Assembly: GCF_056746865.1 (NCBI RefSeq) | Contig: NZ_CM163382.1 | Length of the DNA: 64,000 nucleotides | Direction: 5' to 3' (one strand) | Shown here: piece after piece, positions 1 through 64,000 of the stretch | Numbering within the stretch: position 1 is the stretch's first letter | How the letters are laid out: each line of letters opens with the position of its first letter | Translations under genes and position numbers: made by a program | The notes under the pieces: model-generated | What the model was told of the DNA's origin: nothing | What the model saw: the letters and a program-made list of their open reading frames with translations, nothing else | Database searches by the model: none

Positions 1-185
1 AAGGTCATTAACTGCCCAATTCAGGCGTCAACTGGTTTGATTGTACATTCCTTAACCGGAGGGTGTAAGCAAACCCGCTACGCTTGTTACAGAGATTGCA
101 TCCTGCAATTCCCGCTCCCCTTTTGCGGCCGTCGCGCTGATTTTTCTGGCGTTTGCGGAAATGGGCCAACTCTGCGAGGAAAGCT

Positions 186-1688
186 ATGCTGAAAAGGAAA
201 AAAGTAAAACCAATTACCCTTCGTGATGTCACTATTATTGATGACGGTAAACTGCGTAAAGCCATTACCGCAGCATCACTGGGTAATGCAATGGAATGGT
301 TCGATTTTGGTGTTTATGGTTTTGTTGCTTACGCATTAGGTAAAGTTTTTTTCCCGGGGGCTGACCCCAGCGTGCAGATGGTTGCTGCACTTGCCACTTT
401 CTCCGTTCCCTTTCTGATTCGACCGCTTGGTGGACTCTTCTTTGGTATGTTGGGCGATAAATATGGTCGCCAGAAGATCCTCGCTATCACTATTGTGATT
501 ATGTCGATCAGTACGTTCTGTATTGGCTTAATACCGTCCTACGACACGATTGGTATTTGGGCACCGATTCTGCTGTTGATCTGTAAGATGGCACAAGGTT
601 TCTCGGTCGGCGGTGAATATACCGGGGCGTCGATATTTGTTGCGGAATACTCCCCTGACCGTAAACGTGGCTTTATGGGCAGCTGGCTGGACTTCGGTTC
701 TATTGCCGGGTTTGTGCTGGGTGCGGGCGTGGTGGTGTTAATTTCGACCATTGTCGGCGAAGCGAACTTCCTCGACTGGGGCTGGCGTATTCCGTTCTTT
801 ATTGCTCTGCCGTTAGGGATTATCGGGCTTTACCTGCGCCATGCGCTGGAAGAGACTCCGGCGTTCCAGCAGCATGTTGATAAACTGGAGCAGGGCGACC
901 GCGAAGGTTTGCAGGATGGCCCGAAAGTCTCGTTTAAAGAGATTGCCACTAAATACTGGCGCAGCCTGTTGACATGTATTGGTCTGGTAATTGCCACCAA
1001 CGTGACTTACTACATGTTGCTGACCTATATGCCGAGTTATTTGTCGCATAACCTGCATTACTCCGAAGACCACGGGGTGCTGATTATTATCGCCATTATG
1101 ATCGGTATGCTGTTTGTCCAGCCGGTGATGGGCTTGCTGAGTGACCGTTTTGGCCGTCGTCCGTTTGTGCTACTTGGTAGTGTTGCACTGTTTGTGTTGG
1201 CGATCCCGGCGTTTATTCTGATTAACAGTAACGTCATCGGCCTGATTTTTGCCGGGTTACTGATGCTGGCGGTGATCCTTAACTGCTTTACGGGCGTTAT
1301 GGCCTCTACCTTGCCAGCGATGTTCCCGACGCATATCCGTTACAGCGCGCTGGCGGCGGCATTTAATATTTCGGTGCTGGTTGCCGGTCTGACGCCAACG
1401 CTGGCGGCCTGGCTGGTCGAAAGCTCGCAGAATTTGATGATGCCTGCCTATTACCTGATGGTAGTGGCGGTGGTTGGTTTAATCACCGGCGTAACCATGA
1501 AAGAGACGGCGAATCGTCCGTTGAAAGGTGCGACACCGGCGGCGTCAGATATACAGGAAGCGAAGGAAATTCTCGTCGAGCATTACGATAATATCGAGCA
1601 GAAAATCGATGATATTGACCACGAGATTGCCGATTTGCAGGCGAAACGTACTCGCCTGGTGCAGCAACATCCGCGAATTGATGAATAA
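186..1688 (+). CDS. proP: Proline/glycine betaine:H+ symporter ProP (MFS)
   Basis: ORF 153..1688; translation from MLKRKKVKPITLRD matches recalled E. coli ProP (500 aa) including C-terminal coiled-coil tail; start set at ATG 186. Confidence 0.95.
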   Translation: MLKRKKVKPITLRDVTIIDDGKLRKAITAASLGNAMEWFDFGVYGFVAYALGKVFFPGADPSVQMVAALATFSVPFLIRPLGGLFFGMLGDKYGRQKILAITIVIMSISTFCIGLIPSYDTIGIWAPILLLICKMAQGFSVGGEYTGASIFVAEYSPDRKRGFMGSWLDFGSIAGFVLGAGVVVLISTIVGEANFLDWGWRIPFFIALPLGIIGLYLRHALEETPAFQQHVDKLEQGDREGLQDGPKVSFKEIATKYWRSLLTCIGLVIATNVTYYMLLTYMPSYLSHNLHYSEDHGVLIIIAIMIGMLFVQPVMGLLSDRFGRRPFVLLGSVALFVLAIPAFILINSNVIGLIFAGLLMLAVILNCFTGVMASTLPAMFPTHIRYSALAAAFNISVLVAGLTPTLAAWLVESSQNLMMPAYYLMVVAVVGLITGVTMKETANRPLKGATPAASDIQEAKEILVEHYDNIEQKIDDIDHEIADLQAKRTRLVQQHPRIDE

Positions 1689-1799
1689 GCTGAAACGGAT
1701 GGCCTGATGTGACGCTGTCTTATCAGGCCAATTGAAGTCTTAAGGTTCACTTAATCTCTGACGCGCATACTCTCCTCCAGGTTAACGGAGGAGAGTGCA

Positions 1800-1889
1800 A
1801 TGAAAAACCGTGTTTATGAAAGTTTAACTACCGTGTTCAGCGTGCTGGTGGTCAGCAGCTTTCTTTATATCTGGTTTGCCACGTACTGA
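1800..1889 (+). CDS. pmrR: Small membrane peptide PmrR (29 aa)
   Basis: Hand translation MKNRVYESLTTVFSVLVVSSFLYIWFATY with stop at 1887-1889; preceded by GGAG; convergent overlap with basS 3' end as in K-12. Confidence 0.75.
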   Translation: MKNRVYESLTTVFSVLVVSSFLYIWFATY

Positions 1890-2965
1890 TCTTTCTTCAG
1901 CCGTACCCAGGCCCGCGTGCCGGAAGTCTCTTGCCGGTTTTGCAGGAAAAACTGCCCGTGATGCAACTGTGTAATGCGGCTGACAATACTTAACCCCAGA
2001 CCAATCCCGCCATAACGGCTGTCCATACGTACAAATGCTTTACTCAACTCCCCGCATTTACTCTCATCAATACCCGGTCCTTCATCTTCAACAGCCATGA
2101 CCGCTCCGCCATCTTCTTGCAGCTTAATCATAATGTTGCTGCCTTGCGGGCTGTAACGATGGGCGTTTTCTACCAGGTTTCGCAATAACATCCGCAGCAG
2201 GGTTGCATCACCCTGAACGGTGATGTCGGCGGCGCTCTCTGGCAATAGCAGGGTTTGCTGTCGCTGGTCGAGCATGGTACTGAGTTCGTCATACGAGGGG
2301 AGAATGACATCTTCCAGCAGTTTTACATGTTGATAATTACCGGAAGAAAATGACTGTCCGGCACGCGCCAGTTGCAGCAGCTGGGAGACGCTCTCCATCA
2401 TCTGATCAAGCCGTGCCACTAACGGTGCTACATCAATGTGATGCGTTTTCGCCAGCAGTTCCAGATGCAAACGCACCCCCGCCAGTGGCGTTCGCAGTTC
2501 GTGCGCGACGTCAGCGGTAAACAACCTTTCGTTATCCAGCGTGTTGGTCAGGCGACTGACCAGATCGTTTAACGCCGAAACCACCGCTTCGATTTCGAGG
2601 GTGGCGCTGTGAATGGCAATGGGCGTTAAGTTGTCGGCGGTGCGCGCTTCCAGCTCTTTTTGCAGCTCCGCCAGCGGGCGGGTGATGCGGCGTACCGCCT
2701 GATAGCAGATAAATAGCGTCAGGCTGACCATAAAGACGCCGGGGACGATCAGGCTGGCGACCGCCTCGCGGATCTCACGCATGATGTGGCGATCGTTGTT
2801 GCGATTGTCGCGTAGCGCCTGCTCAAACAGCTGAATCTGCTCGGTACTTTCATGCCATAGCCAGAAGACGCTGATCAGCTCAAACACCAACAAAATGGCC
2901 CCAATGGTCAATATCAGCCGTTGGCGCAGCGATATTGGTCGGCGCAGAAAACGCATCAGATTCAA
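1865..2965 (-). CDS. basS: Two-component sensor histidine kinase BasS/PmrB
   Basis: 366-aa ORF with HisKA (HELRTPL) and HATPase motifs matching recalled BasS; true start may be a few codons downstream (MRFLRRP). Confidence 0.93.
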   Translation of the reverse strand: MNLMRFLRRPISLRQRLILTIGAILLVFELISVFWLWHESTEQIQLFEQALRDNRNNDRHIMREIREAVASLIVPGVFMVSLTLFICYQAVRRITRPLAELQKELEARTADNLTPIAIHSATLEIEAVVSALNDLVSRLTNTLDNERLFTADVAHELRTPLAGVRLHLELLAKTHHIDVAPLVARLDQMMESVSQLLQLARAGQSFSSGNYQHVKLLEDVILPSYDELSTMLDQRQQTLLLPESAADITVQGDATLLRMLLRNLVENAHRYSPQGSNIMIKLQEDGGAVMAVEDEGPGIDESKCGELSKAFVRMDSRYGGIGLGLSIVSRITQLHHGQFFLQNRQETSGTRAWVRLKKDQYVANQI

Positions 2966-3634
2966 TTAGTTTTCCTCATTCGCGACCAGCATATAGCCAA
3001 ATCCGCGCACGGTGCGGATACGGGCTTTGCCCACTTTGTCGCGCAGATTGTGGATATGCACTTCCAGGGTGTTAGTCGAGGGTTCATTGTCCCAGTTATA
3101 GATGTCGTTGTAGAGAATTTCCCGATGCACCGGACTGCCTGCTTTGAGCATTAACCGTGACAGCAGAGCATATTCTTTGGGCGTCAGAATCAACTCTTCA
3201 CCGCCCATCCATACCTGACGGCGACCCATATTCAGCGTCAGATTGCCAACAATCAGCTCACTTTCGCCCTGATTATTATGGCGTCGTAGCAGGGCGCGGA
3301 TACGGGCGTGTAACTCTTCCAGCGCAAAAGGCTTCACCAGATAGTCATCGGCACCGACATCCAGCCCGGCGATTTTGTCGGTCAGCGTATCGCGAGCGGT
3401 GAGGATCAGTACCGGCAGGGTGTATTTTTTCTGCCGGATACGGGCGAGAAAATGCAGTCCATCTTCGTCGGGTAACCCTAAATCCAGTACCACCAGGCTG
3501 TAATGACCGGCCTCAAGGCTTTGTTCCGCCATCCGCGCGGTTGTCACGCCATCGCACGCGTAGCCTTCGGTTTGCGCCGCCAGAATCAATCCCTGCAATA
3601 ACAGCGTATCGTCTTCAACAATCAGAATTTTCAT
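2966..3634 (-). CDS. basR: Response regulator BasR/PmrA (OmpR family)
   Basis: 222-aa [19 protein letters not shown]..., receiver plus winged-helix; directly upstream of basS. Confidence 0.95.
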
Positions 3635-5274
3635 TCACTCACTCTCCTGCAAGTTTGCAGAATATCATCCGCAGCCTGGTAATACTTCGTCTCAACGCCA
3701 GTTAATCCCAATAGCGTGGAGAATAAATTATCTTGTGAATAGTGTTGCGTTTGCGCCTGTTTTTGCAGGCAGTTCTGGTCAACCTGATACCGTTTTTGAT
3801 AATCCTCCGACAGCCACAGCAGCATTGGCACCTGTTTTTGGCTATCCGGGGCGATGGCATAAGGCAGACCGTGCAGATAGATGCCATTTTCACCTAACGA
3901 TTCACCGTGGTCAGAAAGATAAACCAGGCTGGTGGTAAATTTATCCTGATGTTCTTTCAGCAGATTAATCGCTTTATCAACAATATAGTCGACGTAAACC
4001 AGCGTGTTGTCGTAAGTGTTCACCAGTTGCTCTTTGGTACAGGTCTGGATCTCGTTAGTGTCGCAGGTTGGGGTAAATTTCCTGAACTGCGGCGGATAGC
4101 GGTTGTAATAGGTCGGACCGTGGCTGCCGATGGTGTGTAAGACAATCACGCCATCACCCTGTAGGTTATTGATGTACTCTTCCAGCCCGTGAAACAGCAC
4201 TTCGTCATAGCATTCGCCGTTGATGCACTGACCAGGCAGATTCAGCGCGGTGACGTTCTGGTGAGGCACGCGGTCGCAGGCACCTTTACAGCCGCCATCG
4301 TTGTCATTCCACAGCACGTTGATGCCCGCTCGCTGAATGATATCCAGCACGCCTTCCTGGTGCTGTGCCAGCTCTTCTTTGTAATGCTCACGCGGCATAT
4401 CCGAGAACATGCACGGTACTGAAACTGCCGTTGCCGTGCCGCAAGATGCGGTATTAGGGAAATAGACCACGTTATCTTTCGCCAGCCGCGGGTTAGTTTC
4501 ACGCGGGTAGCCGTTGAGGGAGAAGTTCTCCGCCCGCGAGGTTTCGCCGACAATCAGGATGGTCAAATTTTTACGTGTCTCGTTCTGCATTAATGGATTG
4601 CGGTGCGCGTCTTCTCCAATTCGCACCAGCGGCAGATTTGCCAGTCGCTGATGGGAGTACCATGACCAGCTGGCAACAATGCTATTAGAGGGGCTTAAGG
4701 ACTTCACCAGCTCTTTGTTATTGCGGAACAATGAGGCGTAGTCTTTATAAAACAGTGCGGCGACCAGCAAAATCAGCAGTACAGAAACCAGAATATTGGC
4801 TCCACGGAAAAGAACACTGCGCAGGCGCGAGGTGGCTGGTTTGATTTTAATCCAGCAGGCAATCAGCGCAGCAAGCACGCCGCTGAATCCCAGCGTTAAT
4901 AACATTTGCGGTGTCATCAACGCATAACTTTCTGCCGGAGTGGTATCAATAATATTGGCTATCATCGAGCGGTCGATGACGATGCCGTAAGTCATTATGA
5001 AATATTGTGCAGCTGCGCCGACCAGAATAAACAGGCAGGCCAGCGGTCGATTAAGCCATAAGAAAGAGCTTAGTGTCAGGACAATATTAATCACGCTGAA
5101 GGCGACGACCGGCATCGACAAGAAAACCAGTACGTTATGCAGCGAGTCCAGCGGCAGCGCCTGCAACACCTGTTTAAAAAAGGCAATATTCAGGCAGATA
5201 GAGATATAAAAAGCGGCCAACAATAGCCAGGCGAGTAAATTCAAAGAGGGTCTTTTTAGTAGGCGCTTCAACAT
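3631..5274 (-). CDS. eptA: Lipid A phosphoethanolamine transferase EptA (PmrC)
   Basis: ORF 3631..5319; start trimmed to [14 protein letters not shown] to match recalled 547-aa EptA; 4-bp overlap with basR (operon). Confidence 0.93.
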
Positions 5275-5377
5275 CACGGTGTTTCCATCGAACAAAGTGC
5301 GCATATGCTCGCAAAGCAAAATTAAGCCAACCTTAAGTTCTTAAGGTTGGCTTTTATGTTTGCTTGATTAAGGGGAA

Positions 5378-6715
5378 TTAATCTTTGCTTATTGGTGCAT
5401 CTAAGGGATACGGGTTTTTATGCAGCCGGTTGTAATTCAGCGCATACATGGCGGTGATGACCATCAGGGTGACAAATGACCACATAACCTCTTTCGCCCC
5501 GGACCCGACCACGGCCCAGATGCAGTAGAGGAAGGCAATGGTAGTAACTGCCAGGTATGCCGGGCGTGCTTTACCAAAGTGACCGTGGCCGAGCAGCAGT
5601 AATGCCGCACAGGTGTAAAGATATGGCACCAGTGTAAAGATGACCGAGACGGAAGAAACCAGACCGAACTCTTTGGTCGCGTTTGGCGAAATGCTGCTGA
5701 GCTGGAAGATGGTCATCAAAATACCGACGATAATCAGCCCCGCCACTGGTGTGCCCGCTTTATTAACACGGGCAAAAATTGGTGGGAACAGTCCGTCATC
5801 GGCAGCGGCTTTCGCCGTTTGACCCGCCAGCAATGTCCAGCCGCCCAGTGAACCTAAGCAACCCGCAGCTGCGCAGAAGGAAACAATGGCCCCGGCGGTG
5901 TCACCCAACGCCATCCGTGCGGCATCACCGAATGGCGAGGCAGAAACGCGCAGTGCGGCATTCGGGATCATCCCCATAATCGCGGTGGTGGAGAGCACAT
6001 AGCAAACGGCGGCAATCAATACCCCACCAATGGTGGCGATAGGGACGTTGCGTTTCGGGTTTTTCACCACACCTGCGGCAACGGAGGCACTTTCCACACC
6101 GATGAACGACCACAGCGTAACGTTAAGGGTACTTTGAATTGCACCGAAGGTGCCCAGGCCGCTGACGTTCCATGCCGCCATATAGGTTTCACCACGGAAC
6201 CAGAACCAGCCAAATACGGCAATCCCGACGATGGGGATCAGCGCCAGCACAGTGGCAACGGCCTGCACGCGGGTGATCATTTTCGGACCGACAATATTCA
6301 GCAGGACGAAGATCCACAGCACCACGACGCAGGTGATGGTTAATACCAGTGGATCTTTCAGAATCGGGAAGAAGTAACTTAAATAACCTACGCCAATGAC
6401 CACCATGGCGATATTGCCGATCCAGCAGGCCAGCCAGTAGAGGACGTTGGTTTGATAACCGAGAAACGGCCCAAAGCAGCGGCGGGCGTAAGCGTAAGAA
6501 CCACCAGGACTTGGGTCGAGGAACGACATTTTGGCGTATACCATCGAGAGCCCCAGCGCACCGATAATCGTCACCAACCATCCATAAATGGCAATCCCGC
6601 CAGTGGAGGCCAGGTTTGCAGGTAACAGAAAAACACCTGACCCCATAATATTCCCCGACACCATCAGGGTAACGGGGATTAAGCCCACTTTGTGAGCATC
6701 AGCATCCGAAGACAT
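5378..6715 (-). CDS. adiC: Arginine:agmatine antiporter AdiC
   Basis: 445-aa APC-family transporter ORF; position between eptA and adiY as in K-12. Confidence 0.95.
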
Positions 6716-6851
6716 AATTAAACTCCTGCGAAGGCGAGCTTCGTGACAATAAATTACGTCATATCATACGCCTGCATTCGATAGTTGAATTATTATCGAC
6801 CGGGTTATCGCTGATGCCGTTATTAATATAGCTCTTCGTTAAGGTTAAAAA

Positions 6852-7613
6852 TCAGGCGACAGTGCGTTCTCTGTGCTGACTAACATAATGCAGTGGCGTC
6901 ATACCGTAGAAGTCTTTAAAGACAGAAATAAAGTACGACGTACTGTTGTAGCCGCAGGACTGTGATACCTGAGAGATATTTTTACCGTCCATCATTAATT
7001 CATTTACGGCATAACGCATGCGGCAGGTGGTGATTATTTGGCTATAACTGGTGTTTTCGCTTTTCAGCTTTTTCTTTAACAGACTCGGGCTAAGACATAA
7101 ACAACTGGCTACCATACTAAGATTCCAGTCTTTGTGGATATCGCTTTCAATAATTTGATAAACGCTGTCACTTACACAATTACGTAACATATACATCATT
7201 AGTGAAAGGAATTTTTTACTGTCGAGAAAACGGGATAGCACAGTGAATAATAATGCACGTGTTCGTTCCTTTTCTGACTCAGTTTCAGCGGGCATCATGC
7301 TGTGTTGCGCGGCAACGCGAAAGACGTCTGGCGTCAGGCATGGCAGAGTGAGGATGGGCGTAGCGCTACGTTGCCATACTGGTATTTGCGAGAGATCTTT
7401 ATTCAGAAACCGGAGGTAATCTTTGATGATGTCGTGACTAATATGAGCAACCAAAGTGTTATTAAGAGAGGAGACGTCGATAATATTATTTTCACAATTT
7501 AATAACGCCATATGGTTAGCTTTAAGGCTAATAGGTTCTTTCCCATTCACCCTTATCCAGACATCTTTTTCAGTCAATAAAACAATACAAGGTTGGTCGC
7601 TGCAAATCCTCAT
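6852..7613 (-). CDS. adiY: AraC-family transcriptional regulator AdiY
   Basis: 253-aa ORF with C-terminal AraC HTH; K-12 synteny. Confidence 0.93.
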   Translation of the reverse strand: MRICSDQPCIVLLTEKDVWIRVNGKEPISLKANHMALLNCENNIIDVSSLNNTLVAHISHDIIKDYLRFLNKDLSQIPVWQRSATPILTLPCLTPDVFRVAAQHSMMPAETESEKERTRALLFTVLSRFLDSKKFLSLMMYMLRNCVSDSVYQIIESDIHKDWNLSMVASCLCLSPSLLKKKLKSENTSYSQIITTCRMRYAVNELMMDGKNISQVSQSCGYNSTSYFISVFKDFYGMTPLHYVSQHRERTVA

Positions 7614-7948
7614 ACATGTACTCCTGAGTGCGAATAAAAGACCAGTTCTCGCTAAAGCGAAGCGATACCGGGAAATGGTTATATAATTGTATGATGAATA
7701 TAAACATGCATAAAAATAACGAGTTTTACTAATATTACAAATTTTTATAGTAATTTCTCATGTACATATTTTTTTACAGGCTAAAAAAAGGATAAATAAC
7801 AGGCAAAAAAAAGCGCGGGGTGGGACCGCGCAAAAAGCATGACATTTTTTGTTTGCAGCAATTTTTATGAAAACGTTGCCATACTTAAAAGGCCTCAAGC
7901 CAGGCGGCGTAATGTTATTTAACAATTACGCCTTCAGCGGAATAGTGG

Positions 7949-10216
7949 TTACGCTTTCACACACATAACGTGGTAAATACCGTCAATAATTTCTGTCCCT
8001 TCTGTTTCGTGTTCAAACCCAGGGAAATGATGGTCCCAGGATTGCAGCGAGCGTAAATAACTTACTTGCGGACTGTTTTTATCGCCGAAGTTTTCACCAG
8101 ACAGCAGCATCGGGATTCCTGGCGGATACGGGATAACTGAGTTTGCCGCGATGCGTCCTGGCAGATTTTCAATGGATACCAGTTCGACATTGTTGTCGAC
8201 AATCGCGTTGTACGCTTCACGTGGGGTGATTTCCGCCACCGGCAGGCCGGAATAGGCTTCGTTCAACCGTGCGCCAGGGTTGTTTTCTTTCAGCCAGGCA
8301 AACATGGTGTCACCCAGATCGTGAATCCCCATGTTCGCGTAAGTGTCAGGATATTGTTCAACAAGTTCCGGCATCACCTGCGCCAGCGGGGTGTTGGCGT
8401 CATAGTGGCGTTTGAAGGAGCAAAGGGTGTTAACCAGAGTCCCCCATTTCCCACGGGTCACGCCCATAGAGAACAGGAACATAATCTGGAAGTCAGTGGT
8501 ACGGGTAGGCACAATGCCGTGGCGACCAAGCCAGGCTGTGACCAGCGCCGCCGGAACACCGGTTTCTTCCAGTTCACCATCTTCACCCATTCCCGGAGCA
8601 AGGATGCTGACTTTAATCGGGTCGAGCATACTCCAGTTATCCGGAATATCTTTGAAGCCGTGCCAGCTTTCGCCCGGATGCATGACCCAGCAGTCCTGAA
8701 CGGTGGTCAGCAGTTTGGTTGGTGCGTCAGCAAAGTCATAGGTTTTGCCGGTTTGTGGGTCGGTGACGACTTCTTTGTTCCACGGTTTGAAGAACCAGCT
8801 ACCGTCAGCGGTGAACTCTTTATACAGCCGCGCCATCGCCTGACGGAAATCAACCGCTTCGTCGATCACTTCCTGCGTCAGTGACAGGCCGCTGTTGCCG
8901 TCCATCATGGACACCGCCACGTCGTTGGATGCGCAGATGGCATACAGCGGGGAGGTGGTGGCATGCATCATGTAGGCCTGGTTGAAGCGGGAGAAGTTAA
9001 TCGCCCCACGACCTTCACGTACATGAATATAAGAGGCCTGTGACAGCGCATTCAGCAGTTTGTGGGTGGAGTGGGTGGCGAAAACGGTAGGACCGTTGTG
9101 ATCGCCAGGTTCGCCGCGCATGGCATAGTGATCGGCATAGATCGGGTTGAAACGTGCATAGCCGTACCAGGCTTCGTCAAAGTGCAGACGATCGGAGGTT
9201 TTTTCCAGCAGATCCTGCGCTTCTTTAGCGTTATAACACACGCCGTCATAGGTGCAGTTGGTCACCACGCAGTAAGACGGTTTTTGCCCGGCTTTGTCTT
9301 TAGTCAGCGGGCTTTCACTGATTTTCTTCTGCAAGGTTTCAGGTTGCATTTCCTGCGGATAGATTGGCCCGATAATGCCGTAGCGGTTGCGGCTTGGCAC
9401 CATGTAGACCGGTTTCGCGCCTGTCAGCATCAAGCCTTGTTCGATGGATTTATGGCAGTTACGGTCAACGACCACGACATCGTTATCGGTCATGCAAGCC
9501 TGCATGATGGTGCGGTTAGAGCCGGAAGTACCGACGACTACCGACCAGGAGCGATCGGCACCAAATACGCGTGCGGCATATTTTTCGCTTTCGCCAAATG
9601 CGCCAGTATGGTCAAGCAAAGAACCGAGGGAAGTGCGTTCGATGCCCATGTCGGTGCGGAACAGATTTTCACCATAGTAGTCATGGTAGAAACGTCCGGC
9701 GGGTGTTTTAGTAAAACCAACGCCGCCCTGGTGGCCAGGTGCTGCCCAGGAATATTCATGGATGTCGCTATATTTCATCAGCGCGCTGAACAGTGGCGGC
9801 AACAGCTGCTGGCGGTAGCGGGTCATCGCGGCAACGGCGCGTCCGGCGATAAAGTCGGCGGTATCTTCCAGAATCCAGGCGAATTCATCGACAAGCTCCA
9901 GCAGATCCCGGTCCATTGCGGCGAGGGCTTTTTCCCGATCGCCCAACAGGAAGACCGGCACGTTTTGTTGGCGCTCATGAAGCTTACCGATCAATTGTCT
10001 GACGTTTTGATGTTCGTCCGGATGTTCCATTTGATAGCTGAACATCAGGCAGTCAATGGCTTCGTTTGAAGAGAGAATGGCAAAACCATCATCAAAGGAG
10101 GTGGATTTAATCACGGTAACATTTTGCTGGCTTAAAGCATCTGCCAGACGCTCAACGGCGTTACCGACCCAGGTGTCTTGATGGAGAAACTCGCTTTCAA
10201 CAATTAATACTTTCAT
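7949..10216 (-). CDS. adiA: Biodegradative arginine decarboxylase AdiA
   Basis: 756-aa ORF (MKVLIVESEF...), PLP fold-type I decarboxylase; paralogous to cadA in same window. Confidence 0.95.
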   Translation of the reverse strand: MKVLIVESEFLHQDTWVGNAVERLADALSQQNVTVIKSTSFDDGFAILSSNEAIDCLMFSYQMEHPDEHQNVRQLIGKLHERQQNVPVFLLGDREKALAAMDRDLLELVDEFAWILEDTADFIAGRAVAAMTRYRQQLLPPLFSALMKYSDIHEYSWAAPGHQGGVGFTKTPAGRFYHDYYGENLFRTDMGIERTSLGSLLDHTGAFGESEKYAARVFGADRSWSVVVGTSGSNRTIMQACMTDNDVVVVDRNCHKSIEQGLMLTGAKPVYMVPSRNRYGIIGPIYPQEMQPETLQKKISESPLTKDKAGQKPSYCVVTNCTYDGVCYNAKEAQDLLEKTSDRLHFDEAWYGYARFNPIYADHYAMRGEPGDHNGPTVFATHSTHKLLNALSQASYIHVREGRGAINFSRFNQAYMMHATTSPLYAICASNDVAVSMMDGNSGLSLTQEVIDEAVDFRQAMARLYKEFTADGSWFFKPWNKEVVTDPQTGKTYDFADAPTKLLTTVQDCWVMHPGESWHGFKDIPDNWSMLDPIKVSILAPGMGEDGELEETGVPAALVTAWLGRHGIVPTRTTDFQIMFLFSMGVTRGKWGTLVNTLCSFKRHYDANTPLAQVMPELVEQYPDTYANMGIHDLGDTMFAWLKENNPGARLNEAYSGLPVAEITPREAYNAIVDNNVELVSIENLPGRIAANSVIPYPPGIPMLLSGENFGDKNSPQVSYLRSLQSWDHHFPGFEHETEGTEIIDGIYHVMCVKA

Positions 10217-10414
10217 CATTGCTTACCCGGTTATGAAGGAATCTTCGTTGCGGGCAAGTATCTTCCGGCCTTTTCGGGCTGTAAAGCGCGTGAAAAACAA
10301 ACATTTTTGAAATGTTTATTTTTATAAACAATACGTTATGTGATTATTTTAAATTATTTTCACTGCTTATTATCGACGGCTAAACTATTTTTTTGGCTGA
10401 TACTGATATCGTCT

Positions 10415-11323
10415 TTAGCCGGGAAACGTCTGGCGGCGCTGTTGGCTAAGTTTGCGGTATTGTTGCGGTGACATGCCGACATATTTGCCGAAAGTGCTGT
10501 AAAAACGGCTACTCGAACGAAAGCCTGCCGTCAGGGCAATATCGAGAATACTTTTATCGGTATCGCTCAGTAACGCGCGAACGTGGTTGATGCGCATCGC
10601 GGTTATGTACTGTTTCATCGTCAATTGCATGACCCGCTGGAATATCCCCATTGCATAGTTGGCGTTAAGTTTGACGTGCTCAGCCACATCGTTGATGGTC
10701 AGCGCCTGATCATAGTTTTCGGCAATAAAGCCCAGCATCTGGCTAACATAAAATTGCGCATGGCGCGAGACGCTGTTTTTGTGTGTGCGCGAGGTTTTAT
10801 TGACCAGAATCGGTTCCCAGCCAGAGAGGCTAAATCGCTTGAGCATCAGGCCAATTTCATCAATGGCGAGCTGGCGAATTTGCTCGTTCGGACTGTTCAA
10901 TTCCTGCTGCCAGCGGCGCACTTCAAACGGGCTAAGTTGCTGTGTCGCCAGTGATTTGATCACCATACCGTGAGTGACGTGGTTAATCAGGTCTTTATCC
11001 AGCGGCCAGGAGAGAAACAGATGCATCGGCAGATTAAAAATCGCCATGCTCTGACAGGTTCCGGTATCTGTTAGTTGGTGCGGTGTACAGGCCCAGAACA
11101 GCGTGATATGACCCTGATTGATATTCACTTTTTCATTGTTGATCAGGTATTCCACATCGCCATCGAAAGGCACATTCACTTCGACCTGGCCATGCCAGTG
11201 GCTGGTGGGCATGATATGCGGTGCGCGAAACTCAATCTCCATCCGCTGGTATTCCGAATACAGCGACAGCGGGCTGCGGGTCTGTTTTTCGTCGCTGCTG
11301 CACATAAACGTATCTGTATTCAT
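10415..11323 (-). CDS. melR: Melibiose operon activator MelR (AraC family)
   Basis: 302-aa ORF, AraC-type HTH; divergent from melA. Confidence 0.95.
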   Translation of the reverse strand: MNTDTFMCSSDEKQTRSPLSLYSEYQRMEIEFRAPHIMPTSHWHGQVEVNVPFDGDVEYLINNEKVNINQGHITLFWACTPHQLTDTGTCQSMAIFNLPMHLFLSWPLDKDLINHVTHGMVIKSLATQQLSPFEVRRWQQELNSPNEQIRQLAIDEIGLMLKRFSLSGWEPILVNKTSRTHKNSVSRHAQFYVSQMLGFIAENYDQALTINDVAEHVKLNANYAMGIFQRVMQLTMKQYITAMRINHVRALLSDTDKSILDIALTAGFRSSSRFYSTFGKYVGMSPQQYRKLSQQRRQTFPG

Positions 11324-11605
11324 GGATGGCTCTCTTTCCTGGAATATCAGAATTATGGCAGGAGTGAGGGAGGATGACTGCGAGTGGGAGCACGGTTTTC
11401 ACCCTCTTCCCACAGCGGCGAGGGGAGCGTCCGAGCATCATGAGGCCGAAAACTCTGCTTTTCAGGTAATTTATTCCCATAAACTCAGATTTATTGATGC
11501 TTCACGTAGGATCTGAGTTTATGGGAATGCTCAACCTGGAAGCCGGAGGTTTTCTGCAGATTCGCCTGCCATGATGAAGTTATTCAAGCAAGCCAGGAGA
11601 TCTGC
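11324..11605. promoter_or_regulatory. melR-melAB divergent promoter region (MelR and CRP sites expected)
   Basis: Intergenic region between divergent melR and melA; assignment from established operon architecture, sites not individually mapped. Confidence 0.5.
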
Positions 11606-12961
11606 ATGATGTCTGCACCCAAAATTACATTTATCGGCGCTGGTTCGACGATTTTCGTTAAAAATATTCTTGGTGATGTGTTCCATCGCGAGGCGCTGAA
11701 AACGGCGCATATTGCCCTGATGGACATTGATCCCACCCGCCTGGAAGAGTCGCATATTGTGGTGCGCAAGCTGATGGATTCAGCAGGGGCCAGCGGCAAA
11801 ATCACCTGCCACACCCAACAGAAAGAAGCCTTACAGGATGCCGATTTTGTCGTGGTGGCATTTCAGATTGGCGGTTATGAACCTTGCACGGTGACTGATT
11901 TCGAGGTCTGTAAGCGGCATGGTCTGGAACAAACCATTGCCGATACGTTGGGGCCGGGCGGTATTATGCGCGCGCTACGTACCATTCCGCATCTGTGGCA
12001 AATTTGCGAGGACATGACGGAAGTCTGCCCCGATGCCACCATGCTCAACTACGTTAACCCAATGGCGATGAATACCTGGGCGATGTATGCCCGCTATCCG
12101 CATATCAAACAGGTAGGGCTGTGCCATTCGGTGCAGGGAACGGCGGAAGAGCTGGCGCGTGACCTCAATATCGACCCGGCTACGCTGCGTTACCGTTGCG
12201 CAGGTATCAACCATATGGCGTTTTACCTGGAACTGGAGCGCAAAACCGCCGACGGCAGTTACGTGAATCTCTACCCGGAACTGCTGGCGGCTTATGAAGC
12301 AGGGCAGGCACCGAAGCCGAATATTCATGGCAATACTCGCTGCCAGAATATTGTGCGCTATGAAATGTTCAAAAAGCTGGGCTACTTCGTCACGGAATCG
12401 TCAGAACATTTTGCTGAGTACACACCGTGGTTTATTAAGCCAGGTCGTGAGGATTTGATTGAGCGTTATAAAGTACCGCTGGATGAGTACCCGAAACGCT
12501 GCGTCGAGCAGTTGGCGAACTGGCATAAAGAGCTGGAGGAGTATAAAAACGCCTCCCGGATTGATATTAAACCGTCACGGGAATATGCCAGCACAATCAT
12601 GAACGCTATCTGGACTGGCGAGCCGAGTGTGATTTACGGCAACGTCCGTAACGATGATTTGATTGATAACCTGCCACAAGGATGTTGCGTGGAAGTAGCC
12701 TGTCTGGTTGATGCTAATGGCATTCAGCCGACCAAAGTCGGTACGCTACCTTCGCATCTGGCCGCTCTGATGCAAACCAACATCAACGTACAGACGCTGC
12801 TGACCGAAGCCATTCTTACGGAAAACCGCGACCGTGTTTACCACGCCGCGATGATGGACCCGCATACTGCCGCCGTGCTGGGCATTGACGAAATATATGC
12901 TCTTGTTGACGACCTGATTGCCGCCCACGGCGACTGGCTGCCAGGCTGGTTGCACCGTTAA
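11606..12961 (+). CDS. melA: Alpha-galactosidase MelA (GH4, NAD/Mn-dependent)
   Basis: 451-aa ORF MMSAPKITFIGAGSTIF... with Rossmann GxGS motif. Confidence 0.95.
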   Translation: MMSAPKITFIGAGSTIFVKNILGDVFHREALKTAHIALMDIDPTRLEESHIVVRKLMDSAGASGKITCHTQQKEALQDADFVVVAFQIGGYEPCTVTDFEVCKRHGLEQTIADTLGPGGIMRALRTIPHLWQICEDMTEVCPDATMLNYVNPMAMNTWAMYARYPHIKQVGLCHSVQGTAEELARDLNIDPATLRYRCAGINHMAFYLELERKTADGSYVNLYPELLAAYEAGQAPKPNIHGNTRCQNIVRYEMFKKLGYFVTESSEHFAEYTPWFIKPGREDLIERYKVPLDEYPKRCVEQLANWHKELEEYKNASRIDIKPSREYASTIMNAIWTGEPSVIYGNVRNDDLIDNLPQGCCVEVACLVDANGIQPTKVGTLPSHLAALMQTNINVQTLLTEAILTENRDRVYHAAMMDPHTAAVLGIDEIYALVDDLIAAHGDWLPGWLHR

Positions 12962-13063
12962 AACGCGACTAAACGCTACTGCGCCGGGGGATTTATTCCG
13001 GCGCACACCTCTGACGATACCAATAACAGAAGGCGGGCGTTGGTAACAACGACCCGATACCCT

Positions 13064-14485
13064 ATGAGCATTTCAATGACTACAAAACTCAGTTATGGAT
13101 TTGGAGCGTTCGGGAAGGATTTTGCGATCGGCATTGTGTATATGTACCTCATGTATTACTACACCGATGTCGTCGGGCTGTCTGTGGGTTTGGTCGGTAC
13201 TTTGTTTCTGGTGGCGAGGATCTGGGATGCTATTAACGATCCGATTATGGGATGGATTGTAAATGCTACGCGATCGCGATGGGGTAAGTTCAAACCCTGG
13301 ATCCTGATCGGTACGTTGGCAAACTCTGTAATCTTATTTCTCCTCTTTAGTGCGCATCTGTTTGAAGGTACTACTCAGATTGTCTTTGTTTGCGTGACCT
13401 ACATCCTCTGGGGCATGACTTACACCATTATGGATATTCCCTTCTGGTCGCTGGTTCCAACCATAACGCTCGATAAACGTGAGCGCGAACAACTGGTTCC
13501 TTATCCGCGTTTTTTTGCCAGTCTGGCGGGCTTTGTTACGGCAGGTGTGACGCTACCATTTGTTAATTATGTCGGCGGTGGCGATCGGGGATTTGGCTTT
13601 CAGATGTTCACTCTGGTACTGATCGCCTTTTTTATTGTTTCAACCATCATCACTCTGCGCAATGTGCATGAAGTCTTTTCGTCAGACAATCAACCGTCTG
13701 CTGAAGGAAGCCATCTGACACTTAAAGCCATCGTTGCGCTTATTTATAAAAACGATCAGCTTTCATGCCTCTTGGGTATGGCTCTTGCTTATAATGTAGC
13801 CAGCAATATTATTACCGGCTTTGCTATCTATTATTTCTCATATGTTATCGGTGATGCGGATTTGTTCCCCTATTATCTGTCGTATGCGGGAGCTGCTAAC
13901 CTGGTGACGTTAGTATTCTTCCCACGCTTAGTTAAATCATTATCCCGACGCATTTTATGGGCCGGAGCATCTATTCTTCCGGTGTTAAGCTGTGGTGTTC
14001 TCCTGTTAATGGCATTAATGAGCTATCACAACGTCGTCCTCATTGTGATTGCGGGTATCTTGCTGAATGTGGGAACGGCGCTTTTCTGGGTATTACAGGT
14101 CATCATGGTGGCAGATACCGTTGATTACGGTGAATATAAACTGCACGTACGCTGTGAAAGCATCGCTTACTCCGTGCAGACTATGGTGGTGAAGGGCGGT
14201 TCAGCCTTTGCGGCTTTTTTCATTGCGGTTGTGTTAGGGATGATTGGCTATGTACCGAATGTTGAACAGTCTACGCAAGCCCTATTAGGTATGCAGTTTA
14301 TTATGATTGCTCTACCGACTCTGTTTTTCATGGTAACGCTGATTCTCTACTTCCGTTTCTATCGCCTCAATGGTGACACGCTGCGCAGGATCCAGATCCA
14401 TCTGCTGGATAAATATCGCAAAGTACCGCCCGAGCCTGTTCATGCTGATATTCCGGTCGGTGCAGTGAGTGATGTGAAAGCCTGA
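13064..14485 (+). CDS. melB: Melibiose:cation symporter MelB
   Basis: ORF 13040..14485; start trimmed to [20 protein letters not shown] matching recalled 473-aa MelB. Confidence 0.93.
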
Positions 14486-14570
14486 CGTGGACAATAGCTA
14501 ACGAAAATGGCCTGATGCGATATGTTTATCAGGCCATGTCTTAATGTAATGCTTTGGATTTGCAAATTTT

Positions 14571-14612
14571 GTAGACCGGATAAGGAATTCACGCCGCATC
14601 CGGCGTCAACAA
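14571..14612. repeat. REP (repetitive extragenic palindromic) element
   Basis: gtagaccggataaggaattcacgccgcatccggcgtcaac resembles REP consensus; intergenic between convergent melB and yjdF. Confidence 0.5.
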
Positions 14613-14623
14613 AGCGCACGTTG

Positions 14624-15253
14624 TTATCCGGTTATCAAGCCAAAGCGCCGTAGCTGGCGGCAATGAAAGCGAGCGAGAAATATCACCGTCGTTAATGCGC
14701 CAAGCAGCGCGCAGAACATATCGGATTGCGTGTCCCACTGGTCGCCCTGGGTGCCGAGAAAATCATCCGCTCCCTGGCCCATTGCCAGCGCCGCCCACCA
14801 CTCGATTAATTCATACATCGCGCTTATCGCCAGCGCCACGCAGCAGACCAGAAACGCCACCATCTTATGTCCGCGAACGTACATCCCGCGCACAAGGATC
14901 TCTCGTGCCACCAGTGCAGGCACCAGCCCCTGGAAAAAATGCCCCAGTTTGTCATACGGATTACGGCTCAACCCCAGCCATTCCTGCACCTCAAAACCAA
15001 CGGGGACTTTCGCGTAGGTGTATTGTCCGCCGACCATCAGGATGATGGCGTGAAAGAAAATGAGCGTATAGAGCAGCGGCGTTAACGGATAACGTCTGGC
15101 GGTGGCAAGCAGTAGCGGCACGACAATAATCACCGGTGTCACTTCCATCAGCCAGGTGAGTTTGTCATGGGCCGAAATGCCGGTATAAATCAGGATTAAC
15201 GTTAGCGTCAGTGCGCTGGTGTTAAGAATTAACGGCTTGAGTGTGCGGGTCAT
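14624..15253 (-). CDS. yjdF: Inner membrane protein YjdF
   Basis: 209-aa hydrophobic ORF in K-12 position. Confidence 0.9.
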   Translation of the reverse strand: MTRTLKPLILNTSALTLTLILIYTGISAHDKLTWLMEVTPVIIVVPLLLATARRYPLTPLLYTLIFFHAIILMVGGQYTYAKVPVGFEVQEWLGLSRNPYDKLGHFFQGLVPALVAREILVRGMYVRGHKMVAFLVCCVALAISAMYELIEWWAALAMGQGADDFLGTQGDQWDTQSDMFCALLGALTTVIFLARFHCRQLRRFGLITG

Positions 15254-15375
15254 GGTGAGTTCGCAAGTCAGGGAAAATACTGACTATTCACCAGCAAGCG
15301 TGAAATTACAATCGCAAAAGAGGTGGCCCAGGGGGATCACCTGGCAGCATGCTGCCAGGCGCTGGGCCGAAGAGG

Positions 15376-17022
15376 TTACTTAGTGCAGTTCGCGCACTGT
15401 TTGTTGACGATTTGCTGGAAGAAGTCGTTGCCTTTGTCATCGACCAGGATAAACGCCGGGAAATCTTCTACTTCGATTTTCCAGATAGCTTCCATACCCA
15501 GCTCCGGATAAGCGACGCATTCCAGATGCTTGATGCTCTGCTGCGCCAGTACCGCCGCCGGACCGCCGATGCTACCGAGGTAGAAGCCGCCGTGTTTATG
15601 ACACGCGTCGGTAACCTGCTGACTGCGGTTACCTTTCGCCAGCATGATCATGCTGCCGCCGTGGGATTGCAGCAGATCCACGTAGGAGTCCATACGACCT
15701 GCGGTGGTTGGGCCAAGTGAACCTGATGGATAACCGGCAGGGGTTTTCGCCGGACCCGCGTAGTAGATCGGGTGATCTTTGATGTACTGCGGCAGTTCTT
15801 TACCGGCGTCAATCAGCTCTTTCAGCTTGGCGTGTGCAATATCTCGGCCCACGATAATGGTGCCGGTGAGCGACAAACGAGTGGATACCGGATATTGCGA
15901 AAGCTGGGCGAGGATCTCTTTCATCGGGCGGTTAAGGTCGACCTTCACCGCTTCGCCTTCACCGGCCTGGCGCAGTTCTTGTGGAATGTACTGGCCTGGA
16001 TTGCGTTCCAGTTTTTCGATCCAGATACCTTCGCGGTTGATTTTCGCTTTAATGTTACGGTCAGCGGAGCAGGAGACGCCCATGCCTACCGGGCAGGATG
16101 CGCCGTGACGTGGCAGACGGATAACGCGAATGTCGTGCGCGAAGTATTTACCACCAAACTGCGCGCCAAGACCGAGTTTCTGGGCCTCTTCCAGCAGTTC
16201 CTGTTCCAGCTGGACATCGCGGAACGCCTGACCATGTTCGTTCCCTTCCGTCGGCAGTTCATCATAATAGTGAGCGCTTGCTAACTTGACGGTTTTCAGG
16301 TTGGTTTCCGCAGACGTACCGCCAATCACAAACGCGATATGGTACGGCGGGCAGGCTGCCGTACCGAGGGTACGCATTTTCTCAACGAGGAAGTTTTTCA
16401 GTTTGCCGGGAGTCAGCAGGGCTTTGGTTTCCTGGTAGAGATAGGTTTTGTTGGCAGAGCCGCCGCCTTTAGCAACACAGAGGAATTTGTACTCATCGCC
16501 ATCTACCGCGTACAGGTCGATTTGCGCAGGCAGGTTAGTGCCGGTGTTGACCTCTTTGTACATGTCCAGCGCCGCGTTTTGCGAGTAGCGCAGGTTATCC
16601 TCGATATAGGTGTTATAGACGCCTTTCGACAGCGCTTCTTCATCACCGCCACCGGTCCACACGCGCTGGCCTTTTTTACCGACGATGATCGCGGTGCCGG
16701 TATCCTGGCAGGTCGGCAGCACGCCTTTGGCGGCGATTTCGGAGTTTCTTAAGAATTGCAGCGCCACGTACTTGTCGTTTTCGCTGGCTTCTGGATCGTG
16801 AAGAATAGCCGCAACCTGTTTCTGGTGTGCCGGACGGAGCATGAAAGAAGCGTCGTGAAAGGCTTGCTGCGCCAGCAGGGTCAGGGCTTCTGGTTCCACT
16901 TTCAGAATGGTTTCGCCGTCGAAGTCGGCAACGCTAACGTAATCGGAAGTGAGTAGATAGTATTCGGTATTGTCTTTCCCCATCGGGAAAGGTGCCTGGT
17001 AGATAAAGGGTTTGTTTGACAT
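15376..17022 (-). CDS. fumB: Class I fumarate hydratase FumB (anaerobic)
   Basis: 548-aa ORF, Fe-S fumarase family; upstream dcuB as in K-12. Confidence 0.95.
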
Positions 17023-17099
17023 AGCTTCCAGCCTGTAACTCTGTATTTGTTATTCGAAAATGGCGTGCCGCGTAGTCACGGGCGGCACGCAAAGTGCAT

Positions 17100-18440
17100 T
17101 TATAAGAACCCGTACATCGCGGCGAAGATCCAGCCGAAGACGCACGATACGCTCACACCAATCAACCCCGGCAGAATAAAGCTGTGGTTGATGACGAAGC
17201 GACCGATGTGGGTGGTGCCGGAACGGTCAAACTGAATCGCTGCCAGATCGCTCGGATAAGTCGGCAGGATGTAATAACCGTAGCAAGCCGGTGCTGAAGC
17301 CACGATGTATGCTGGATCAACGCCGATCGCCAGCGCGACCGGAACAATCGCCGCCAGCGCCGCAGCCTGAGAGTTTACAAACTTAGAAACCAGCAGCAGA
17401 ACAATGGCATAGGCCCACGGATACTCTTTCACCATTTCACCCAGTACGCCCTGAATTTCAGACATATGCGCACCGAACATGGTTTCTGCCATCCATGCGA
17501 TACCGTACACCGCCACGATGGCGATCATACCGGAACGGAAGACTTCGTTTTTTGAGATAGACGCGGGATTGGTTTTGGTCAGGATAATAATCAGCGCCCC
17601 GGTAAGCAGCATAAACATCTGAATAACCAGTACCATCGACAGCGGTTTGCCACCGAAGGATGGACGCAGGTCCGAATCAGCACCAAGAAGTGCGACTACA
17701 GCGATTGCCCCGAGGAAGATCCACATTGCAAGCCAGTTGCTTTTCGGCAGTTTTTTATCGAGCAGCGTCGCGGTATCACCGTAAACATACTCACGGTTTT
17801 CCGGTACGGAGATGAATTTCTGGAACTCTTCGTCTTTATCCAGATCTTTACCGCGGAACCAGCTGAAGATACCGATCGCCAGGATACCGATTAACGTCGA
17901 TGGAATGGTGATTGCCAGCAGGTCGAGGAACTCAAGATGGCGACCATCAAAGGTGACATTACCCAGCATTGCAACCAGAGACACGACCGCAACCGACACC
18001 GGACTGGCGATAATCCCCATCTGTGCACCGATAGAACTTGCCGCCATCGGGCGTTCCGGACGGATGTTGTTCTTAATGGCGACGTCGTAGATGATCGGCA
18101 GAATGGTGTAAACCACATGACCCGTACCGCAAAGAATGGTCAGCGTACAGGTCACAAACGGCGCGACAATTGAGACATATTTCGGGTTGCGGCGCAGCAG
18201 CTTCTCGGCAATTTGCAGCATGACATCAAGACCGCCCGAAGCTTGCAAGGTCGCCGATGCCGCCACCACCGCAATGATAACCAGCATGACATCAACCGGT
18301 GGTTTACCTGGCTGAAGGTGGAAGACGAAGACCAGAATGACCAGACCGATACCGCCTAATAAACCCAGCGCGATACCACCCTTTCTGGCACCATAAAACA
18401 GACATATCAGTATTATGATAAGTTGGATAGTAAATAACAT
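17100..18440 (-). CDS. dcuB: Anaerobic C4-dicarboxylate transporter DcuB
   Basis: 446-aa polytopic membrane ORF; K-12 synteny. Confidence 0.95.
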
Positions 18441-19010
18441 GTGTGAACCCTCGCGATAATCCTATTTAAATTTTTGCTGAATAGATCACAGTCACGTTCT
18501 GTTTTGTATGAACTGTTTTCAGAGCCTGACTAAATATCCGTTTGGTCGTTACCGGCTTTAGCAAATACCTCACAGTGAATATTGGCTGATTAAAGCAGCG
18601 GCAAATTTATGCACTGTGATAAGCGGCTTTTTCAGAGAGAAAAACTCTCTGGCGATGGGTTTATAGTTTGTACTGCGCAGATGTTAATGTTTTGTTTGCT
18701 GTTATCTTATTGATATTTATCGGTCTATTTTTTGTTCTCAGGGCAGATATCATTAGGTTTATAGATTAATCTGATCTACCCATTTGTGGGTAAAAATACA
18801 CATAATGCGGGTGACATAATAGTTAATTAACTTTTGTTAGCGTTTTGAAATTAAAAACACCGTTCATCTGAAGAGATATTAATTTTTAACGATGATGGAG
18901 GGATAATTATATTTGATCTGGCACAAGTTTTACTGATGAAGAATGTAACTTGTGCCAGGGGTATTTTGCATTACGGTAATAATTATTACTTACAGATAAC
19001 CAGCGATCCG

Positions 19011-19730
19011 TTATTGGCAATATTGTTTCAGCAGTGAGTAGTGTTCTGCCTGAATACGGTAACGGTAAACCGGACGCCCTGTGACGCCATAATGGATACT
19101 GGTGAACAAGATGTGGCAGTTGACCAGCCAGATGAGGTATTTTCGGCAGGAAACACGCGAGATGTTAACCTCGTTAGCCAGCTCGTCGGTTGAAAACTCA
19201 TAGTCCTGATGCGCGTCAATCCACTGGCACAGCGTGCGTAACGTCTGCGGCGTTAAGCCTTTTGGCAAGCGACGAGGATCCTGCTCGTTGGAGCTGCTGC
19301 CGTGGATTAGCTGATCAAGCTCGGCCTGGTCATAATACTGATGTTTTTCCAGCGCCATTTTCTTTTGCCGCCAGCCGGTGAGCGCCTCTTCAAAGCGGGA
19401 AGCCTGGAAGGGTTTGATCAGGTAATCCACAACACCGTAATGCAGGGAATCTTTAATGGTTGCCGCATCGGCTGCGGAGGAGATGACAATCACATCACTT
19501 TTGCAACGCGCGTTATGCAGGACAGGCAGTAAATCGAGCCCGTTCTCTTTTTGCATATAGATATCGAGCAATATCAGGTCGATAGGCGTATCGCTATTGA
19601 AGATAATCTCTTTGGCTTTCTCCAGCGTCGAGGCTGTTCCACAGCATTGAAAGCCTGGGATTTGTGCTACGTATCGGCGATTCAGCTCCGCGACCATTGC
19701 GTCGTCATCGATAATTAATACATTGATCAT
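19011..19730 (-). CDS. dcuR: Response regulator DcuR
   Basis: 239-aa ORF MINVLIIDDDAMV..., receiver domain; 4-bp overlap with dcuS. Confidence 0.95.
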   Translation of the reverse strand: MINVLIIDDDAMVAELNRRYVAQIPGFQCCGTASTLEKAKEIIFNSDTPIDLILLDIYMQKENGLDLLPVLHNARCKSDVIVISSAADAATIKDSLHYGVVDYLIKPFQASRFEEALTGWRQKKMALEKHQYYDQAELDQLIHGSSSNEQDPRRLPKGLTPQTLRTLCQWIDAHQDYEFSTDELANEVNISRVSCRKYLIWLVNCHILFTSIHYGVTGRPVYRYRIQAEHYSLLKQYCQ

Positions 19731-21358
19731 CTGTTCGACCTCTCCCCGTCCCAGGGTATCTGGACAAAAAATTGTGTGAAAATCCCGGGTTCCGATTCCA
19801 CGGCGATGCTGCCGCCGAGATTTTCTACCTGTTGTTTGACAAGTGCTAAACCGACGCCTCGCTCGCTTCCTTTTGTCGAGACACCTTTGTCAAAAATGTG
19901 ATCGATTTTGTCGGGTGCGATCCCCGGTCCATCATCGTTAACTTCACAGTGCAGCCAGCCGTGACGGTAGTGCAATGTTACGCTAATTTCGCCTCCGGGT
20001 TCCGGCCCTAATGCTTCCAGCGCGTTTTCTATCAGATTTCCCAATGTGGTAATCAGCGTCGCGACCTGGTCCTCACTGCCGCTGTCTGGCAGTTGGCTTT
20101 CACTGTTTAAAATCAGCGTATGGCCTAAATCGGTCGCGCGGTTAATCTTGCTGATTAAAAAACCAGCGATAACCGGAGATTTGATCTTACCCAGCAGAGA
20201 GCCAATCTCTTCCTGATAGTTATTGGCTGTTTTGAGAATGTAATCTTCCAACTGCTTATAACTCTTCAGATGCAATAATCCGAGAATCACATGCAATTTA
20301 TTCATAAATTCGTGGGATCGTTCACGAAGTGCGTCAGCATAGTTGACCAGACCGTCGAGTCGCTGCATCAGTTTACGTACTTCAGTTTTGTCTCTGAAGG
20401 TTGAAATGGCACCGATGATAACGCCATTACTGCGCACCGGAACGGTGTTGATCAGTAATAGCCGGTCTTTAATCGTAATCTCTTCGTCGCGGCGCGGCGT
20501 ACCGTCGCGTAACACTTCCGAGACATCTACTACCTGTGACCACGAGTGGCTTAGCGTCGACAGCTTCTCATCGTCCTGCGACTTACGGTAATTCAGCAAT
20601 TCTTGTGCGGCATCGTTGATCAGCGTGACTTCACCGCGATCGTCCACGGCAACGACGCCTTCTTTGATGGACTGCAACATGGCCTGGCGCTGCTCAAACA
20701 GCGTGGAGATTTCGTAGGGTTCCAGGCCAAAAAGAATTTTTTTCAGTACTTTAACCAGAATGCAGGTGCCAATCAGTCCGACCAGCATGCCAAATAATAC
20801 CGACCAGATAATGCTCCAGCGACTGTCATTGATCTGTTGGGTCACGCGGCTTAACTCAAGGCCGATCGCCACCACGCCAATTTGCTTATGATTTTCATCG
20901 TAGATGGGGGTAAATACGCGTAAAGCCTGCGCCAGAAAACCGCGATTGATAGCGACATTTTCTTCGCCATTCAGCGCTTTAAGGATGTCATCACCTTTAA
21001 ATGGCTGACCAATACGCTGGGCTTCAGGATGCGAGTAGCGAAGACTTTGCATATCGGTAACGACAATAAACAGCAGATCGTTGCGTTTGCGCACGGCTTC
21101 CGCGATGGCCTGGATGCCGCTCTCCTGCGGTTTTTTCTGCAAGCCCTGACGGATTTCCGGCGAGTCGGCGAGGGTACGCGCCACCGCCAGTGCCTTGTTG
21201 GCTAGCCCGTCTCGCGTCATATCACTGATTTGCGAGAAGTAAATCAGATGCACCACCAATAGCACCGAGAACAGTACCGCGCTGACCATTAAGATCACAG
21301 TGGTACTCAATTTCATCGGACGTTTGCGTAACATGCGGTAGGGCAATGAATGTCTCAT
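19727..21358 (-). CDS. dcuS: Sensor histidine kinase DcuS
   Basis: 543-aa ORF with two TM segments, periplasmic PAS-like domain and kinase core. Confidence 0.95.
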   Translation of the reverse strand: MRHSLPYRMLRKRPMKLSTTVILMVSAVLFSVLLVVHLIYFSQISDMTRDGLANKALAVARTLADSPEIRQGLQKKPQESGIQAIAEAVRKRNDLLFIVVTDMQSLRYSHPEAQRIGQPFKGDDILKALNGEENVAINRGFLAQALRVFTPIYDENHKQIGVVAIGLELSRVTQQINDSRWSIIWSVLFGMLVGLIGTCILVKVLKKILFGLEPYEISTLFEQRQAMLQSIKEGVVAVDDRGEVTLINDAAQELLNYRKSQDDEKLSTLSHSWSQVVDVSEVLRDGTPRRDEEITIKDRLLLINTVPVRSNGVIIGAISTFRDKTEVRKLMQRLDGLVNYADALRERSHEFMNKLHVILGLLHLKSYKQLEDYILKTANNYQEEIGSLLGKIKSPVIAGFLISKINRATDLGHTLILNSESQLPDSGSEDQVATLITTLGNLIENALEALGPEPGGEISVTLHYRHGWLHCEVNDDGPGIAPDKIDHIFDKGVSTKGSERGVGLALVKQQVENLGGSIAVESEPGIFTQFFVQIPWDGERSNR

Positions 21359-21538
21359 CAGCTTCCTTGTGTGACAAATTTCTTAAGCATTATCTCTGAT
21401 GAGGCGGGTAATTCAAAGGGAGTAAGAATGATTGGCTATATAGGGGAAGAGATTCTGGCAACGGAAACTGCCAGTGCTGTATGAAGATTCCAGGGCTATG
21501 CTTATAGTGAAAACCATACTGATGAGAGAGGGAAGGTC

Positions 21539-21769
21539 ATGGATCGGGCGCTACTGGACGGGGGTTATCGCTGTTATACCGGCGAAAAGATCGATGTCTA
21601 TTTCAATACTGCGATATGTCAGCATTCTGGCAATTGCGTACGTGGCAACGGCAAGTTATTTAATCTCAAACGTAAGCCGTGGATCATGCCGGATGAAGTC
21701 GACGTCGCCACTGTGGTGAAAGTGATTGATACGTGCCCGAGTGGCGCGCTGAAATACCGTCATAAATAA
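21539..21769 (+). CDS. yjdI: Zinc-ribbon family protein YjdI
   Basis: 76-aa ORF with Cys clusters; K-12 position upstream of yjdJ. Confidence 0.85.
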
Positions 21770-21780
21770 GCGAGGGTAAA

Positions 21781-22116
21781 ATGGAAATACGCGAAGGCCA
21801 CAATAAATTTTACATTAATGACGAACAGGGCAAGCAAATCGCTGAAATTGTCTTTGTGCCGACCGGAGAGAATTTAGCGATTATCGAACATACCGATGTC
21901 GATGAAAGCCTGAAAGGGCAAGGGATTGGTAAACAGCTGGTTGCGAAAGTCGTGGAAAAAATGCGTCGGGAAATCGAAAAATTATCCCATTATGTCCATT
22001 TGCGAAACACGAATTTGATAAAACGCGGGAGTATGATGATATTCGCAGTTGATGGGAGAGTACAGAGTCACGATATTTTTCATGCTCTCCGCGGGGTGAT
22101 GCAGGAGAGCATCTGA
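21781..22116 (+). CDS. yjdJ: GNAT-family acetyltransferase YjdJ, C-terminal region apparently frameshifted relative to the K-12 form
   Basis: First 64 aa match recalled YjdJ; the K-12-type C-terminus ([24 protein letters not shown]) is encoded in a different frame downstream of an A-run near 21970-21985, giving a 111-aa product here instead of 90 aa. Confidence 0.6.
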
Positions 22117-22280
22117 AGGGTAGGGGGATGCACAAAGAATGGTCAGAGAGCGCGTTTTTTTGTCCCAAGTCATCCCCTTTACTGAGCAAAAAAAAAAGAA
22201 TATCTCCTATATGAGAATCATCGATCGGGGTTAATAAGTTTTGCGTCCCCAGAGCGTTTAAAATTGATAGGAGTCATATT

Positions 22281-22577
22281 ATGGAAGGTAAAAACAAGTT
22301 CAATACTTATGTTGTTTCTTTTGATTATCCATCATCTTATTCCTCAGTGTTCTTAAGGTTAAGATCATTGATGTATGATATGAATTTCTCCTCTATCGTG
22401 GCTGATGAATATGGGATACCACGACAATTGAATGAAAATTCCTTCGCAATAACGACATCGTTAGCCGCAAGTGAAATCGAAGATTTAATCAGGCTTAAAT
22501 GCTTAGACTTACCGGATATTGATTTTGACCTCAACATTATGACCGTTGATGACTATTTCCGTCAGTTTTACAAGTAG
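22281..22577 (+). CDS. ghoS: Type V antitoxin GhoS (endoribonuclease)
   Basis: 98-aa ORF MEGKNKFNTYVVSFDYPSSY... matching recalled GhoS. Confidence 0.9.
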   Translation: MEGKNKFNTYVVSFDYPSSYSSVFLRLRSLMYDMNFSSIVADEYGIPRQLNENSFAITTSLAASEIEDLIRLKCLDLPDIDFDLNIMTVDDYFRQFYK

Positions 22578-22604
22578 CCAGGAAGGATAAGAAGAACATA
22601 AAAA

Positions 22605-22778
22605 ATGGCACTATTCTCTAAAATATTAATTTTTTATGTGATTGGTGTGAACATATCCTTTGTCATTATCTGGTTTATCTCACATGAGAAAACACATATT
22701 CGTTTACTTAGTGCATTCCTGGTAGGAATAACCTGGCCAATGAGTCTGCCTGTGGCATTACTTTTTTCTCTCTTTTAG
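22605..22778 (+). CDS. ghoT: Type V toxin GhoT (small membrane-lytic peptide)
   Basis: Hand translation MALFSKILIFYVIGVNISFVIIWFISHEKTHIRLLSAFLVGITWPMSLPVALLFSLF (57 aa), below the 60-aa ORF-track cutoff; immediately downstream of ghoS. Confidence 0.85.
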   Translation: MALFSKILIFYVIGVNISFVIIWFISHEKTHIRLLSAFLVGITWPMSLPVALLFSLF

Positions 22779-22895
22779 GAGCTGTAGTTGAGTGGACCCG
22801 CTGGTTATCTTGAAACGAAGCGTCTCTCCTCAAAACTGGATTTGCGGAACGACGAACGAAGCAGTCGCCTGACTGCTTCGTTCATTTAGTGAAAT

Positions 22896-24413
22896 TTATT
22901 TCTGTGGGCGCATCGCTGGGAAGAGAATAACGTCGCGAATAGTATGGCTGTTAGTAAACAGCATAATCATTCGGTCGATACCAATACCCAGACCAGCGGT
23001 TGGCGGCAGACCATATTCCAGCGCAGTCACGTAATCTTCGTCATAGAACATGGCTTCGTCGTCACCTGCAGCTTTAGCGTTAACCTGTTCCTGGAAACGT
23101 TCAGCCTGGTCTTCTGCGTCGTTTAATTCGCTAAAACCATTACCGATTTCACGACCACCGATGAAGAATTCAAAACGGTCGGTGATTTCCGGGTTAACAT
23201 CATTACGGCGTGCCAGCGGTGACACTTCTGCCGGATATTCCGTAATAAAGGTTGGCTGAATCAGATGTGCTTCTGCCACTTCATCAAAGATCTCCGTCAC
23301 AATACGTCCCAGCCCCCAGCTTTTCTCTACCGTAATACCGATAGATTCAGCTAATGCTTTAGCAGCATCAAAATTATCCAGGTCGGCCATATCGGTTTCT
23401 GGACGATATTTTTTGATTGCTTCGCGCATGGTAAGTTTTTCAAACGGTTTGCCGAAATCAAACACATGCTCGCCATAAGTGACTTTAGTGGTACCAAGAA
23501 CCTCTTGTGCCAGGGTGCGGAACAGGGACTCCGTCAGTTCAATCAAATCGTGGTAATCCGCATACGCCATGTAGAGTTCCATCATTGTGAACTCAGGATT
23601 ATGGCGAACAGAAATACCTTCATTACGGAAGTTACGGTTGATTTCGAATACCCGTTCAAAACCGCCTACAACCAGACGTTTCAGATACAGCTCCGGCGCG
23701 ATACGCAGATACATATCTAAATCCAGAGCATTATGATGGGTAATAAACGGGCGAGCAGATGCCCCACCTGGAATTACCTGCATCATCGGGGTTTCTACTT
23801 CCATAAAGCCGCGCGCGACCATGAACTGACGGATAGCGGCCAGAATTTTTGAACGGACAACAAACGTTTGACGGGATTTATCGTTAGCGATGAGGTCCAG
23901 ATAACGTTGACGATAACGGACTTCCTGATCCTGCAGACCATGGAATTTATCTGGTAAAGGACGTAGTGCTTTAGTCAGCAGGCGCAGCTCAGTACAGTGA
24001 ATGGAAAGCTCACCCGTTTGCGTCTTAAACAGCGTACCGCGGGCACCGATAATGTCACCCAGATCCCATTTTTTAAACTGATCGTTATAAACACCTTCTG
24101 GCAGGCTATCTCTTGCAACGTACAGTTGAATACGGCCACCGACATCCTGCAACGTTACAAAGGAGGCTTTCCCCATGATACGACGGGTCATCATTCGGCC
24201 AGCAACCGAGACTTCAATGTTTAAGGATTCCAGTTCCTGGTTATCCTTCGCATCAAACTCTTCGTGCAACTGGTCAGAGGTATGGTCGCGGCGAAAATCA
24301 TTGGGAAACGCCACACCTTGCTGACGCAGTGCCGCCAGTTTTTCGCGGCGATTTCTCAGTTCATCGTTAAAATCAATAGCCTCATTGGCTCCCCGTGTTT
24401 CTCGTTCAGACAT
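22896..24413 (-). CDS. lysU: Lysine--tRNA ligase, inducible (LysU)
   Basis: ORF 22896..24440; start trimmed to [14 protein letters not shown]...; class II aaRS motifs. Confidence 0.95.
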
Positions 24414-24649
24414 TTTGGTTCCTCTAAATCCAGCTTTCAATTTAGCGTAGATAAAGAGACAGATCGGTACACTGTATTATCTGCCTCGACTATTAATAAC
24501 TCAGTTTATCTTATCGAAACTAACGCTTACCTCAAGTTGATATCACTAATAAATAACCATCAAAATGGTTTAAATGACTTATTAATCTCAATTTACTAGT
24601 GTGATAAACTGAAAGTTAATTTATTCATAACCAATTGTTTTTACGACAG

Positions 24650-26107
24650 TTAATCGTTGCTCTCCTGTATCATGTTCGTCGGCGTGCTAAACAGAAAACG
24701 GGCAGCAAAGGCCAATACGACGATGATCGCGACACAAGCCAACGTCCACTCTCCCATTTGAGAAAAGAATCGCTGGTAAGCTGCAATTGCCATACCGCTA
24801 ATTTGCGACTCTGTCGTCTGCTGTGCCACTACGCCTGCCAGCCAGTTGGCGACCGCGCCTGTTGCCAGCATATAAATCCCGGTTAATACGCCAGACATTT
24901 TCAGACGCGTGATTTGCGCAATCGCCACCGGGTCAATAAAGAGTTCGGCAAAGCCCATTAGCGCCAGCCCGGATACCATCACGCCCATTGACGCTTGACC
25001 GTCAGCTGCTGCATGTCGGGCATCAAATGCCAACAACATAAAGCCACAAGCCATCAGTAGTAAGCCAAAGGCAAACTTCAGCCAGACGCGCAATGTTGAG
25101 TTGCCGTGACTTTCTGGCGACACCAGCCAGGCCAGAACAACCCCAGCGAGCATCACCGCAATTGCGTTCACCGACTGGAATAGTGCAGTAGGTACTTCAA
25201 TATTGAATGCCTGACGATTCACAAAGCGATCGATAAACAAGCTGATGGTACTGCCGCCCTGTTGTGCCAGTACCCAGAACAACGTCCCGACAAACATCAA
25301 CAATACAATTTGCCAAAGAGCACGGCGGTGTTCGGGGAATTTGATCATCATGCGGGCAATGATTTGTGCGGCAATAAGGCAAACGATCGCCAGCAAATAT
25401 CCGGACCAGTCGTTCTCCAGCAGCAGGGTAAAAAATACTGGGGCTAAACAGAGCATCACCACTAACCAGCTCCATACCGGTAAGGCAAATTTAACGCTAG
25501 TGAGCGCTTTTTTATCCATACTACGCGTGGACTGGAAATGACGATGACCGCTTAAGAAAATCAACAAACCGATAAACATGCCGCCACCCGCAAGGGCAAA
25601 GCCAACATGCCATCCATACCACTGAGCAGCCAGGCCGCAGGCGATGGGGGCGGCGATAGAACCGATATTGCCCGCAGCATACAGCAGCGAAAAACCGCCA
25701 TCACGTCGATGATCGTTCTCGTCGTAGAGCTCGCCAAGCAAACAGCTGATGTTTGATTTGAATAAACCGTAGCCACAAATAATGATTGCCAGCGCCAGAT
25801 ACAGGCTAAAGGTTGTATTTGTATCAATGCCCAGCACCACATGGCCAAGGGTCATTAACAGCGCGCCGGCAATCACTGCAGTGCGGTTGCCGAGCAGGCG
25901 GTCGGCAAGCCAGCCGCCGAGAATAGGGGTAACGTAAACCAGAGAAGCATATGCGCTGAACAGGCTGATGGCATGGTTATCATCAAAACCAAGCTGATGG
26001 GTGAGATAGAGAATGAGTAAGGCACGCATGCCGTAAAAACTGAAGTACTCCCAGATTTGGATCGCCACGATATAGTATATCGCGCGCGGCTGTGAGGGTG
26101 TTTTCAT
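24650..26107 (-). CDS. dtpC: Dipeptide/tripeptide:H+ symporter DtpC (YjdL)
   Basis: 485-aa POT-family ORF; K-12 synteny between lysU and cadA. Confidence 0.93.
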
Positions 26108-26165
26108 GTGTTCTCCTTATGAGCAAAAAAGGGAAGTGGCAAGCCACTTCCCTTGTACGAGCTAA

Positions 26166-28313
26166 TTATTTTTTGCTTTCTTCTTTCAATACCTTAACGG
26201 TATAGCGGCCATCAGCCTGACGGTATGCACCGTGAATATCGGTTTCAAAGCCCGGATAGTGAGCGCCGATTTCACACAGCATCTGCAGGAACTCCAGAAC
26301 CGGACGGCTTTCTTCGGTGATCATTTCACCCGGCATTACCAGAGGAACTCCCGGCGGATACGGAAGGATCATATTGGCGTTAATACGACCTACCATTTCG
26401 TCGAGGTAAACTTCTTCGGTCATACCGTGCAGCTCTTTCTGGAACGCAGCATACGGAGTCATTACCATCGTCGGCAGCACTTCAAATGCGCGATACATCA
26501 GATCCGGCAGATTGTGGTGAACAATCAGTTTGTGGATATTCTGAGCCAGTTCCTGAATACGCATGTTTTCATAGAATTCAGGATCTTCACGATACAGAGA
26601 CGGCAGCATGTTTTTCACACGCAGGTTCAGGTCGAACGCACGTTTGAAGTCAGTCAGAGCACGCAGCAGGCTCAGTGCTTTGGTCTTATCGATACCGATG
26701 CTGAACAGGAACAGCAGGTTATACGGACCGGTTTTCTCAACAACGATGCCATGTTCGTCGAGGTATTTCGCCACGATGCTGGCCGGAATACCAAAGTCGC
26801 TCATGGTGCCGTCTTTTTCCATCCCCGGAGTCAGCAGGGTGACTTTGATCGGGTCAAGATACATGTGCTCGTTATCGATATTTTTGAAGCCGTGCCAGGT
26901 GCTGTCAGAACGCAGCGGCCAGCATTCAGTCGTATCGATATGATCCGGCTGCCATACATCAAAGAACCAGCCATCAGATTCCGTTCTCAGGCGTTTGATC
27001 TCTTTACGGAATTTGATCGCACGTTCAATGGAACCGTTGATCAGACGCTTACCAGCATTACCTTTCATCATCGCCGCAGCGGTTTCAGTGGACGCCACGA
27101 TACCGTAGTGCGGAGAAGTGGTGGTGTGCATCATGTAGGCTTCGTTAAAGGTTTCTTCGTTTACGTCACCTTTAACGTGGATCATGGAAGCCTGAGAGAA
27201 TGCCGCCAGCAGTTTGTGAGTGGACTGGGTTTCGTAAATCACTTTCCCTTCTACACGGCCACCGCTCATACCGCATTTACCTTCGTAAATCGGTGAGAAG
27301 TTGGTGTAAGGCACCCACGCGGAGTCAAAGTGGATGGATTTGACATCCAGTGTTTTCTTGATGAAGTCGGTGTTGTACAGCAGACCATCATAGGTAGAGT
27401 TAGTAATTACAGCATGTACCGGCCAGGTTGCGTTTGGTGTTTCTTTCACGCGCTTAGCAATGGTAGCGTGCTGGAATTCACTCTGTGGGATACCACCAAG
27501 AATACCGTAAGCGTTACGGGTCGGGCGGAAATAGATTGGCGTAACATCGCTCATCATCATCAGGTGGGTCAGCGATTTGTGGCAGTTACGGTCAATCAGA
27601 ATGGTGCTGCCTGCCGGAGCTGAGTACATACCAACAATTTTGTTCGCAGTGGAAGTACCGTTGGTCACCATGTAGCTGCGGTCTGCGTTAAAGACGCGAG
27701 CGATATACTGTTCTGCTTCTTTGTGTGGACCACTGTGATCCAGCAGAGAACCCAGTTCAGATACTGAAATGGAAATATCAGATTTCATGGTGTTCGGACC
27801 AAAGAAATCATAGAACAGGCTACCTACTGGGCTTTTCTGGAATGCAGTACCGCCCATGTGACCAGGAGTACAGAAAGTATATTTACCTTCACGAACATAT
27901 TTAAACAGTGCTTTGGTCAGCGGAGGCAGAATAGTGTTGATATATTCGTCAGTGGTCTGCTTGATCTTGTTAGCAATATCTTCAGCAGCACCCAGCGCAT
28001 ATTCAAAGAAGCTAATCTGTAAACGCAGGTCATTCAGGCTTACATCGAGAGTGGAATACGTATTAGCGAACGCGTACAACGGCAGGTTCTCGTTCATTTT
28101 GCTAATTTCTTCGCACAGCTCGAGATTATATTTATCCCAGTCAAAAATAACGCCGCACAGACGCGCATTGTTTTCGATCAGTTTTAATAAGTCGTCACGG
28201 TCGTTCGGGTAAACAATCTGGAAGTTCAGACGTTCAAGCGCGCGATGAAGTTCACGGATGGGTTCTTCTTTAAAATAAACCCCCATGTGATTCAATATTG
28301 CAATAACGTTCAT
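26166..28313 (-). CDS. cadA: Inducible lysine decarboxylase CadA
   Basis: ORF 26166..28352; start trimmed to MNVIAILNHMGVYFK... (715 aa); PLP decarboxylase. Confidence 0.95.
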   Translation of the reverse strand: MNVIAILNHMGVYFKEEPIRELHRALERLNFQIVYPNDRDDLLKLIENNARLCGVIFDWDKYNLELCEEISKMNENLPLYAFANTYSTLDVSLNDLRLQISFFEYALGAAEDIANKIKQTTDEYINTILPPLTKALFKYVREGKYTFCTPGHMGGTAFQKSPVGSLFYDFFGPNTMKSDISISVSELGSLLDHSGPHKEAEQYIARVFNADRSYMVTNGTSTANKIVGMYSAPAGSTILIDRNCHKSLTHLMMMSDVTPIYFRPTRNAYGILGGIPQSEFQHATIAKRVKETPNATWPVHAVITNSTYDGLLYNTDFIKKTLDVKSIHFDSAWVPYTNFSPIYEGKCGMSGGRVEGKVIYETQSTHKLLAAFSQASMIHVKGDVNEETFNEAYMMHTTTSPHYGIVASTETAAAMMKGNAGKRLINGSIERAIKFRKEIKRLRTESDGWFFDVWQPDHIDTTECWPLRSDSTWHGFKNIDNEHMYLDPIKVTLLTPGMEKDGTMSDFGIPASIVAKYLDEHGIVVEKTGPYNLLFLFSIGIDKTKALSLLRALTDFKRAFDLNLRVKNMLPSLYREDPEFYENMRIQELAQNIHKLIVHHNLPDLMYRAFEVLPTMVMTPYAAFQKELHGMTEEVYLDEMVGRINANMILPYPPGVPLVMPGEMITEESRPVLEFLQMLCEIGAHYPGFETDIHGAYRQADGRYTVKVLKEESKK

Positions 28314-28392
28314 AGTCATATCTCCAGGTAAAAAAGGCCCCTCCCAACACATGGGACAAAATGAAAGGAGGAGCCTCGGAAAATACTTTTAA

Positions 28393-29727
28393 TTAATGTG
28401 CGTTAGACGCTGTGTGGTTATCCATTGAGTGGCTCTGGCGCTCGTGCATTTTGCGAGCGTAGAACATCAGGATAATCAGGCTGACGATGAAGGTACCTGC
28501 CAGCTCGAAGGAGCTTGCGCCCATCAGCGCGATGAAGCAGAACACGCAACCCAGTACAGAGCAGATCAGGCTGACAAAGTTGCGGATGTTAACGCCTTCA
28601 AAACGAATCAGGTCAACGCAAGAGTAGAAGTACGGCAGCATAGTCAGCAGTACTGCGATACCGGTCAGTTCACCGAACAGGTCAGATGCTTTACCACCGG
28701 CAGAGTTCATCAGAGTGATGAGGATCATCAGGGCAGTCATTTTCACTGCAGCCAGCAGCAGACCTTTTTTCGGAATACCGTTGCTGTCGACTTCACCATA
28801 AACTTTCGGGAAGTTACCGTCGTTAGCGGCACGTACACCTGCCTGGCCTACCAACATCATCCAGGAGCCCAGAGAAGTCAGGCACGCAAAGGCGGTGAAT
28901 GCAGAAACCAGCGGCGCAGCCCAGTTACCGAGGATAGTTGAAGCACTGATTGCAAACGGAGCACCGGAAGCTGCCATTACAGAAGACGGATACATACCGG
29001 AAAGCACCTGAGTCGCAGCGATGTAAACAATACCTGCTAAACCAGTACCCAGCATGGTTGCCAGCGGAACGGTACGTTTCGGGTTTTTAACCATACCAGT
29101 ACTTACTGCTGCGGATTCAACACCCACGAAGGCCCACAGGCAGAGCAGAATACTTTTAATGATCGCATGACCATCGGTGGTATCCGCAGTATTCCAGTTA
29201 GCAGCATAAGTCGCAGCATCAAACCAATGCCAGCCAACAATAGCTGTCATTACCACAGGAATAAGAACCAGCACCAGACCAATAGTGGTTAAACGGCTTA
29301 CCCAGGTACCGCCGAGCATATTTACAAAGGTAAATACCCAGACGATAGCAATACAGGCGATACCCGCCGGAACAGGATCATTTAATACTGGGAAGAAGGT
29401 GGAAAGATAAGATACAGCGGTAATACCAATCGCCAGGTTACCAATCCAGTTAGCATGGTAATAAAGAACACCTGTCTGAAAACCAAATGCAGGGGAAATT
29501 TCTCCGGCATAAGCAATTGGGCCACCTTGTTGCGGGTTTTTTGTTGCCAGTCGGGCATATACATACGCCAGCGACATTGCACCAATAATAGAGATAATCC
29601 AACCCCAGATAGCAATACCACCGATACTTGCTAGGTTCGCAGGTAATAATGCAATACCGCTCCCCATCATATTACCGGCAACAACACCGGTACAGGCAAA
29701 TAGCCCGATCTTCTTGGCAGAACTCAT
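28393..29727 (-). CDS. cadB: Lysine:cadaverine antiporter CadB
   Basis: 444-aa APC-family ORF upstream of cadA. Confidence 0.95.
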   Translation of the reverse strand: MSSAKKIGLFACTGVVAGNMMGSGIALLPANLASIGGIAIWGWIISIIGAMSLAYVYARLATKNPQQGGPIAYAGEISPAFGFQTGVLYYHANWIGNLAIGITAVSYLSTFFPVLNDPVPAGIACIAIVWVFTFVNMLGGTWVSRLTTIGLVLVLIPVVMTAIVGWHWFDAATYAANWNTADTTDGHAIIKSILLCLWAFVGVESAAVSTGMVKNPKRTVPLATMLGTGLAGIVYIAATQVLSGMYPSSVMAASGAPFAISASTILGNWAAPLVSAFTAFACLTSLGSWMMLVGQAGVRAANDGNFPKVYGEVDSNGIPKKGLLLAAVKMTALMILITLMNSAGGKASDLFGELTGIAVLLTMLPYFYSCVDLIRFEGVNIRNFVSLICSVLGCVFCFIALMGASSFELAGTFIVSLIILMFYARKMHERQSHSMDNHTASNAH

Positions 29728-29900
29728 GCTCTTCTCCTAATTTCATTTTTGAATTTGGAGTCCGGGTCATGATGTATAACTATTTCCTGACCAGACCAAA
29801 CTGGCGCTAAGAATACTCACGAAAAAAGGATTAATCCTAAAGATTAGGTGAAATAACACAAAAGTTTCTGTAAGTGAGAACTTGAGGTTTTTTATTAACA
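29728..29900 (-). promoter_or_regulatory. Pcad promoter region (CadC binding sites expected)
   Basis: AT-rich region immediately upstream of cadB within the cadC-cadB intergenic space; inferred from known operon architecture. Confidence 0.45.
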
Positions 29901-30092
29901 CATCAGGATCGCAAGTTGATATCATGAAAAGATAAACATTCAATGTTTACAATGGATTGCGGGATATTTTCTGGTTAAATTTATGTAATAAAAATTATGC
30001 GGCAAATAAATTGCCGCAACATATTATACCAACAGGAACATACAAAAACTCAACAACAAATATTGCCGAGCATAAATCAACCCGGGAGTTAC

Positions 30093-31631
30093 TTATTCTG
30101 AAGCGAGAAATTTGTCGAGATAAGGTACAACATAAGGAACAGAAGTCTGGAATATACCATTTTCAATCCAGTAAAGGGTGTTTGCCCCTGGGCGTAAATT
30201 AAAGGCGGTGAGATATGCATCAGCTGCTTCCCGGTTCATCCCCTTCATTTCATAAACCTTGCCAAGCAATACATAATTTAGCCAGGACATTTCAAGATCA
30301 ATGCCAGTATTTATCGCCTGATAAGACTCATCTGTTTTACCTTTTACCAGAGCACTGACCGCTTTTATTTGATATATAATGGACAGGTTATTCAATTCCG
30401 GTAGTGTAACAATGTTATCTATTTCTGTGTTCAGTGCTGCTAATTGTTTTTCATCTAAAGGATGTTGAGAATGGCGCACGATATCAACTAATGCTTTTTC
30501 TGCTCTCGCGTAGGTAAATTCTGGGGATGATTGAACAATCTCACCCAATAATTCACTGGCACGGTTCAATGATTTATCATCGCCATGCAGTAAATAATCA
30601 TGTGCCTGATAAAAATTAGTTAATAACGCACCACGATGAGGCAAAATTTGCTGGAGCATCTCCTGCATTCGTTGTGGCCACGGTTGGTTTAACGCTTTTG
30701 ATAAACTCTCCAGTAAATCATTTTGAATCGCCAGCTGATTACCGTTAGTGATGACATAACGTTTATCCAGCATGGTTGAACCATCTGCATTGTCTACCAA
30801 TTTTACCGACATAAAGCATTGTTGAGCACGGTATTGGCGCTGATTAACAAACGCAATAGATAATGTTTTACCGGAACTGCTCGGTTCATCAATGTTGTAG
30901 TTGATTTTGTCATGCACCATAAAGGTGGAGAAGGTGTTAAGTGATGTCGCCACCAAATCACCCACGCCTATCGCGTAAGAGAGCTGATACGGGGAACTCC
31001 AGCTGTTACAACTTTTATTTACCATATTAATGTCAATATCGCGTGGATTGAGCAAAATACGCGATTTGCTCATCGGAAGACGTGTATCAAGACTTGAAAA
31101 CGCTACCAGTGCTACACAGATACCTAACGACAACAGGAAAAAAAACCATACCCAAAAGGTAGTGAATCGTTTGCTTTTAACAGGGGATTGTTCAGGTGGT
31201 GTTGCGGTGTTTTGAATGTTAAGACTGTGGGAGGGAGAATCTGTGTCAGGAACCGCCTCTGGTATAGGGGGAGGCGAAGATAGCATTATTTCCTCTCCCT
31301 CTTCTTCGCTGTACCAGATAACCGGCACCATTAATTTATAGCCGCGCTTTGGTACAGTAGCGATATAGACAGGACTATCTTCATCATTATCTTTTAATGA
31401 CTTACGTAGTTCTGAGATACTCTGCGTCACAACGTGATTGGTGACAATACTTCTCTTCCAGACATTATCGATAAGTTCATCCCTGCTAAGTACTTCGCCA
31501 CTGTGTTGAGCAAAGAAAACCAGAAGATCGATTAATCTCGGCTCAAGGGTAAGTTGACGCCCATTGCGGCTAATTTGGTTTATGGACGGAGTAACAAGCC
31601 ATTCGCCAACGCGAACTACAGGTTGTTGCAT
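30093..31631 (-). CDS. cadC: Membrane-integrated transcriptional activator CadC (ToxR-like)
   Basis: 512-aa ORF: N-terminal winged-helix DNA-binding domain, single TM, periplasmic sensor. Confidence 0.95.
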   Translation of the reverse strand: MQQPVVRVGEWLVTPSINQISRNGRQLTLEPRLIDLLVFFAQHSGEVLSRDELIDNVWKRSIVTNHVVTQSISELRKSLKDNDEDSPVYIATVPKRGYKLMVPVIWYSEEEGEEIMLSSPPPIPEAVPDTDSPSHSLNIQNTATPPEQSPVKSKRFTTFWVWFFFLLSLGICVALVAFSSLDTRLPMSKSRILLNPRDIDINMVNKSCNSWSSPYQLSYAIGVGDLVATSLNTFSTFMVHDKINYNIDEPSSSGKTLSIAFVNQRQYRAQQCFMSVKLVDNADGSTMLDKRYVITNGNQLAIQNDLLESLSKALNQPWPQRMQEMLQQILPHRGALLTNFYQAHDYLLHGDDKSLNRASELLGEIVQSSPEFTYARAEKALVDIVRHSQHPLDEKQLAALNTEIDNIVTLPELNNLSIIYQIKAVSALVKGKTDESYQAINTGIDLEMSWLNYVLLGKVYEMKGMNREAADAYLTAFNLRPGANTLYWIENGIFQTSVPYVVPYLDKFLASE

Positions 31632-32211
31632 AATAGAAACTCATTCGAAAAGGGAATGATGCAATGATAATTGCCACAACCTATTTTTACCATCTATAGA
31701 TGGGTTTATTTACATATTATTGGTGAATGCAAGACGTTATTTTTACCAGCCATAAACTTCTTGATCACATAGTATTACGAAAGGATTTTACTGAGAACCA
31801 GAAGTAATATTCCTTACCATCAAAATTCATCATCTTTGCCAAAGAAAAATGTTCAGAAAATAATCCATGGAAAATTGCCCGGAGCGCTTACTATTTTTAT
31901 GGATTGTTAGTCTTTGCATGAGCAAGCGGACTGATACATTTCTCTTTGTTCTCATTCAGAAAATCTCATCAGTCGGCGTTCTGCCCGAGGTTGTGCTTTA
32001 TGGATGCGTTACGCTCCTGATGACGTCATTTGACGTTCAACAGCATCACGGGGCCGCGCGACATTTCACGTCAGTCAGTGCTATCGCTCAGGAACAAATT
32101 TTCCCGAATTGGGATATGCCCGCAAATTGCTGGTGATGTGGGGAGAATCTGGTTGAGTTCGGTAGAAATGATTTTTAGGCAGAACGCTTAAATTGTGGCG
32201 TCCTGAAACGA

Positions 32212-32238
32212 AAAACGGACCTCCGTGGAGGTCCGTTT
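32212..32238 (-). terminator. Rho-independent terminator downstream of tRNA-Phe 3' end (native chromosomal flank)
   Basis: Perfect hairpin aaacggacctcc/ggaggtccgttt followed on the minus strand by a T-rich run, placed directly 3' of the tRNA-Phe terminal nucleotides. Confidence 0.5.
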
Positions 32239-32247
32239 ATATGAATT

Positions 32248-32266
32248 TGGTGCCCGGACTCGGAAT
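32248..32266 (-). repeat. 19-nt 3'-terminal fragment of tRNA-Phe (att-site direct repeat, distal island junction)
   Basis: tggtgcccggactcggaat is the reverse complement of the 3' end of E. coli tRNA-Phe (…ATTCCGAGTCCGGGCACCA); sequence diverges from the tRNA body at 32267, so no intact tRNA is present here. Confidence 0.8.
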
Positions 32267-32513
32267 GAAACTGGTTATATAACCAATTGTTTTGTATCGA
32301 CTGTTTTATCCTTGTTCTTTTTGGGGCCACCAATGAGGCCCCCATGTGCAATTCGAATTCTTTTGACGCTATAATCCCTCTTTTTTGTGCTTTGTTGTAA
32401 TCATTTTGTCTGGTTCGATATGCTGAATCGCGGAATCGAAGTAACAACAAAATACAGAGATTTATAAAATACCTGGCTACCTGTGTTAGGGAGCGTTAAC
32501 GCACAGATTTTGT

Positions 32514-32840
32514 TTATGGCTGCCAGAAATGATCTGATGGTTTGTCGTCTGGCTCTGCAAGTACCCTGTTGATATCCCGGGAACCATGAACGATACGTTC
32601 GATACGAACTTCAGTATCCAGTACCCTGAACAGCAGAAGGTAACGACCATACGAACAACCTCTGATCCCAGCCCCTAACTCGGGTCTTTCTCTGTAGAGT
32701 ACTGGCGATTCGGCTATCAACAGACATTGTTGGTAAAGCTCTTCGGTAAAACTGATTGCACGGACAGGATTATCCTGAGCGATCCAGTCACCTATAGCTT
32801 CAAGATCGTGTTCTGCTAATGGTGAAACAGTCAGTTTCAT
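32514..32840 (-). CDS. parE: Type II toxin, ParE/RelE family
   Basis: 108-aa ORF with ParE-like conserved C-terminal region (…RIERIVHGSRD); 4-bp overlap with upstream antitoxin gene. Confidence 0.85.
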   Translation of the reverse strand: MKLTVSPLAEHDLEAIGDWIAQDNPVRAISFTEELYQQCLLIAESPVLYRERPELGAGIRGCSYGRYLLLFRVLDTEVRIERIVHGSRDINRVLAEPDDKPSDHFWQP

Positions 32841-33100
32841 ATTGGCTGTTCACCTTCTGCCATCTTTTTGTATTTGTGCGTCAGTCGCCCGAATACCTCT
32901 TCAGCACTTTTACTTTCACCGCTGTTGATGCCTGCGGTCACGGCGCTCTGGAGTGATTCAAGCTTTATCTGCTGTTCCCGTTCTTCCAGAGCACGAAGTC
33001 CGGCACGAATGACTTCACTTGTATTGTTATACCGACCACTTTCTATTTGTTCGCGGATAAACGTTTCAAAGTAAGGACTGAGGGATACACTGGTAGGCAT
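32837..33100 (-). CDS. parD: Type II antitoxin, ParD family (ribbon-helix-helix)
   Basis: 87-aa ORF MPTSVSLSPYFETFIREQIESGRYNNTSEVIRAGLRALEEREQQ..., typical ParD/COG3609 signature. Confidence 0.85.
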   Translation of the reverse strand: MPTSVSLSPYFETFIREQIESGRYNNTSEVIRAGLRALEEREQQIKLESLQSAVTAGINSGESKSAEEVFGRLTHKYKKMAEGEQPI

Positions 33101-33171
33101 GGTGATTTTCTCGCCGATTGATTACTATCAATTAATAATAGTTAATATTCGCGAATTGTAAAATACCTCTT

Positions 33172-34038
33172 TTATGCCTTGCGGCTTTTGTTCACTGTGC
33201 TTGCCAGGGCTTCCGAGTAGTGTCTGGCAATAATATCATTAAGCCTGTCAACCAGTTCTGGTTTCCTGAACGTGATGTGCGCGGAGCCCTTCTTAAAGTA
33301 TCTGATGCTGAACATCTCATCTTCATAGTCCTCTTTACCCTGAACAGACTGGATGTGGTCATCCAGATGAATGGTGATGTTTTCCCGGTTGTCGGGGATC
33401 GGTTTGCCGCTGAACAGATACAGCATTCTTTCCAGGTCGGCAAGTCGATCTGCCTGTTGCCCGGTGATAAGATGAAACCCCCACCGGTCCCACCTCACCA
33501 GGTTGTTGACGATAATTTTACTGCCAAATTTACAGGGTGAATTGTTTTCGTAATTCCAGCTCAGTCCCCTGAAAACATTGATCACCCCACGCTCAAACAC
33601 TTCATCTTTGTTCTGGTGCAGTTGTTCAAATGTGCTCAGAATGTTCGCTTCACTGATTTCCGGAAAATTATCGTATTCCAGTGACCGGTACCATGTATCA
33701 CGGGCCTGCGCATCCATTAATGACAGCATCCCGGAACGTTGCATCAGGTCACGCCAGATTTCGCGATCGAGATTGCGGGTGATGGCTTTCATTGCTGTTT
33801 CCGGTTTATCCATCAGCCAGCAGCCACAGCGAAAATCCTGTTTCATGGCCCAGTCCCGGGCGGTTTTACCTCCAATGCTTTCCGTCAGAACTGAGATTTC
33901 AGTCAGTTGCCGGATAAGTGTGTCGATTTGCAGCAGTGTACTCTTTCGTACAGCCAGAATGTGGCGGATACTGGTTGAGCAGATAACGTCCGTATGCCCG
34001 TTGACCACTTCCGGACGGGAGGCTGTGATATCAGACAT
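33172..34038 (-). CDS. Island-associated hypothetical protein (DUF4942-like)
   Basis: 288-aa ORF with good coding character; family assignment from recalled gene context downstream of cbtA-type modules, not verified. Confidence 0.6.
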   Translation of the reverse strand: MSDITASRPEVVNGHTDVICSTSIRHILAVRKSTLLQIDTLIRQLTEISVLTESIGGKTARDWAMKQDFRCGCWLMDKPETAMKAITRNLDREIWRDLMQRSGMLSLMDAQARDTWYRSLEYDNFPEISEANILSTFEQLHQNKDEVFERGVINVFRGLSWNYENNSPCKFGSKIIVNNLVRWDRWGFHLITGQQADRLADLERMLYLFSGKPIPDNRENITIHLDDHIQSVQGKEDYEDEMFSIRYFKKGSAHITFRKPELVDRLNDIIARHYSEALASTVNKSRKA

Positions 34039-34122
34039 AATCGATATTCCTTTTTGCAGATAAATGAAAACGCCAGCCCTGTTCAGGCTGGCGTCAGTGG
34101 AATGAAGTCTGGTGAGTAATAT

Positions 34123-34320
34123 TTACCGGTTCTGGTGCAGAAGCTGCAGATGACGAAGAGTACGGACATCCTCCCGGGCCCGTTCGATACAGGGCAACAG
34201 TGCTGCCGAATCCGTTTTATCCTCATCGTTGTCAAAGATAATTCCCGATTCGCAGTCGATATTGTCCTGCAGCCACACAATCAGAATATCCAGTGCTGTT
34301 TCCGTGGTTAATGATTTCAT
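34123..34320 (-). CDS. DUF957 family small protein
   Basis: 65-aa ORF MKSLTTETALDILIVWLQDNIDCESGIIFDNDEDKTD... matching recalled CP4-prophage small-protein family. Confidence 0.7.
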   Translation of the reverse strand: MKSLTTETALDILIVWLQDNIDCESGIIFDNDEDKTDSAALLPCIERAREDVRTLRHLQLLHQNR

Positions 34321-34331
34321 GTTGTTCCTGG

Positions 34332-34820
34332 TTACCAGTCGAAAGTGGGCAGGTCAGGCAGGCATTCAGCGCTGGCATCCAGATGAATGAGACTGACGCC
34401 ATAACGCCGGATAAGAGTGACAACCAGACGGCGGAACGTTTTTGACAGTCCCAGGCGTTTAAGTCGCAGAACCGGGTATGACCACGCATCGGTACGTAAC
34501 AGATATCCGCTACCTGTAAAATGAATCCATTCTGATTCGCCGGTGTCATTCGTCTGATGTGACAGCGAGTACAACCAGGCATTGTCCGTTTCCGTGATAT
34601 GTGCGGTACTGCAGCGTATGCCGGTAAGGGCCGCAGATGGTGGCGTGCGCTCTGCTGATGCCCGGTCAGATTCATCAACAACACGAAGGGAGTAACCGTT
34701 ATCGCAGACCACGTTAATCAGTTCAGCGAGAGTAACACCATCGACGTCAACGACAATGCGCCCCATGTTCAGTGCCTGCACGTTAATGCTGTCGGCTTCC
34801 AGCGTCAGGGCCAGTTTCAT
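34332..34820 (-). CDS. DUF5983 (YeeW-like) family protein
   Basis: 162-aa ORF immediately downstream of cbtA, overlapping its stop by 4 bp. Confidence 0.65.
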   Translation of the reverse strand: MKLALTLEADSINVQALNMGRIVVDVDGVTLAELINVVCDNGYSLRVVDESDRASAERTPPSAALTGIRCSTAHITETDNAWLYSLSHQTNDTGESEWIHFTGSGYLLRTDAWSYPVLRLKRLGLSKTFRRLVVTLIRRYGVSLIHLDASAECLPDLPTFDW

Positions 34821-35194
34821 TGTTTCGCCCCCGGATGTTTACCCAAGGTAATGTTATTTACCGTTCTGTAATTGTCGCGGGCCATCAGGCCGGTTGCCCG
34901 GCGGGCCCGGAGGATATCAATACTGTTTATTAACTGAGAACGGGTACAGGCGCTGAATCCCGGCTGGTCGGTACGTACCAGTGCGTATTTTTCAACGAGA
35001 AAGTTCACCGCATCGCACAGTGAAATGCCTGCCTCAATATGCTGCTCAATCACACGTTCATCAGCGAACGGTGTGTCATTCAGTGTGAGGCCGTAATGCT
35101 GGTCCAACAGTCGGGTGAGCAGTGTCTGCCAGATGGTGACGGGAGACGGGCAGCGCGATGCCTCCCGTACGTGTGTGTCAGGTAATGTTTTCAT
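34817..35194 (-). CDS. cbtA: CbtA-family toxin (cytoskeleton-binding toxin, YeeV/YkfI/YpjF family)
   Basis: Translation from MKTLP… is near-identical over most of its length to recalled YeeV; start set at ATG 35194 with GAGG RBS rather than the longer upstream ORF start. Confidence 0.85.
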   Translation of the reverse strand: MKTLPDTHVREASRCPSPVTIWQTLLTRLLDQHYGLTLNDTPFADERVIEQHIEAGISLCDAVNFLVEKYALVRTDQPGFSACTRSQLINSIDILRARRATGLMARDNYRTVNNITLGKHPGAKQ

Positions 35195-35240
35195 CTTAAG
35201 TTCTCTGTAACTGGTAGTGCTAAAGGTGAGATATTCGGGG

Positions 35241-35615
35241 TTATGAGGTGGTTGCGGGTGCCAGTGTCGGATAAACAGCCATATAAACGTAACCACAGCT
35301 GCCGAGGGTGTCGGCTTCGCAGGTCAGCCCTCTGGCATACAGCGTGACGGTATGCTGATGGCGGGGATTCAGTTCACCGCTGGTGAGCATGAGTTCCAGT
35401 TGTTTCATCAGCAGCGGAAAGGCCTGGTCCAGATGATACGCATCCGCGTCGCTAAACTGCCCCCTGATACCGGCGCGGTCGGCAAGGTAATGCAACTGAT
35501 TGCCCTCCTGCACCAGACGTGCCCCGAAACAGGGCGTCACGGTGCAGGGGAGCCCCCACCAGGGGCGGTCGTTGTTGTTGTCGGGATGCGTTGTCCCGGG
35601 GTGTGTGTCTGACAC
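35241..35615 (-). CDS. cbeA: CbeA-family antitoxin (YeeU/YafW/YfjZ family)
   Basis: 124-aa ORF MSDTHPGTTHPDNNNDRPWWGLPCTVTPCFGARLVQEG… matching recalled YeeU. Confidence 0.85.
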   Translation of the reverse strand: MSDTHPGTTHPDNNNDRPWWGLPCTVTPCFGARLVQEGNQLHYLADRAGIRGQFSDADAYHLDQAFPLLMKQLELMLTSGELNPRHQHTVTLYARGLTCEADTLGSCGYVYMAVYPTLAPATTS

Positions 35616-35694
35616 GATAAAATCCTCACAGAAAATCGGTTAAGAATGCTCCGATGGTGGCGATAATTCGGCTCATCAGAATGCCCTTTCTGAT

Positions 35695-35916
35695 TCAGTT
35701 CAGGGTAACGCTCATCAGACGGACATACGGACCAAAACTGTCCTTACGGCGTTCAGCAAACACGGCCAGCACACCGGGAATATCCTGCACTTCACGGCCG
35801 GTATACGTATCCGTGCTACCGTGCCAGCGGTATTTACCGGTACAGAACGGAAAAAGACGGGATGCAGGATGCTGTTGGTGAATACGCATGGCTTCACCAC
35901 GGGTGATGATTTTCAT
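35695..35916 (-). CDS. DUF987 (YeeT-like) family protein
   Basis: 73-aa ORF in conserved position between radC-like and cbeA. Confidence 0.75.
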   Translation of the reverse strand: MKIITRGEAMRIHQQHPASRLFPFCTGKYRWHGSTDTYTGREVQDIPGVLAVFAERRKDSFGPYVRLMSVTLN

Positions 35917-35978
35917 AATGGGATACCTCTGAAGACAGAAGATAAAAGTGAAAACAGGTGTGATGTGGTTGTGACGGG

Positions 35979-36455
35979 TTAAAGCAGACCGTGTTCGGCA
36001 AAGGAGAATACCTGGTTGCCACCGACTATCAGATGGTCCGGCACCCGGATATCCACCAGGGCCAGCGCCTGTACCAGACGTTCAGTGATAAGCCGGTCTG
36101 CCTTACTGGGGGTGACTTCACCGGACGGGTGATTGTGCGCCAGCACCACGGCAGCGGCATTGTGGTACAGGGCACGTTTAATCACCTCCCGGGGATGGAC
36201 TTCTGTGCGGTTGATGGTGCCTGTGAAGAGGGTTTCACCCGCAATCAGCTGATTCTGGTTGTTCAGATACAGCACCCGGAACTCTTCCCGCTCCAGTCCT
36301 GCCATGTTCAGAATCAGCCATTCCCGTGCCGCATGCGTGGAGGTGAAGGCCACGCCGGGCTCATGAAGATGACGGTCCAGGGTTTTCAGGGCCCGCTGAA
36401 TGAGGCTGCGCTCGCCGGGCGTCATCGCTCCGGGCAGAAAGGAAAGCTGTTGCAT
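35979..36455 (-). CDS. RadC-like JAB-domain protein (YeeS/YfjY/YkfG family)
   Basis: Contains JAMM motif region HNHPSGEVTPSKAD; start trimmed to MQQLSFLPG…. Confidence 0.85.
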   Translation of the reverse strand: MQQLSFLPGAMTPGERSLIQRALKTLDRHLHEPGVAFTSTHAAREWLILNMAGLEREEFRVLYLNNQNQLIAGETLFTGTINRTEVHPREVIKRALYHNAAAVVLAHNHPSGEVTPSKADRLITERLVQALALVDIRVPDHLIVGGNQVFSFAEHGLL

Positions 36456-36470
36456 TATGCTTCTCTCCAT

Positions 36471-36950
36471 TCAGTCGATGATGCGCATAATGGCGCTGCA
36501 TTCCGGATGCTGCAGGGCGTAATCCCGCAACCGATAATAATGGACCGTCATGGCATAATTCTCCGTACGACAGGCGTGATGACTGTACGTCATCAGACAG
36601 GCGGCAATGCCGGCGGCTTCCGGGCTCATTTCAGCGCGGTTACCGTTCATGACGTTAAACAGCACCCATGTTTCGTCATCATCGTCATCCGGTTCGGGTG
36701 CCATAAATGCGCCACCGTTGTTCAGGGTGTACAGATTCCAGATACCACCGCAGTAGTCTTCACACAGACGGTCCATCCAGCCGAAGACACGGGGCTCCAG
36801 GGTCACCCACTGTGGAATGAGGCCAAAATGCTGCGGCCAAAAGCTGATGCGCTGTTCATCAGGGACGAGGCTGGCAACCAACTGAGGCGGATTATTCTCT
36901 GGTGTTGTAGCTGAATAAATTGTGGGGGTATTCTGAGAAACGCTTTTCAT
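36471..36950 (-). CDS. Antirestriction protein (KlcA/ArdB-like, YfjX/YafX family)
   Basis: 159-aa ORF with acidic stretch DDDDDE typical of this family; conserved position. Confidence 0.8.
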   Translation of the reverse strand: MKSVSQNTPTIYSATTPENNPPQLVASLVPDEQRISFWPQHFGLIPQWVTLEPRVFGWMDRLCEDYCGGIWNLYTLNNGGAFMAPEPDDDDDETWVLFNVMNGNRAEMSPEAAGIAACLMTYSHHACRTENYAMTVHYYRLRDYALQHPECSAIMRIID

Positions 36951-37031
36951 GAGATAACTCCTTAAATAACAAATAAAAGTGTGTTTTTCAGGAACGAAAG
37001 CTGAATGATTCCCTCACTCAGGGAAACGGCA

Positions 37032-37850
37032 TCAGCGCAGGCTCTCCAGCATCGTTTCTGCCATCACCCACAATGCGCGGTTGAGTTTAATATCGGTGTC
37101 GATGCTGTGAATGGCCCGGGTATGGATACGTTTTCCTTTTGCACTGCGACCGGAAATCCCGCCTTTCAGCATATTCTCCTGGATGGTCTGATATGCGCTC
37201 CACAGGTCCTTACCGTAATCCTCCCGGCGTCGCGGCGTCAGAATGTCGGCGGTGGTGACGGGCTGATGTTCGTCACCATAACGGTAAGTCAGTGCCGCCT
37301 GTGCCAGCGCCTGGCGTGCCGGTGGCGGCAGGACCAGCGACTGCATGGCATCACGCTTCTCCTCTATCCGGTCAAACACGCCCACCACTTCGTAAGCCCC
37401 TTCAATGACTCTGTCCACCACATTTCCCCGGTGCGGAACACGCACTTCCCCCAGAGACTGGCCACAGACGCACCCGTTCTGGCAGACGAACCTGAAGTAA
37501 CCCGGCAGCATCTGGTAGCTGGAGGTACCGTCATGAGAGTTGAGCAGAATAATTTCAGGGACATGTTCTCCGTTTATCTCTCCGGCCCGCCGCAGACGCA
37601 GCATGTGTTTGGTATATTCCCGGCGGCTCTGGTCGCGCACACGGGTCTGGCAGGCGAAGAACGGCTGAAAGCCTTCCCGCTGCAGATTTTCCAGGACGGT
37701 AATGGTGGGAATGTACGCATACCGTTCACTGCGGGAGGTGTGCCGGTCTTCTCCAAAAATACTCGGGACGTGGTACATCAGTTCTTCGCGTGTCAGTGGG
37801 CGCTCCCGACGGATCTGATTTACATGACCAAAACGACTGGCTAATTGCAT
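37032..37850 (-). CDS. DUF932 (YfjQ/YafZ-like) family protein
   Basis: 272-aa ORF in CP4-like module. Confidence 0.75.
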   Translation of the reverse strand: MQLASRFGHVNQIRRERPLTREELMYHVPSIFGEDRHTSRSERYAYIPTITVLENLQREGFQPFFACQTRVRDQSRREYTKHMLRLRRAGEINGEHVPEIILLNSHDGTSSYQMLPGYFRFVCQNGCVCGQSLGEVRVPHRGNVVDRVIEGAYEVVGVFDRIEEKRDAMQSLVLPPPARQALAQAALTYRYGDEHQPVTTADILTPRRREDYGKDLWSAYQTIQENMLKGGISGRSAKGKRIHTRAIHSIDTDIKLNRALWVMAETMLESLR

Positions 37851-37939
37851 ACTTTGCTCCTTATGAATGAATTAGCGGTATAAACGAAAAAGCCGCGTCT
37901 CCCGGAGAAGACGCGGCCTGATGGATGAAATGAAGACGT

Positions 37940-38173
37940 TTATTGCCTGAGAATTCCCTCACTGGCGAGATACGAATTTAGCTGTTTTCCGGCATCAGGT
38001 TCAAAATTCCAGCACCGCCAGCGTAGCTGCCCTTCGGCATTGCGGATAACCAGCCGGAAATGCGTTCCCTGGTCATCTTCAATAAGCACATTGCGGTAAG
38101 CTGTTGTGACGGCAACCGCCTGTTCGCGTGAGAAAGGGCCTTCGGGCAATAAAACAGGGTGGCAGTCCGACAT
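37940..38173 (-). CDS. DUF905 (YkfF/YpjJ-like) small protein
   Basis: 77-aa ORF; family assignment by recall and context. Confidence 0.6.
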
Positions 38174-38178
38174 ACCGA

Positions 38179-38856
38179 CTATTTTCCGATAAATTCAACG
38201 CTGGCGCTGGTGGCATTACCGTCAGCACCAACCGTGACGGTCACTTTGTCGTACGCACGGTCTTCAGGATTGAATACTTCAAACTCAACCTTATTGCCTT
38301 TTACTTCGTAAGAGCCAAAATCAGCGGTTTCTGTTGTTTCCTCGTCATATTCCCGGGCGTATGCCTGCCGGGCAGCCTGCAGGACGGAATCTTTATTAAT
38401 AGTGGTCGTCTGTTTCGGGGAAAAACCGGCAAGTGATGTGACAAATTTCGGACAGACCTTCAGCATATCACCGCGGGTGAATTCCATTCGTACACCAAAT
38501 GCCTGTAAAACGGACACATCACGCTCTGCTATGGAGTGAACGGCTTTTTTGACCATTTCCGGCGCCTGTCCGATTTCCACCTCAACAGCCCTGAATCCCG
38601 TCTGCTGATTACACATTTGTGATGTGGGGATCAGGTTACCGTTAATACTGATACGGCTGCCCAGGAGCGTCTGTACACCATTCGGGCATCCCTGCATCAG
38701 GCCAGTAATACCAATCGTGCCATTTTTCAGCATTACCAGCGCCTGACCATCTTCCGTCATGGTCTGACACCAGCCGTTTTTGACAGCCCAGTTGCCGGCG
38801 GAGGCGGAGAATGATGCCACAGTGAACAGCAGGGGAAAAAGAGCTCTGGTATTCAT
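38179..38856 (-). CDS. Predicted exported protein of unknown function (signal peptide)
   Basis: ORF 38179..38961 trimmed to [23 protein letters not shown]… (Sec signal peptide, AxA cleavage site, GAGG RBS); no family recognised. Confidence 0.6.
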
Positions 38857-39003
38857 GACTGACCTCTGAAATGAACGTACGGTGTTATTGATAATGATGG
38901 AAGGTATGCAGTGACTGTTCAGGGAATGACGTAGCCGTATATTTAGTTTTCTGTTCAACATATTGTCTCCATACCTGTCGGGACGGCTTTGGCAGGCCGG
39001 CGA

Positions 39004-39684
39004 TCACAGGTTAAAGGTGTTGATAAGTTTATGGATGAAAGAGAAATGTGGCAGGGCGGAGATAAAACGCTCTTCAGCGACCAGACTGTGGATGTGGCCT
39101 CTCCGTTCAAACCGTTCTGATGTCAGGCTGACTGATTTGATATCTGCCAGAGGAAAGACCTGCAGTTTTCCCTTCTGTAACGCGATCAGATACCAGCTAC
39201 CGCTGTAATAAATGAGCCGGCAGGGCTCCAGTGACGGATACCATCGCTCAGTCATCAGAGAGATGTGGATACACTGTCTTATTGCCAGGATGAGTTGCGA
39301 GAAACACTCGGGGAACGTTGCAGTGATATCCGGCGCCGGTAGCCAGATAAGGCAGGGAGAGGGCTCCTGGTTGTCGGTAAGACAGGTTATCAGTCGTCCG
39401 TTCCGGAGCGGAAGTATCCGTGCGATCCCGGTATTCTGTATAAAAGAAAGCATTTCAGGGATCGCACCTGGGCTGCTCTGTCGTCTGAGACTGTACCGGC
39501 CATTTCTGTACTCTAAGTCCAGGTGAACCAGACGCTGATGAAAATCGCGCTGTAAAGTACGTTCTGTAACGCCAAATTCATCTGACAGTGTTTTTAGTGA
39601 CAGAGATTCTCCGGCCATCAGTCGGCTGATAATGAGTGATAAGCGAACCGCCAGGCGATCATGCCGGGAACGATTATCAGACAT
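39004..39684 (-). CDS. WYL-domain transcriptional regulator (YfjR-like)
   Basis: 226-aa ORF with N-terminal HTH (…LSDEFGVTERTLQRDF…) and C-terminal WYL-type domain (…YSGSWYLIA…). Confidence 0.7.
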   Translation of the reverse strand: MSDNRSRHDRLAVRLSLIISRLMAGESLSLKTLSDEFGVTERTLQRDFHQRLVHLDLEYRNGRYSLRRQSSPGAIPEMLSFIQNTGIARILPLRNGRLITCLTDNQEPSPCLIWLPAPDITATFPECFSQLILAIRQCIHISLMTERWYPSLEPCRLIYYSGSWYLIALQKGKLQVFPLADIKSVSLTSERFERRGHIHSLVAEERFISALPHFSFIHKLINTFNL

Positions 39685-39886
39685 AGATGTGCACTCCGTA
39701 AGAAAACATCTTTTATTTCATGATGTTATTATGCATCATGATGTTGAAAGGATGTGTCGCATCCGGATAATCAGGAATAAAATGCAGCAGAAAAAATATT
39801 CTTTTAATTATCTGATTTTTAAGCATGATTTCATAAAAAGAAGAATGCTTGTTAATCCAGCGACACATCCTGTCGGCGTGAGTGTG

Positions 39887-40771
39887 TCAGAACAGACGAT
39901 CCCACAGTGTGACCAGCAAGTGGATAATGCGGTCCCGGGCCTTACGCAGAAGCTGTAACATCCAGGCCGGAAAGCTGAATTGGGCAACGGCAGCGTCAAA
40001 GCTTTTCCCGATGGCGTCACCAAAAGTTTGTTGTGCGTGTTTCCGGGCCTGTTCAGAGCGGTTTTCCCCCCGGATATGTGAATAAACTGCGCTGGTTGCC
40101 TGTGGTGGCAGTGCGTGGATCATCAGCGACACCAGTGCCGGAAGATTCCAGCCGACAGGTGCGGCAACGGAGAGTACCGGAAATGATGACGGGAACAGGG
40201 TTGCCACCCGGGCTGTTACTGTCGCCAGTGAGAGTTCCTGCTGACGGGACGGGCATTTTTCTGTGTCGTTCCATTCTTCAGCAGGAAACACGCGATCGGC
40301 ATGGCTGAGAACAAACAGAAAACGCGAGGGATCTGCACCTTCATTCAGTAAAAACTGATGCATGGCAATATCAGCAGCATACGCACGTTCATCAGCCCGC
40401 AGGATCCAGATAATCAGATCCAGTTCCGGCAGTAACTGACGGTAAAGCTCCCGGTATTCCTGATCATGCTGCGGTGTCTCACCAATGCCGGGCATATCGA
40501 CCAGCGTCATTCTGCGTTCACCGAGCTGCAGGGTAAGACGATGAGCCTGGCGGGTGCAGCCGTTCAGGGGATGCGTGGCGCAGATACGGGACTGAAAAAT
40601 GGCATTACACAGACTGCTTTTGCCGGTGCCGGATTTACCCATAATGCCAATTACGGGCTCGTAATGAATAACACCGTGGAGATGTTCAAGGATTTTCTGG
40701 CGAATTTCTTCAGGAAGAAACGTCAGATATGATTTTACTTGTGCAGAGAGGGAAGAATGGCTGAATGACAT
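39887..40771 (-). CDS. P-loop GTPase, YfjP/YeeP/YkfA family
   Basis: 294-aa ORF with G1 motif GIMGKSGTGKSS and G3 motif DMPGIGE. Confidence 0.8.
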   Translation of the reverse strand: MSFSHSSLSAQVKSYLTFLPEEIRQKILEHLHGVIHYEPVIGIMGKSGTGKSSLCNAIFQSRICATHPLNGCTRQAHRLTLQLGERRMTLVDMPGIGETPQHDQEYRELYRQLLPELDLIIWILRADERAYAADIAMHQFLLNEGADPSRFLFVLSHADRVFPAEEWNDTEKCPSRQQELSLATVTARVATLFPSSFPVLSVAAPVGWNLPALVSLMIHALPPQATSAVYSHIRGENRSEQARKHAQQTFGDAIGKSFDAAVAQFSFPAWMLQLLRKARDRIIHLLVTLWDRLF

Positions 40772-40955
40772 ACCGGTATCCTGTTGATTTCGCTGAACCG
40801 GATCACACTAATCCGGTTTATCATTCAGGTAATATGGACGTGAAAAATGATGGAATGTCTGAATTACGGACATGATTGTTAAAGTGTAATGGAGTATGAA
40901 GTGAGTTTTTCCGAACGGGAACTAATGACATACTGCGGTTTCAGGAGATGAGAGG

Positions 40956-42086
40956 ATGACCGGACGTAAAAACAAATGTGTCAGAAAAAATTGTAACAAT
41001 CAGGTTTTCTCAGTAAAAATGGCAGTGGAGAAAAGACTGTGCAGAAAACATTATGAGAGGTTTTGTGAGCTCAAAAAAAGAAGAGAGCAAAATCCTGTTC
41101 ACAGATTAAATGAAGCATTGCCAAGAAAGATAAAAGGACCAAAAAGTAAGAAAAAATTAGTAAAAGAAAGAGAAATCATTAACAGCAGAAAAAAACATAA
41201 ACAGGAGCAGGGACCATCGCTGACTGAACTTAATAAAAAAGTTCGTGAGATACTGAAAACTCCTGCATGGAGAACGCTGGAAACGAGAATTCGAAGAAAC
41301 GGAATCACATTTAAGTCAAAAGCAGAGTTAGATGCGCTTTCTGAACTTTATGCAATTTATTCATGGGTTTCATATTGCAAACGGGGCGATAATTATTCTG
41401 TGTGGTTTTTGAATTGTCCGGATGTAAATATAAACCTTCATGTGTGCGAATGCCGGTCTTCTGAAAGCGATTGTTATCTGCCATCTCGTTTTATTATTCT
41501 TCCAGCTCCATTAAGGCAAAAAGTAAAAAGAAAATACTCGGCTAATTCGTCTGGGGTACCAGGACATAATGATTCAAAAAGTCTTTATAAGACAGTTTTG
41601 TCTGTTTGTGGTGGGAAAAGAGAAACCGAATTGTTCTTTTATTCACTGCCAGTAAAGACTAATCATCATCCTTACTGGATTAAAAGTGGTGTGGTTAAAA
41701 GATTTCCTCCTGTTTTTGGTTTGTTGTTTTATGAACAGGAAAGATTAACAGGAGGTGTTTTTCGTTATGTGTTGATAAGGTTTTATAATACTTTTAAGGA
41801 GAATTTGTTTTTTGTTGAGATTGTCTCGTGCTGTTTTCTTGTTGAGCTTTTTCATGATATTGATTCGTTTTTTATAAATCAACGATTAAGTAAGCTGGAA
41901 AGTTTTATAGATAAGTGGAGGGAGGGTAAAGAAATCTGGATAAAAGCATATCTACAACTGATACATAATACATTGGGAATAACTGAAACAGAAAAACTCG
42001 TCAATCTATATAATTCATTTTTTACTGATAAAGTGGTTATCTGGGATGAATCAGTAAAAAAAGTTAAGTGGATTTATGAGAAATAG
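40956..42086 (+). CDS. Orphan hypothetical protein in AT-rich cargo locus (Lys/Arg- and Cys-rich N-terminus, aromatic-rich C-terminal half)
   Basis: 376-aa ORF with GGAG-like RBS (ggagatgagagg) before ATG; markedly AT-rich codon usage compared with flanking genes; no family recognised. Confidence 0.6.
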   Translation: MTGRKNKCVRKNCNNQVFSVKMAVEKRLCRKHYERFCELKKRREQNPVHRLNEALPRKIKGPKSKKKLVKEREIINSRKKHKQEQGPSLTELNKKVREILKTPAWRTLETRIRRNGITFKSKAELDALSELYAIYSWVSYCKRGDNYSVWFLNCPDVNINLHVCECRSSESDCYLPSRFIILPAPLRQKVKRKYSANSSGVPGHNDSKSLYKTVLSVCGGKRETELFFYSLPVKTNHHPYWIKSGVVKRFPPVFGLLFYEQERLTGGVFRYVLIRFYNTFKENLFFVEIVSCCFLVELFHDIDSFFINQRLSKLESFIDKWREGKEIWIKAYLQLIHNTLGITETEKLVNLYNSFFTDKVVIWDESVKKVKWIYEK

Positions 42087-42629
42087 TACCATTTAACTGA
42101 AAGCCACCATAACGTCTTTTTGACTACATCCATGATAATGAGTCTCATTTTGATTTCGTTTTTTTTGTTTCGGGAAATTTTCCGAACATCAGTGATAATG
42201 AGGGTTTTGTTGTTTTTGTTTCTGCAATGTTTGAGGGCTGTTCCTGGAGATGATTCGTTGCTTGTGAGCAAGAGGTGGTCCGCTTTACTGGACAAGTTTT
42301 GCATTTGTTGAGTGGTGAAATGGAAGTAAAAAGAGCCCCTTTCTGGCAATGACTGAAAAAGTCAGTAGCGTGTGACAGTAAAAACTAACATAAAGTGATT
42401 ATCGTATGATTATGACAATGACTTATAACTTTTATGAAAAGAACAACAGAAACTATGAAACCATAGCAGATTCCTGAGACCATGTTTTCTGAGGTAGAGA
42501 AAATAATTCAAGAGTAAACCAGTTTGTTTTTTGGTCAGTAAAGAACCATGCCTGATGTGAAAACGGGTAATCAACATTCAGTCTGCATGAATGTCTGAGA
42601 ATGTTGCTAATGTCGGTATGATACTATAT

Positions 42630-42725
42630 ACACGTATTTTACTAAGTATTTTTACTAAGCATTTCAGTAAGTGTTTTACCAGACATACACGTGTTTTCAT
42701 AAACAGCCCTATAAGTGTTTTCATT
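42630..42725. repeat. Cluster of degenerate ~12-bp direct repeats (iteron-like) in AT-rich intergenic region
   Basis: Motif (A/T)(C/A)TAAG(T/C)(A/G)TTTT / ACACGT(A/G)TTTT recurs at about 42634, 42646, 42659, 42671, 42691 and 42715, first four with ~12-bp spacing. Confidence 0.5.
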
Positions 42726-43601
42726 AAGCATTGCTGTACACATTGCTTTGTCTGAAACACATCCAGTTTAGTAAATCTTTACGTTAGCTAAAATCAGTTT
42801 AAAGCTGCTGTAAAACCTTTCTGTTTAAGCAATCAATCTGCTATTCGATTTTACTGATGTTGCGTTTAACCTTTTCTGAGTTTTTGTGTTTTTAGTCGTT
42901 AACCTGAGACAAGTGTCTTTACGTAAAAACGCAAATCCGACTGAGATAACCTGGTGTGATTTACGGTGTGCTTGCGACGATTTTGTTAAATGGTTCTATG
43001 GATGATTTTGTGACGATGAGATTGATGAGATGATTAACTGGCCCTGGTGTTTTTTCTCAGTGCAAGGTGATTATCTTCATCATAAGGCTCTTTTCAGAAA
43101 AAGCGTGATGATTGGTTCTGGTGTTTTGATTCAGATGAGATTTACGTTATCGATGGTTAATCGTTTTTATGGTGTGTTGAAAAGTAACGTTTTCACGATA
43201 AGAAAATCGATTCTGATATTGGTGAACTTTGTTCTTGTGGCAGGGTTATCTGTAAACAGGTTTTAAGTGCGCTATTCGGCTCTGTGATTGAGTTGTGTGG
43301 TTAAGCTGTAGGTTTTGGTGTTGTTGTTGATTTACAGCGCCAGAAAGCGTTCTGATTGCGTTTTTGATGTTTTGTTTGCACGTTCTGTTGATCCGTTTCC
43401 CTTCAGGCTTTGTAGTTTTTAAAAACCATTTATGCCGTTGTTGTGTGTTTTATCCTGCGTGTAGGTTTATCTTTTCTTCGTGGGGGATTCATTCTGTTTT
43501 AATCAGGAGCCATTGGCGTTGCTCAATGGCGGGATGCCGTAAAGTTTTACCGCAGTGATTAATGATGTGAAGTCAATCCAAATCAACGGAGATCTCTCAT
43601 C

Positions 43602-44333
43602 ATGAATCAACCAATACACAATGCTTACTGGTTATCCCGTTTTGAAAGTATTCTCAACAGTGCCCTGGCGCAACACCGTGCCGTCTCGTTAATCCGGGTG
43701 GATTTACGTTTCCCTGAGTATATGCCTGCCACCATCATGGATACCGATTTAGATTCAGCGGTGATTTCTCGTTTTTTTGCATCCCTGAAAGCAAAAATTC
43801 AGGCTTACCAGCGACATAAACGACGTGCCAACAAGCGTGTGCGTGCAACCACTCTGCGTTATTTCTGGTGTCGGGAGTTTGGCAAGGAAAAAGGCAGGAA
43901 ACATTATCACGTGATATTACTGCTCAACAAAGATACCTGGTGCTCGCCAGGGGATTTCACCGTTCCTTCTTCGCTGGCGACACTGATCAAGCTGGCATGG
44001 TGTAGTGCTCTGCATCTTGAGCCCTGGCAGGGTAATGGACTGGTTCATTTTTCCAGGCGGACGCCTTTCCGTAAACCGACATCATCTGATGCTCGCCCTT
44101 CTTCCGATGATACGCCTTTGTCGGGTGGATGTTCTGATACCAGGAAGGCTTCAGACAAAAAGCCGGGTGAAGCCGCTGTTCTCTGGATCAAGCGTGGTGA
44201 TGTGGAAGCGCTGCAGAAAGCCCGGAACAGAGCCAGTTATCTCGTGAAATATGAGACGAAGCAGCATGACGGTTCCGGGCAACGTAATTATGGTTGCAGT
44301 CGTGGGCCGGGGCGTCTGCTGGATGGCAGGTGA
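43602..44333 (+). CDS. Inovirus Gp2-like / YagK-YfjJ family protein with HUH-type and YxxKYxxK motifs
   Basis: 243-aa ORF; contains HYHVILLL (HUH-like) and SYLVKYETK (rolling-circle Rep motif-3-like). Confidence 0.7.
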   Translation: MNQPIHNAYWLSRFESILNSALAQHRAVSLIRVDLRFPEYMPATIMDTDLDSAVISRFFASLKAKIQAYQRHKRRANKRVRATTLRYFWCREFGKEKGRKHYHVILLLNKDTWCSPGDFTVPSSLATLIKLAWCSALHLEPWQGNGLVHFSRRTPFRKPTSSDARPSSDDTPLSGGCSDTRKASDKKPGEAAVLWIKRGDVEALQKARNRASYLVKYETKQHDGSGQRNYGCSRGPGRLLDGR

Positions 44334-44689
44334 GCCCTGTAAAACGACATCCGGTGTCTGAGCTTATGCTACAGGACGTTGGCTGACGCCCTTAGCTCGT
44401 TTTCTGAAAAAGTCGTCCTGAAGTCATGCAACGGTATTTTTCTCTGCTTTCGCTCCTGGAAACACTCCGTCGGTAAAACCTTACTGTCCTGCTTAATGAT
44501 GTGAACCGAAGTCAACGGAGAGCATTCATTCTGAACCTGCATCCGGTGTTCTGTCCCTTGTCGGTTACCTGATCTTCCCGTTCTGCCGCGGTTTTTCACT
44601 TATTCCATCAACCCCATACGCAAGCCATAACACGTCAGCGCATCCACGGGCAGGACGCGTTGTGGGCTGCGTATAACGGAACATATCTT

Positions 44690-45262
44690 ATGAATGCTAT
44701 CCCTTATTTCGACTATAGCATGGCGCCCTTCTGGCCATCTTATCAGAACAAAATCATCGGCGTTCTCAACCGTGTGTTGCGCGAGCAGTCCTGCTCCCGA
44801 ATACGGCGGATCCTGCTTCGTCTGCCGGGGGAACATGGCAACATCTTCAGCGACAGAAAAACCTGGTTCGGTATGGCCTTTATCGAAACCGTCAGTGCGC
44901 TGATGAATGCAACACCCGGACGCGACCTCTGCTGGCTCCTGACACGTCATCCTGAAAAACCGGAATACCACGTGGTGCTGTGCGTCAGACAGGAATATTT
45001 CGACGGCCCTGAGCTGGACCGGTTGATTCTGGATGCCTGGAGCAACGTACTGGGCTTCGCGTCACCGGGTGAAGCAGCACCGTACCAGAAACAGATAACC
45101 CGGGATGTGGTGCTGGACAGTTGTTCACCGGACTGCGAAGAGAGACTCAAAGAGCTGATATGGGCGTTCAGTGATTTCGCCCGCGATCGTCGTGGTGTGC
45201 GCGATCCGGAAGCCCGTTACCTCGCCGGTAATCCCTGGTATCCCGTAGCAGGCCAGCTCTGA
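44690..45262 (+). CDS. Divergent Gp2-like paralog (hypothetical)
   Basis: ORF 44660..45262 (TTG-initiated in track); ATG at 44690 gives MNAIPYFD…; shares N-terminal R-h-x-L-R-x-P-x-E motif with 43602..44333 but lacks clear HUH and Tyr motifs. Confidence 0.5.
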   Translation: MNAIPYFDYSMAPFWPSYQNKIIGVLNRVLREQSCSRIRRILLRLPGEHGNIFSDRKTWFGMAFIETVSALMNATPGRDLCWLLTRHPEKPEYHVVLCVRQEYFDGPELDRLILDAWSNVLGFASPGEAAPYQKQITRDVVLDSCSPDCEERLKELIWAFSDFARDRRGVRDPEARYLAGNPWYPVAGQL

Positions 45263-45330
45263 AAGCTCAGCTCAGCAGATTCACCCGCATTTGCCCAACA
45301 TTCATAAATCTCACAGAGGACATTCTGACC

Positions 45331-45567
45331 ATGTTGACCTCAATGACAGGTCACGACAGCGTATTGCTGCGTGCCGACGATCCCCTGATCGACATGAACT
45401 ACATCACCAGCTTCACTGGTATGACCGACAAATGGTTTTACAAGCTGATCAGTGAAGGCCATTTCCCTAAACCCATCAAACTGGGGCGCAGCAGCCGCTG
45501 GTACAAAAGTGAAGTGGAGCAGTGGATGCAGCAACGAATCGAGGCATCACGAGGGGCAGCAGCATGA
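45331..45567 (+). CDS. alpA: AlpA-family phage regulatory protein (HTH)
   Basis: 78-aa ORF with AlpA-like core (…ITSFTGMTDKWFYKLISEGHFPKPIKLGRSSRWYKSEVEQWMQQR…). Confidence 0.8.
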   Translation: MLTSMTGHDSVLLRADDPLIDMNYITSFTGMTDKWFYKLISEGHFPKPIKLGRSSRWYKSEVEQWMQQRIEASRGAAA

Positions 45568-45767
45568 AACGTGTTGTAATGCCGGTACGCTGGCAATGTG
45601 CAAAATACCAGCGTTGGTATTGTGGAAATCAGCCCTGTCCCTGGTGCTGGCGACCTGCTGCCCCCGTCTGTCATTCCTCGTTCTTCGCTGTAACAGGCAT
45701 CGTACCGGTCTCGGCGTGCTTTCCTGCGTACCGACACCGGTTCAGCAACATTCAAGGGGATCAAATC

Positions 45768-46304
45768 GTGCAAATAACCGAAACCGTACTTTCAGAGCCG
45801 GTGGAAATCCGGCGTTTTATTCAGCAGGCGGTGGATCACTGGCCGCGTCTGCTGGCCGTCCACTTCACACTCCATTCGGCAGAAGGAAACATCAACGGAC
45901 AACAGATTCATGCATTCTGTACTTCCTTTTATGAACGTATTACTGAGCGTAATCACACGACCAGTCCATCATCGCCGGTGGTATTACGCTGGTTGCGGGA
46001 ACAACATGGAGGAGCAACAATGCGATGCCTGTTGCTGCTCAGCCAGACGAGTATTTGTCACCCGCGAGCCAGTGTCACAGTTGATGAACAATGTTCGCAA
46101 GTGGTGGATTTACTGCAGCAGACCTGGCGGGGGATGGATACGGGCGGACAATGTCGGGTGGAAAGGTGTTTTCAGGCTGCCCGGGGTGATACATCCGGCC
46201 AGTATATTGCGTTAAAAACAGTTGCATTGTCTCTGGGGTTACCGGTTGTGACCGGTATTACCCATCGCCCGGTACAGCGCTGTACATTGATTACAGCTCA
46301 GTGA
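45768..46304 (+). CDS. Hypothetical protein, possible third Gp2-like paralog
   Basis: In-frame part of ORF 45522..46304; GTG at 45768 preceded by AAGGGGA RBS; alternative ATG start at 45564 overlaps alpA stop (ATGA). Confidence 0.45.
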   Translation: MQITETVLSEPVEIRRFIQQAVDHWPRLLAVHFTLHSAEGNINGQQIHAFCTSFYERITERNHTTSPSSPVVLRWLREQHGGATMRCLLLLSQTSICHPRASVTVDEQCSQVVDLLQQTWRGMDTGGQCRVERCFQAARGDTSGQYIALKTVALSLGLPVVTGITHRPVQRCTLITAQ

Positions 46305-46321
46305 ACAGCGCTGTTGTGCAG

Positions 46322-46833
46322 TCAACGAGGTTTTCTGTCTTTTCGTCGGTCATTCAGCATCATTAAACGGGTCTCTGCCTCTTTCTGTTCCTGTGGTGTC
46401 ACTTCCCCGCACGGCTGACCGTTCAGGTTGTAACGGGCGCCACCTGCTATTAACGCACGGTAATAGCGCGGAGACTGCACATAAGACGCCACTGCTGCAT
46501 GTAATGTACCAGCGCCAAACGCCAGTTCTCGGATGGCGATATCCTGTATCAGGTCGTCAGGTATCCCCACTTTAAGTGGTTTTGTTTTTTTCCCGGTTGA
46601 ATGACTCAGGCCAGAGTTCCACAAGACGAATAATGCGCTTACGGTTTTTGCTCTGGCGTTTTGTCATGTCGCCACGGTGTTTTATCAGCAGGTTTCTGTT
46701 TATCGTTCAACTGTGGTATCTGGTCACCGGCCTTCATTTTGTATGCTGTGTCCGTTTTATCCTGCAGCGGCGTTGCCGGTGATTTACTGAAAATACCCTG
46801 CGGTTTACGGTTAATGGTCAGAGTTACCATCAA
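46322..46833 (-). pseudogene. Two consecutive ORFs (64 aa and 100 aa) in different frames, possibly one disrupted gene
   Basis: ORFs 46639..46833 and 46322..46624 on the same strand separated by 14 bp with a frame change; no family recognised. Confidence 0.3.
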
Positions 46834-47188
46834 TTTTGTTACCTCGCGCTGTCAATGGAAGTAGTACCTCATCCGATATCTGAAAATGTTTTCCGGTGGA
46901 TGTTACAGCGAATTTCATGTAAGACATGTTGTTGTCGGTATTGTTCAGTACTGTGCGTTGTGAGCGTATTCGTTATCAGACAGAGGGGCAGGGAACAAAT
47001 GGCGTAAACGGACATCTCAGTGCCTGAGAAACAGTACAGGTCAGGCCATCATGGCCTGCAAACAGAGCCCTGGCGACCCCGTGGCCGAAAACGAAACAAT
47101 AACCCGCGCGCAGTGCGAGGAATCCGGATGTGAAGCAATCAGCAGGTAATATTAATGGCAGGACCAGCAGGTTCTTTAAACAAACGAA

Positions 47189-47951
47189 GGTGGTGACTCC
47201 AATTAGTAGAACATATATTTTTCGATAAAGGCACCGATGACTTTTTCATGAAGTTCTACAGAGCGCGAGAAACAGATAGTTCTGCGGGCCAGACGTTTGA
47301 TTCGGGTTCTCAGAGGTAGATGTTGCGCTCAATGCGCTGAGTAAAAATCTTACCAGTCAGATGCTTCTCCTTCGGTAACTCTCTGGTGTAACTACCCCAT
47401 TCGTCAGTGGTCAACATACCGATGGTAAAAGGGCAAGCAGCGCCAGCAATTCACGACAGGTTTAATCAGTCCGTAGGCCAAAAGTGTAGGCCAGAACGCC
47501 ACCAGTTTTCGTGTTGTACGTGTACCAGAGCCAGTGCTGTCGCGCTTTACTGCCGACAAAACTCCATTGCTCATCAAGTTCGCAGATGAGTGCCATATCA
47601 GCATGAGCGACCGGGTATGACGTTATTCTTCGTGGCGAGAGTTTTTTAAAGTCCGGATGACAGTATTAATGCCGATTTTCAGCGTACGGGCAGTATCGCG
47701 AACTCCGGCACCGTTGAAAGCCATTTCAGTGATTTGCTCTTTAACTCCCGGTTTACGGGCCTCGTAACGGTAAGTGAGCTGAAGCACTCGATGACAGTCA
47801 CGGCAGCGAAATCGATCATGTCCTTTGGGTTCTTCCCGTGACGGTAAACCTGAACGGACTGGCAACAGGAGCAATGAAGGTTAACTGTGACCATGAAAGA
47901 ACCTTAAAAGTGGCTATTATACTCCTAATTCAACTAATTGGAGTCATTACC
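47189..47951 (-). mobile_element. IS1-family insertion sequence (divergent isoform), insB apparently degenerate
   Basis: Terminal inverted repeats ggtggtgactccaatt (47189-47204) and ggtaatgactccaatt (rc of 47936-47951); length 763 bp; insA intact; conserved TTAAAAAAC frameshift motif at insA end; InsB-like translation needs at least two further frame changes. Confidence 0.75.
47623..47874 (-). CDS. insA: IS1-family InsA (zinc-finger/HTH transposition regulator)
   Basis: 83-aa ORF with CxxC…CxxC zinc finger and C-terminal HTH resembling IS1 InsA (…GINTVIRTLKNS…). Confidence 0.8.
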   Translation of the reverse strand: MLLLPVRSGLPSREEPKGHDRFRCRDCHRVLQLTYRYEARKPGVKEQITEMAFNGAGVRDTARTLKIGINTVIRTLKNSRHEE

Positions 47952-49329
47952 GTATTCATAATGGATTAGGTTCAGCAGTTGCTGAAGTGCTTGTAGAAAC
48001 TTGTCCTGTGCCCATGCGTCGGGTGGGGGTTAAAGAGCGGTATGGCCAGGTTGAAACTCAGGACTTTTTACAGAGAGAGTACGGGTTAACCGCGCAAGCT
48101 ATTGTGGCGGCAGCCAGAGAGCTATTGTAATTCATGGAGTTTGTTTACCATTCTGTTTTTCTTAAAAGTGAGTGTCTGTGCGGTCACTAAACTCGGTAAT
48201 AAAGCAGTTCATTGCAGGATAAGAAGCGTTTGGTTGTGTCGTTTTACCGTAAGAACCGACCGCCGTATGTATCCATTAAGCCAGTATTGGTAACGTAGGT
48301 GCCCACCTTTTCAAACTGGTGGGCGCCTGTTATGGAGCAAAAACATTATCCGCAGAACCCCGCAGATCATTTTCAAATGAGTTAAACTTCAAATGGTTAA
48401 ACTGGCTTTGCAACCAGGAGCCTCTGTTGCCCGTATTGCCCGGGAACACGATATCAATGATAACCTCCTGTTCAAATGGCTCAGACTCTGGCAGAACGTA
48501 AGGTAAAGGGAGATGAAAAAGGCAATAGCAGAACTGAGTGACAGTGAAACCATTCTGGCGTACAGGGTTGGATGGTGAAACTGATAAAAAAACCCTCTGA
48601 AAATTCTGTCAGAGGGTGTAGTCAAAAATGGTAGATATTTACGATGCAGTAATGCTTTCACTCCGGTAATTAATTTCCGTGATTAACTGCTTTCGATCAA
48701 TAAAGGAATTGCAAAAGTGTGATCTTGTTCACGACATCGTGGATGATAATATGCCTGATGTCTGAATCCGGAAACAGTGCTCTGGCGGGTTTCATGTGAA
48801 GTTGACGGATAAAAAATCCGCACGACCAGACAGACGTGCGGTTTACGAAATTCGTAACAAGAGGCTTTTCTACGGATCACGTGGTGCGTGCCACGTGAAA
48901 TTTTTGTAGCGCAAAATGTGCAATGTGTAAATACAAGGAAGGAAAAAAGTTAAATTGGTAGAAGTCCATGCCTGCCACATGTACGTCTGCATTCCTCGTT
49001 TTGAACAGAATTCTCACCAGACATCGTGAATTTCTCATTCAATCATCAGAGATATTAACCAGGATTTTTATTGTTTTGTGATATCAGCAGTGCAGGTATA
49101 CAGACGTTAAAGTAATCAGGTTTATTATAACCACCTTTACAAAGTTGTATATGTTTATAATTTAATGATTTTAATGCCAGTCGTTTTCTGCTGCTTAAAT
49201 TGAGGTCGCATATTATACACAATAATATTCTTAGCATTATTAAATTAATAAGAGAGGATTCTTATCACTGTATTTTTGCTCCGCACTACCGTTCTGGCTG
49301 GTGAAGTAATAATACAGGAGAATAACAGA

Positions 49330-50871
49330 ATGCTTAAAAGACGTGATGCTTTTTTAAAGAAAAGCGCGCTGGCAGTGAGTGTGGCCCTGCTGCTCTCGGC
49401 TCAGGCTCAGGCTGTTTTGACAGGGCCTGTTGATGGTAATTCTTCCAGCTTACTGATTGGAGAAAACTCTTTTATTACGAATTTAACTGGTACAGTTAAT
49501 AACACTTTCCTTTTGGGAGGTGGCGCTTTTAACCTGGATTCACCAGGAAGTCTTCAGTTTGGCTCTTTTTCGGAAGTGTATAATTCTCCACACAGTGTCA
49601 CCCTGGGAAGGGATGCCGGTCAGGCTGAGTCAAAATATGGTGTTGCCATAGGTAAGAGCGCTGAGGTATTTAATTCACAGCATAGTGTTGCTATTGGGGG
49701 ATGGGCTGGAATAGAAAATTCTTCAGGCTCTGTAGCTCTGGGCCATGGCTCACAGGTGTCGGGAGAAAATAACGTGGTATCTGTTGGTGCCGGGCCTGAG
49801 GGATATGGAAAGAGTGTCAAAGGAGCACCGGAAACCCGCCGGATTATAAATGTGTCTGATGGTATCAATAACACAGATGCAGCGACGGTAGGGCAACTGA
49901 ATGAACGATTTGATGATGCACAGGTCTTTTTGTTGCAGACGAATGAAAGAATTGACGAGACAGATAAACGTCTTTCAACAGTTCATGCTGAACTCAGCAG
50001 GGATATTATTGCAGGCACATCGGCAGCGGTGACGTATACAGATGTAACAGCGCTTGCACTTCAGGATGAGATAAAGGATGGGACGAACAAAGTACGTGAT
50101 GAGTTGAAATCACAGGGAGACAGTCTGCGTGGTGAGATAGGCGGTGTATACAGAGATGCCCGTGCTCATACTGACAGTCAGGTCACAGCAGTACGTGATG
50201 AACTGAAGGCAGAGGGAGACAGTCTGCGCGGTGAGATAGGCGGTGTATACAGAGATGCCCGTGCTCATACTGACAGTCAGGTCACAGCAGTACGTGATGA
50301 ACTCAGCAGGGATATTATTGCAGGCACATCGGCAGCGGTGGCGTATACGGATGCATCTTCTCTTGCTCTTCAGGATGAAATAAAAGAAAAAGCGGATGAA
50401 ACAGTTCAGGTTTCCCGGGCTTATACAGATAAAAGTGTACGGGATGCCCGTAAAGAAGCGAAAAGCCAGGCAGAACATCTCAGCGATGTGCTTGTGAAGA
50501 ACAGGGCGCAGACGGATGCAGCAATAGCCTCAAATACAGCAGCGATAAGGAATAACAGTCATCGTCTGGATTTGACGGAAGCCTGGCAGAAGATGGCGAC
50601 AGAGAGAATGAATAATATGCAGGAGCAGATTAAAGAGAACCGGAAGGAGTTAAGGGAGAGTGCAGCCCAGAGCGCGGCACTGGCCGGTCTTTTCCAGCCA
50701 TACAGTGTTGGAAAATTTAACGCGACAGCAGCCGTTGGTGGTTACCGTGATGAGCAGGCCATTGCGGTGGGCGTGGGCTACCGTTTCACAGAGAATGTGG
50801 CAGGAAAAGTTGCAGTTGCTGCAGGTGGGTCATCCGCATCGTGGAATGCTGGTGTGAATTTTGAGTTCTGA
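49330..50871 (+). CDS. Trimeric autotransporter adhesin (YadA-like C-terminal anchor) with repeat-containing coiled-coil stalk
   Basis: ORF 49276..50871 trimmed to [28 protein letters not shown] (signal peptide); YadA-type head repeats (SVAIG/ VSVGAG), coiled-coil stalk, C-terminal beta-barrel anchor ending …AGVNFEF. Confidence 0.8.
50115..50312 (+). repeat. Tandem 99-bp (33-aa) direct duplication inside the adhesin stalk
   Basis: Units beginning gggagacagtctgcg at 50115 and 50214, encoding [30 protein letters not shown] twice; flanked by a second, more distant repeat pair ([12 protein letters not shown]…LALQDEIK). Confidence 0.8.
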
Positions 50872-50909
50872 CAGGTCAGGATTTAGATATCTGTCCCGGG
50901 GGGAGTCCC

Positions 50910-52248
50910 CATAAGCGCTAACTTAAGGGTTGTGGTATTACGCCTGATATGATTTAACGTGCCGATGAATTACTCTCACGATAACTGGTCAGCAATTCTG
51001 GCCCATATTGGTAAGCCCGAAGAACTGGATACTTCGGCACGTAATGCCGGGGCTCTAACCCGCCGCCGCGAAATTCGTGATGCTGCAACTCTGCTACGTC
51101 TGGGGCTGGCTTACGGCCCCGGGGGGATGTCATTACGTGAAGTCACTGCATGGGCTCAGCTCCATGACGTTGCAACATTATCTGACGTGGCTCTCCTGAA
51201 GCGGCTGCGGAATGCCGCCGACTGGTTTGGCATACTTGCCGCACAAACACTTGCTGTACGCGCCGCAGTTACGGGTTGTACAAGCGGAAAGAGATTGCGT
51301 CTTGTCGATGGAACAGCAATCAGTGCGCCCGGGGGCGGCAGCGCTGAATGGCGACTACATATGGGATATGATCCTCATACCTGTCAGTTCACTGATTTTG
51401 AGCTAACCGACAGCAGAGACGCTGAACGGCTGGACCGATTTGCGCAAACGGCAGACGAGATACGCATTGCTGACCGGGGATTCGGTTCGCGTCCCGAATG
51501 TATCCGCTCACTTGCTTTTGGAGAAGCTGATTATATCGTCCGGGTTCACTGGCGAGGATTGCGCTGGTTAACTGCAGAAGGAATGCGCTTTGACATGATG
51601 GGTTTTCTGCGCGGGCTGGATTGCGGTAAGAACGGTGAAACCACTGTAATGATAGGCAATTCAGGTAATAAAAAAGCCGGAGCTCCTTTTCCGGCACGTC
51701 TCATTGCCGTATCACTTCCTCCCGAAAAAGCATTAATCAGTAAAACCCGACTGCTCAGCGAGAATCGTCGAAAAGGACGAGTAGTTCAGGCGGAAACGCT
51801 GGAAGCAGCGGGCCATGTGCTATTGCTAACATCATTACCGGAAGATGAATATTCAGCAGAGCAAGTGGCTGATTGTTACCGTCTGCGATGGCAAATTGAA
51901 CTGGCTTTTAAGCGGCTCAAAAGTTTGCTGCACCTGGATGCTTTGCGTGCAAAGGAACCTGAACTCGCGAAAGCGTGGATATTTGCTAATCTACTCGCCG
52001 CATTTTTAATTGACGACATAATCCAGCCATCGCTGGATTTCCCCCCCAGAAGTGCCGGATCCGAAAAGAAGAACTAACTCGTTGTGGAGAATAACAAAAA
52101 TGGTCATCTGGAGCTTACAGGTGGCCATTCGTGGGACAGTATCCCTGACAGCCTACAAAACGCAATTGAAGAACGCGAGGCATCGTCTTAACGAGGCACC
52201 GAGGCGTCGCATTCTTCAGATGGTTCAACCCTTAAGTTAGCGCTTATG
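50910..52248 (+). mobile_element. IS186 (IS4 family), apparently intact, with ~10-bp target site duplication
   Basis: Termini CATAAGCGCTAACTTAAGGG (50910-) and inverted copy ending 52248; flanking direct repeat ggggagtccc at 50900-50909 and 52249-52258 within a GC-rich palindrome. Confidence 0.9.
50959..52077 (+). CDS. IS186 transposase
   Basis: 372-aa ORF MPMNYSHDNWSAILAHIGKPEELDTSARNAG… matching recalled IS186 transposase. Confidence 0.9.
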   Translation: MPMNYSHDNWSAILAHIGKPEELDTSARNAGALTRRREIRDAATLLRLGLAYGPGGMSLREVTAWAQLHDVATLSDVALLKRLRNAADWFGILAAQTLAVRAAVTGCTSGKRLRLVDGTAISAPGGGSAEWRLHMGYDPHTCQFTDFELTDSRDAERLDRFAQTADEIRIADRGFGSRPECIRSLAFGEADYIVRVHWRGLRWLTAEGMRFDMMGFLRGLDCGKNGETTVMIGNSGNKKAGAPFPARLIAVSLPPEKALISKTRLLSENRRKGRVVQAETLEAAGHVLLLTSLPEDEYSAEQVADCYRLRWQIELAFKRLKSLLHLDALRAKEPELAKAWIFANLLAAFLIDDIIQPSLDFPPRSAGSEKKN

Positions 52249-52281
52249 GGGGAGTCCCCCGGGATATAATGAGGTACAGAG

Positions 52282-52737
52282 ATGCTGGATATAATCCTGG
52301 CGACGAGAGATATTTATTTTGAAAAAGCCCTGCGAGAGGTATTTGGAACCGTAAGCAGTCGAATCAGATATATAGAAGATGCCATATCAGACAGAAGAAG
52401 GGTGCAGTCAGGCAGGTCATTCAGATATTATTTTGTATTCTGTGATGATGAGTATACAGATATTGTTCGTATTCTTTTTACCGGAGAGGCCTGCTGTATT
52501 CTGAATAAGTCGATGCTGAATCTGAGAGCGGCCGGAGGTGTGTTGACGCTGGAAGAGCGCAGAGCGGTACTGAACCGGTATTACAGAGGTTTAAGTATTG
52601 CGGAGATTACAGAAGAGACGGGGCAGAATGACAAGACGGTATACGGTCATCTTCGTCGTGCACTGCAGCGGTCTGGATTCCGGAAGGGGCGTTTTATAAA
52701 GGGGAGAGAAGCGGCGGGGGATTCAGGTGTTGAATAA
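52282..52737 (+). CDS. Putative transcriptional regulator with C-terminal LuxR/sigma-70 region-4-like HTH
   Basis: 151-aa ORF; C-terminal LTLEERRAVLNRYYRGLSIAEITEETGQNDKTVYGHLRRALQR; GAGG-like RBS (gaggtacagagATG). Confidence 0.6.
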   Translation: MLDIILATRDIYFEKALREVFGTVSSRIRYIEDAISDRRRVQSGRSFRYYFVFCDDEYTDIVRILFTGEACCILNKSMLNLRAAGGVLTLEERRAVLNRYYRGLSIAEITEETGQNDKTVYGHLRRALQRSGFRKGRFIKGREAAGDSGVE

Positions 52738-53053
52738 TGTATCTTATATTGTGATATCGGTGCTGCTGCTGTTATTTTTTGTTGTATTTGTGACGAATGG
52801 TTAAGAATAAAACATGAGTTGGTGATTATCAGGACAGGTTGCTTGTATATGAAGATAACAAAGGCGGCATTTATTTTTGCGCTGTCAGTGTGGAGTGTTG
52901 CTGTGATATGTCTTTTATTATTTGTACTGGTTGTTCTGGGATAGCCATAGTGAAATAAAAAGCTGTCTGAATTAAATTATTTTGAACACATATTTTAATT
53001 CTGCACTAAATTCAGAATGACCCTGTAAATAATTCTGTGTAACTGCCGCCGTA

Positions 53054-54261
53054 TTAAAGGTGCTCGCTAAGGCGGTCACCGAACTCGATAATAAAACGGC
53101 TCATTGCCAGCCGCCAGTTCTGGATTGGCATACTCCATTTTTTGACGCCGACTGTATCGCCAGATAAATCACTTTTCGCACCGAGTCGTCCGTTGGGAAC
53201 ACCTTGCGCTTCTTTATCGCCTGCCGAATGACACTGTTCAGCGATTCGATGGCATTCGTCGTGTAGATGGCCTTGCGGATATCCGGTGGGTAACCGAAGA
53301 AGGTGTTGAGATTTTCCCAGTGTGTGCGCCAGCTCTTGCTGATTTGCGGGTATTTTTCATCCCAGACGCCTGCAAACTTATCCAACGCCATCAACGCCGT
53401 TTCCTCTGTCGGGGCCTGATATACCGCTTTCAGCCCGCTGGTGACGGCTTTGTAATCCTTCCACGACACGAATTTCAGGCTGTTGCGCACCATATGGATG
53501 ATGCAGAGCTGAATATGCGTCTGCGGGTACACGCTATTTATCGCTTCCGGGAAGCCTTTCAGGCCGTCCACGAAGGCGATAAGGATATCGTTCAGGCCGC
53601 GATTTTTCAGTTCCGTCAGTACATTCAGCCAGAACTTTGCACCTTCATTTTCGGCCAGCCACATATCCAGCAGCTCTTTCTGACCGTCGGTATTGATGCC
53701 CAGCGCGAGGAACACCGCTTTGTTAATGACACTCCCGCTGTGACGAACCTTAACCACAATACAGTCAAGATAAACAATGGGATACAGTGCATCCAACGGT
53801 CGGTTTTGCCATTCAGAGACCTGTTCTTTAACCGCATCGGTCACTTTGGATATCAGCGTGGGCGAGACATCGGCGTCGTACATTTCTTTGAAGGCTGAGG
53901 TAATTTCGCGGGTAGTCATCCCTCTGGCATACAGCGCCAGGATCTGGTTGTCCATGCCGGTAATGCGGGTCTGATTTTTCTTCACCAGTTGTGGTTCGAA
54001 GGTATTTTCACGGTCACGCGGCGTGTTAAGTTCGATCTCGCCATCATCGCACAATACCGTTTTTGACGAGTAGCCATTACGGGTATTAGAGCCTGATTTA
54101 GGAGCATTTTTCTCATGACCTAGATGGTCAGTCAGTTCTGCATTGAGCGCCGTTTCGACGGTAAGCTTTGTCAACATGCGTGAAAACTGGTTGAGGTCGG
54201 CTTCGGTTTTAAGGCCTTTGGCCAGTTCAGCCGCAAGGACTTTAAGTTTCTTTTCGTCCAT
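53054..54261 (-). pseudogene. IS256-family transposase, frameshifted near C-terminus
   Basis: ORF 53101..54261 matches IS256/mutator-type transposase; conserved C-terminal tail KKWSMPIQNWRLAMSRFIIEFGDRL is in another frame after a T/A homopolymer near 53117-53127. Confidence 0.8.
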
Positions 54262-54429
54262 CGTTTGCCTGTCTCCGTTGTTGGAGTGAACATATCAAAA
54301 ACAGGCAATTACACAATTTTAATTACAGTCTCTTCAGAATGGGTAATCAGTGACCGTCCTGACGGTCACTTTAAAGAAAATGCATATTACACAGAATGGT
54401 AAACAGGCTCAACATAGAGCTTGAAGGTA

Positions 54430-55058
54430 GTTGTTGCCTTGTAATAAAATGTGTGATTCATAGACATCGTTTCAATTTTCTCAGTTCAAGTTCAGGCTTG
54501 TAATTCTGTTCCTGTATATGCTCTTCATTGGGCTGATAGTTTGCATGAACGGCATCGGAGTATGGTGTTTTCTCAGCAAGTTCAAAGTAGCGTTCCATCG
54601 GAGTTTTACCGTTGTGAGCGCTATGAGGACGTTCCCTGTTATAGTAATGCTACCATTCTGCTAGCAATCCCTTCAGGTCATCAGCAGAAAGATCTACGGT
54701 AGCGTAAAACTCAGCTTTGTCTGTCTTTTGGGAACGTCCAACCTTTATTACATCAGGCGACAACTACCTTGAAAAACGCCGTTACTCACCGATCCCCTTC
54801 ACGGTAATACGCACTATTGCCAGTGAGATTGAATGAAGTCGTTTTAACTCGCTTTGAATACGTCTTGCACCCAGATTTCGCTGAGAACGTAACTTCCAGA
54901 ATCAGAGCGACTTCGCAAGTGCTGGTTTTCGTTGATGGTGAACGCTTGGAGCGACGGCTGTAGCTTTCCAGACCAGCGATGCCCTGAGCCAGATATCTGC
55001 GCCACCATTTACACAATGTGGGCCGAGAAGTGCCACAGTGACGGCATACAAATGTCAA
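54430..55058 (-). pseudogene. IS481/IS3-superfamily transposase remnant (N-terminal HTH fragment and C-terminal integrase-core fragment)
   Basis: 54786..55058 encodes …RPTLCKWWRRYLAQGIAGLESYSRRSKRSP… (HTH); 54430..54660 encodes …YYNRERPHSAHNGKTPMERY… (DDE core tail); internal deletion and in-frame stop. Confidence 0.5.
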
Positions 55059-55101
55059 CGACGGATGAAAAGTGGCTCTTACGCAACCTGGATGGAGATT
55101 T

Positions 55102-56119
55102 TCATGCCAGTGGACTCATGACCCTCTGCCTGAGTAGTTCAAATCCGGCTCGACCATACATCTGGCCTTTCAGCATTTTTAGTCGATTTACATGACTTTC
55201 GACAACCCCCATTATTCCAGCGACTGCTGATTGCCTCACATATAGCCGCAGCATCAGCTGCCATCCTTGCAGCCACGCGCCGAAGTTACCACTTTCTCGT
55301 TGCTCTTTTAACCACTCCCTCCATGGGGCCAGAAGTCCTCGCTCTGGAGGCCGGGTTGACATTTCAGGGAATGTTCCTGAACACACCCAGAGACTGACTG
55401 TCACACGTGATAAGCCTGTAATACGGGATATTTCCCCTGAACCCACATCCCTTGTTATGTAGTGCCATAACCTCTGTCCAACGCTGATGCCGTTTTTGGC
55501 GGGTTTGCTGTTTAAGGCGTTCCGGACGACGGAGCGATGCTACAGGCACAGACAGTACTGGCTTAGGTGATTTCTTTGGTGACAACCCACTGGCAACAAG
55601 ACGTATCAGAGGCATCTGTCTGTACATCATTCGTTCAGGCGCATCGCCAATATTTTTTAGCAGGTGCCATCGATCAGCTATCTGTCTGGCCTGAGGTGCA
55701 CCTTCACGTGCTGCTGTCGCATAGACTCCGCCACGGTCACGTGAGACAACCTGTATTTCCGGATATTTTCTGAACCAGGTCGCCAGCGTACTCTGATCGC
55801 AACCGGGAAGCAGGACGAGGGGACGGTGAGTATCAAGATTGACGATTAACGTGCCGTAATGGTGGCCCCGATGCCACGCCCACTCATCAATACCGACATG
55901 AGGCGCGCCCGACTGTTTCGTCTCCGGGGTATTAATAACCCTGCGAAGAAGAGTATCAGCACTGCAACGTAGCCCCACTGCCGTTGCTGCCTGTTTCCCG
56001 GCCTCACCTCCGGCTATTAATCCCGGTTGACGTTGTAAATTTTGTAACGCCTGTGAATACTGCTGATGTGAACTGTGAAGGGAGGCTGAGACTCGGCAAA
56101 ATTTTTCGTTAACAGGCAA
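55102..56119 (-). pseudogene. ISL3-family transposase, N-terminally truncated and frameshifted
   Basis: ORFs 55364..56119 and 55102..55446 in different frames; motifs DRWHLLKNIGDA and C-terminal VNRLKMLKGQMYGRAGFELLRQRV typical of ISL3 family. Confidence 0.6.
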
Positions 56120-56545
56120 GGGTTATGGCAGCACCAGAGTAAGATGCGTCTGGGCTGAGCAGGGTAAGTGCTGTATCTGGAGGCGATGGCATCTATGAAC
56201 TGAGTAGCTGTGCTTAAGGTATTCAACACATAGTGCTGTTTTGCATTTTCCGGGGAGATGGAGGGTTATATACCGTCAGAGCTAATAACTTCTTGACCGT
56301 ATTGCCATCAGCAAAGTAACCGTAGAAATCTCTTAAGTGAGTGTATTAAGTTACCCATAACTTAAAACGGCTTCACTGGTAAGCCTCATACATTTTCTTT
56401 CACTCAAGTTGTGGAAGCCCTCTTTCGTCGAACCGTTCGTTATAAATGCAAAAGATGTATGCTGACCCTCTCAAAGCCGAAATCATACAGAGTTTATGGA
56501 AAAGTGGTGAACCAGTCGCGTCGAAAGTAGATTGAGCTCATATCA

Positions 56546-57739
56546 TTACTTGCTTTTGCAGCAGCGCCAGATAAATACAGTCACCATGCTAAATAATACA
56601 GCGGCAAATAATGCCATCACAATCAGTGCTATTGCGACACCTGTTTTCGACACCAATGGTACCAACAACGCGCAAAGCCCATAGCCAAGTGTGTGACTGC
56701 AAGCGAGCCAGCCCGCGCCTGCGCCGTCGGCCAGCTTATCATTCAGTAAAAGTTGATAAGCGGGGGTTGCCAGAGCAGCTCCAAATGACAGCACTGCACA
56801 GCCTAGGTAAAACAACCATAGCTGTTCAGCGAGCATGATAGCCAGACCACTACTCATCAACACCCCGGCACTCAGGAGCAGAGCCACTGGAGTCAGGCGC
56901 TGTGGACGGAGTACCACGAACTGCGCGATAAGCGCAGCTATTGCGGACAGCCCCAACAACCACGCTACCTGTTGGCTAATAGTGGTGGTATCAGTGGCGA
57001 ACTGGCGAGTAAGGGCTGGAGAAAGTCCAAGCTGCATCATGCTCATTGCCGCAGCCAGTAACATTGCGCAAAGCAGATAAGGCAGGAAATCCCGCTTCAG
57101 GCTGACGCTCTTGCGCTCCGGTGTGGGCTGTGGTGGTGTGCCGGGCAACCGCAGAAGCATCACCAGTGCCAGCGCTGGCGCTGCCATCAGCATCCACACT
57201 GGCGCCAGAGGGTGAATGACCAACATTGCCGCCGCGCACAGCGGCCCGAATAGCCTGCCGCAGCTCAGGCCGGAGCTGATGGTTGCCAGAGCGGCCATGC
57301 GATTCCCATCTCCCGCTCTCTGCAATGCCCAGACCTGACAGGCTGGCACCATTGCTGACACGGTCAGACCGTAGACGATCCGGGCGATGATTAATATTCC
57401 CAACCCCACCGCTTTTGTTACGGCACCGGTAGCCATCAGCACGCTTCCCAGCCCAAGCAGGGTAAAGCTTACGCCATATCCTCCCAGAGCCCACAGCACC
57501 ACAGTCTTACTGCCAGTAAGGGAAATTTGCTTTCCCCACCATGGGGAAGATGGCAGAAACAGCATTGAGCCCAGCATCAGCAGGGCAGCCCATACAGACA
57601 GACTCAGATTTGTCTGTATGACCAGAACAGGGAGTACAACCAGCAGACCGTTCTGTCCGATACCGAGAAGACCGGCACTGAACGCCAGTGGCCAGCAGGA
57701 CAGGGTTTTTTGGGGCGTATCTTCGATCTTAGATGACAT
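56546..57739 (-). CDS. shiF: MFS transporter ShiF (aerobactin-locus associated)
   Basis: 397-aa 12-TM ORF divergent from iucA, as in aerobactin islands. Confidence 0.85.
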   Translation of the reverse strand: MSSKIEDTPQKTLSCWPLAFSAGLLGIGQNGLLVVLPVLVIQTNLSLSVWAALLMLGSMLFLPSSPWWGKQISLTGSKTVVLWALGGYGVSFTLLGLGSVLMATGAVTKAVGLGILIIARIVYGLTVSAMVPACQVWALQRAGDGNRMAALATISSGLSCGRLFGPLCAAAMLVIHPLAPVWMLMAAPALALVMLLRLPGTPPQPTPERKSVSLKRDFLPYLLCAMLLAAAMSMMQLGLSPALTRQFATDTTTISQQVAWLLGLSAIAALIAQFVVLRPQRLTPVALLLSAGVLMSSGLAIMLAEQLWLFYLGCAVLSFGAALATPAYQLLLNDKLADGAGAGWLACSHTLGYGLCALLVPLVSKTGVAIALIVMALFAAVLFSMVTVFIWRCCKSK

Positions 57740-57813
57740 TGTAATGTTTCAACACCATGTATTAATTGTGTTTATTTGTAAAATTAATTTTTCTGACAAT
57801 AACATTTCTCATT

Positions 57814-57832
57814 GATAATGATAATCATTATT
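57814..57832 (+). promoter_or_regulatory. Fur box in aerobactin promoter
   Basis: gataatgataatcattatt matches Fur consensus GATAATGATAATCATTATC at 18 of 19 positions; 40 bp upstream of iucA start. Confidence 0.8.
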
Positions 57833-57874
57833 GACATAATTGTTATTATTTTACTGTGTAGGAGCTGTTTGATT

Positions 57875-59599
57875 ATGATCCTGCCCTCTGAAAAATCCGC
57901 CACAGATGTGGCTGCGCAGTGCTTCCTGAATGCCTTGATTCGTGAAACCAAAGACTGGCAACTGGCGGAATACCCGCCAGACGAATTGATTATCCCGCTG
58001 GACGAACAGAAGTCGCTCCATTTCAGAGTGGCTTATTTCTCCCCAACCCAGCATCACTGCTTTGCATTTCCTGCTCATCTGGTCACGGCATCAGGCAGTT
58101 ATCCTGTCGATTTTACCACTCTCTCCCGGCTTATTATTGACAAGCTCCGGCATCAACTTTTTCTGCCAGTTCCCCTCTGCGAAACTTTCCACCAACGCGT
58201 GCTGGAAAGCTACGCCCATACGCAACAGACAATTGATGCCCGCCATGACTGGGCCATCCTGCGTGAGAAAGCGTTGAATTTTGGCGAGGCTGAGCAGGCA
58301 CTGCTGACAGGACACGCTTTCCACCCTGCACCTAAGTCTCATGAACCGTTTAACCGCCAGGAAGCTGAACGATACCTGCCTGACATGGCACCTCACTTCC
58401 CGCTGCGGTGGTTTTCGGTGGATAAAACGCAAATCGCTGGTGAAAGTCTGCATCTTAACCTTCAACAGCGGTTGACGCGATTTGCCGCAGAAAATGCGCC
58501 CCAGTTACTCAACGAATTAAGTGACAATCAATGGCTGTTCCCGCTGCACCCGTGGCAGGGAGAATATCTTTTGCAGCAGGTGTGGTGCCAGGCACTTTTT
58601 GCTAAAGGACTTATCAGAGACTTAGGCGAGGCCGGCACGTCGTGGCTGCCGACCACCTCTTCCCGCTCCCTCTACTGTGCTACCAGCCGCGATATGATCA
58701 AGTTCTCCCTGAGCGTTCGGCTGACCAACTCCGTCCGTACTCTGTCTGTGAAAGAGGTGGAGCGAGGAATGCGCCTGGCACGTCTGGCGCAAACCGACGG
58801 CTGGCAGATGCTACAGGCCCGCTTCCCTACTTTCCGGGTAATGCAGGAGGACGGCTGGGCCGGGCTGCGCGATCTTAACGGCAACATCATGCAGGAAAGT
58901 TTGTTTTCCCTGCGTGAAAACCTGCTGCTGGAGCAGCCGCAAAGCCAGACCAACGTTCTGGTTTCCCTGACTCAGGCCGCACCGGATGGCGGTGATTCGC
59001 TGCTGGTTTCGGCGGTAAAACGCCTGAGCGATCGCCTCGGTATCACTGTGCAACAGGCCGCCCACGCATGGGTCGATGCTTACTGTCAGCAGGTGCTGAA
59101 GCCTCTGTTTACGGCTGAAGCGGATTACGGCCTGGTGCTGCTGGCGCATCAGCAAAATATTCTTGTGCAGATGCTTGGGGATCTGCCGGTCGGATTTATT
59201 TACCGTGACTGCCAGGGCAGCGCGTTTATGCCTCACGCGACAGAGTGGCTCGATACCATTGACGAGGCGCAGGCGGAAAATATTTTCACCCGTGAGCAGT
59301 TGCTGCGCTATTTCCCTTATTACCTGCTGGTTAACTCCACTTTTGCCGTAACTGCTGCGCTGGGTGCTGCCGGGCTGGACAGCGAAGCGAATCTGATGGC
59401 TCGTGTACGAACATTGCTGGCTGAAGTGCGTGACCAGGTGACTCATAAAACCTGTCTCAACTATGTTCTGGAAAGTCCGTACTGGAACGTAAAAGGTAAC
59501 TTTTTCTGTTATCTGAACGATCATAACGAGAACACCATCGTTGACCCTTCGGTGATCTATTTTGATTTCGCTAACCCGCTGCAGGCTCAGGAGGTCTGA
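57875..59599 (+). CDS. iucA: Aerobactin synthetase IucA (NIS synthetase)
   Basis: ORF 57812..59599 trimmed to MILPSEKSATDVAAQCF… with GGAG RBS; IucA/IucC family. Confidence 0.93.
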   Translation: MILPSEKSATDVAAQCFLNALIRETKDWQLAEYPPDELIIPLDEQKSLHFRVAYFSPTQHHCFAFPAHLVTASGSYPVDFTTLSRLIIDKLRHQLFLPVPLCETFHQRVLESYAHTQQTIDARHDWAILREKALNFGEAEQALLTGHAFHPAPKSHEPFNRQEAERYLPDMAPHFPLRWFSVDKTQIAGESLHLNLQQRLTRFAAENAPQLLNELSDNQWLFPLHPWQGEYLLQQVWCQALFAKGLIRDLGEAGTSWLPTTSSRSLYCATSRDMIKFSLSVRLTNSVRTLSVKEVERGMRLARLAQTDGWQMLQARFPTFRVMQEDGWAGLRDLNGNIMQESLFSLRENLLLEQPQSQTNVLVSLTQAAPDGGDSLLVSAVKRLSDRLGITVQQAAHAWVDAYCQQVLKPLFTAEADYGLVLLAHQQNILVQMLGDLPVGFIYRDCQGSAFMPHATEWLDTIDEAQAENIFTREQLLRYFPYYLLVNSTFAVTAALGAAGLDSEANLMARVRTLLAEVRDQVTHKTCLNYVLESPYWNVKGNFFCYLNDHNENTIVDPSVIYFDFANPLQAQEV

Positions 59600-60547
59600 A
59601 TGTCTGGGGCAAACATTGTTCACAGCGGATATGGACTGCGCTGTGAAAAACTCGACAAGCCTCTGAATCTTGGCTGGGGGCTGGACAATAGCGCGGTGTT
59701 GCACTGGCCCGGGGAGCTGCCAACAGGATGGCTGTGCGACGCGCTGGATCAGATATTTATCGCCGCACCACAACTTTCAGCAGTGGTTCTTCCCTGGTCC
59801 GAATGGTGTGAGGAGCCACAGGCGCTGACGCTTTTCGGACAGGTACAAAGCGACATTATCCATCGTTCCGCTTTCTGGCAGTTACCGTTATGGCTGAGTT
59901 CTCCGGCAAACCGGGCCTCCGGTGAAATGGTTTTTGATGCAGAGCGTGAGATTTATTTCCCGCAGCGCCCCCCCCGTCCGCAGGGTGAAGTTTATCGTCG
60001 TTACGATCCACGCATTCGCAGGATGCTGAGTTTCCGCATTGCCGATCCCGTTTCTGATGCAGAACGTTTCACTCGCTGGATGAACGATCCGCGCGTTGAG
60101 TATTTCTGGGAGCAAAGTGGCTCACTGGAGGTACAGATCGCCTATCTGGAACGCCAGCTCACCAGTAAACATGCATTCCCGCTGATTGGTTGTTTCGACG
60201 ATCGGCCGTTCAGTTATTTCGAAATCTACTGGGCGGCGGAAGACCGCATTGGTCGCCACTATTCGTGGCAGCCCTTTGACCGTGGCCTGCATCTGCTGGT
60301 TGGTGAACAGCAATGGCGCGGAGCCCACTATGTGCAAAGCTGGCTGCGCGGGGTGACACATTACCTGCTGCTGAATGAGCCACGTACGCAGCGCACAGTA
60401 CTGGAGCCACGCACCGATAACCAGCGCCTGTTCCGCCATCTTGAGCCTGCGGGATACCGGACAATTAAAGAGTTCGACTTCCCACATAAACGCTCGCGCA
60501 TGGTGATGGCGGATCGTCATCACTTCTTCACGGAGGTCGGTCTGTAA
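59600..60547 (+). CDS. iucB: N6-hydroxylysine acetyltransferase IucB
   Basis: 315-aa ORF in operon position 2. Confidence 0.93.
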   Translation: MSGANIVHSGYGLRCEKLDKPLNLGWGLDNSAVLHWPGELPTGWLCDALDQIFIAAPQLSAVVLPWSEWCEEPQALTLFGQVQSDIIHRSAFWQLPLWLSSPANRASGEMVFDAEREIYFPQRPPRPQGEVYRRYDPRIRRMLSFRIADPVSDAERFTRWMNDPRVEYFWEQSGSLEVQIAYLERQLTSKHAFPLIGCFDDRPFSYFEIYWAAEDRIGRHYSWQPFDRGLHLLVGEQQWRGAHYVQSWLRGVTHYLLLNEPRTQRTVLEPRTDNQRLFRHLEPAGYRTIKEFDFPHKRSRMVMADRHHFFTEVGL

Positions 60548-62289
60548 TGAATCACAAAGACTGGGATTTGGTCAACCGCCGCTTGGTGGCAAAAATGTTG
60601 TCTGAGCTGGAGTATGAGCAGGTTTTCCACGCGGAATCTCAGGGCGATGACCGCTACTGCATTAACCTGCCGGGAGCACAATGGCGCTTCATCGCTGAAC
60701 GTGGTATCTGGGGCTGGCTCTGGATTGATGCTCAAACTCTGCGCTGCGCGGACGAGCCAGTACTGGCTCAGACGCTGCTGATGCAGCTAAAGCAGGTACT
60801 GTCAATGAGCGATGCAACCGTTGCTGAGCATATGCAGGATTTGTATTCCACGCTGCTGGGCGACCTGCAACTGCTGAAAGCCCGTCGCGGGCTGAGCGCC
60901 AGTGACCTGATTAATCTTAGTGCCGACCGCCTGCAATGCCTGCTGAGCGGTCATCCTAAATTCGTTTTTAATAAAGGTCGCCGTGGCTGGGGTAAAGAGG
61001 CGCTGGAACGATATGCGCCAGAGTATGCCAACACCTTTAGACTGCACTGGCTGGCGGTAAAACGTGAACATATGATCTGGCGCTGTGATAACGAGATGGA
61101 TATTCATCAGTTGTTGACGGCCGCAATGGATCCGCAGGAGTTTGCCCGCTTCAGTCAGGTCTGGCAGGAAAACGGACTGGATCATAACTGGCTGCCGCTG
61201 CCTGTACATCCGTGGCAGTGGCAGCAAAAAATCGCCACCGACTTCATCGCTGATTTTGCCGAAGGCAGGATGGTGTCTCTCGGCGAGTTTGGCGACCAGT
61301 GGCTCGCCCAGCAGTCGCTGCGTACCCTGACCAACGCCAGTCGCCGGGGTGGGCTGGATATCAAGCTGCCGCTGACCATCTACAACACCTCATGCTACCG
61401 GGGGATTCCTGGCAGATACATCGCTGCCGGACCACTGGCTTCACGCTGGCTACAACAGGTTTTTGCGACCGACGCTACCCTGGTGCAAAGCGGTGCAGTG
61501 ATCCTTGGTGAACCGGCTGCAGGCTATGTCTCCCATGAAGGCTATGCCGCGCTTGCCCGGGCTCCCTATCGCTACCAGGAAATGCTTGGTGTTATCTGGC
61601 GGGAGAATCCGTGCCGCTGGCTGAAACCGGATGAAAGTCCGGTTCTGATGGCAACACTGATGGAGTGCGACGAAAACGATCAGCCGCTGGCAGGCGCATA
61701 TATAGACCGCTCCGGGCTGGACGCTGAAACCTGGCTTACGCAACTGTTCCGGGTGGTCGTGGTTCCTCTGTATCACCTGCTTTGCCGCTACGGTGTCGCG
61801 CTTATTGCACATGGACAAAATATAACGCTCGCCATGAAAAAGGGGGTTCCACAGCGTGTTCTGCTGAAAGACTTCCAGGGCGATATGCGGCTGGTGAAAG
61901 AAGAGTTCCCCGAAATGGACTCTTTGCCTCAGGAGGTTCGTGATGTTACATCCCGCCTGAGTGCGGACTACTTAATCCATGATTTGCAGACGGGTCACTT
62001 CGTGACAGTACTGCGTTTTATTTCGCCACTGATGGTTCGTCTTGGCGTACCTGAACGGCGATTTTATCAACTGCTGGCAGCAGTGTTGAGTGATTACATG
62101 AAAAAACATCCACAAATGTCAGAGCGTTTTGCGCTTTTCTCACTTTTCAGGCCACAAATCATTCGCGTGGTGCTGAACCCGGTAAAACTGACCTGGCCTG
62201 ATCTGGATGGCGGCAGCCGCATGCTGCCGAATTACCTTGAGGATCTGCAAAATCCGCTGTGGCTGGTAACTCAGGAATATGAATCATGA
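60547..62289 (+). CDS. iucC: Aerobactin synthetase IucC
   Basis: 580-aa NIS synthetase paralogous to IucA. Confidence 0.93.
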   Translation: MNHKDWDLVNRRLVAKMLSELEYEQVFHAESQGDDRYCINLPGAQWRFIAERGIWGWLWIDAQTLRCADEPVLAQTLLMQLKQVLSMSDATVAEHMQDLYSTLLGDLQLLKARRGLSASDLINLSADRLQCLLSGHPKFVFNKGRRGWGKEALERYAPEYANTFRLHWLAVKREHMIWRCDNEMDIHQLLTAAMDPQEFARFSQVWQENGLDHNWLPLPVHPWQWQQKIATDFIADFAEGRMVSLGEFGDQWLAQQSLRTLTNASRRGGLDIKLPLTIYNTSCYRGIPGRYIAAGPLASRWLQQVFATDATLVQSGAVILGEPAAGYVSHEGYAALARAPYRYQEMLGVIWRENPCRWLKPDESPVLMATLMECDENDQPLAGAYIDRSGLDAETWLTQLFRVVVVPLYHLLCRYGVALIAHGQNITLAMKKGVPQRVLLKDFQGDMRLVKEEFPEMDSLPQEVRDVTSRLSADYLIHDLQTGHFVTVLRFISPLMVRLGVPERRFYQLLAAVLSDYMKKHPQMSERFALFSLFRPQIIRVVLNPVKLTWPDLDGGSRMLPNYLEDLQNPLWLVTQEYES

Positions 62290-63563
62290 AAAAAAGTGTC
62301 GATTTTATTGGTGTAGGGACAGGGCCATTTAATCTCAGCATTGCTGCGTTGTCACATCAGATCGAAGAACTGGACTGTCTCTTCTTTGATGAACATCCTC
62401 ATTTTTCCTGGCATCCGGGTATGCTGGTACCGGATTGTCATATGCAGACCGTCTTTCTGAAAGATCTGGTCAGTGCTGTTGCACCTACAAATCCCTACAG
62501 CTTTGTTAACTATCTGGTGAAGCACAAAAAGTTCTATCGCTTCCTTACAAGCAGACTACGTACAGTATCCCGTGAAGAGTTTTCTGACTACCTCCGCTGG
62601 GCTGCTGAAGATATGAATAACCTGTATTTCAGTCATACCGTTGAAAACATTGATTTCGATAAAAAACGTCGATTGTTTCTGGTGCAAACCAGCCGGGGAG
62701 AATATTTTGCCCACAATATCTGCCTTGGTACAGGAAAACAACCTTATTTACCACCCTGTGTGAAGCATATGACACAATCCTGTTTCCATGCCAGTGAAAT
62801 GAATCTTCGTCGGCCGGACCTTAGTGAAAAACGGGTAACCGTGGTTGGTGGAGGACAGAGTGGTGCAGACCTGTTCCTTAATGCATTACGCGGGGAATGG
62901 GGAGAAGCGGCGGAAATAAACTGGATCTCCCGGCGGAATAATTTTAACGCACTGGATGAGGCTGCTTTTGCTGATGAGTATTTTACACCTGAATATATTT
63001 CAGGCTTCTCCGGACTGGAGGAAGATATTCGCCATCAGTTACTGGATGAGCAGAAAATGACATCGGATGGCATCACTGCCGATTCTTTACTGACCATTTA
63101 TCGTGAGTTGTACCACCGTTTTGAAGTTCTGAGAAAACCAAGAAATATCCGTCTGCTACCCAGCCGCTCGGTAACAACTCTGGAAAGTAGTGGTCCTGGC
63201 TGGAAGTTGCTGATGGAGCATCATCTGGATCAGGGCAGGGAGAGCCTGGAAAGTGATGTGGTGATTTTCGCCACAGGTTACCGTTCTGCGTTGCCACAAA
63301 TACTTCCCTCACTGATGCCGCTGATCACCATGCACGATAAGAACACCTTTAAAGTGCGTGATGACTTCACTCTGGAATGGAGTGGCCCGAAAGAGAACAA
63401 CATCTTCGTGGTCAACGCCAGTATGCAAACCCATGGCATCGCCGAACCTCAGCTCAGCCTGATGGCATGGAGATCTGCACGTATTCTTAATCGTGTAATG
63501 GGACGTGATTTATTCGATCTCAGTATGCCGCCCGCCCTGATTCAGTGGCGCAGCGGCACCTAG
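62286..63563 (+). CDS. iucD: L-lysine N6-monooxygenase IucD (FAD/NADPH)
   Basis: 425-aa ORF with N-terminal GxGxxN dinucleotide motif (IGVGTGPFNLS). Confidence 0.93.
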   Translation: MKKSVDFIGVGTGPFNLSIAALSHQIEELDCLFFDEHPHFSWHPGMLVPDCHMQTVFLKDLVSAVAPTNPYSFVNYLVKHKKFYRFLTSRLRTVSREEFSDYLRWAAEDMNNLYFSHTVENIDFDKKRRLFLVQTSRGEYFAHNICLGTGKQPYLPPCVKHMTQSCFHASEMNLRRPDLSEKRVTVVGGGQSGADLFLNALRGEWGEAAEINWISRRNNFNALDEAAFADEYFTPEYISGFSGLEEDIRHQLLDEQKMTSDGITADSLLTIYRELYHRFEVLRKPRNIRLLPSRSVTTLESSGPGWKLLMEHHLDQGRESLESDVVIFATGYRSALPQILPSLMPLITMHDKNTFKVRDDFTLEWSGPKENNIFVVNASMQTHGIAEPQLSLMAWRSARILNRVMGRDLFDLSMPPALIQWRSGT

Positions 63564-63644
63564 GGAAAACGCAGCCGGAGGCTGCTTCTTTAACTCGCTA
63601 CACAGCATCTTTGGGCTGATTTTTTCCGCCCGTGTGGAGGAATA

Positions 63645-64000
63645 ATGATGATAAGCAAAAAGTATACGCTTTGGGCTCTCAACCCACTGCTTCTTACCAT
63701 GATGGCGCCAGCAGTCGCTCAACAAACCGATGATGAAACGTTCGTGGTGTCTGCCAACCGCAGCAATCGCACCGTAGCGGAGATGGCACAAACCACCTGG
63801 GTTATCGAAAACGCCGAACTGGAACAGCAGATTCAGGGCGGCAAAGAGCTTAAGGACGCACTGGCTCAGCTGATCCCTGGCCTTGACGTCAGCAGCCGGA
63901 GCCGCACCAACTACGGTATGAATGTGCGTGGCCGCCCGCTGGTCGTGCTGGTTGACGGCGTGCGTCTCAACTCTTCACGTACCGACAGCCGACAACTGGA
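63645..64000 (+). CDS. iutA: Ferric aerobactin TonB-dependent receptor IutA (5' part only; continues past window end)
   Basis: MMISKKYTLWALNPLLLTMMAPAVAQQTDDETFVVSANRS… signal peptide plus TonB-box region; open to window end. Confidence 0.85.
   Translation, partial: MMISKKYTLWALNPLLLTMMAPAVAQQTDDETFVVSANRSNRTVAEMAQTTWVIENAELEQQIQGGKELKDALAQLIPGLDVSSRSRTNYGMNVRGRPLVVLVDGVRLNSSRTDSRQL

Follow-up and report, generated by a model that had tools for sequence, protein, structure and literature searches.

The locus and its island module

A ProQ/FinO-family pseudogene on the minus strand marks the edge of a conserved Gp2/AlpA module within an E. coli pathogenicity island of the ExPEC type. Positions given here are those of the 64,000-nucleotide stretch of contig NZ_CM163382.1 (assembly GCF_056746865.1), referred to as the window. 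The module runs in the order Gp2/YagK-YfjJ, hypothetical protein, AlpA, 182-aa hypothetical protein and then the convergent ProQ/FinO gene, and it is found in every related island examined where the region is visible, with an IS3 replacing the ~190-aa gene in one of them (L007). The features of the region are as follows.

43602-44333 (+): Gp2/YagK-YfjJ gene (PF11726, E 2.9e-36)
44660-45262 (+): gene for a hypothetical protein of ~190-200 aa
45331-45567 (+): AlpA-family HTH/excisionase-like gene (PF05930, E 2e-10; PHROG 'excisionase and transcriptional regulator')
45756..46304 (+): gene for the 182-aa hypothetical protein, the convergent neighbour, its stop 17 bp from the stop of the pseudogene
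46322..46830 (-): whole ProQ/FinO-family pseudogene, ATG at 46830, TGA stop at 46322-46324
46666..46830 (-): segment 1, ancestral residues 1-55, conserved N-terminal motif MVTLTINRKPQGIF and variable Q/K/P/T-rich linker
46665..46668 (-): lesion 1, 2-bp deletion in an AT dinucleotide repeat, CATATG to CATG, +1 frame shift
46572..46667 (-): segment 2, 31-aa ORF MTKRQSKNRKRIIRLVELWPESFNREKNKTT followed by a stop, ancestral residues 56-84, basic stretch and first FinO-domain helix
46585..46591 (-): lesion 2, run of 7 A, C-to-A substitution and one inserted A, second +1 shift
46322..46580 (-): segment 3, ancestral residues 85-169 and the stop, remaining FinO domain and basic C-terminal tail
46834..47192 (-): non-coding upstream region, 359 bp, conserved in related islands up to the IS1
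47193..47894 (-): end of a divergent, degenerate IS1, pseudo-CDS 47203-47894, InsA-like ORF starting at 47894

The 182-aa gene and the ProQ/FinO gene are paired at every locus examined. One RefSeq record gives the 182-aa protein the name 'UCP030791 family putative phage-derived protein', and the protein has no match in Pfam, NCBIfam, PHROG or PADLOC. A PADLOC search for a defence role leaves the ProQ/FinO protein and all but one of the four neighbours tested without a match, the exception being a single weak match for the AlpA protein (PDC-M06B, E 6e-05).

Upstream of the pseudogene, homology to the islands L004 and L006 stops at about 47192 (alignment A2), and IS1 replaces what lay beyond; the bases flanking this boundary resemble the IS1 terminal repeat. 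Sequence that matches window positions 46991-47232 with 100% identity bears the PGAP annotation 'IS1 family transposase, frameshifted; internal stop'. The element did not cut the gene, as it lies 359 bp upstream of the start, nor does it belong to a truncated second element, which the first-pass annotation had offered as an option: the pseudogene is the last gene of the same conserved Gp2/AlpA module.

One ancestral gene in three frames

Two minus-strand ORFs had been described at the locus, of 64 aa (46639..46833) and 100 aa (46322..46624), both with TTG starts, separated by a 14-bp gap (46625-46638) and a difference of frame. The ORF list bears this out, and the conserved-looking core GIPDDLIQDIAIRELAFGAGTLHAAV does sit in the 100-aa ORF. 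The Pro/Lys/Gln-rich stretch (...PQLNDKQKPADKTPWRHDKTPEQKP) that had been placed in the same core-bearing ORF is located instead in the 5'-proximal 64-aa ORF, the TTG of which, at 46833, lies one codon upstream of the ancestral ATG at 46830. Overlooked was the 31-aa ORF of segment 2, in the third frame, which bridges the other two. Owing to the presence of the first FinO-domain helix in this third frame, the gene must have been split into three frames by two frameshifts; the earlier proposal of a frameshifted gene was right, but not its version with a single shift and two frames.

The family, left unassigned by the first-pass annotation, is PF04352 (ProQ/FINO). The 100-aa ORF matches this Pfam profile with E 4.9e-17 and 62.3 bits (cut-off 27), and the repaired 114 aa, obtained by joining the 31-aa ORF to the 100-aa ORF, with 3.1e-21 and 75.8 bits (same cut-off), the addition of segment 2 extending profile coverage from 23-107 to 5-107. 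When an intact 169-aa homologue is compared with the window by tblastn (E 2e-73), its residues 1-169 are covered in three frames: residues 1-55 by segment 1 in frame -2 with 98% identity, residues 56-84 by segment 2 in frame -3 (46667..46581), and the rest by segment 3 in frame -1. Given the Pfam score of the 100-aa ORF and this E-value, the ORF pair is far beyond chance.

A protein search returns 272 relatives, mostly of 158-185 aa. Each intact homologue is a single gene, 158-185 aa long, which spans both ORFs, and intact single genes of 158-174 aa occupy the same position in related islands. As full-length relatives carry both parts in one frame, the three pieces are, by alignment, one ancestral ProQ/FinO-family gene of ~169 residues, and not the two small genes that had been offered as an option. 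It is highly improbable that the 63/64-aa product, which keeps TLTINRKPxGI, and/or the 100-aa ORF are expressed and act separately. The 63-aa ORF does use the ancestral ribosome-binding site (GAGG) and start; in alleles with the 2-bp deletion alone, PGAP calls a 63-aa 'hypothetical protein' (WP_001323513.1, WP_001366542.1) together with a 114-aa ProQ/FINO protein; and two lineages with independent N-terminal splits, by the 2-bp deletion and, in L012, by a 5-bp insertion, are both left with one and the same 114-aa ORF. However, the two parts are fused in all full-length relatives, and for the N-terminal part disorder is predicted, and Pfam and NCBIfam offer no separate family. Moreover, the ends of both ORFs are out-of-frame sequence, comprising the last 9 residues of the 64-aa ORF, where segment 1 continues out of frame until the TAA at 46639-46641, and the first 14 codons of the 100-aa ORF (MWNSGLSHSTGKKT). 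The 100-aa ORF also lacks the first helix of the fold, and no Shine-Dalgarno motif is seen by eye upstream of its TTG start. Compared with the intact genes, the 63-aa and 114-aa calls likewise derive from one gene.

The ancestral protein comprised, in order, a short N-terminal motif, a Q/K/P/T-rich linker, a basic stretch TPWRHMTKRQRKNRKR, the FinO domain and a basic C-terminal tail. The motif, M-x-T-L-T-I-N-R-K-P-x-G-I, is conserved across 26 relatives, and the pattern of change in the N-terminal part is that of coding sequence (6 synonymous differences and 1 non-synonymous difference from L004). Fold prediction used this intact homologue, L004, rather than the broken window copy. In its AlphaFold2 model, residues 51-169 have block-mean pLDDT values of 73-92 and residues 1-50 values below 50; the Q/K/P/T-rich linker is probably disordered, and the counterpart of segment 2 forms a helix (residues 58-73). 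Foldseek returns 26 PDB matches of this model at E <= 1e-3, and every one is a FinO-domain structure (TM up to 0.85, target-normalised; r.m.s.d. of about 2.1 Å). Sequence matches in the PDB are the ProQ NTD (5nb9, 1.6e-11), FinO (1dvo, 2.3e-11), NMB1681 and RocC.

The intact subfamily is, on comparison of domains and profile scores, neither ProQ, FinO nor FopA. FinO (1DVO), the fertility inhibition protein encoded by F-like plasmids, has the same domain as the intact relative (phmmer E 2.3e-11 over residues 66-160; Foldseek r.m.s.d. 2.2 Å over 102 columns, 30% identity), and both are encoded by mobile elements and have a basic N-terminal region ahead of the domain. The intact relative nevertheless scores 50.5 bits against the NCBIfam NF010317 cut-off of 136, its N-terminal motif differs, and the island gene is chromosomal rather than adjoining traX on an F-like plasmid.

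ProQ (5NB9), a global RNA chaperone encoded on the chromosome in E. coli and Salmonella, shares the FinO domain over its residues 22-126 (E 1.6e-11). The intact family has counterparts of ProQ R58 (His in one relative), Y70 and R80 (PMC10168233); the window allele has His at the first of these. Against the ProQ equivalog NF003434, with a cut-off of 127, the intact relative scores 50.8 bits. ProQ has 232 aa. The 169-aa intact relative lacks both the linker and the C-terminal Tudor-like domain and is extended at the N-terminus instead; past the FinO domain, intact relatives continue for 10-30 residues.

FopA (YafB) of the IncI plasmid pCol1B9 is a further mobile-element FinO-domain protein with a family-specific basic N-terminal region and without a ProQ-type C-terminal domain. 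Membership of its family was rejected, as identity (36%) extends over 81 residues of the FinO domain only and the N-terminal parts remain unaligned (E 3.5). The contexts differ as well: the gene for FopA is flanked by yafA and yagA on the plasmid, whereas the island gene is convergent to the 182-aa gene in the Gp2/AlpA module. Structurally, the modelled domain is best matched by NMB1681 of Neisseria meningitidis (3MW6), Legionella Lpp1663 (6S10) and RocC (7RGT/7RGU), with Foldseek E of about 1e-6, TM up to 0.85 (target-normalised) and identities of 28-35%. Such minimal FinO-domain proteins are similar in size to the 114-aa short form of the A6 alleles described below, but these three come from other taxa and are chromosomal core or competence genes. 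No paper describing the island-borne subfamily, and no experimental study of it, was found in the full-text literature searched.

Two frameshifts and the fate of the gene

At lesion 1 the intact genes read GCGACATATGACAAAA and the window GCGACATGACAAAA (DNA alignment A1, columns 183-184); the deletion is also present in L003, L009 and L016. At lesion 2 the intact genes read GGGAAAAACC (GGGAAAAACCAAAACC) and the window GGGAAAAAAAC (GGGAAAAAAACAAAACC; alignment A1, columns 261-268), so that A5CC stands at this site in intact genes and only the lineage of the window allele has A6 or A7. L003 was dropped as evidence on the order of the mutations, its N-terminal part being identical to the window and its C-terminal part L004-like; owing to this recombinant structure, the A6 alleles L009 and L016 were used. 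L016 otherwise differs from the window by only two SNPs near the start codon, and L009 by two substitutions. Both lesions are visible in the alignment, and these alleles indicate their order relative to the A6 allele.

In the proposed course of events, the 2-bp deletion in CATATG would have come first and parted the N-terminal 55 residues from the rest, leaving a 114-aa ORF (basic stretch plus FinO domain) that would start at an internal Met. A C-to-A change would then have made the A6 run, and its expansion by one base to A7 would have cut the 114-aa ORF after the first helix. The products that could now be translated would be an N-terminal fragment of 63/64 aa and a peptide of 31 aa, with the other 85 domain codons lying in the TTG-start 100-aa ORF. 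The window thus lacks an uninterrupted domain-coding frame, with two frameshifts and the FinO domain cut after its first helix; none of its fragment products can form the FinO fold, and even the 114-aa form is beyond it.

The two lesions fall within short repeats, ATAT and the A-run, of the kind where errors typically arise, and homopolymer or dinucleotide miscalls could in principle account for one or both indels. The probability of such a sequencing or assembly artefact is negligible. The 701 bases from 46250 to 46950 are 100% identical in many independent complete assemblies, the same sequence recurs in hundreds of them from different laboratories and years, and the 2-bp deletion is common to the A6 alleles and L003. 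An exact 90-mer around the A-run, counted in 5426 complete E. coli genomes, gives A7 in 347, A6 in 2 and neither A8 nor A9 (0 each); as 90 bases are identical in 347 of 5426 complete genomes, this is no sequencing error. This unchanged allele in 347 genomes could reflect the recent spread of one island haplotype.

A run of seven A raises the question of whether the frame is restored during expression. RNA polymerase might drop one A, or tRNA-Lys might slip by +1 on AAA-AAA-C, yielding a low-level 114-aa FinO-domain protein (MTKRQ...REKTKPLKVG...) in which the junction peptide would be ...FNREKTKPLKVG... (FNREKTKPLKVGIPDDLIQDIAIR). One A fewer would restore exactly the 114-aa protein P0082, a real allele; the P-site Lys codon, as read from the sequence, re-pairs perfectly after a +1 slip; and a run of seven A allows a low level of slippage by RNA polymerase or ribosome. 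Disrupted bacterial ORFs can be restored by transcriptional slippage, and slippage-prone runs, judged by selection against them and by documented use, have about 9 and sometimes 8 bases (PMC1088944), so that the 7-base run falls short of the documented length. Furthermore, the A5CC of intact relatives means that the slippery run is not conserved in the family, the homologues of which are single ORFs, and no stimulatory stop, rare codon or upstream Shine-Dalgarno-like motif is seen. The 114-aa ORF reads as lacking a clear ribosome-binding site, and the rescued product would be without the N-terminal 55 residues and would carry substitutions at invariant positions. We regard recoding of this kind as very unlikely.

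Extremely unlikely is a phase-variable switch, in which replication slippage would toggle the run between A6 (ON, 114-aa protein) and A7 (OFF) and so exert a heritable, reversible control over an island RNA chaperone. A6 and A7 do occur on nearly the same haplotype, L016 differing by the two SNPs in the start-codon region and the run length; both are found in one genome, ECCNB12-2; and a database protein, P0115 (REKKTKPLKV), is consistent with an A9 run. A contingency tract would, however, vary widely, and the two A6 copies may be the ancestral state; phase variation was rejected on the exact-probe allele counts. For high-rate slippage in E. coli, a tract of seven bases is short. As the run is stable and intact relatives have no slippery run, both phase variation and programmed recoding are unlikely.

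The main reading is decay. We consider it highly probable that two small indels have inactivated an island-borne ProQ/FinO-family gene here and left a dead copy, and we infer that the locus is not expressed. The repaired window allele carries five changes (R61S, N68I, L77S, D135N and K137N) unseen at conserved positions in 26 intact relatives, among which the L77 and D135 positions are invariant; such changes at invariant family positions fit decay. A sixth, R111H, affects the counterpart of ProQ R58, although His is also found in 1 of the 26 intact relatives (L006); the counterparts of Y70 and R80 (Y123 and R133) do not vary within the family, and the window has both. In ProQ, R58, Y70 and R80 are conserved RNA-binding residues of the concave face, and R58 is essential for RNA binding (PMC10168233). 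For the FinO part, dN/dS is 0.20-0.24 between the window and intact genes and 0.13-0.17 among intact genes, a small difference based on few substitutions and a tentative sign of relaxed constraint. The codons of the FinO domain remain open and can still be recognised, which means that the inactivation is not ancient.

The gene decays repeatedly. A match is present in 867 E. coli genomes, and all 1424 of 1424 places are chromosomal; in a plasmid collection, 380 of 383 matches fall below 60% identity, and the few close ones include H71, the record of which, at 4.8 Mb, is evidently a chromosome. An evenly spaced sample of 40 of the 867 matching genomes contains 15 rows that are 99.6-100% identical to the window allele, of which the one inspected (the record of H31) is the A7 pseudogene, and 12 rows that are about 89% identical and belong to a lineage with a 5-bp insertion, with or without an internal stop. 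All five loci inspected in the ~89% lineage (four sample rows, and L012 as the fifth) are split or pseudogenes, and this lineage was, judging by its different lesion, inactivated independently.

The window copy is an ordinary pseudogene that is already annotated publicly: in SMS-3-5 and TUM9803, where the sequence is 100% identical, RefSeq/PGAP has a pseudo-CDS named 'ProQ/FINO family protein, frameshifted'. The entry of E. coli SMS-3-5, ECSMS35_RS30170, is the same allele, with boundaries that map to window positions 46322-46830. The existing annotation omits the number and position of the two lesions.

Putative role of the intact proteins

Intact relatives would probably act as RNA chaperones. 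By analogy with FinO, FopA, RocC and ProQ, the expected ligand of an intact protein would be a structured RNA, bound at its terminator hairpin and U-tail and thereby shielded or aided in pairing with a target, and the target would most plausibly be an RNA encoded by the island itself. FopA binds Inc, the cis-antisense RNA of its own plasmid (PMC7491321), and this binding is a model for the possible action of an island-borne homologue.

No FinP-like antisense partner was found for the island gene. Rfam at gathering thresholds, run over the whole window, returns only STnc630, 45 kb away, and in E-value mode over 43000-47400 one sub-threshold chance match. The upstream region (357 nt folded) folds no better than shuffled sequence on either strand (z +1.10 and -0.11) and matches no Rfam family, and for the region from alpA to the 182-aa gene in six islands the RNAalifold covariation term of +0.87 gives no support. 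A promoter and terminator scan of 42000-47400 yields counts at or below shuffle expectation. Two candidates were set aside: the one good hairpin with a U-tract (45797-45813), which is invariant and lies inside coding sequence, and a plus-strand terminator-like CCACTTTAAGTGG with a T-run, which is only the conserved PLKVG codons and the A-run seen in complement.

A bolder proposal would make the island FinO-domain subfamily a dedicated chaperone for an RNA of the Gp2/AlpA module, for example in excision or replication-like control, with both N-terminal splits selected for a minimal 114-aa isoform and A6/A7 serving as a slow, reversible ON/OFF switch; we hold it to be a long shot.

For the locus, the analysis corrects a possible annotation as two or three 'hypothetical proteins' to one dead gene with exact lesions, and means little otherwise. 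Studies of mobile-element FinO-domain proteins should use an intact allele of the 169-aa L004 type and not the window allele. More broadly, pathogenicity islands and CP4-57-like islands of E. coli commonly carry a FinO-domain gene of their own, at a fixed position convergent to the 182-aa gene.

A frameshifted ProQ/FinO-family gene

The locus at 46322..46830 on the minus strand is a ProQ/FinO-family pseudogene with two frameshifts, which RefSeq already marks as a frameshifted pseudogene. The ORF listing gives three reading frames at the locus:

46639..46833, minus strand: 64-aa ORF
46322..46624, minus strand: 100-aa ORF
46572..46667, minus strand: 31-aa ORF, MTKRQSKNRKRIIRLVELWPESFNREKNKTT, in the third frame, overlapping both others

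The first-pass annotation had described the 64-aa and 100-aa ORFs, correctly placing them in different frames with a 14-bp gap, and had missed the third. The Pro/Lys/Gln-rich stretch and the core that it assigned to one product are both present, the stretch in the 64-aa ORF and the core, GIPDDLIQDIAIRELAFGAGTLHAAV, in the 100-aa ORF.

The 100-aa ORF matches PF04352 (ProQ/FINO) in Pfam with an E-value of 4.9e-17 over profile positions 23–107 of 109, and a Pfam search with the 64-aa ORF returned no match. The 31-aa and 100-aa ORFs, joined by deleting one A in the A-run, give a 114-aa sequence matching PF04352 with an E-value of 3.1e-21 from position 5 to 107. As joining extends profile coverage to position 5, it is the third frame that holds the start of the domain lacking in the 100-aa ORF.

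Among homologous E. coli loci fetched for comparison (L numbers), intact single genes are found in SW070919 (L004, 169 aa), SCU-308 (L006, 158 aa), FXCREC004 (L015, 159 aa) and EE72d (L007, 174 aa), all of them copies more distant from the window. By tblastn of an intact protein, the window holds a single copy of the gene, distributed over three frames:

46830..46666, minus strand: ancestral residues 1–55, first frame
46667..46581, minus strand: ancestral residues 56–84, second frame
down to 46325, minus strand: remaining ancestral residues, third frame

DNA alignment with the intact genes places the first lesion, a 2-bp deletion (GCGACATATGAC to GCGACATGAC), at 46665–46668, and the second, a C-to-A substitution together with the insertion of one A (GGGAAAAACCAAAACC to GGGAAAAAAACAAAACC), in the A-run at 46585–46591. 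In every full-length relative the parts are fused, which contradicts their being independent small genes; of the two readings first offered, a frameshifted gene or two small genes, the former stands, with intact relatives being single genes and RefSeq annotating SMS-3-5 and TUM9803, both 100% identical over 46250–46950, with a pseudogene 'ProQ/FINO family protein, frameshifted', whose ends map to 46322 and 46830. Megablast of 46250–46950 against 5426 complete E. coli genomes found a match in 1123, always chromosomal, with 333 at ≥99% identity.

Alleles of the A-run

Run length was counted with exact probes of 89–92 nt in the same 5426 genomes.

Genomes with an exact match, by run length
A6: 2
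A7: 347
A8: 0
A9: 0

These counts indicate that the lesion is real and stable, and neither a sequencing error nor a visibly hypervariable tract. Sequencing error is excluded by the identical sequence in hundreds of assemblies, and phase variation of the A-run is contradicted by the 347:2:0:0 distribution (A7:A6:A8:A9).

The A6 run combined with the 2-bp deletion occurs in two complete genomes, APEC IMT5155 and, as a second copy, ECCNB12-2; on these alleles PGAP calls a 63-aa hypothetical protein and a 114-aa ProQ/FINO protein. The latter, in ECCNB12-2, is identical to the repaired window sequence (one A taken out of the A-run) and to database protein P0082. Because run length and two SNPs close to the start are all that separates this A6 copy from the window across the whole gene, the window allele is the A6 allele plus one A. 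The ECCNB12-2 record (NZ_CP033635.1) has four matching places in total, its A7 and A6 copies lying in different copies of the island at 2640002–2640091 and 5173075–5173163, the latter being locus L016. OkiPb01701 (L003) combines the 2-bp deletion and the ancestral A5CC; it is a recombinant, with an N-terminal part identical to the window and an L004-like FinO part differing from the window at 14 positions, and says little on the order of events.

Slippage at the A7 run, which would regenerate P0082 and so rescue the gene by recoding, is chemically possible, but the run is not conserved across the family, has no evident stimulator and falls short of the 8–9 bases known from documented slippage or from selection against it (PMC1088944).

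Family, fold and expected function

A protein search retrieved 272 relatives, nearly all belonging to Escherichia, Shigella, Salmonella or Citrobacter, typically of 158–185 aa, along with many 114-aa short forms. Searched against sequences of solved structures, an intact homologue matched the ProQ N-terminal domain (5nb9, E 1.6e-11) and FinO (1dvo, E 2.3e-11), as well as NMB1681 (3mw6), RocC (7rgt/7rgu/7rgs) and Lpp1663 (6s10). Its AlphaFold2 model has pLDDT <50 at residues 1–50 and block-mean pLDDT of 73–92 at 51–169, where the elements run helix 58–73, helices 90–101/107–118/121–129, β-hairpin, helix 146–166. All 26 PDB chains significantly matched by the model in Foldseek (E ≤ 1e-3) are FinO-domain structures, with TM up to 0.85 (target-normalised) and r.m.s.d. 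of ~2.1 Å.

The island subfamily scores 50.8 bits against the ProQ model NF003434 (cut-off 127) and 50.5 bits against the FinO model NF010317 (cut-off 136), and is classified by sequence as a PF04352 member that is neither ProQ nor FinO. With FopA/YafB of pCol1B9 (NC_017718; PMC7491321) it shares 36% identity across 81 domain residues, and the N-terminal parts are unrelated. No account of this island-borne branch was found in the literature searched, including the review PMC9977716, and the intact subfamily appears to be unstudied. Going by family membership, RNA pairing by the intact protein would be aided by its basic flanking regions, and the most plausible ligand would be an island RNA, on the pattern of FinO/FinP and FopA/Inc; Rfam, folding, alignment and a promoter/terminator scan around the gene yielded no partner RNA.

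Island setting and decay

The gene is the last of a five-gene module:

43602–44333, plus strand: Gp2/YagK-YfjJ gene (PF11726, E 2.9e-36)
44660–45262, plus strand: ~190-aa hypothetical gene
45331–45567: AlpA-type HTH gene (PF05930)
45756–46304, plus strand: 182-aa hypothetical gene
last: ProQ/FinO gene, transcribed convergently with the 182-aa gene, the two stops lying 17 bp apart

Gene order is constant across the related islands fetched, where shown, except in L007, where an IS3 replaces the ~190-aa gene. Both neighbouring hypothetical proteins resemble the Gp2/YagK-YfjJ protein weakly (21–23% identity, E 0.04–0.09, around its Rep-like core), reach no Pfam, NCBIfam or PHROG model, and could be very distant paralogues of it, an idea contained in the wording 'Gp2-like genes' of the first-pass annotation.

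Past the ProQ/FinO gene the islands differ, the genes there including Rpn, H-NS and a small one of 228 nt. The window has a conserved non-coding stretch of 359 bp, which leads to the end of a degenerate IS1 at 47193 (47193–47894, minus strand; its pseudo-CDS is annotated as frameshifted and interrupted by a stop), and the gene is not cut by it. At ~48000–49000 are transketolase gene fragments and another transposase gene, per annotation of the collinear SMS-3-5 region. The wider SMS-3-5 neighbourhood is a pathogenicity island of ExPEC type: besides aerobactin (iuc) genes and those for the kps capsule, it contains a block resembling CP4-57 (GTPase, DUF932, antirestriction, YeeU/CbtA). Large ORFs of the window occupy corresponding positions.

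Non-coding sequence upstream of the pseudogene, at ~46991–46999, has a 30-nt indel flanked by a 9-nt direct repeat, TTTGTTCCC; in the alignment L003 carries the additional 30 nt, which the window, L004 and L006 lack, and BLAST offsets imply a similar insertion at this site in SMS-3-5, L009 and L016. A 1000-nt alignment of the window with SMS-3-5 over 46000–46999 contains 22 mismatches, which, given identity over 46250–46950, fall in 46000–46249 and/or 46951–46999. Recombination mosaics occur at window 46000–46250, inside the 182-aa gene, and at L003 4167–4511, the latter window-like in the N-terminal part of the ProQ/FinO gene and L004-like in its FinO part. Between alpA and the 182-aa gene (45655–45670) the window lacks ~70–90 nt found in five islands (L004–L007, L009). 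Elsewhere, Rfam identifies a single family in the window, a full-length match to the enterobacterial sRNA STnc630 (RF02052; 1731–1896, plus strand; 181 bits, gathering score 55), and a 531-aa YadA-like adhesin ORF (49276–50871, plus strand) has an internal tandem duplication, one 30-residue block occurring twice; its gene differs in length between strains (1110 nt in SMS-3-5, 1548 nt in TUM9803).

Over the FinO part, Nei-Gojobori dN/dS is 0.13–0.17 among intact genes and 0.20–0.24 for the repaired window allele against them, a gap that rests on few substitutions. The N-terminal part differs from L004 by six synonymous changes and one non-synonymous change and was thus formerly coding in the ancestral frame, consistent with the motif M-x-T-L-T-I-N-R-K-P-x-G-I, conserved among 26 relatives with identities as low as 60%. 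At conserved positions the repaired protein carries R61S, N68I, L77S, D135N and K137N, residues absent from all 26 relatives, in which Leu 77 and Asp 135 are invariant. It has His at R111, aligned with R58, one of the three residues that ProQ needs to bind every RNA tested (PMC10168233), and keeps the counterparts of ProQ Y70 and R80. The window copy has two translatable products, a 31-aa peptide and a fragment of 63/64 aa for which disorder is predicted; what remains of the domain, without its first helix, lies in an ORF starting at a TTG, upstream of which no Shine-Dalgarno motif was seen on reading by eye. Most likely, the window copy does nothing.

In an allele lineage ~89% identical to the window gene (L005, L012, L013, L014), the N-terminal linker is interrupted by a 5-bp insertion, giving in L012 ORFs of 57 and 114 aa, the latter from the same internal Met as in the 2-bp-deletion alleles; in L005, L013 and L014 the FinO domain additionally contains a stop codon (TAT TAA TGT). 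Judged from these alignments, that lineage was inactivated independently of the window lineage, and the island-borne gene appears to decay repeatedly.

Follow-up and report, generated by a model that had tools for sequence, protein, structure and literature searches.

The 763-bp segment at positions 47189–47951 of the window (the whole analysed stretch of DNA, 64,000 nucleotides) is a real IS1-family element that belongs to the IS1N-like branch. Very probably it is a mutationally dead, fixed copy that lies at the site of an IS-associated deletion and decayed after the loss of 5,284 bp. The element and its ends are as follows.

47189–47951, minus strand: whole IS1-family element (IS1N-like branch), 763 bp, with the insA end (IRL) at 47951
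47929–47951, minus strand: left terminal inverted repeat (IRL), GGTAATGACTCCAATTAGTTGAA, found by repeat and IS1-end pattern searches
47189–47211, plus strand: right terminal inverted repeat (IRR), GGTGGTGACTCCAATTAGTAGAA, found by the same searches

The inverted repeats and the family membership proposed in the original prediction are supported by the ends as well as by the coding capacity. IRL and IRR (23 nt each) are 87% complementary and can be aligned with the ends of IS1A and IS1N; the size of the element and the form of its termini are those of the family (~770 bp, imperfect terminal repeats of ~23–30 bp starting with GGT(G/A)(A/G)TG). A degenerate IS1-type end pattern has three matches in the window, compared with 0.07 expected by chance: both ends of the element and, with three mismatches, positions 49435–49457. 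This plus-strand 23-mer (GGTAATTCTTCCAGCTTACTGAT) is identical to the IS1A left end at 19 of 23 positions; it was rejected as a third IS1 end and treated as a chance match, since it falls within the coding sequence of a YadA-like adhesin (gene start at 49330), toward the 5' end, and no IS1 sequence follows. Rfam and tRNA scans of the window gave no match at or near the element. The sole Rfam match in the window is a full-length one to the enterobacterial STnc630 sRNA (RF02052) at 1731–1896 on the plus strand (181 bits, E = 5e-37).

Three-frame translation of the element gives an InsA-like start (MVTVNLHCSCCQSVQVYRHGKN), the remainder of InsA in another frame (GHDRFRCRDCH...RTLKNSRHEE*) and, in the last pieces, InsB-like segments scattered over all three frames. 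Four point repairs of the window copy yield a 231-aa fusion product, which matches the Pfam families Zn_ribbon_InsA (PF03811, E = 1.3e-16) and HTH_Tnp_IS1 (PF12759, E = 1.9e-27) over their full length, although these insA matches, obtained after a one-base repair, show homology only and not integrity. The same product matches DDE_Tnp_IS1 (PF03400, E = 3.4e-70) at profile positions 1–131 of 131, as well as the NCBIfam model transpos_IS1 (NF033558) with 248.8 bits (cutoff 100). The full-length Pfam matches and the NCBIfam match of the repaired product thus identify the element as a genuine member of the family: an insA homologue with an N-terminal zinc ribbon and a C-terminal helix-turn-helix (HTH) is present after the one-base repair, and the repaired IS1-type DDE transposase domain retains the DEQW, TDEW, and IERN motifs.

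As had been predicted, InsA is highly diverged from the K-12 copies of IS1. The element is 53% identical to K-12 IS1A in nucleotide sequence, and after repair the amino-acid identity is 40.7% for InsA and 42.2% for InsAB'. The canonical copies (K-12 IS1A–F, 768 bp) share with it the GGT-starting repeats, the zinc ribbon and HTH of insA, the A6C motif, the DDE-type insB and a length of ~770 bp; they differ from it by this low identity (53% nucleotide, 42% amino acid), and K-12 IS1A and IS1E are active. Considerably closer is IS1N, an iso-IS1 from Shigella dysenteriae Sd197 (CP000034.1, L009:944-1709), with 79.5% nucleotide identity and, after repair, 87% amino-acid identity for InsAB'. IS1N belongs to the same subgroup, carries an identical TTTAAAAAAC and encodes products of 90 and 231 aa, but unlike the window copy it is intact, present in multiple copies and bordered by an 8-bp duplication. 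By the ISfinder convention, an element takes the same IS name if its identity to the reference entry exceeds ~90% for nucleotides or ~95% for amino acids. Because of the 20% nucleotide divergence, the window element would count as an IS distinct from IS1N and not as its isoform.

A 764-bp copy with 92.4% nucleotide identity is fixed between yiiX and an RhsF-type element in ~2,400 E. coli genomes, O157:H7 EDL933 among them (3001–3764 in loci L002 and L003, from E. coli 21AH126 and EDL933). It has the same architecture and is likewise a pseudogene with the same C4 to C3 loss in insB; it differs from the window copy in its locus, in an open insA with a Cys-to-Gly replacement in the zinc ribbon, in the change of DEQW to SQQW, and in a different C-terminal frameshift. 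PGAP labels it either 'IS1-like element IS1H family transposase' or 'IS1 family transposase, frameshifted', and the identity of the window element to the copy labeled 'IS1H family' is 92–94% at the nucleotide level. The label is ambiguous in the literature, as 'IS1H' denotes the insXY element in E. coli W (PMC3032704) and, for K-12 MG1655, a canonical IS1 copy at flhDC that is unrelated (PMC3531124). Copies identical to the window element are annotated by PGAP as 'IS1 family transposase; frameshifted; internal stop'; the feature is ordinary, of a known kind and already annotated in public genomes.

The closest relatives, found by a search of plasmid DNA, are 766-bp copies on pEM148 from Escherichia marmotae HT073016 (97.6% nucleotide identity) and on the Salmonella enterica plasmid pSA20083530.1 (97.0%).

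NZ_CP025980.1, 106483–107248 (L015 1501–2266): intact 766-bp copy on pEM148, transposase WP_103194758.1

Both plasmid copies have the inverted repeats, the A6C site, the gene order, and the stop codon inside IRR in common with the window copy; unlike it, they are 766 bp long with open insA (90 aa) and insAB' (231 aa), and the pEM148 copy is bordered by an 8-bp target-site duplication (TGGTAAGT). InsAB' of pEM148 agrees with the repaired window product at 219 of 232 aligned positions (~95%). A word-indexed protein search returned no full-length relative above 88% identity, and missed this ~95%-identical transposase. The pEM148 copy is apparently active and adjoins a gene for a YopJ/AvrA-family effector. 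Since the plasmid copies have open insA and insAB' and one of them a target-site duplication, the isoform is a known, still-living member of the IS1N-like branch. These intact relatives are closer to the window copy than the yiiX/RhsF-linked one and keep the C4 run, so the C-run loss occurred in parallel in the two pseudogenes. An already-dead common ancestor of both, which would have implied mobilization in trans, was rejected on the same grounds.

The surroundings of the element were compared with the corresponding island of strain 20KM2300.

46322–47188, minus strand: left flank, consisting of a ProQ/FinO-family pseudogene (~46322–46830) and a spacer, colinear with 20KM2300 to the last base before the IS
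47954–48130, plus strand: 3' remnant (177 bp) of a transketolase C-subunit gene, abutting IRL at the right edge of the deletion

The 20KM2300 island encodes, in order, a Gp2-like protein, a hypothetical protein, AlpA, a second hypothetical protein and a ProQ/FinO pseudogene, followed by LacI, PTS IIA, IIB, IIC and the N and C subunits of transketolase, and finally an IS66-TnpA fragment and a YadA-like gene. Homology on the left continues for 388 bp beyond the ProQ/FinO pseudogene up to the end of the IS, reaching position 3481 of the 20KM2300 locus (L007) exactly at 47188; on the right, the alignment restarts at position 8766, which corresponds exactly to 47952. The element thus stands precisely in place of 5,284 bp with the genes for LacI, PTS IIA/IIB/IIC and transketolase. 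The original prediction had placed here the right-hand truncation of a Gp2-like/alpA module: a structural breakpoint does exist, whereas the Gp2, AlpA, and ProQ genes are uncut and the missing part is the LacI-PTS-transketolase operon, which serves in sugar utilization. In the vicinity, the ProQ/FinO-family gene (46322–46830, minus strand) is annotated as frameshifted in every relative inspected (LH50-c, PKF11, 673, and 20KM2300); this member of the Gp2/AlpA block looks like an old shared pseudogene, or is possibly a recoded gene. The IS66-family TnpA fragment near the element extends over 48254–48503 by DNA match (annotated at ~48319–48494), and an insert of ~1.3 kb at ~50.9–52.25 kb, with a left edge matching IS421, is absent from strain LH50-c.

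No target-site duplication of 8–9 bp is present at the window element (left flank ACAAACGAA, right flank GTATTCATA), which is accounted for by the 5,284-bp deletion at the site and concerns the history of this copy rather than its membership in the IS1 family. A simple insertion with a decayed duplication was rejected, as 5,284 bp are missing exactly between the IS ends in comparison with 20KM2300. The locus is a classic footprint of an IS-associated deletion; missing duplications accompanied by IS-adjacent deletions are well documented, and the routes described include intramolecular adjacent deletion, recombination between two copies, and insertion at a break (PMC11708052). Two chimeric queries, which joined an IS end either to undeleted DNA from the LacI side or to undeleted transketolase DNA, were used to look for intermediates retaining the IS next to an undeleted neighbor; neither query was covered to 80% or more at any place in 5,426 complete E. 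coli genomes. Since no intermediate was found, these three routes are indistinguishable and the mechanism is one that we infer. Adjacent deletion through intramolecular transposition is the most likely route, as the variant has turned up at no second locus. Alternatively, two directly repeated copies of the IS, one past the ProQ/FinO pseudogene and the other inside the transketolase gene, might have recombined. Such an event would lead to the same outcome (one IS at the junction, flanks exact to the IS ends and no matching duplication) and is a recognized cause of missing duplications (PMC11708052); nevertheless, an element otherwise confined to a single locus would have had to insert twice, independently and 5.3 kb apart, and no genome with either single insertion was found among the 5,426 complete E. 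coli genomes. This course of events is accordingly less likely than the favored adjacent deletion.

Within the element, both genes are broken by the following lesions.

47830–47894, minus strand: 5' segment of insA (ATG at 47892–47894), MVTVNLHCSCCQSVQVYRHGKN, with the first CxxC of the zinc ribbon
47823–47829, minus strand: insA lesion with respect to intact relatives, one A lost from an A4 run, CCCAAAAGG to CCCAAAGG
47623–47822, minus strand: 3' segment of insA in the shifted frame, with the second CxxC and the HTH, stop codon TAA at 47623–47625
47641–47650, minus strand: TTTAAAAAAC, the A6C programmed -1 frameshift motif of IS1, found at the end of the insA frame
47465–47649, minus strand: segment 1 of insB' in the -1 frame, KLSPRRITSYPVAHADMALICELDEQW...GLRTD, with the first catalytic Asp (DEQW)
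47462–47464, minus strand: in-frame nonsense codon TAA, GAA in intact relatives
47431–47434, minus strand: one-base deletion in a C4 run, GCCCCTTTT to GCCCTTTT, shifting the insB frame
47321–47322, minus strand: one-base deletion, AACAATCT to AACATCT, causing the second shift of the insB frame
47203–47205, minus strand: original insB stop codon TAA, within IRR; IS1A and IS1N have theirs at the same position

The earlier assumption of an intact insA does not hold, as the one-base deletion at 47823–47829 splits the zinc ribbon. It affects codons 23–24, and the frame is lost after codon 24, between the two CxxC pairs. The open reading frame starting with the ATG (47679–47894) is InsA-like over only ~24 residues, while an 83-aa frame with a TTG start (47623–47874) is devoid of the first CxxC; the latter is probably what had been taken for InsA. 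Binding of the IS ends by InsA requires both the zinc finger and the HTH (PMC12428005). The frameshift site at the end of insA is preserved as stated in the original prediction: downstream of the A6C motif, whose function in IS1 is taken from PMC12428005, the DDE (insB) frame is -1 relative to the 3' segment of insA. At only 2.4% divergence from intact relatives, however, the survival of a motif of 10 nt is the default expectation, and its retention does not constitute evidence of ongoing constraint.

The insB frame had been described as interrupted at least twice; there are in fact three interruptions (TAA at 47462–47464 and deletions at 47431–47434 and 47321/47322), the last of them immediately after the catalytic Glu of IERN. 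Three-frame translation and alignment reveal no continuous frame, with one stop codon and two frameshifts. Altogether, the window copy differs from the intact plasmid relatives by three one-base deletions, one nonsense codon, and 17 other substitutions. It contains no open insA and no insAB' reachable by a single -1 slip, and is predicted to encode neither repressor nor transposase under normal decoding. With both insA and insB disrupted, the immobility that had been thought probable is almost certain as far as autonomous movement is concerned; the ends are still good, and a related active transposase could in principle mobilize the element in trans.

Could the broken insA still be read at a low level? 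The deletion leaves a heptamer, C_CCA_AAG, whose phase is X_XXY_YYZ, and slippage by -1 at this site would restore the exact 90-aa InsA with both CxxC pairs and the HTH; heptamers of the V_VVA_AAR type are prone to shifting in E. coli (PMC4066793). The resulting protein would be a DNA-binding regulator, repressing, for example, related IS1N-like elements. The heptamer is nonetheless a by-product of the loss of one A from CCCAAAAGG, no stimulatory RNA structure was found downstream of it (z = 0.57), and the substitutions on the window branch look neutral, including P9S and R10C within the zinc ribbon; furthermore, the IS1 promoter has been described as extremely weak (PMC12428005). Such a leaky reading is therefore very improbable. 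If true, C_CCA_AAG and A6C would form two successive -1 sites in one small transcript, and the small amount of InsA repressor so produced might curb related IS1N-like elements of the same cell.

That the element is intact and active, with interruptions due to sequencing or assembly errors in homopolymer runs, can be dismissed almost completely. Each of the three frameshifts does involve the loss of a single base in a short run (A4, C4, and AACAA), as errors in long reads typically do. The nonsense codon, in contrast, is due to a substitution and not to an error in run length; five other independent assemblies, from different countries and hosts, have a 763-bp element at this locus that shares all four lesions and varies at only 3 SNPs; and copies at ≥99% identity occur in ~290 genomes.

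The decayed copy descends from a lineage that for most of its existence was a working gene, given a dN/dS of 0.06 in the comparison of the window copy with IS1N; against the yiiX/RhsF-linked copy the value is 0.31–0.38. Along the branch that leads from the intact plasmid relatives to the window copy, 3 substitutions are synonymous and 9 nonsynonymous, in agreement with the neutral expectation of 23.5% synonymous changes (P = 0.56); the test involves small counts, with 12 substitutions only. These patterns suggest that the copy itself decayed neutrally.

A search of 5,426 complete E. coli genomes retrieved 290 records with copies at ≥99% identity (~5%), while the left junction was found in 289 genomes and the right junction in 291. 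The copy count thus approximates the junction counts, and the signs of transposition displayed by a functional IS1, namely several loci and new insertions, were not seen in this set. The distribution is consistent with one ancestral event whose product was passed on together with the island, and shows no sign of later movement of the variant. In one E. coli genome from chicken (NZ_CP033635.1), the IS-marked deleted junction and the undeleted LacI-side sequence are both present at distant loci (matches at 2639294–2639533 and 5173752–5173871), and this genome seems to carry two versions of the island type.

The compared genomes show directly how the element is built, where its lesions and the deletion breakpoints lie, and that the variant occupies a single locus; the order of events and the deletion mechanism are what we infer. 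An active, pEM148-like element of 766 bp would first have inserted in the genomic island beside the LacI-PTS-transketolase operon. The adjoining 5,284 bp would then have been lost, while the element was still active or through a second copy; IS1-type intramolecular (adjacent-deletion) transposition is the most likely route, leaving the IS exactly at the junction with no duplication. Neutral decay would have followed, with three single bases lost in short runs and one nonsense codon, destroying both insA (the repressor) and insAB' (the transposase). At present, the element would be inactive by itself; ~5% of sequenced E. coli have it as an inherited part of the island.

The finding matters little beyond correct annotation. 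The proper label is an IS1-family pseudogene of the IS1N-like branch with insA and insB both disrupted, and the 177-bp transketolase fragment next to it is the stump of an operon removed by the IS-associated 5.3-kb deletion. Because the variant is confined to a single locus and bounded by exact junctions, the element can conveniently serve as a lineage marker for the island type. It also offers a tidy textbook example of a target-site duplication lost through a flanking deletion, followed by decay through homopolymer slippage.

Follow-up and report, generated by a model that had tools for sequence, protein, structure and literature searches.

E. coli strains that cause disease in birds or are associated with poultry matter to veterinary medicine and to the food chain, and only part of their set of adhesins is known. 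Several families of trimeric autotransporter adhesins (TAAs) provide a frame for the locus described here. The Yersinia adhesin YadA has a lollipop architecture, and its stalk carries short sequence repeats, 15 residues per unit, the number of which sets the stalk length. Saa, the plasmid-borne autoagglutinating adhesin of STEC (pO113), is a trimeric autotransporter of ~500 aa with alleles that contain differing numbers of a ~37-aa repeat near the C-terminus. UpaG, EhaG and SadA belong to the giant enterobacterial TAAs of 1,000–3,100 aa in which head-plus-neck modules are repeated up to 14 times. The Eib proteins (EibA, C, D, E, F and G) are encoded by prophages; EibD (AF151675; PDB 2xqh, 2xzr) has 511 aa with a single YadA-like beta-roll head, a neck, a coiled-coil stalk and an anchor, and a further N-terminal domain preceding the beta-roll is common to EibA, EibD and EibG (PMC12511318). 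In avian pathogenic E. coli (APEC), eYadA of strain TW-XM (WP_000859812.1) is a TAA with published mutant phenotypes (Vet Res 2026, PMC12955052), and was the sole APEC YadA-like protein of this kind found in our literature search.

The window, by which we mean the whole 64,000-nt stretch of DNA analysed, contains an intact open reading frame of 513 codons plus stop at 49330–50871 on the + strand, annotated in RefSeq at the same coordinates as a ‘YadA-like family protein’ (WP_000919995.1). Judged from its sequence, the gene encodes an intact E. coli surface adhesin of YadA/Eib type that is common in poultry strains and functionally uncharacterised; a literature search with the RefSeq accession and with trimeric autotransporter, YadA and APEC topics found no paper describing it. 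The product is very probably a surface adhesin of the trimeric autotransporter class (type Vc secretion) that varies in stalk length across the population and swaps cassettes at the tip of its head, with no one-off recent duplication involved. It would add one more case to a well-known theme, in which repeats cause the stalks of trimeric autotransporters to vary in length.

Domain organisation of the adhesin

The first-pass annotation had proposed a 513-aa YadA-type adhesin, and head, stalk and anchor were all recovered by profile searches, AlphaFold2 (AF2) models and fold matches. The features of the gene, with the evidence for each, are as follows:

49316–49320, + strand: Shine-Dalgarno motif AGGAG, located 9 nt ahead of the ATG (read from the sequence)
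49330–50871, + strand: trimeric autotransporter adhesin gene (ORF call, Pfam and NCBIfam profiles, RefSeq annotation)
49330–49413, + strand: Sec-type signal peptide with a basic n-region (KRR...KK), hydrophobic core and AQA motif (inspection of the translation)
49398–49413, + strand: 6-nt repeat GGCTCA, 2.7 copies, encoding the AQAQA that closes the signal peptide (tandem-repeat scan)
49414–49794, + strand: YadA-like head, a left-handed parallel beta-roll, residues ~29–155 (AF2, Foldseek)
49795–49905, + strand: neck or collar, residues ~156–192 (Pfam YadA_stalk, SadA alignment)
49906–50685, + strand: coiled-coil stalk, residues ~193–452, ~260 residues (AF2 helices, hydrophobic period)
50692–50868, + strand: YadA-like membrane anchor, residues 455–513, four beta-strands per chain (Pfam, PDB, AF2)

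The signal peptide is probably cleaved after the AQA motif. Its residues are invariant across the compared alleles except for one V18M change and an AQ insertion; the GGCTCA repeat also differs in copy number between alleles, with an extra AQ in P0098 and P0114. In the AF2 model of head and neck (pLDDT 91.6), a regular beta-roll with strand pairs every ~15 residues begins ~12 residues past the signal peptide. The best Foldseek match of this model is EibD (2xqh, E = 3.9e-8), and the heads of YadA (1p9h, E = 1.5e-4), BpaC, BoaA, AtaA, CbpF and UspA1 are matched as well. The neck aligns to the SadA necks in 2yo0 (E = 4.4e-8). Because the Pfam head and stalk models score below threshold (YadA_head at 18.8 bits with a cut-off of 25, and YadA_stalk on neck residues 171–192 at 24.8–26.1 bits with a cut-off of 28.4), the assignment of head and neck rests on the predicted fold and the SadA and EibD alignments. 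Among alleles, the head tip (residues ~29–131) occurs as two diverged cassettes.

For residues 190–513, the AF2 model consists of one long helix and then four strands. The stalk helices span residues 194–336 and 341–452 with a pLDDT of mostly 76–94, and as these are single-chain models the handedness of the coiled coil is unreadable from them. Hydrophobic residues recur with a period of 3.67–3.68 over residues 216–352, a value that 2.2% of shuffles also reach; the peak is of modest significance and is partly imposed by the 33-residue repetition described below, so that the period is suggestive only. At the C-terminus, the proposed beta-barrel anchor is found in a profile search (PF03895, 59.5 bits with a cut-off of 22.7, E = 3.5e-16) and matches the YadA anchor structure 2lme (E = 1.9e-17), with the four strands of each chain placed at residues 463–511 by AF2. 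The NCBIfam YadA model NF033478 aligns with residues 89–512 at 77.5 bits, short of its cut-off of 750. Twelve alleles show no variation in the last 121 residues, a sign of purifying selection.

From what is known of the family, three chains contributing four C-terminal strands each would form a 12-strand outer-membrane barrel, through which the passengers would thread to make a trimeric coiled-coil stalk tipped by one YadA-like beta-roll head. The length of the stalk would then set the distance of the head beyond the O-antigen or capsule. The most likely function is adhesion and/or autoaggregation, possibly with serum resistance.

Relation to Eib proteins and other trimeric autotransporters

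The adhesin resembles Yersinia YadA in its lollipop architecture, its homologous anchor and the fold of its head, yet sequence identity is 28–30% and limited to the C-terminal 140–190 residues, the score against the full-length YadA model is far below its cut-off, and the repeat unit has 33 residues instead of 15. With Saa it shares a size of ~500 aa, the trimeric autotransporter design and the same kind of length polymorphism. In contrast to the plasmid-borne Saa gene, all 770 of the 770 matched places for this gene lie on chromosomes. Identity with Saa was rejected: in a tblastn search against plasmids, 71% of the query aligned to annotated saa with only 25.5% identity. The head-plus-neck module is homologous to the modules of UpaG, EhaG and SadA, and alignments extend to the SadA fragments 2yo0 and 2yo3; however, the protein described here has a single head, 513 aa and a different stalk, and the match is not full-length. 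The suggested homology to Saa or UpaG was not found. We also rejected identity with eYadA, a different gene of 338 aa located beside cueR, which has 22% identity to the adhesin over the anchor region only.

Among characterised proteins the Eib family comes closest to the adhesin, which we treat as a relative and not a full member. It is nearly equal to EibD in length (513 versus 511 aa) and consists of the same succession of single beta-roll head, neck, coiled-coil stalk and anchor. BLAST aligns the last 225 aa of the adhesin to EibD at 40% identity (E = 6e-40) with near-identical anchors, and EibA reaches 57% identity over residues 396–488. The conserved C-terminal region of the Eib proteins, in them a left-handed coiled coil plus anchor, has its counterpart here, as does a GGVYxD-type stalk motif, and the stalk unit B described below aligns with the EibD stalk segment ‘LNRKVGGVYDDVKA’. 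Furthermore, ORF-156D downstream of eibD is weakly similar to the gene for a 151-aa helix-turn-helix (HTH) protein downstream of the adhesin gene. Together with the best fold match of head and neck to EibD, and with database entries that in some cases label close homologues ‘immunoglobulin-binding protein’, these likenesses would fit a true Eib-family Ig-binding protein with non-immune IgG/IgA Fc binding (perhaps of avian Ig), serum resistance and chain-like aggregation.

We regard such a protein as unlikely. BLAST similarity to EibD is absent in the N-terminal 298 residues of the adhesin (EibD residues 1–308), and a phmmer search against PDB retrieves EibD fragments only at E = 0.18. With homology confined to the C-terminal 225 aa, full Eib membership was rejected, and the Eib homology suggested by the first-pass annotation holds for that region and for the head fold but does not extend to the N-terminal sequence. 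The N-terminal domain of EibA, EibD and EibG is missing, the beta-roll starting almost directly after the signal peptide, and at the place of the Eib saddle AF2 predicts only a 4-residue break in the helix. EibD residues 384–418, which we take to be its IgG-binding site (reportedly described by Leo et al. in 2011), align to the adhesin with a 10-residue gap and ~25% identity, and are not conserved. Database names, for their part, are no evidence of function. Unlike the Eib genes, this gene is found outside any prophage. It either occupies a chromosomal island, flanked by the aerobactin locus, a fragment of a transketolase gene and remnants of IS elements, or lies next to an intact PTS/transketolase operon. 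A search of a phage collection gave no match at or above 95% identity, the best matches being Eib prophage genes over the C-terminal part only.

Stalk repeats and their copy number among alleles

The predicted coiled-coil stalk contains a 99-nt tandem array at 50091–50303 (2.2 copies, TRF score 384), composed of 33-residue units and nested between a more diverged outer pair of repeats:

49976–50078, + strand: outer repeat A (direct-repeat search, alignment)
50091–50189, + strand: stalk unit B1, 99 nt or 33 aa, ‘KSQ’ type (repeat search, alignment)
50190–50288, + strand: stalk unit B2, 99 nt or 33 aa, ‘KAE’ type (repeat search, alignment)
50285–50387, + strand: outer repeat A' (direct-repeat search, alignment)

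This A-B-B-A' layout agrees with the first-pass annotation, which had further described the two central units as perfect-looking and as a recent duplication. The units are in fact 93/99 nt (94%) and 31/33 aa identical. The six nucleotide differences (unit positions 13, 14, 19, 20, 23 and 40) are confined to the first 40 nt, and the last 59 nt are the same in both. A and A', which are 309 nt apart, agree at 89 of 103 nt (86%), and both encode a ‘GTSAAVxYTD’ segment.

The same annotation had proposed that the repeats change stalk length and that copy number should be compared among isolates, and this comparison shows 0, 1, 2, 3 or 4 units in homologues, all variants being in frame. Protein clusters of 480, 513 and 546 aa have one, two and three units, as do those of 482–484, 515–517 and 548–550 aa; clusters of 555 and 557 aa have four, and 410-aa clusters are without the A-B-B segment. 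Three-unit alleles read B1-B2-B2' at the nucleotide level, with one nucleotide difference. The allele of the human isolate AR13438 is identical to the window over 1443 nt of the gene and 850 nt upstream except for a clean 99-nt gap, and its single unit is a pure B1. The Ch1 allele has a gap of exactly 309 nt, the stretch from A to A'. Two units, as in the window, is the commonest state. Assembly errors are an unlikely source of the copy-number differences, since many complete genomes independently show the same discrete, in-frame states.

The array thus has the properties of an in-frame variable-number tandem repeat in a surface protein (99 nt = 33 codons), and the two-unit array of the window is one state of a population-wide polymorphism, such stalk-length variation being ordinary for this protein class. 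The units are alike enough for exchange or slippage during replication, which would yield alleles with one, two, three or four of them, and exchange between A and A' would remove 103 codons at once, making A' the partner for the 309-nt deletion of Ch1. Each unit gained or lost would add or subtract 33 helical residues, about 5 nm of stalk or nine helical turns, with the 11/3 (hendecad-like) register preserved. Because the units are in frame, a change in copy number never switches the gene off.

The existence of a one-unit allele otherwise identical to the window, and the perfect agreement of the last 59 nt of both units, could also be explained by a recent duplication private to this lineage, with one-unit alleles ancestral and the array a mere duplication scar. 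We consider this highly improbable. A fresh copy of B1 would be identical to it, whereas B2 differs at six positions and in two amino acids. The KAE-type unit also occurs in the diverged lineage with the second head cassette (head II), some arrays consist of KAE units only, and the two-unit array of the window occurs base for base in several other complete genomes, its carriers being many isolates from different hosts and countries. The three- and four-unit states and the 309-nt deletion point to recurrent change in both directions. The pure B1 unit in the one-unit allele fits a two-to-one deletion within the identical 3' 59 nt, and not the ancestor of a fresh duplication. A standing polymorphism in stalk length would, together with that of the head cassettes, have consequences for typing, as the length of the gene will come out wrong in short-read assemblies, and for any use as a vaccine antigen.

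Genomic context and prevalence

The adhesin gene is accompanied by an AT-rich region in every genomic context examined and is followed in the window by an insertion sequence and the HTH gene:

48900–49329, + strand: AT-rich upstream region, 430 bp, 33.5% GC versus 48.9% for the whole window
50910–52248, + strand: IS421/IS186-type insertion sequence, 1339 bp (annotation, sequence comparison)
52282–52737, + strand: gene for a 151-aa protein with a sigma-70 region-4-type HTH (Pfam Sigma70_r4_2, E = 2.2e-7)

The first-pass annotation had placed about 1.3 kb of AT-rich non-coding DNA before the gene. This is clearly true of the proximal 430 bp, but the full interval from an IS1 remnant to the ATG measures 1433 bp at 40.8% GC and carries the annotated remnants of two pseudogenes, one the 3' end of a transketolase gene and the other part of a transposase gene. 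Over the 850 nt upstream, identity is 99–100% in five loci (L003, L004, L007–L009) and the sequence is largely conserved in three more (L005, L006, L010). The proximal region presumably holds the promoter and regulatory sites; a sigma-70 consensus scan upstream of the gene gave no match on the + strand. Downstream, IS421 is bounded by a 10-bp target duplication, GGGGAGTCCC, at 50900–50909 and 52249–52258, and it separates the adhesin gene from its conserved partner, the two being joined in L003 by an uninterrupted 61-bp spacer. The HTH gene adjoins the adhesin gene in every locus examined downstream. Its product is a possible regulator of the adhesin, and we consider the AT-rich DNA and the HTH gene candidate regulatory elements.

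The surroundings, full of IS remnants and pseudogenes, raise the question of whether the gene is in decay on an island riddled with IS elements and has lost its expression or function in the strain of the window. The position of IS421 between the gene and its partner, the lack of a consensus promoter in the scan, a truncated 5' copy on a plasmid and an IS5 interruption of the gene in strain PKF11 would all be in keeping with decay. Nevertheless, we find decay very unlikely: the open reading frame is unbroken and well provided with a ribosome-binding site, neither signal peptide nor anchor is truncated, every copy-number variant is in frame, and the invariant C-terminus bears the mark of purifying selection.

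Among 5,426 complete E. coli genomes, about 183 have a match of 95% identity or more to the half of the gene that encodes stalk and anchor, all of them on the chromosome, and 147 of these matches cover at least 80% of that half. A plasmid origin was rejected, the single plasmid with a match (NZ_OP290546.1) having just the truncated 5' copy. In an evenly spaced sample of the matches, 31 of the 50 listed are from poultry or bird sources, a share for which the sample has no baseline. This enrichment in poultry strains, with the relationship to Eib proteins, leads to the idea of an avian-adapted Eib counterpart with a ligand in the serum or mucosa of the host (e.g. chicken IgY, IgA or a complement regulator), its copy number and head cassettes being selected to match reach and specificity to the O-antigen or capsule and to host immunity. 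We put this forward as a long shot; if true, the gene would be a tunable ‘ruler plus cassette’ system and not a neutrally drifting repeat.

The island shared with aerobactin in the first-pass annotation is present in the strain of the window, with iucA beginning ~7 kb downstream of the adhesin gene. In APEC strains IMT5155 and O2-211, however, the adhesin module is located beside the PTS/transketolase operon and there are no aerobactin genes within 6 kb on either side, showing that the aerobactin linkage is lineage-specific. A tRNA gene that could mark an insertion site was found nowhere in the window. Compared with strain PK8276, the window is 99.9% identical only from position 46991 onward and 93–99% identical farther upstream.

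Stalk repeat and allele length

The adhesin gene, which encodes a YadA-type trimeric autotransporter, likely starts at the ATG at 49330, for a product of 513 aa ending at 50871. An ORF scan opens a 531-aa frame at TTG 49276, but we favor the ATG, which has AGGAG 9 nt upstream; the RefSeq annotation of E. coli PK8276 has identical coordinates (WP_000919995.1, ‘YadA-like family protein’). Tandem Repeats Finder reports a repeat at 50091-50303 with a period of 99 nt (2.2 copies, 94% matches, 0 indels, score 384), and the repeated elements of the gene are as follows.

49398-49413: GGCTCA 6-nt repeat encoding the AQAQA that closes the signal peptide, copy number variable among alleles
49976-50078 and 50285-50387: outer direct pair A and A', 86% identical at 309-nt spacing
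50091-50189: unit B1, from the repeat search
50190-50288: unit B2, from the repeat search

Direct comparison of B1 with B2 gives mismatches at unit positions 13, 14, 19, 20, 23 and 40 and an identical final 59 nt, and the encoded units agree in 31 of their 33 residues (KSQ versus KAE type). The A-B-B-A' layout described in the first-pass annotation is therefore real and far above chance, although ‘perfect-looking’, as the units were called there, is too strong for copies that differ by 6 nt and 2 of 33 residues.

Allele lengths were taken from the full-length members of the 120 closest protein clusters. By unit count, proteins of 480, 513 and 546 aa carry one, two and three B units, as do those of 482-484, 515-517 and 548-550 aa, where one extra AQ in some alleles produces the pairs 482/484, 515/517 and 548/550; four units are found at 555 and 557 aa, and none at 410 aa. 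The biggest clusters are P0014 (107 contigs) and P0017 (92) with two units, P0027 (54) and P0042 (45) with one, and P0003 (18) and P0036 (15) with three. Arrays found are KSQ, KAE, KSQ-KAE, KAE-KAE, KSQ-KAE-KAE and KAE-KAE-KAE, and in nucleotide sequence alleles with three units run B1-B2-B2' with one difference. The 410-aa alleles have A fused straight to the tail of A', a junction that is exactly the product to be expected if A and A' had exchanged, and exactly 309 nt are missing from the Ch1 allele. The length variation anticipated from the repeats is borne out by these alleles with 0, 1, 2, 3 and 4 units; judged from their sequences, the stalk repeat is a population polymorphism of a well-known kind. 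All copy-number states are in frame, which makes this length variation and not on/off phase variation.

The allele of AR13438, a human ascites isolate, equals the window at 1443 of 1443 aligned gene nucleotides and 850 of 850 upstream nucleotides, yet lacks one clean 99-nt unit, and its remaining unit is pure B1. Since all other aligned positions are identical, the 99-nt change is younger than any point substitution. The simplest reading is that one of two units was deleted, by exchange or slippage inside the identical segment, preferred because the survivor is pure B1 and the two units share their 3' 59 nt. The duplication had been thought recent, but AR13438 fits the deletion better, and the window's two-unit array recurs unchanged in several further complete genomes (from chickens, a kite and humans).

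Unit change could proceed by RecA-dependent exchange or by replication slippage, which the sequence does not tell apart. Over residues 216-352 the hydrophobic period peaks at 3.67-3.68, or 11/3, a modest signal that is partly imposed by the repeat. At that period 33 residues would make nine turns, which suggests that gain or loss of a unit leaves both the core register and the head's rotational setting unchanged. With a helix rise of about 0.15 nm per residue, each unit would shift the reach by about 5 nm.

Protein architecture and relation to named adhesins

The anchor, residues 455-513, scores 59.5 bits with Pfam YadA_anchor (cut-off 22.7, E = 3.5e-16) and also matches the solved YadA anchor 2lme (E = 1.9e-17). 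The neck motif matches YadA_stalk slightly under threshold, the YadA_head repeat model gives only 18.8 bits (cut-off 25), and residues 131-201 match SadA head and neck fragments. As these sequence models were marginal, head-plus-neck modules, of which giant trimeric autotransporters found in an exhaustive search contain up to 14, were aligned and the fold of residues 29-229 was predicted. In the model (pLDDT 91.6) strand pairs recur at intervals of ~15 residues and are followed by a loop-rich neck and a helix, and its top Foldseek match in the PDB is EibD 2xqh (E = 3.9e-8, TM 0.67), followed by the heads of BpaC, BoaA, YadA 1p9h, AtaA, CbpF and UspA1. For residues 190-513, helices are predicted at 194-336 and 341-452, then four beta-strands. 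Together with a 28-residue signal peptide recognized by inspection, the anchor, head fold, neck and stalk prediction make this a classic single-head ‘lollipop’ trimeric autotransporter, so that the anatomy given in the first-pass annotation is right. The stalk motif occurs five times (residues 236, 274, 307, 339 and 365); B carries it as GGVYRD, A and A' as YTD. The sole weak spots of the single-chain AF2 stalk model fall in the ‘GTSAAV(T/A)YTD’ segments of A and A', where the coiled coil could be locally interrupted.

50017-50040 (residues 230-237): low-confidence or broken spot in the stalk model
50338-50349 (residues 337-340): low-confidence or broken spot in the stalk model

By alignment, the Eib proteins are the closest characterized relatives. 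In tblastn against phage records, eibD and eibC are 37.5% identical over residues 299-488 and EibA 57% over 396-488; in BLASTP, EibD is 40% identical over the 225 C-terminal residues with an almost identical anchor, whereas the N-terminal 298 residues of the adhesin do not align. The EibD stalk ‘GGVYDD’ aligns with the adhesin's stalk motif. The putative IgG site of EibD aligns with a 10-residue gap. Some database entries name close homologs ‘immunoglobulin-binding protein’, which is annotation and no evidence of function. EibA, D and G have an N-terminal domain in common (PMC12511318) that is absent from the adhesin. Among other candidates, Saa is 25.5% identical, Yersinia YadA reaches ~30% in the C-terminal part only (NCBIfam YadA model 77.5 bits, cut-off 750), and eYadA, an APEC protein published in 2026 (PMC12955052), is the product of another gene (338 aa, adjoining cueR), with 22% identity confined to the anchor. 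Literature searches found no paper on the adhesin gene, and the protein belongs, as an uncharacterized relative of the Eib proteins, to a well-known adhesin class.

Mosaic alleles and genomic surroundings

Two head-tip cassettes occur in the family. Alleles of the type of locus L010 are ~100% identical to the window outside gene nt ~80-400 (41-50%) and an upstream patch (70-79%), which points to cassette replacement by recombination.

49410-49730: head-tip patch diverged in homologous loci L010 and L011
49030-49230: second patch diverged in both loci, 100-300 nt upstream of the ATG

Neck-to-stalk connectors also come in two alternatives, one with extra B-like units and without A. This is the 452-aa variant of APEC strains IMT5155 (locus L005, 5488-6846) and O2-211 (L006, 5423-6781), where B-like units immediately follow the neck.

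From 46991 to 64000 the window agrees with PK8276 at 99.9%, and the adhesin gene is flanked by the following features.

~47205-47896: IS1 pseudogene
~47955-48130: 3' end of a transketolase-family gene
~48319-48494: transposase fragment
50910-52248: IS421/IS186-type element with a 10-bp target duplication, GGGGAGTCCC (whole site 50900-52258)
52282-52737, + strand: HTH gene, 151 aa, sigma-70 region-4-type (Pfam Sigma70_r4_2, E = 2.2e-7)

Upstream DNA described as AT-rich and non-coding is markedly so for ~430 bp only (33.5% GC); part of the remainder is gene debris, namely the first three features listed. Placement on the aerobactin island holds here, with iucA starting ~7 kb downstream in the PK8276 annotation, beyond IS421, the HTH gene, IS256, an integrase fragment, an ISL3 pseudogene and an MFS transporter gene. 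In IMT5155 and O2-211, however, the module adjoins an intact PTS-ascorbate-like/transketolase operon, probably the older genomic context, of which the window keeps a 3' fragment only; the aerobactin linkage is therefore secondary and lineage-specific.

In all contexts examined, the adhesin gene is followed by the HTH gene. The target of IS421 is a GC palindrome (CCCGGGGGGAGTCCCCCGGG) inside the 61-bp spacer between the two genes, which is unbroken in AR13438, Ch1, IMT5155 and others, where the genes are directly joined. In strain SFE8 (L007) the same gap holds an IS4-family element in reverse orientation, which suggests that elements insert there preferentially, as at a hot spot. The ORF downstream of eibD (ORF-156D, 156 aa) is weakly similar to the HTH protein (22% identity, E = 2e-4), a similarity that hints at an ancestral two-gene module, and the HTH protein could be a dedicated regulator of both this adhesin family and the Eib family.

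Distribution among genomes

Of 5,426 complete E. coli genomes, 218 have a match to the 3' half of the gene (~183 at ≥95% identity), always on the chromosome. Among 50 matches at ≥95% listed in an evenly spaced sample (H101-H150), 31 came from poultry or birds (chickens, poultry meat and wild birds) and 8 from humans, these hosts being those of carriers only. A 99% identical copy is recorded in Salmonella Newport. For work on APEC biology and for typing, the gene is of moderate practical interest; its conceptual novelty is low. The 115-kb E. coli plasmid NZ_OP290546.1 (20312-21146; matches H1 and H71) holds the upstream region and first 168 codons at 95-99% identity, a truncated copy annotated ‘Tat pathway signal sequence protein’, and in the PKF11 chromosome (NZ_CP156706.1, H32) the adhesin gene is broken by IS5.

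Follow-up and report, generated by a model that had tools for sequence, protein, structure and literature searches.

The window (the whole 64,000-nt stretch of DNA analyzed here) runs from proP through adi, mel, dcu and cad genes into a genomic island that adjoins cadC. Three plus-strand features concern us in this island: a gene for a YadA-like trimeric autotransporter adhesin (positions 49330–50871), a complete copy of IS186 (50910–52248) and a gene for a 151-aa helix-turn-helix (HTH) protein (52282–52737). Both ORFs flanking the IS are intact. The island (∼33000–64000) contains CP4-like genes, CbtA/YeeU and ParDE toxin-antitoxin modules, an inovirus Gp2-family gene and AlpA, together with remnants of IS1, IS256, ISL3 and IS3. 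Mapping to strain GF4 places the start of an MFS transporter gene near 56500 and that of the aerobactin operon iucABCD-iutA near 57900. The 13.9-kb module from 50125 to 64000 is 99.9% identical to an island that sits elsewhere on the chromosome in GF4, next to ynjB. Because ARAGORN detects no tRNA gene in the window, the island's tRNA end must be located beyond it. An uninterrupted 386-aa ORF for an IS256/Mutator-family transposase (53101–54261, minus strand; Pfam Transposase_mut, E = 3.4e-114) lies ∼360 bp downstream of the HTH gene. Its counterpart is annotated as frameshifted in strains 702/18, GF4, B771 and PK8261, and in some alleles (702/18, SFE8) an IS3 is located between it and the HTH gene.

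The upstream gene, read from the ATG at 49330 to the stop codon at 50869–50871, encodes 513 aa and shows no difference, when compared by eye, from the annotated 513-aa product of the IS-free strain 702/18. The 531-aa translation of its ORF matched Pfam YadA_anchor at residues 473–531 (59.4 bits vs. a cut-off of 22.7) and, below the cut-off, part of YadA_stalk; the N-terminus appears signal-like by inspection. The predicted product thus combines the C-terminal YadA-like anchor, the stalk and the signal peptide of a trimeric autotransporter adhesin, and its role in adhesion is putative. The translated stalk contains a near-perfect tandem repeat whose unit occurs twice. The gene is polymorphic in length: the GF4 and CM2 alleles lack ∼260 bp of the stalk repeat (window 49864–50124) and encode 453 aa vs. 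513 aa here, and annotated alleles elsewhere range from ∼425 to 558 aa. An exact-sequence look-up in public sources returned only the generic label “YadA-like family protein,” and the literature on this trimeric autotransporter in aerobactin/pheU islands yielded no specific name for the adhesin or for the product of the downstream gene.

The downstream gene has a Shine-Dalgarno sequence of its own (GAGG at 52271–52274, 7 nt 5′ of the ATG), and its product matched Pfam Sigma70_r4_2 at residues 87–130 (30.9 bits vs. a cut-off of 25.7), which denotes a sigma-70 region-4-like HTH. Identity as a sigma-70 family sigma factor was considered and rejected: region 2 was not detected, and the NCBIfam sigma models scored 16–21 bits vs. 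cut-offs of 43–222. The 151-aa protein is hence best described from its sequence as a candidate HTH DNA-binding regulator, not a demonstrable sigma factor, and it is referred to below as the regulator. In public records it is named “sigma factor-like helix-turn-helix DNA-binding protein,” and an exact-sequence look-up gave nothing more specific.

The element between the two genes is a complete, 1339-bp IS186 (synonym IS421), identical at 1338 of 1339 nt to K-12 MG1655 IS186A in an end-to-end alignment. An earlier, sequence-only reading of this DNA had named the element IS186, and the alignment of both termini and of the full length bears this out. The span given in that reading (50898–52262) does contain the IS, but it also takes in the duplication described below and a few bases of a palindrome. 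The sole mismatch, at IS nt 778, is a T in place of the C of IS186A and is synonymous (third position of a Pro codon). The window copy shares with K-12 IS186A, IS186B and IS186C (insL1–3; IS421; IS4 family) the 1339 bp between the IR ends, the perfect 23-bp IRs and the 370-aa transposase gene, and differs from them by this one substitution and by its genomic location. The same 1339-bp sequence is found at 100% identity in other E. coli genomes, and IS186 is present in 2220 of 5426 complete E. coli genomes, with a median of three copies.

The terminal inverted repeats, CATAAGCGCTAACTTAAGGGTTG (IRL, 50910–50932, plus strand; IRR, 52226–52248, minus strand), are perfectly complementary over 23 bp and are the same as the K-12 IS186A ends, so that the IS reads CATAAG...CTTATG from end to end. 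No matches to CATAAGCGCTAACTTAAGGGTTG other than these two occur in the 64-kb window, even when three mismatches are allowed (0 expected by chance). The single long ORF of the element, insL, is intact, colinear with insL1 and oriented in the same direction as the adhesin and regulator genes (50965–52077, plus strand; coordinates transferred from K-12 insL1). Its 370-aa product is a DDE transposase of the IS4 family, as judged from Pfam DDE_Tnp_1 (93.7 bits, E = 1.6e-26) and NCBIfam NF033592, IS4 family transposase (133.2 bits vs. a cut-off of 115). The GF4 insL copy is identical in nucleotide sequence to the window copy and is annotated as WP_001300563.1. RefSeq labels the transposase “IS4-like element IS421 family transposase,” and K-12 insL1 is annotated as “IS186/IS421 family transposase”; IS421 and IS186 are two names for one element group. 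The intact ORF and the perfect ends suggest that the window copy is apparently functional.

Both ends of IS186 are abutted by a 10-bp target duplication, GGGGAGTCCC, with the left copy at 50900–50909 and the right copy at 52249–52258. A repeat finder gives 12 nt for this duplication, the terminal C and G of IS186 lengthening the match. The chance of an exact 10-nt repeat at two fixed positions is ∼4^-10 (∼1e-6). The IS was then excised in silico by joining the sequence up to 50909 to that from 52259 onward, which removes one copy of the repeat, and the resulting 1212-bp reconstruct was searched. The junction after excision reads TCCCGGGGGGAGTCCCCCGGGA. The reconstruct was matched over its full length, at 100% identity and without gaps, in at least eight complete E. 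coli genomes; at a coverage of 80% or more at a single location, it is present in 164 genomes. IS-free alleles hold a single copy of GGGGAGTCCC. Because IS-free genomes match the reconstruct ungapped at 100%, the excised form exists in nature as an allele; with the IS ends taken as CATAAG...CTTATG, the duplication measures exactly 10 bp, in keeping with the ∼10–11 bp characteristic of IS186. The sequence-only reading had proposed a direct repeat flanking the IS and a GC-rich palindrome that would be rebuilt between the adhesin and HTH genes upon IS removal. Precise alignment and the comparison with natural IS-free alleles confirm both proposals.

The empty site is a 22-bp palindrome, TCCCGGGGG-GAGT-CCCCCGGGA, which can form a 9-bp stem (8 G-C pairs) with a 4-nt loop, and the 10-bp duplication is centered exactly on its dyad. 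The palindrome starts 23 nt past the adhesin stop codon, and the insertion point lies 38 nt past it; the distance of 30 bp from stop codon to hairpin reported earlier is corrected accordingly. The right arm ends 17 nt short of the regulator ATG (52282). In the window the palindrome is split into a left half, TCCCGG plus the left duplication copy (50894–50909), and a right half, the right duplication copy plus CCGGGA (52249–52264). With these palindromic flanks included, the arms 50894–50932 and 52226–52264 form a 39-nt inverted repeat with 90% complementarity.

The RNA of the empty spacer, in a 72-nt context, is predicted to fold at −30.6 kcal/mol (z = −3.7), and none of 200 shuffled sequences folds as well. 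In the occupied allele, folding at the two junctions is no better than that of shuffled sequence (z = 0.25 and 0.15). Such a strong hairpin, starting so close behind the adhesin stop codon, is what would be expected if the palindrome were a functional intrinsic terminator of the adhesin gene, in which case the main effect of the insertion would be lost termination. Of the two features of an intrinsic terminator, however, only the G+C-rich stem-loop is present: the stem is followed by TATAATGAGG rather than by a T/U-tract, and a terminator scan of the empty allele does not report the hairpin. In addition, the regulator gene, which has its own Shine-Dalgarno sequence, begins 17 nt past the hairpin, and such an organization is more usual in operons. 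A search of E. coli for diverged spacer homologues that might reveal covariation gave none, all 183 loci being at least 95% identical, and no Rfam family matched in the 47000–55000 region. The palindrome, which had been taken to look like a terminator hairpin, is a strong stem-loop, but we consider it unlikely to act as a terminator.

A preferred target of IS186 provides a better account of the palindrome. From 59 de novo IS186 insertions, the target was defined as 5′-GGGG(N6/N7)CCCC-3′ and found to be highly specific, with only 54 such sites in K-12; IS186 inserts there in either orientation, and independent insertions at a single site numbered as many as 16 (Lee et al., 2016; PMC5009759). 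The empty site conforms to the N6 motif, GGGG-GGAGTC-CCCC, and the duplication consists of GG, the 6-nt core and CC, in the same register as at K-12 IS186A (GGGG-ATCACT-CCCC, duplication GGATCACTCC). A matching cleavage register is seen in the foreign left flank of strain B771, where GGGG-CTTTCT-CC runs into the IS. No other GGGG(N6/7)CCCC site was found in the occupied window. Since the empty site fits GGGG(N6)CCCC in the IS186A register and the window contains no second site, the palindrome is best read as an IS186 target, and it is better explained as what drew IS186 to this spacer than as a terminator.

From the established chemistry of the IS4 family, the transposase would recognize the symmetric G4/C4 flanks, make staggered cuts 10 bp apart and join the IS ends to the target, and gap repair would then generate the 10-bp duplication. 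The present allele very probably arose when IS186 transposed, in the ordinary way, into a rare site of the type that it prefers; the simplest reading is a hot-spot hit within an island littered with ISs, and no selected regulatory change has to be invoked.

The distribution of spacer alleles was surveyed in 5426 complete E. coli genomes. The adhesin-regulator junction is present in 183 of them, always at 95% identity or more and always on the chromosome, and poultry or ExPEC isolates account for many of these carriers. An intact spacer occurs at least once in 164 of the 183 carriers. IS186 occupies the site in the orientation of the window (forward), with both flanks, in four genomes (GF4, PK8276, Br_167_kylling and CM2), and two more, both rearranged, retain the right junction only (B771 and OY754357). 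When the query carried the IS reversed, the opposite orientation was detected at the same position in 19 genomes; in a 20th, APEC 102026, only the IS-regulator side is left. The GGGGAGTCCC duplication was read directly at the junctions of four reverse copies (MDR_56, AR_0085, SFE8 and PKF11), and the two orientations are found at identical phosphodiester positions. GF4 and PK8276 each carry two copies of the locus, one occupied by a forward and the other by a reverse IS186 (GF4, NZ_CP172217.1 343206–345206 and 4696389–4698389; PK8276, NZ_CP080146.1 4850769–4852768 and 3295271–3297270). Overall, IS186 occupies the site in ∼24 of 183 carriers (∼13%).

A second element uses the same spacer. Junction reads and annotations show that the TTAG tetranucleotide at 50883–50886, vacant in the window and 8 bp upstream of the palindrome, is the insertion and duplication site of an IS5 in PK8261, PKF11 and PKF4. 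IS5 is the sole IS in PK8261, where the palindrome is intact, and in PKF11 and PKF4 it is accompanied by a reverse IS186 in the palindrome. There are thus at least five spacer alleles: empty, IS186 forward, IS186 reverse, IS5, and IS5 plus IS186 reverse. Four of them (empty, IS5 only, IS186-reverse only, and IS5 plus IS186-reverse) represent all four haplotypes for two sites 20 bp apart, which requires recurrence or precise loss of at least one of the elements.

The two orientations of IS186 could also stem from a single insertion, with no independent transposition, if homologous recombination between the terminal inverted repeats had subsequently flipped the IS interior in place. The 39-nt inverted repeat offers a substrate for such an event, and an in-place inversion would likewise leave an identical duplication in both orientations. 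The efficient RecA recombination, however, usually requires a minimum length at or above 23–39 bp, so that the available repeats are at or below that limit. Moreover, IS nt 778 is T in the two two-flank forward copies compared (window and GF4) and C in all four reverse copies read. A symmetric target yields the same duplication whichever way the IS enters, and both orientations at one site have been documented experimentally (PMC5009759). We regard in-place inversion as highly improbable. The nt 778 split and the four haplotypes argue for independent events rather than one insertion later flipped.

The number of events must be stated with care. The window and GF4 forward copies both have 778T, and over 13.9 kb their right flanks agree at 99.9% identity, in islands located in different chromosomal contexts; the two copies may represent one event that was inherited or moved by recombination. 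Because these two copies may be one event by descent, at least two IS186 insertion events at the site, not many, is the firm minimum. In E. coli strains that carry the island, the spacer is a natural hot spot for IS186, as the published target preference predicts, and IS5 uses it too.

Two occupied alleles depart from the common structure. In B771 (NZ_CP120557.1, 5710–7830), and also in NZ_OY754357.1, the right junction and the regulator gene are as in the window. The left flank in B771 is a truncated fae-like (F4/K88) fimbrial gene that ends in GGGGCTTTCTCC, which is half of another canonical target, and no matching duplication is present; the B771 IS186 carries 778C, whereas the window copy carries 778T. 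This arrangement looks like the product of recombination between two IS186 copies, which would have led to a deletion, an inversion or a translocation. In CM2 (NZ_CP158308.1, 3311–4657), the forward IS186 is 1347 bp long, 8 bp over the usual length, and its transposase gene is annotated as frameshifted, from which we conclude that this copy is decaying.

The insertion adds 1349 bp to the spacer, so that the adhesin and regulator genes are 61 bp apart in the empty alleles and 1410 bp apart in the window. A plus-strand scan for sigma-70-like promoters in the 48800–53000 region and in the matching region of the empty allele returned no candidate. A TATAAT hexamer at 52265–52270 was discarded both as a promoter and as part of an IS-created hybrid promoter: by eye, no acceptable −35 hexamer accompanies it in either allele, and only 11 nt separate it from the ATG. 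Published work was also searched for an outward-facing or hybrid promoter of IS186, with no relevant result. Because the hairpin lacks a T-run and no promoter is predicted near the regulator gene, adhesin and regulator were probably co-transcribed in the ancestral state, as a probable operon. Since the 61-bp spacer has gained 1349 bp and the scan predicts no sigma-70-like promoter close to the regulator gene, it is plausible that the insertion alters regulator expression.

The following statements on read-through and polarity derive from consensus scans only. Insertion would destroy the GC hairpin and leave a GGGG-AGT-CCCC mini-stem at each junction. On the plus strand within IS186 no strong intrinsic terminator is predicted, and one weak terminator-like site was found at 51965–51978. 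In the window, the transposase gene points toward the regulator gene. With the two genes co-directional and only that weak site on the strand, partial read-through into the regulator gene is conceivable and may persist. The 204 untranslated nt past the insL stop codon could allow Rho-dependent termination. On the minus strand (window 51695–51676), the consensus scan detected a terminator-like hairpin with a T-run, GCCGGAAAAGGAGCTCCGGC-TTTTTTATTA. In the reverse orientation, which is the commoner one, adhesin transcripts would meet this hairpin and T-run.

These predicted effects bear on whether IS insertions in the spacer are retained by selection, as a regulatory switch that uncouples or re-wires expression of the HTH regulator and thereby of the adhesin or further island genes, the spacer being a landing pad for heritable on/off states. 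At least three kinds of IS allele are found within 61 bp, involving IS186 in either orientation and IS5, alone or with reverse IS186. Both ORFs are annotated as intact in most of the occupied alleles inspected. The ∼13% occupancy by IS186, together with IS5 in the same spacer, could also reflect selection, and with no independent promoter predicted for the regulator gene the insertion should matter. Yet the target specificity of IS186 by itself predicts repeated hits at a perfect GGGG(N6)CCCC site (PMC5009759), and the IS5 target, YTAR, is common. Weak constraint is suggested by the abundance of IS remnants and pseudogenes in the island, and the opposite orientations should differ in their transcriptional effect, yet both persist. 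Selection for such a switch is very unlikely in our judgment. We are slightly more skeptical still of the further proposal that the spacer, which combines a perfect IS186 target with an IS5 target located 8 bp upstream of it, is maintained as an IS landing pad, through whose recurrent occupation the HTH regulator and the trimeric adhesin would be switched heritably, and perhaps reversibly, in poultry/ExPEC-associated islands.

[quoted passage not shown] There, as here, IS186 inserts repeatedly, and in both directions, at a symmetric G-run/C-run site within a short regulatory spacer, and the insertion cuts a gene off from upstream signals. At lon, in contrast, the promoter that the IS interrupts has been mapped and the phenotype is known to be Lon deficiency, whereas the gene downstream of the IS here is a candidate HTH gene recognized from its sequence. 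The hot spots in fimA and menC of mutation-accumulation lines share with the present site the GGGG(N6/N7)CCCC motif, both orientations and repeated hits at single sites (Lee et al., 2016; PMC5009759). Those hits were obtained with K-12 in the laboratory, whereas the spacer described here is polymorphic in natural populations, within a genomic island and mostly in poultry/ExPEC-type isolates.

Taken together, (i) the insertion is ordinary, already-known biology and a textbook case of IS186 target choice; (ii) the modest addition made here is a natural IS186 hot spot documented over 5426 complete E. coli genomes, with both orientations and a neighboring IS5; and (iii) for annotation, the IS186 is real, both neighboring genes are intact, and the adhesin and regulator genes form a probable operon that is interrupted in ∼13% of carriers. 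If the regulator controls the adhesin or other genes of the virulence island, the natural alleles would be ready-made material for testing this control.

Follow-up and report, generated by a model that had tools for sequence, protein, structure and literature searches.

The 64,000 nucleotides of DNA analysed here (the window) carry a small regulator gene behind the gene for a trimeric autotransporter adhesin, with an insertion sequence now lying between the two (Table 1). The first-pass annotation had placed a 151 aa protein at 52282–52737, and the ORF has exactly this extent; it is on the + strand, starts with ATG and has a good ribosome-binding site. Read directly from the sequence, a GAGG is found at 52271–52274, 7 nt 5' of the ATG, and a longer reading frame is ruled out by an in-frame TGA at 52270–52272, 12 nt 5' of the same codon. 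The ORF is real and intact. The identical protein is present in RefSeq as a 'sigma factor-like helix-turn-helix DNA-binding protein', and the RefSeq names for the regulator also include 'sigma-70 family RNA polymerase sigma factor'. It is annotated yet uncharacterised, and its name is misleading. Alleles with a frameshift, a truncation or a fusion are found in the databases (P0002–P0016), while none of the RefSeq entries inspected is flagged as a pseudogene. Comparison with the regulator of strain DE17 shows two coding differences, both non-synonymous and none synonymous.

Table 1. Features of the adhesin–regulator locus, with positions counted from the first nucleotide of the window.
Feature	Position	Strand	Basis or comment
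Trimeric autotransporter adhesin gene, Eib-type anchor group	49330–50871	+	Pfam YadA_anchor, E = 3.7e-16
Left part of native spacer, with left stem arm	50872–50909	+	Comparison with strain XDL
IS186/IS421-type element	50910–52248	+	DDE_Tnp_1 and IS4-family matches; 23 bp terminal inverted repeats
Right part of spacer, with right stem arm	52249–52281	+	Sequence read; compared with strain XDL
Regulator gene, assigned to the TosE family	52282–52737	+	151 aa, WP_000884155.1
Two small, strongly hydrophobic ORFs	52727–52804 (25 aa), 52849–52944 (31 aa)	+	Both kept in strain DE17
IS256-family remnant	53020–54332	-	Frameshifted transposase (RefSeq); homology with DE17 interrupted

The adhesin, called 'YadA-like family protein' in RefSeq, is 513 aa long from the RefSeq start, and the longest ORF begins at a TTG at 49276. 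A 99 nt tandem repeat is present within the gene at 50091–50303 in 2.2 copies, the copy number varying among genomes. The last 100 aa share 57–64% identity with the anchors of other adhesins that are linked to related regulators. The adhesin is a mosaic: conservation is ~94% in the upstream region and signal peptide and 99% in the anchor, whereas the head varies between strains. The region upstream of the gene (48001–49407) travels with the adhesin–regulator pair and has 93.7% identity in DE17.

On the other side of the regulator, the sequence from 52738 to 53019 is AT-rich (33% GC) and forms the native 3' tail of the module, lying within the conserved block. The 25 aa hydrophobic ORF overlaps the regulator stop codon, and the frameshift allele P0002 (220 aa) joins both of the small hydrophobic ORFs to the regulator. 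An Rfam scan of 48000–54500 gave no match. Homology to the DE17 sequence breaks off at 53019 and is restored at 54333, where the flanks overlap by 9 bp. The IS256-family remnant in this gap does not belong to the module, which in this strain ends on the right at the remnant. In DE17 a lysozyme-inhibitor gene comes next, ~100 bp beyond the junction, in place of the aerobactin genes, which identifies the adhesin–regulator pair, rather than a neighbourhood of regulator and aerobactin genes, as the conserved unit.

In the intact strains XDL and DE17, the adhesin stop codon and the regulator ATG are 61 bp apart and there is no insertion sequence. This bears out the view, taken from the window alone, that the regulator was immediately downstream of the trimeric autotransporter gene before IS186 intervened. 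The native spacer contains cccGGGGGGAGTCCCCCggg, which folds into a stem of 11 bp (-23.6 kcal/mol). The IS186 transposase ORF (50959–52077) runs in the same direction as the regulator, and insertion of the element has generated a 10 bp target duplication, GGGGAGTCCC, at 50900–50909 and 52249–52258. The target motif of IS186 is GGGG(N6)CCCC (Lee et al., PMC5009759), and the spacer stem-loop is a perfect copy of this motif, the native site being represented in the window by 50895–50909 and 52249–52263. Strain 98232 carries IS186 at the same spacer site in the opposite orientation, and the site has therefore been hit independently. The stem-loop is a natural IS186 hot spot at which the adhesin and the regulator become uncoupled. 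In the right part of the spacer, 3' of the stem-loop, there is a TATAAT at 52265–52270, which may be part of a private promoter of the regulator. Crude scans of the + strand from 48500 to 53200 gave no promoter-like site.

Of 5426 complete E. coli genomes, 183 carry the regulator, in every case on the chromosome and with at least 99% identity. A 241 nt query spanning the 3' end of the adhesin gene, the spacer and the 5' end of the regulator gene matches 183 genomes, the same number. In 164 of these carriers nothing interrupts the junction, and in the remaining 19 the best match is broken at the hairpin; pairs split by IS186 account for ~10% of carriers. The regulator is strictly linked to the Eib-type adhesin gene, which bears out the co-occurrence check proposed at first pass, and the pair is kept in the different context of DE17. 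A further ~186 complete genomes retain no more of the adhesin region than its first 738 nt (window 49100–49837), annotated as a 'hypothetical protein' or a 'Tat pathway signal sequence protein'. In one of these, XH993 (locus L006, 6001–6738), a sul2 resistance region replaces the rest of the adhesin gene and the regulator; the regulator is absent there because the adhesin has been lost too.

The C-terminal half of the protein contains a helix-turn-helix (HTH) of the LuxR/sigma-70 region 4 type, as had been recognised from the sequence. Pfam Sigma70_r4_2 (PF08281) matches residues 87–130 with E = 2.2e-7 and 30.9 bits, against a gathering cut-off of 25.7, and there are weaker matches to other Pfam HTH families over the same residues. 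In NCBIfam there are sub-threshold ECF-sigma and UhpA matches only, confined to residues ~67–130, those to sigma models scoring 12–21 bits against cut-offs of 43–350. The N-terminal 89 residues have no Pfam family match, and Pfam identifies neither Sigma70_r2 (region 2) nor Response_reg (PF00072) in the protein. Among solved structures, the best match of the family profile described below is GerE (1fse, E = 4.6e-5), followed by the DNA-binding domains of VraR, DevR and EvgA and by ECF sigma region 4.

The AlphaFold model made with the family alignment has a mean pLDDT of 79.4 and is confident in both domains; when made without the alignment the mean is 37.5 and the model is unusable. In the model, residues 1–76 form a shortened receiver-like alpha/beta domain (strand 2–7, helix 11–27, strand 28–30, helix 31–41, strand 49–54, helix 56–65, strand 70–75), residues ~88–130 form a GerE/LuxR (sigma-4-like) HTH with helices at 90–101, 106–113 and 117–130, and residues 136–151 form a disordered tail. 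The structure most similar to the model is RcsB and the second is NarL. What had been described as a degenerate N-terminal domain is homologous to the N-domain of the family and is predicted to be CheY-like, with four strands and three helices but without the acidic pocket and the final third of a receiver. The receiver ends after b4 in the model, leaving no a4-b5-a5 and no conserved Lys. Asp55, which is invariant in the family, lies at the end of b3 in the phospho-acceptor position of receivers. Of the acidic pocket, Thr/Ser and Lys of a receiver, it alone is conserved in the family, the acidic pair after b1 not being so. With the last third of the receiver and the acidic pocket missing, phosphorylation is very unlikely, and the regulator would act independently of it. 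By its model, the regulator appears to be built like a member of the NarL/FixJ class whose receiver stops after the fourth strand. As in this class and its atypical relatives (RcsB, NarL, GerE; GadE, DctR and EcpR/MatA of E. coli), a receiver-type domain comes first and a GerE-type HTH second, whereas the response regulators of the class have a complete receiver with acidic pocket, Thr/Ser and Lys. There is no kinase gene near the regulator. In PHROGs, phrog_6585 weakly matches the N-domain (E = 4e-4).

The RefSeq names suggest an alternative sigma factor or a sigma-like protein, and the Sigma70_r4_2 match above its gathering threshold and the weak ECF-sigma matches in NCBIfam agree with these names. 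A sigma factor is nonetheless effectively excluded, since region 2 is missing, the NCBIfam sigma scores are far under their cut-offs, the N-domain is alpha/beta and receiver-like in the model rather than helical as in sigma-2, and the family profile fits GerE best.

Relatives of the regulator are not readily found with the single sequence. A word-indexed search retrieved only copies or fragments of the same protein and HTH-only noise, and an exhaustive phmmer search of 1.84 billion representatives retrieved only fragments of the regulator itself and HTH-only matches with E ~3e-4. With tblastn there was no match in plasmids and nothing significant in phages; one weak, full-length phage match (H160, E = 3) proved to be an unrelated ORF on a plasmid-like contig. 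The relatives were reached through the adhesin anchor, which has a weak DNA match in strain NCTC9113. There, a 158 aa 'LuxR family' protein aligns with the regulator over its entire length (23% identity, pairwise E = 3e-6). Profile searching then identified 78 family members of ~150–175 aa, nearly all from E. coli and most named 'hypothetical protein'. The regulator is the outlier of the 34-sequence family alignment, with 18–24% identity to the others, yet in this alignment it keeps the family-invariant residues D55, G68, L88, K118-T119-V120 and L124. It is without a segment of ~15 residues that its relatives have between the two domains, and its a2-b3 loop is longer. To avoid circularity, a leave-query-out profile was made from which the regulator and its near-identical cluster representative P0001 were removed. 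Searched against the 816 six-frame ORFs of the window, this profile has the regulator as its sole match (E = 3.3e-11), the N-domain contributing 21.1 bits and the HTH 17.1 bits.

The characterised protein to which this family leads is the LuxR-family protein TosE of the uropathogenic strain CFT073 (WP_001024300.1, 160 aa), encoded by the first gene after tosA. The 34-sequence alignment matches TosE in hhalign with a probability of 99.9% (E = 1.5e-31, 155 columns), and BLASTP aligns residues 2–132 of the regulator itself with TosE at 22% identity (E = 9e-9). TosF has only the HTH in common with the regulator and with the family alignment. There is no model for a TosE family in Pfam or NCBIfam, and it is defined here by the 34-sequence alignment together with TosE. 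These comparisons place the regulator in the TosE family as a very divergent member. Kinship with GadE and DctR, suggested by an 'ITRD' N-terminus, has no statistical support: hhalign gave 5.6% (GadE) and 4.2% (DctR), and BLASTP gave no alignment. The N-terminal motif IILATRD of the regulator does resemble LIITRD of DctR, in an alignment that is in register and not significant.

Five related adhesins each have a related regulator behind them, which extends the co-occurrence seen in the window type to its relatives. P0055 and P0049 belong to lambdoid prophages, at whose ends they are encoded between the tail-fibre genes and dinI, 86 and 82 bp, respectively, after a YadA-anchor gene. P0057 is 82 bp behind a YadA-anchor gene on plasmid-like contigs, P0058 is 88 bp behind such a gene, and P0021, from NCTC9113, follows a related adhesin after a 68 aa ORF. 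These five proteins, mostly annotated as 'hypothetical protein', have 39–66% identity to one another and 24–31% to the regulator. The adhesins that precede family members have one type of anchor (57–90% identity over the last 100 residues) and end in (F/W)EF, this being NFEF in most and NWEF in the partner of P0021. The pair in the window has both the most divergent anchor and the most divergent regulator, and the two divergences rise together. This pattern of sequence divergence fits co-descent. Taken jointly, membership of the TosE family and linkage to the adhesin are held with high confidence.

An adjacent Eib-type adhesin is absent in 5 of the 11 family subtypes examined. P0070 and P0073 are found directly behind TosR-like genes of the PapB family (E ~1e-16 against TosR), P0065 and P0064 are near PerC-like genes, and P0066 is near type VI secretion and capsule genes. 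The P0070 and P0073 loci (L019, 4327–4848; L027, 3540–3887) are also near PerC-like and classical autotransporter genes, and in them TosR-like and TosE-like genes travel together without tosA. In NCTC9113 (L009, 4008–9227) the order is an Eib-type adhesin gene, the 68 aa ORF, the TosE-like gene, IS66 and a TosF homologue (41% identity to TosF, E = 3e-35). This mirrors the tosA-tosE-tosF arrangement, a trimeric autotransporter taking the place of the RTX adhesin.

In every adhesin–regulator spacer examined (loci L012, L015, L024, L033, L009 and L035), tosA-tosE included, a stem-loop directly follows the adhesin stop codon. Four of these stem-loops, among them that of tosA-tosE, are followed by 5 or 6 T and resemble intrinsic terminators; in two others the T run is shorter or interrupted. 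The window-type stem-loop is without any T run and is followed by the TATAAT. The differences in the T runs suggest, at the level of sequence, a graded read-through into the regulator.

Three secondary sources (PMC5956150, PMC7545054, PMC10392849) connect TosE and TosF, two products of the tosRCBDAEF operon, with the suppression of motility, and for this effect all three cite Engstrom et al. 2014. The published phenotype is attributed there to TosE and TosF together, and tosA is controlled by a different protein, TosR (PMC5956150, PMC7545054). The regulator resembles TosE in its two-domain plan, its size (151 against 160 aa), its detectable full-length homology and the start of its recognition helix (KTVYGH against KTVYTH in TosE). 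Both genes are directly behind a gene for a non-fimbrial adhesin, on the same strand and across a stem-loop. The systems differ in that the partner of TosE is a type I-secreted RTX protein and that of the regulator a type Vc trimeric autotransporter, and in that the tosA-tosE stem-loop has a T-tract where that of the regulator has none. TosE also has TosF and TosR as partners at its locus, whereas neither a TosF-like nor a TosR-like gene was found within the window.

Small DNA-binding proteins that are encoded with adhesins and repress flagellar genes include PapX, MrpJ, PefI-SrgD and MatA/EcpR. PapX is MarR-like and MrpJ is Xre-like, so the likeness of the PapX/MrpJ type of cross-regulator to the regulator is in the proposed logic and not in the protein family. 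Beside the Enterobacter plasmid adhesin that is 43% identical to that of the window, no such regulator is annotated. The adhesin eYadA of avian pathogenic E. coli (PMC12955052) is at a different locus, between cueR and ybbJ. In strain ExPEC XM (L005, 7883–8899) it is followed by two small ORFs that are unrelated to the regulator. Deletion of eYadA raised motility, with incomplete complementation of virulence (PMC12955052), and polar effects of the deletion on the downstream genes may be involved.

A combined explanation of these observations, to which we would give an even chance, is that the regulator is a trans-acting factor coupled to the adhesin that represses motility in the manner of TosE and TosF. 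The cassette would consist of the gene for a non-fimbrial adhesin, a stem-loop and then the regulator as a portable second gene. At intact loci, where no convincing promoter of its own is seen, the regulator would be expressed from transcripts that start at the adhesin promoter and read through the stem-loop, and its level would track transcription of the adhesin, damped by the stem-loop. It would then bind DNA elsewhere and switch another programme. By analogy with TosE and TosF the likeliest candidate is flagellar motility, which would be repressed such that cells displaying the adhesin stop swimming, but motility as the target programme is a tentative assignment, held at somewhat less than even. 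In the strain analysed here, IS186 in the stem-loop puts 1.3 kb between the adhesin promoter and the regulator, and the coupling has probably been lost or replaced by read-out from IS186. The co-transcription, the DNA targets and the effect on motility are what we infer in this explanation; the ORF, its domains and fold class, the homology to TosE, the conserved linkage and the IS186 insertion are what it is built upon. Against a coupled regulator are the absence of TosF and TosR partners, the five subtypes without an adjacent adhesin and the existence of frameshifted and truncated alleles. The regulator is also the most divergent family member and is without the 15-residue linker segment, and the function of TosE may therefore not transfer to it. 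Most family spacers have a canonical T-tract terminator, which would limit read-through and may point to separate promoters that a simple scan has missed.

The first-pass annotation had suggested a possible dedicated regulator, of the adhesin or of island genes. As a regulator of the adhesin, such a protein would bind the ~1 kb region upstream of the adhesin gene and activate or repress it in a feedback loop, without major distant targets. The strict linkage of the pair is in keeping with this, as is the upstream region that travels with it (48001–49407), and there is a precedent in AutA and AutR of avian pathogenic E. coli, LuxR/GerE-type proteins that bind the promoter of the adjacent autotransporter adhesin gene upaB (PMC4844996). 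AutA and AutR are, however, HyxR and HyxA, of 264 and 253 aa, and as relatives they were rejected (hhalign 0.9% and 0.3%), the HTH being all that they have in common with the TosE family. In the tos system the adhesin is controlled by TosR and not by TosE or TosF (PMC5956150), and TosE and TosF are reported to act together on motility (PMC5956150, PMC7545054). A primary switch is not usually encoded downstream of its adhesin gene and beyond a stem-loop; a gene so placed has the position of an output of adhesin transcription, not of its control. Some family members, moreover, have no Eib-type adhesin next to them. Dedicated control of the adhesin, the main rival to the coupled model, is doubtful.

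It is also conceivable, if rather improbable, that the regulator is a passenger without a role, dead or decaying in function, left over in an island ridden with insertion sequences and in this strain cut off from any promoter. IS186 is upstream and the IS256-family remnant downstream, no promoter-like site is seen on the + strand in 48500–53200, alleles P0002–P0016 are frameshifted, truncated or fused, and both of the coding differences from DE17 are non-synonymous. These points have to be set against the 164 of 183 genomes in which the junction is intact, the RefSeq entries inspected, which are not flagged as pseudogenes, and the invariant residues, which are kept despite ~78% divergence from the relatives in a protein that is modelled with confidence in both domains. 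The co-directed transposase gene of IS186 could, moreover, supply transcription. A trans-acting regulator coupled to the adhesin is the reading that we prefer to both of these.

A broader version of this coupling, which is speculative and on balance unlikely, would make the TosE-like proteins an E. coli-specific 'adhesin output' cassette. This would have been attached repeatedly to unrelated types of adhesin, namely the type I RTX protein TosA and the Eib-type type Vc adhesins on prophages, plasmids and islands, and would report adhesin transcription through a leaky stem-loop to bring about flagellar repression. The shortened receiver domain may in this case pair with RcsB. Pairing with RcsB is a property of RcsA, BglJ, GadE and MatA.

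TosE-type regulators linked to adhesin genes were already known, and that of the window is a new and unusually divergent one. The modest new point is the occurrence of TosE homologues as a cassette behind Eib-type autotransporters, of which there is no description in the literature searched and no public model. The finding opens no new class of mechanism. Bringing genes named 'sigma factor-like' or 'hypothetical' into one TosE family does give these small companions of virulence adhesins a testable function. TosE-family genes are found beside such adhesins in E. coli strains that are avian, uropathogenic or Shiga-toxin-producing. If the regulators tie adhesin expression to motility, studies based on adhesin deletion are at risk of polar effects on the regulator, and the IS186-split strains (~10% of carriers) are natural uncoupling mutants. 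If the 'adhesin output' reading is true, adhesins borne on prophages would reprogramme the motility of their host on lysogeny.
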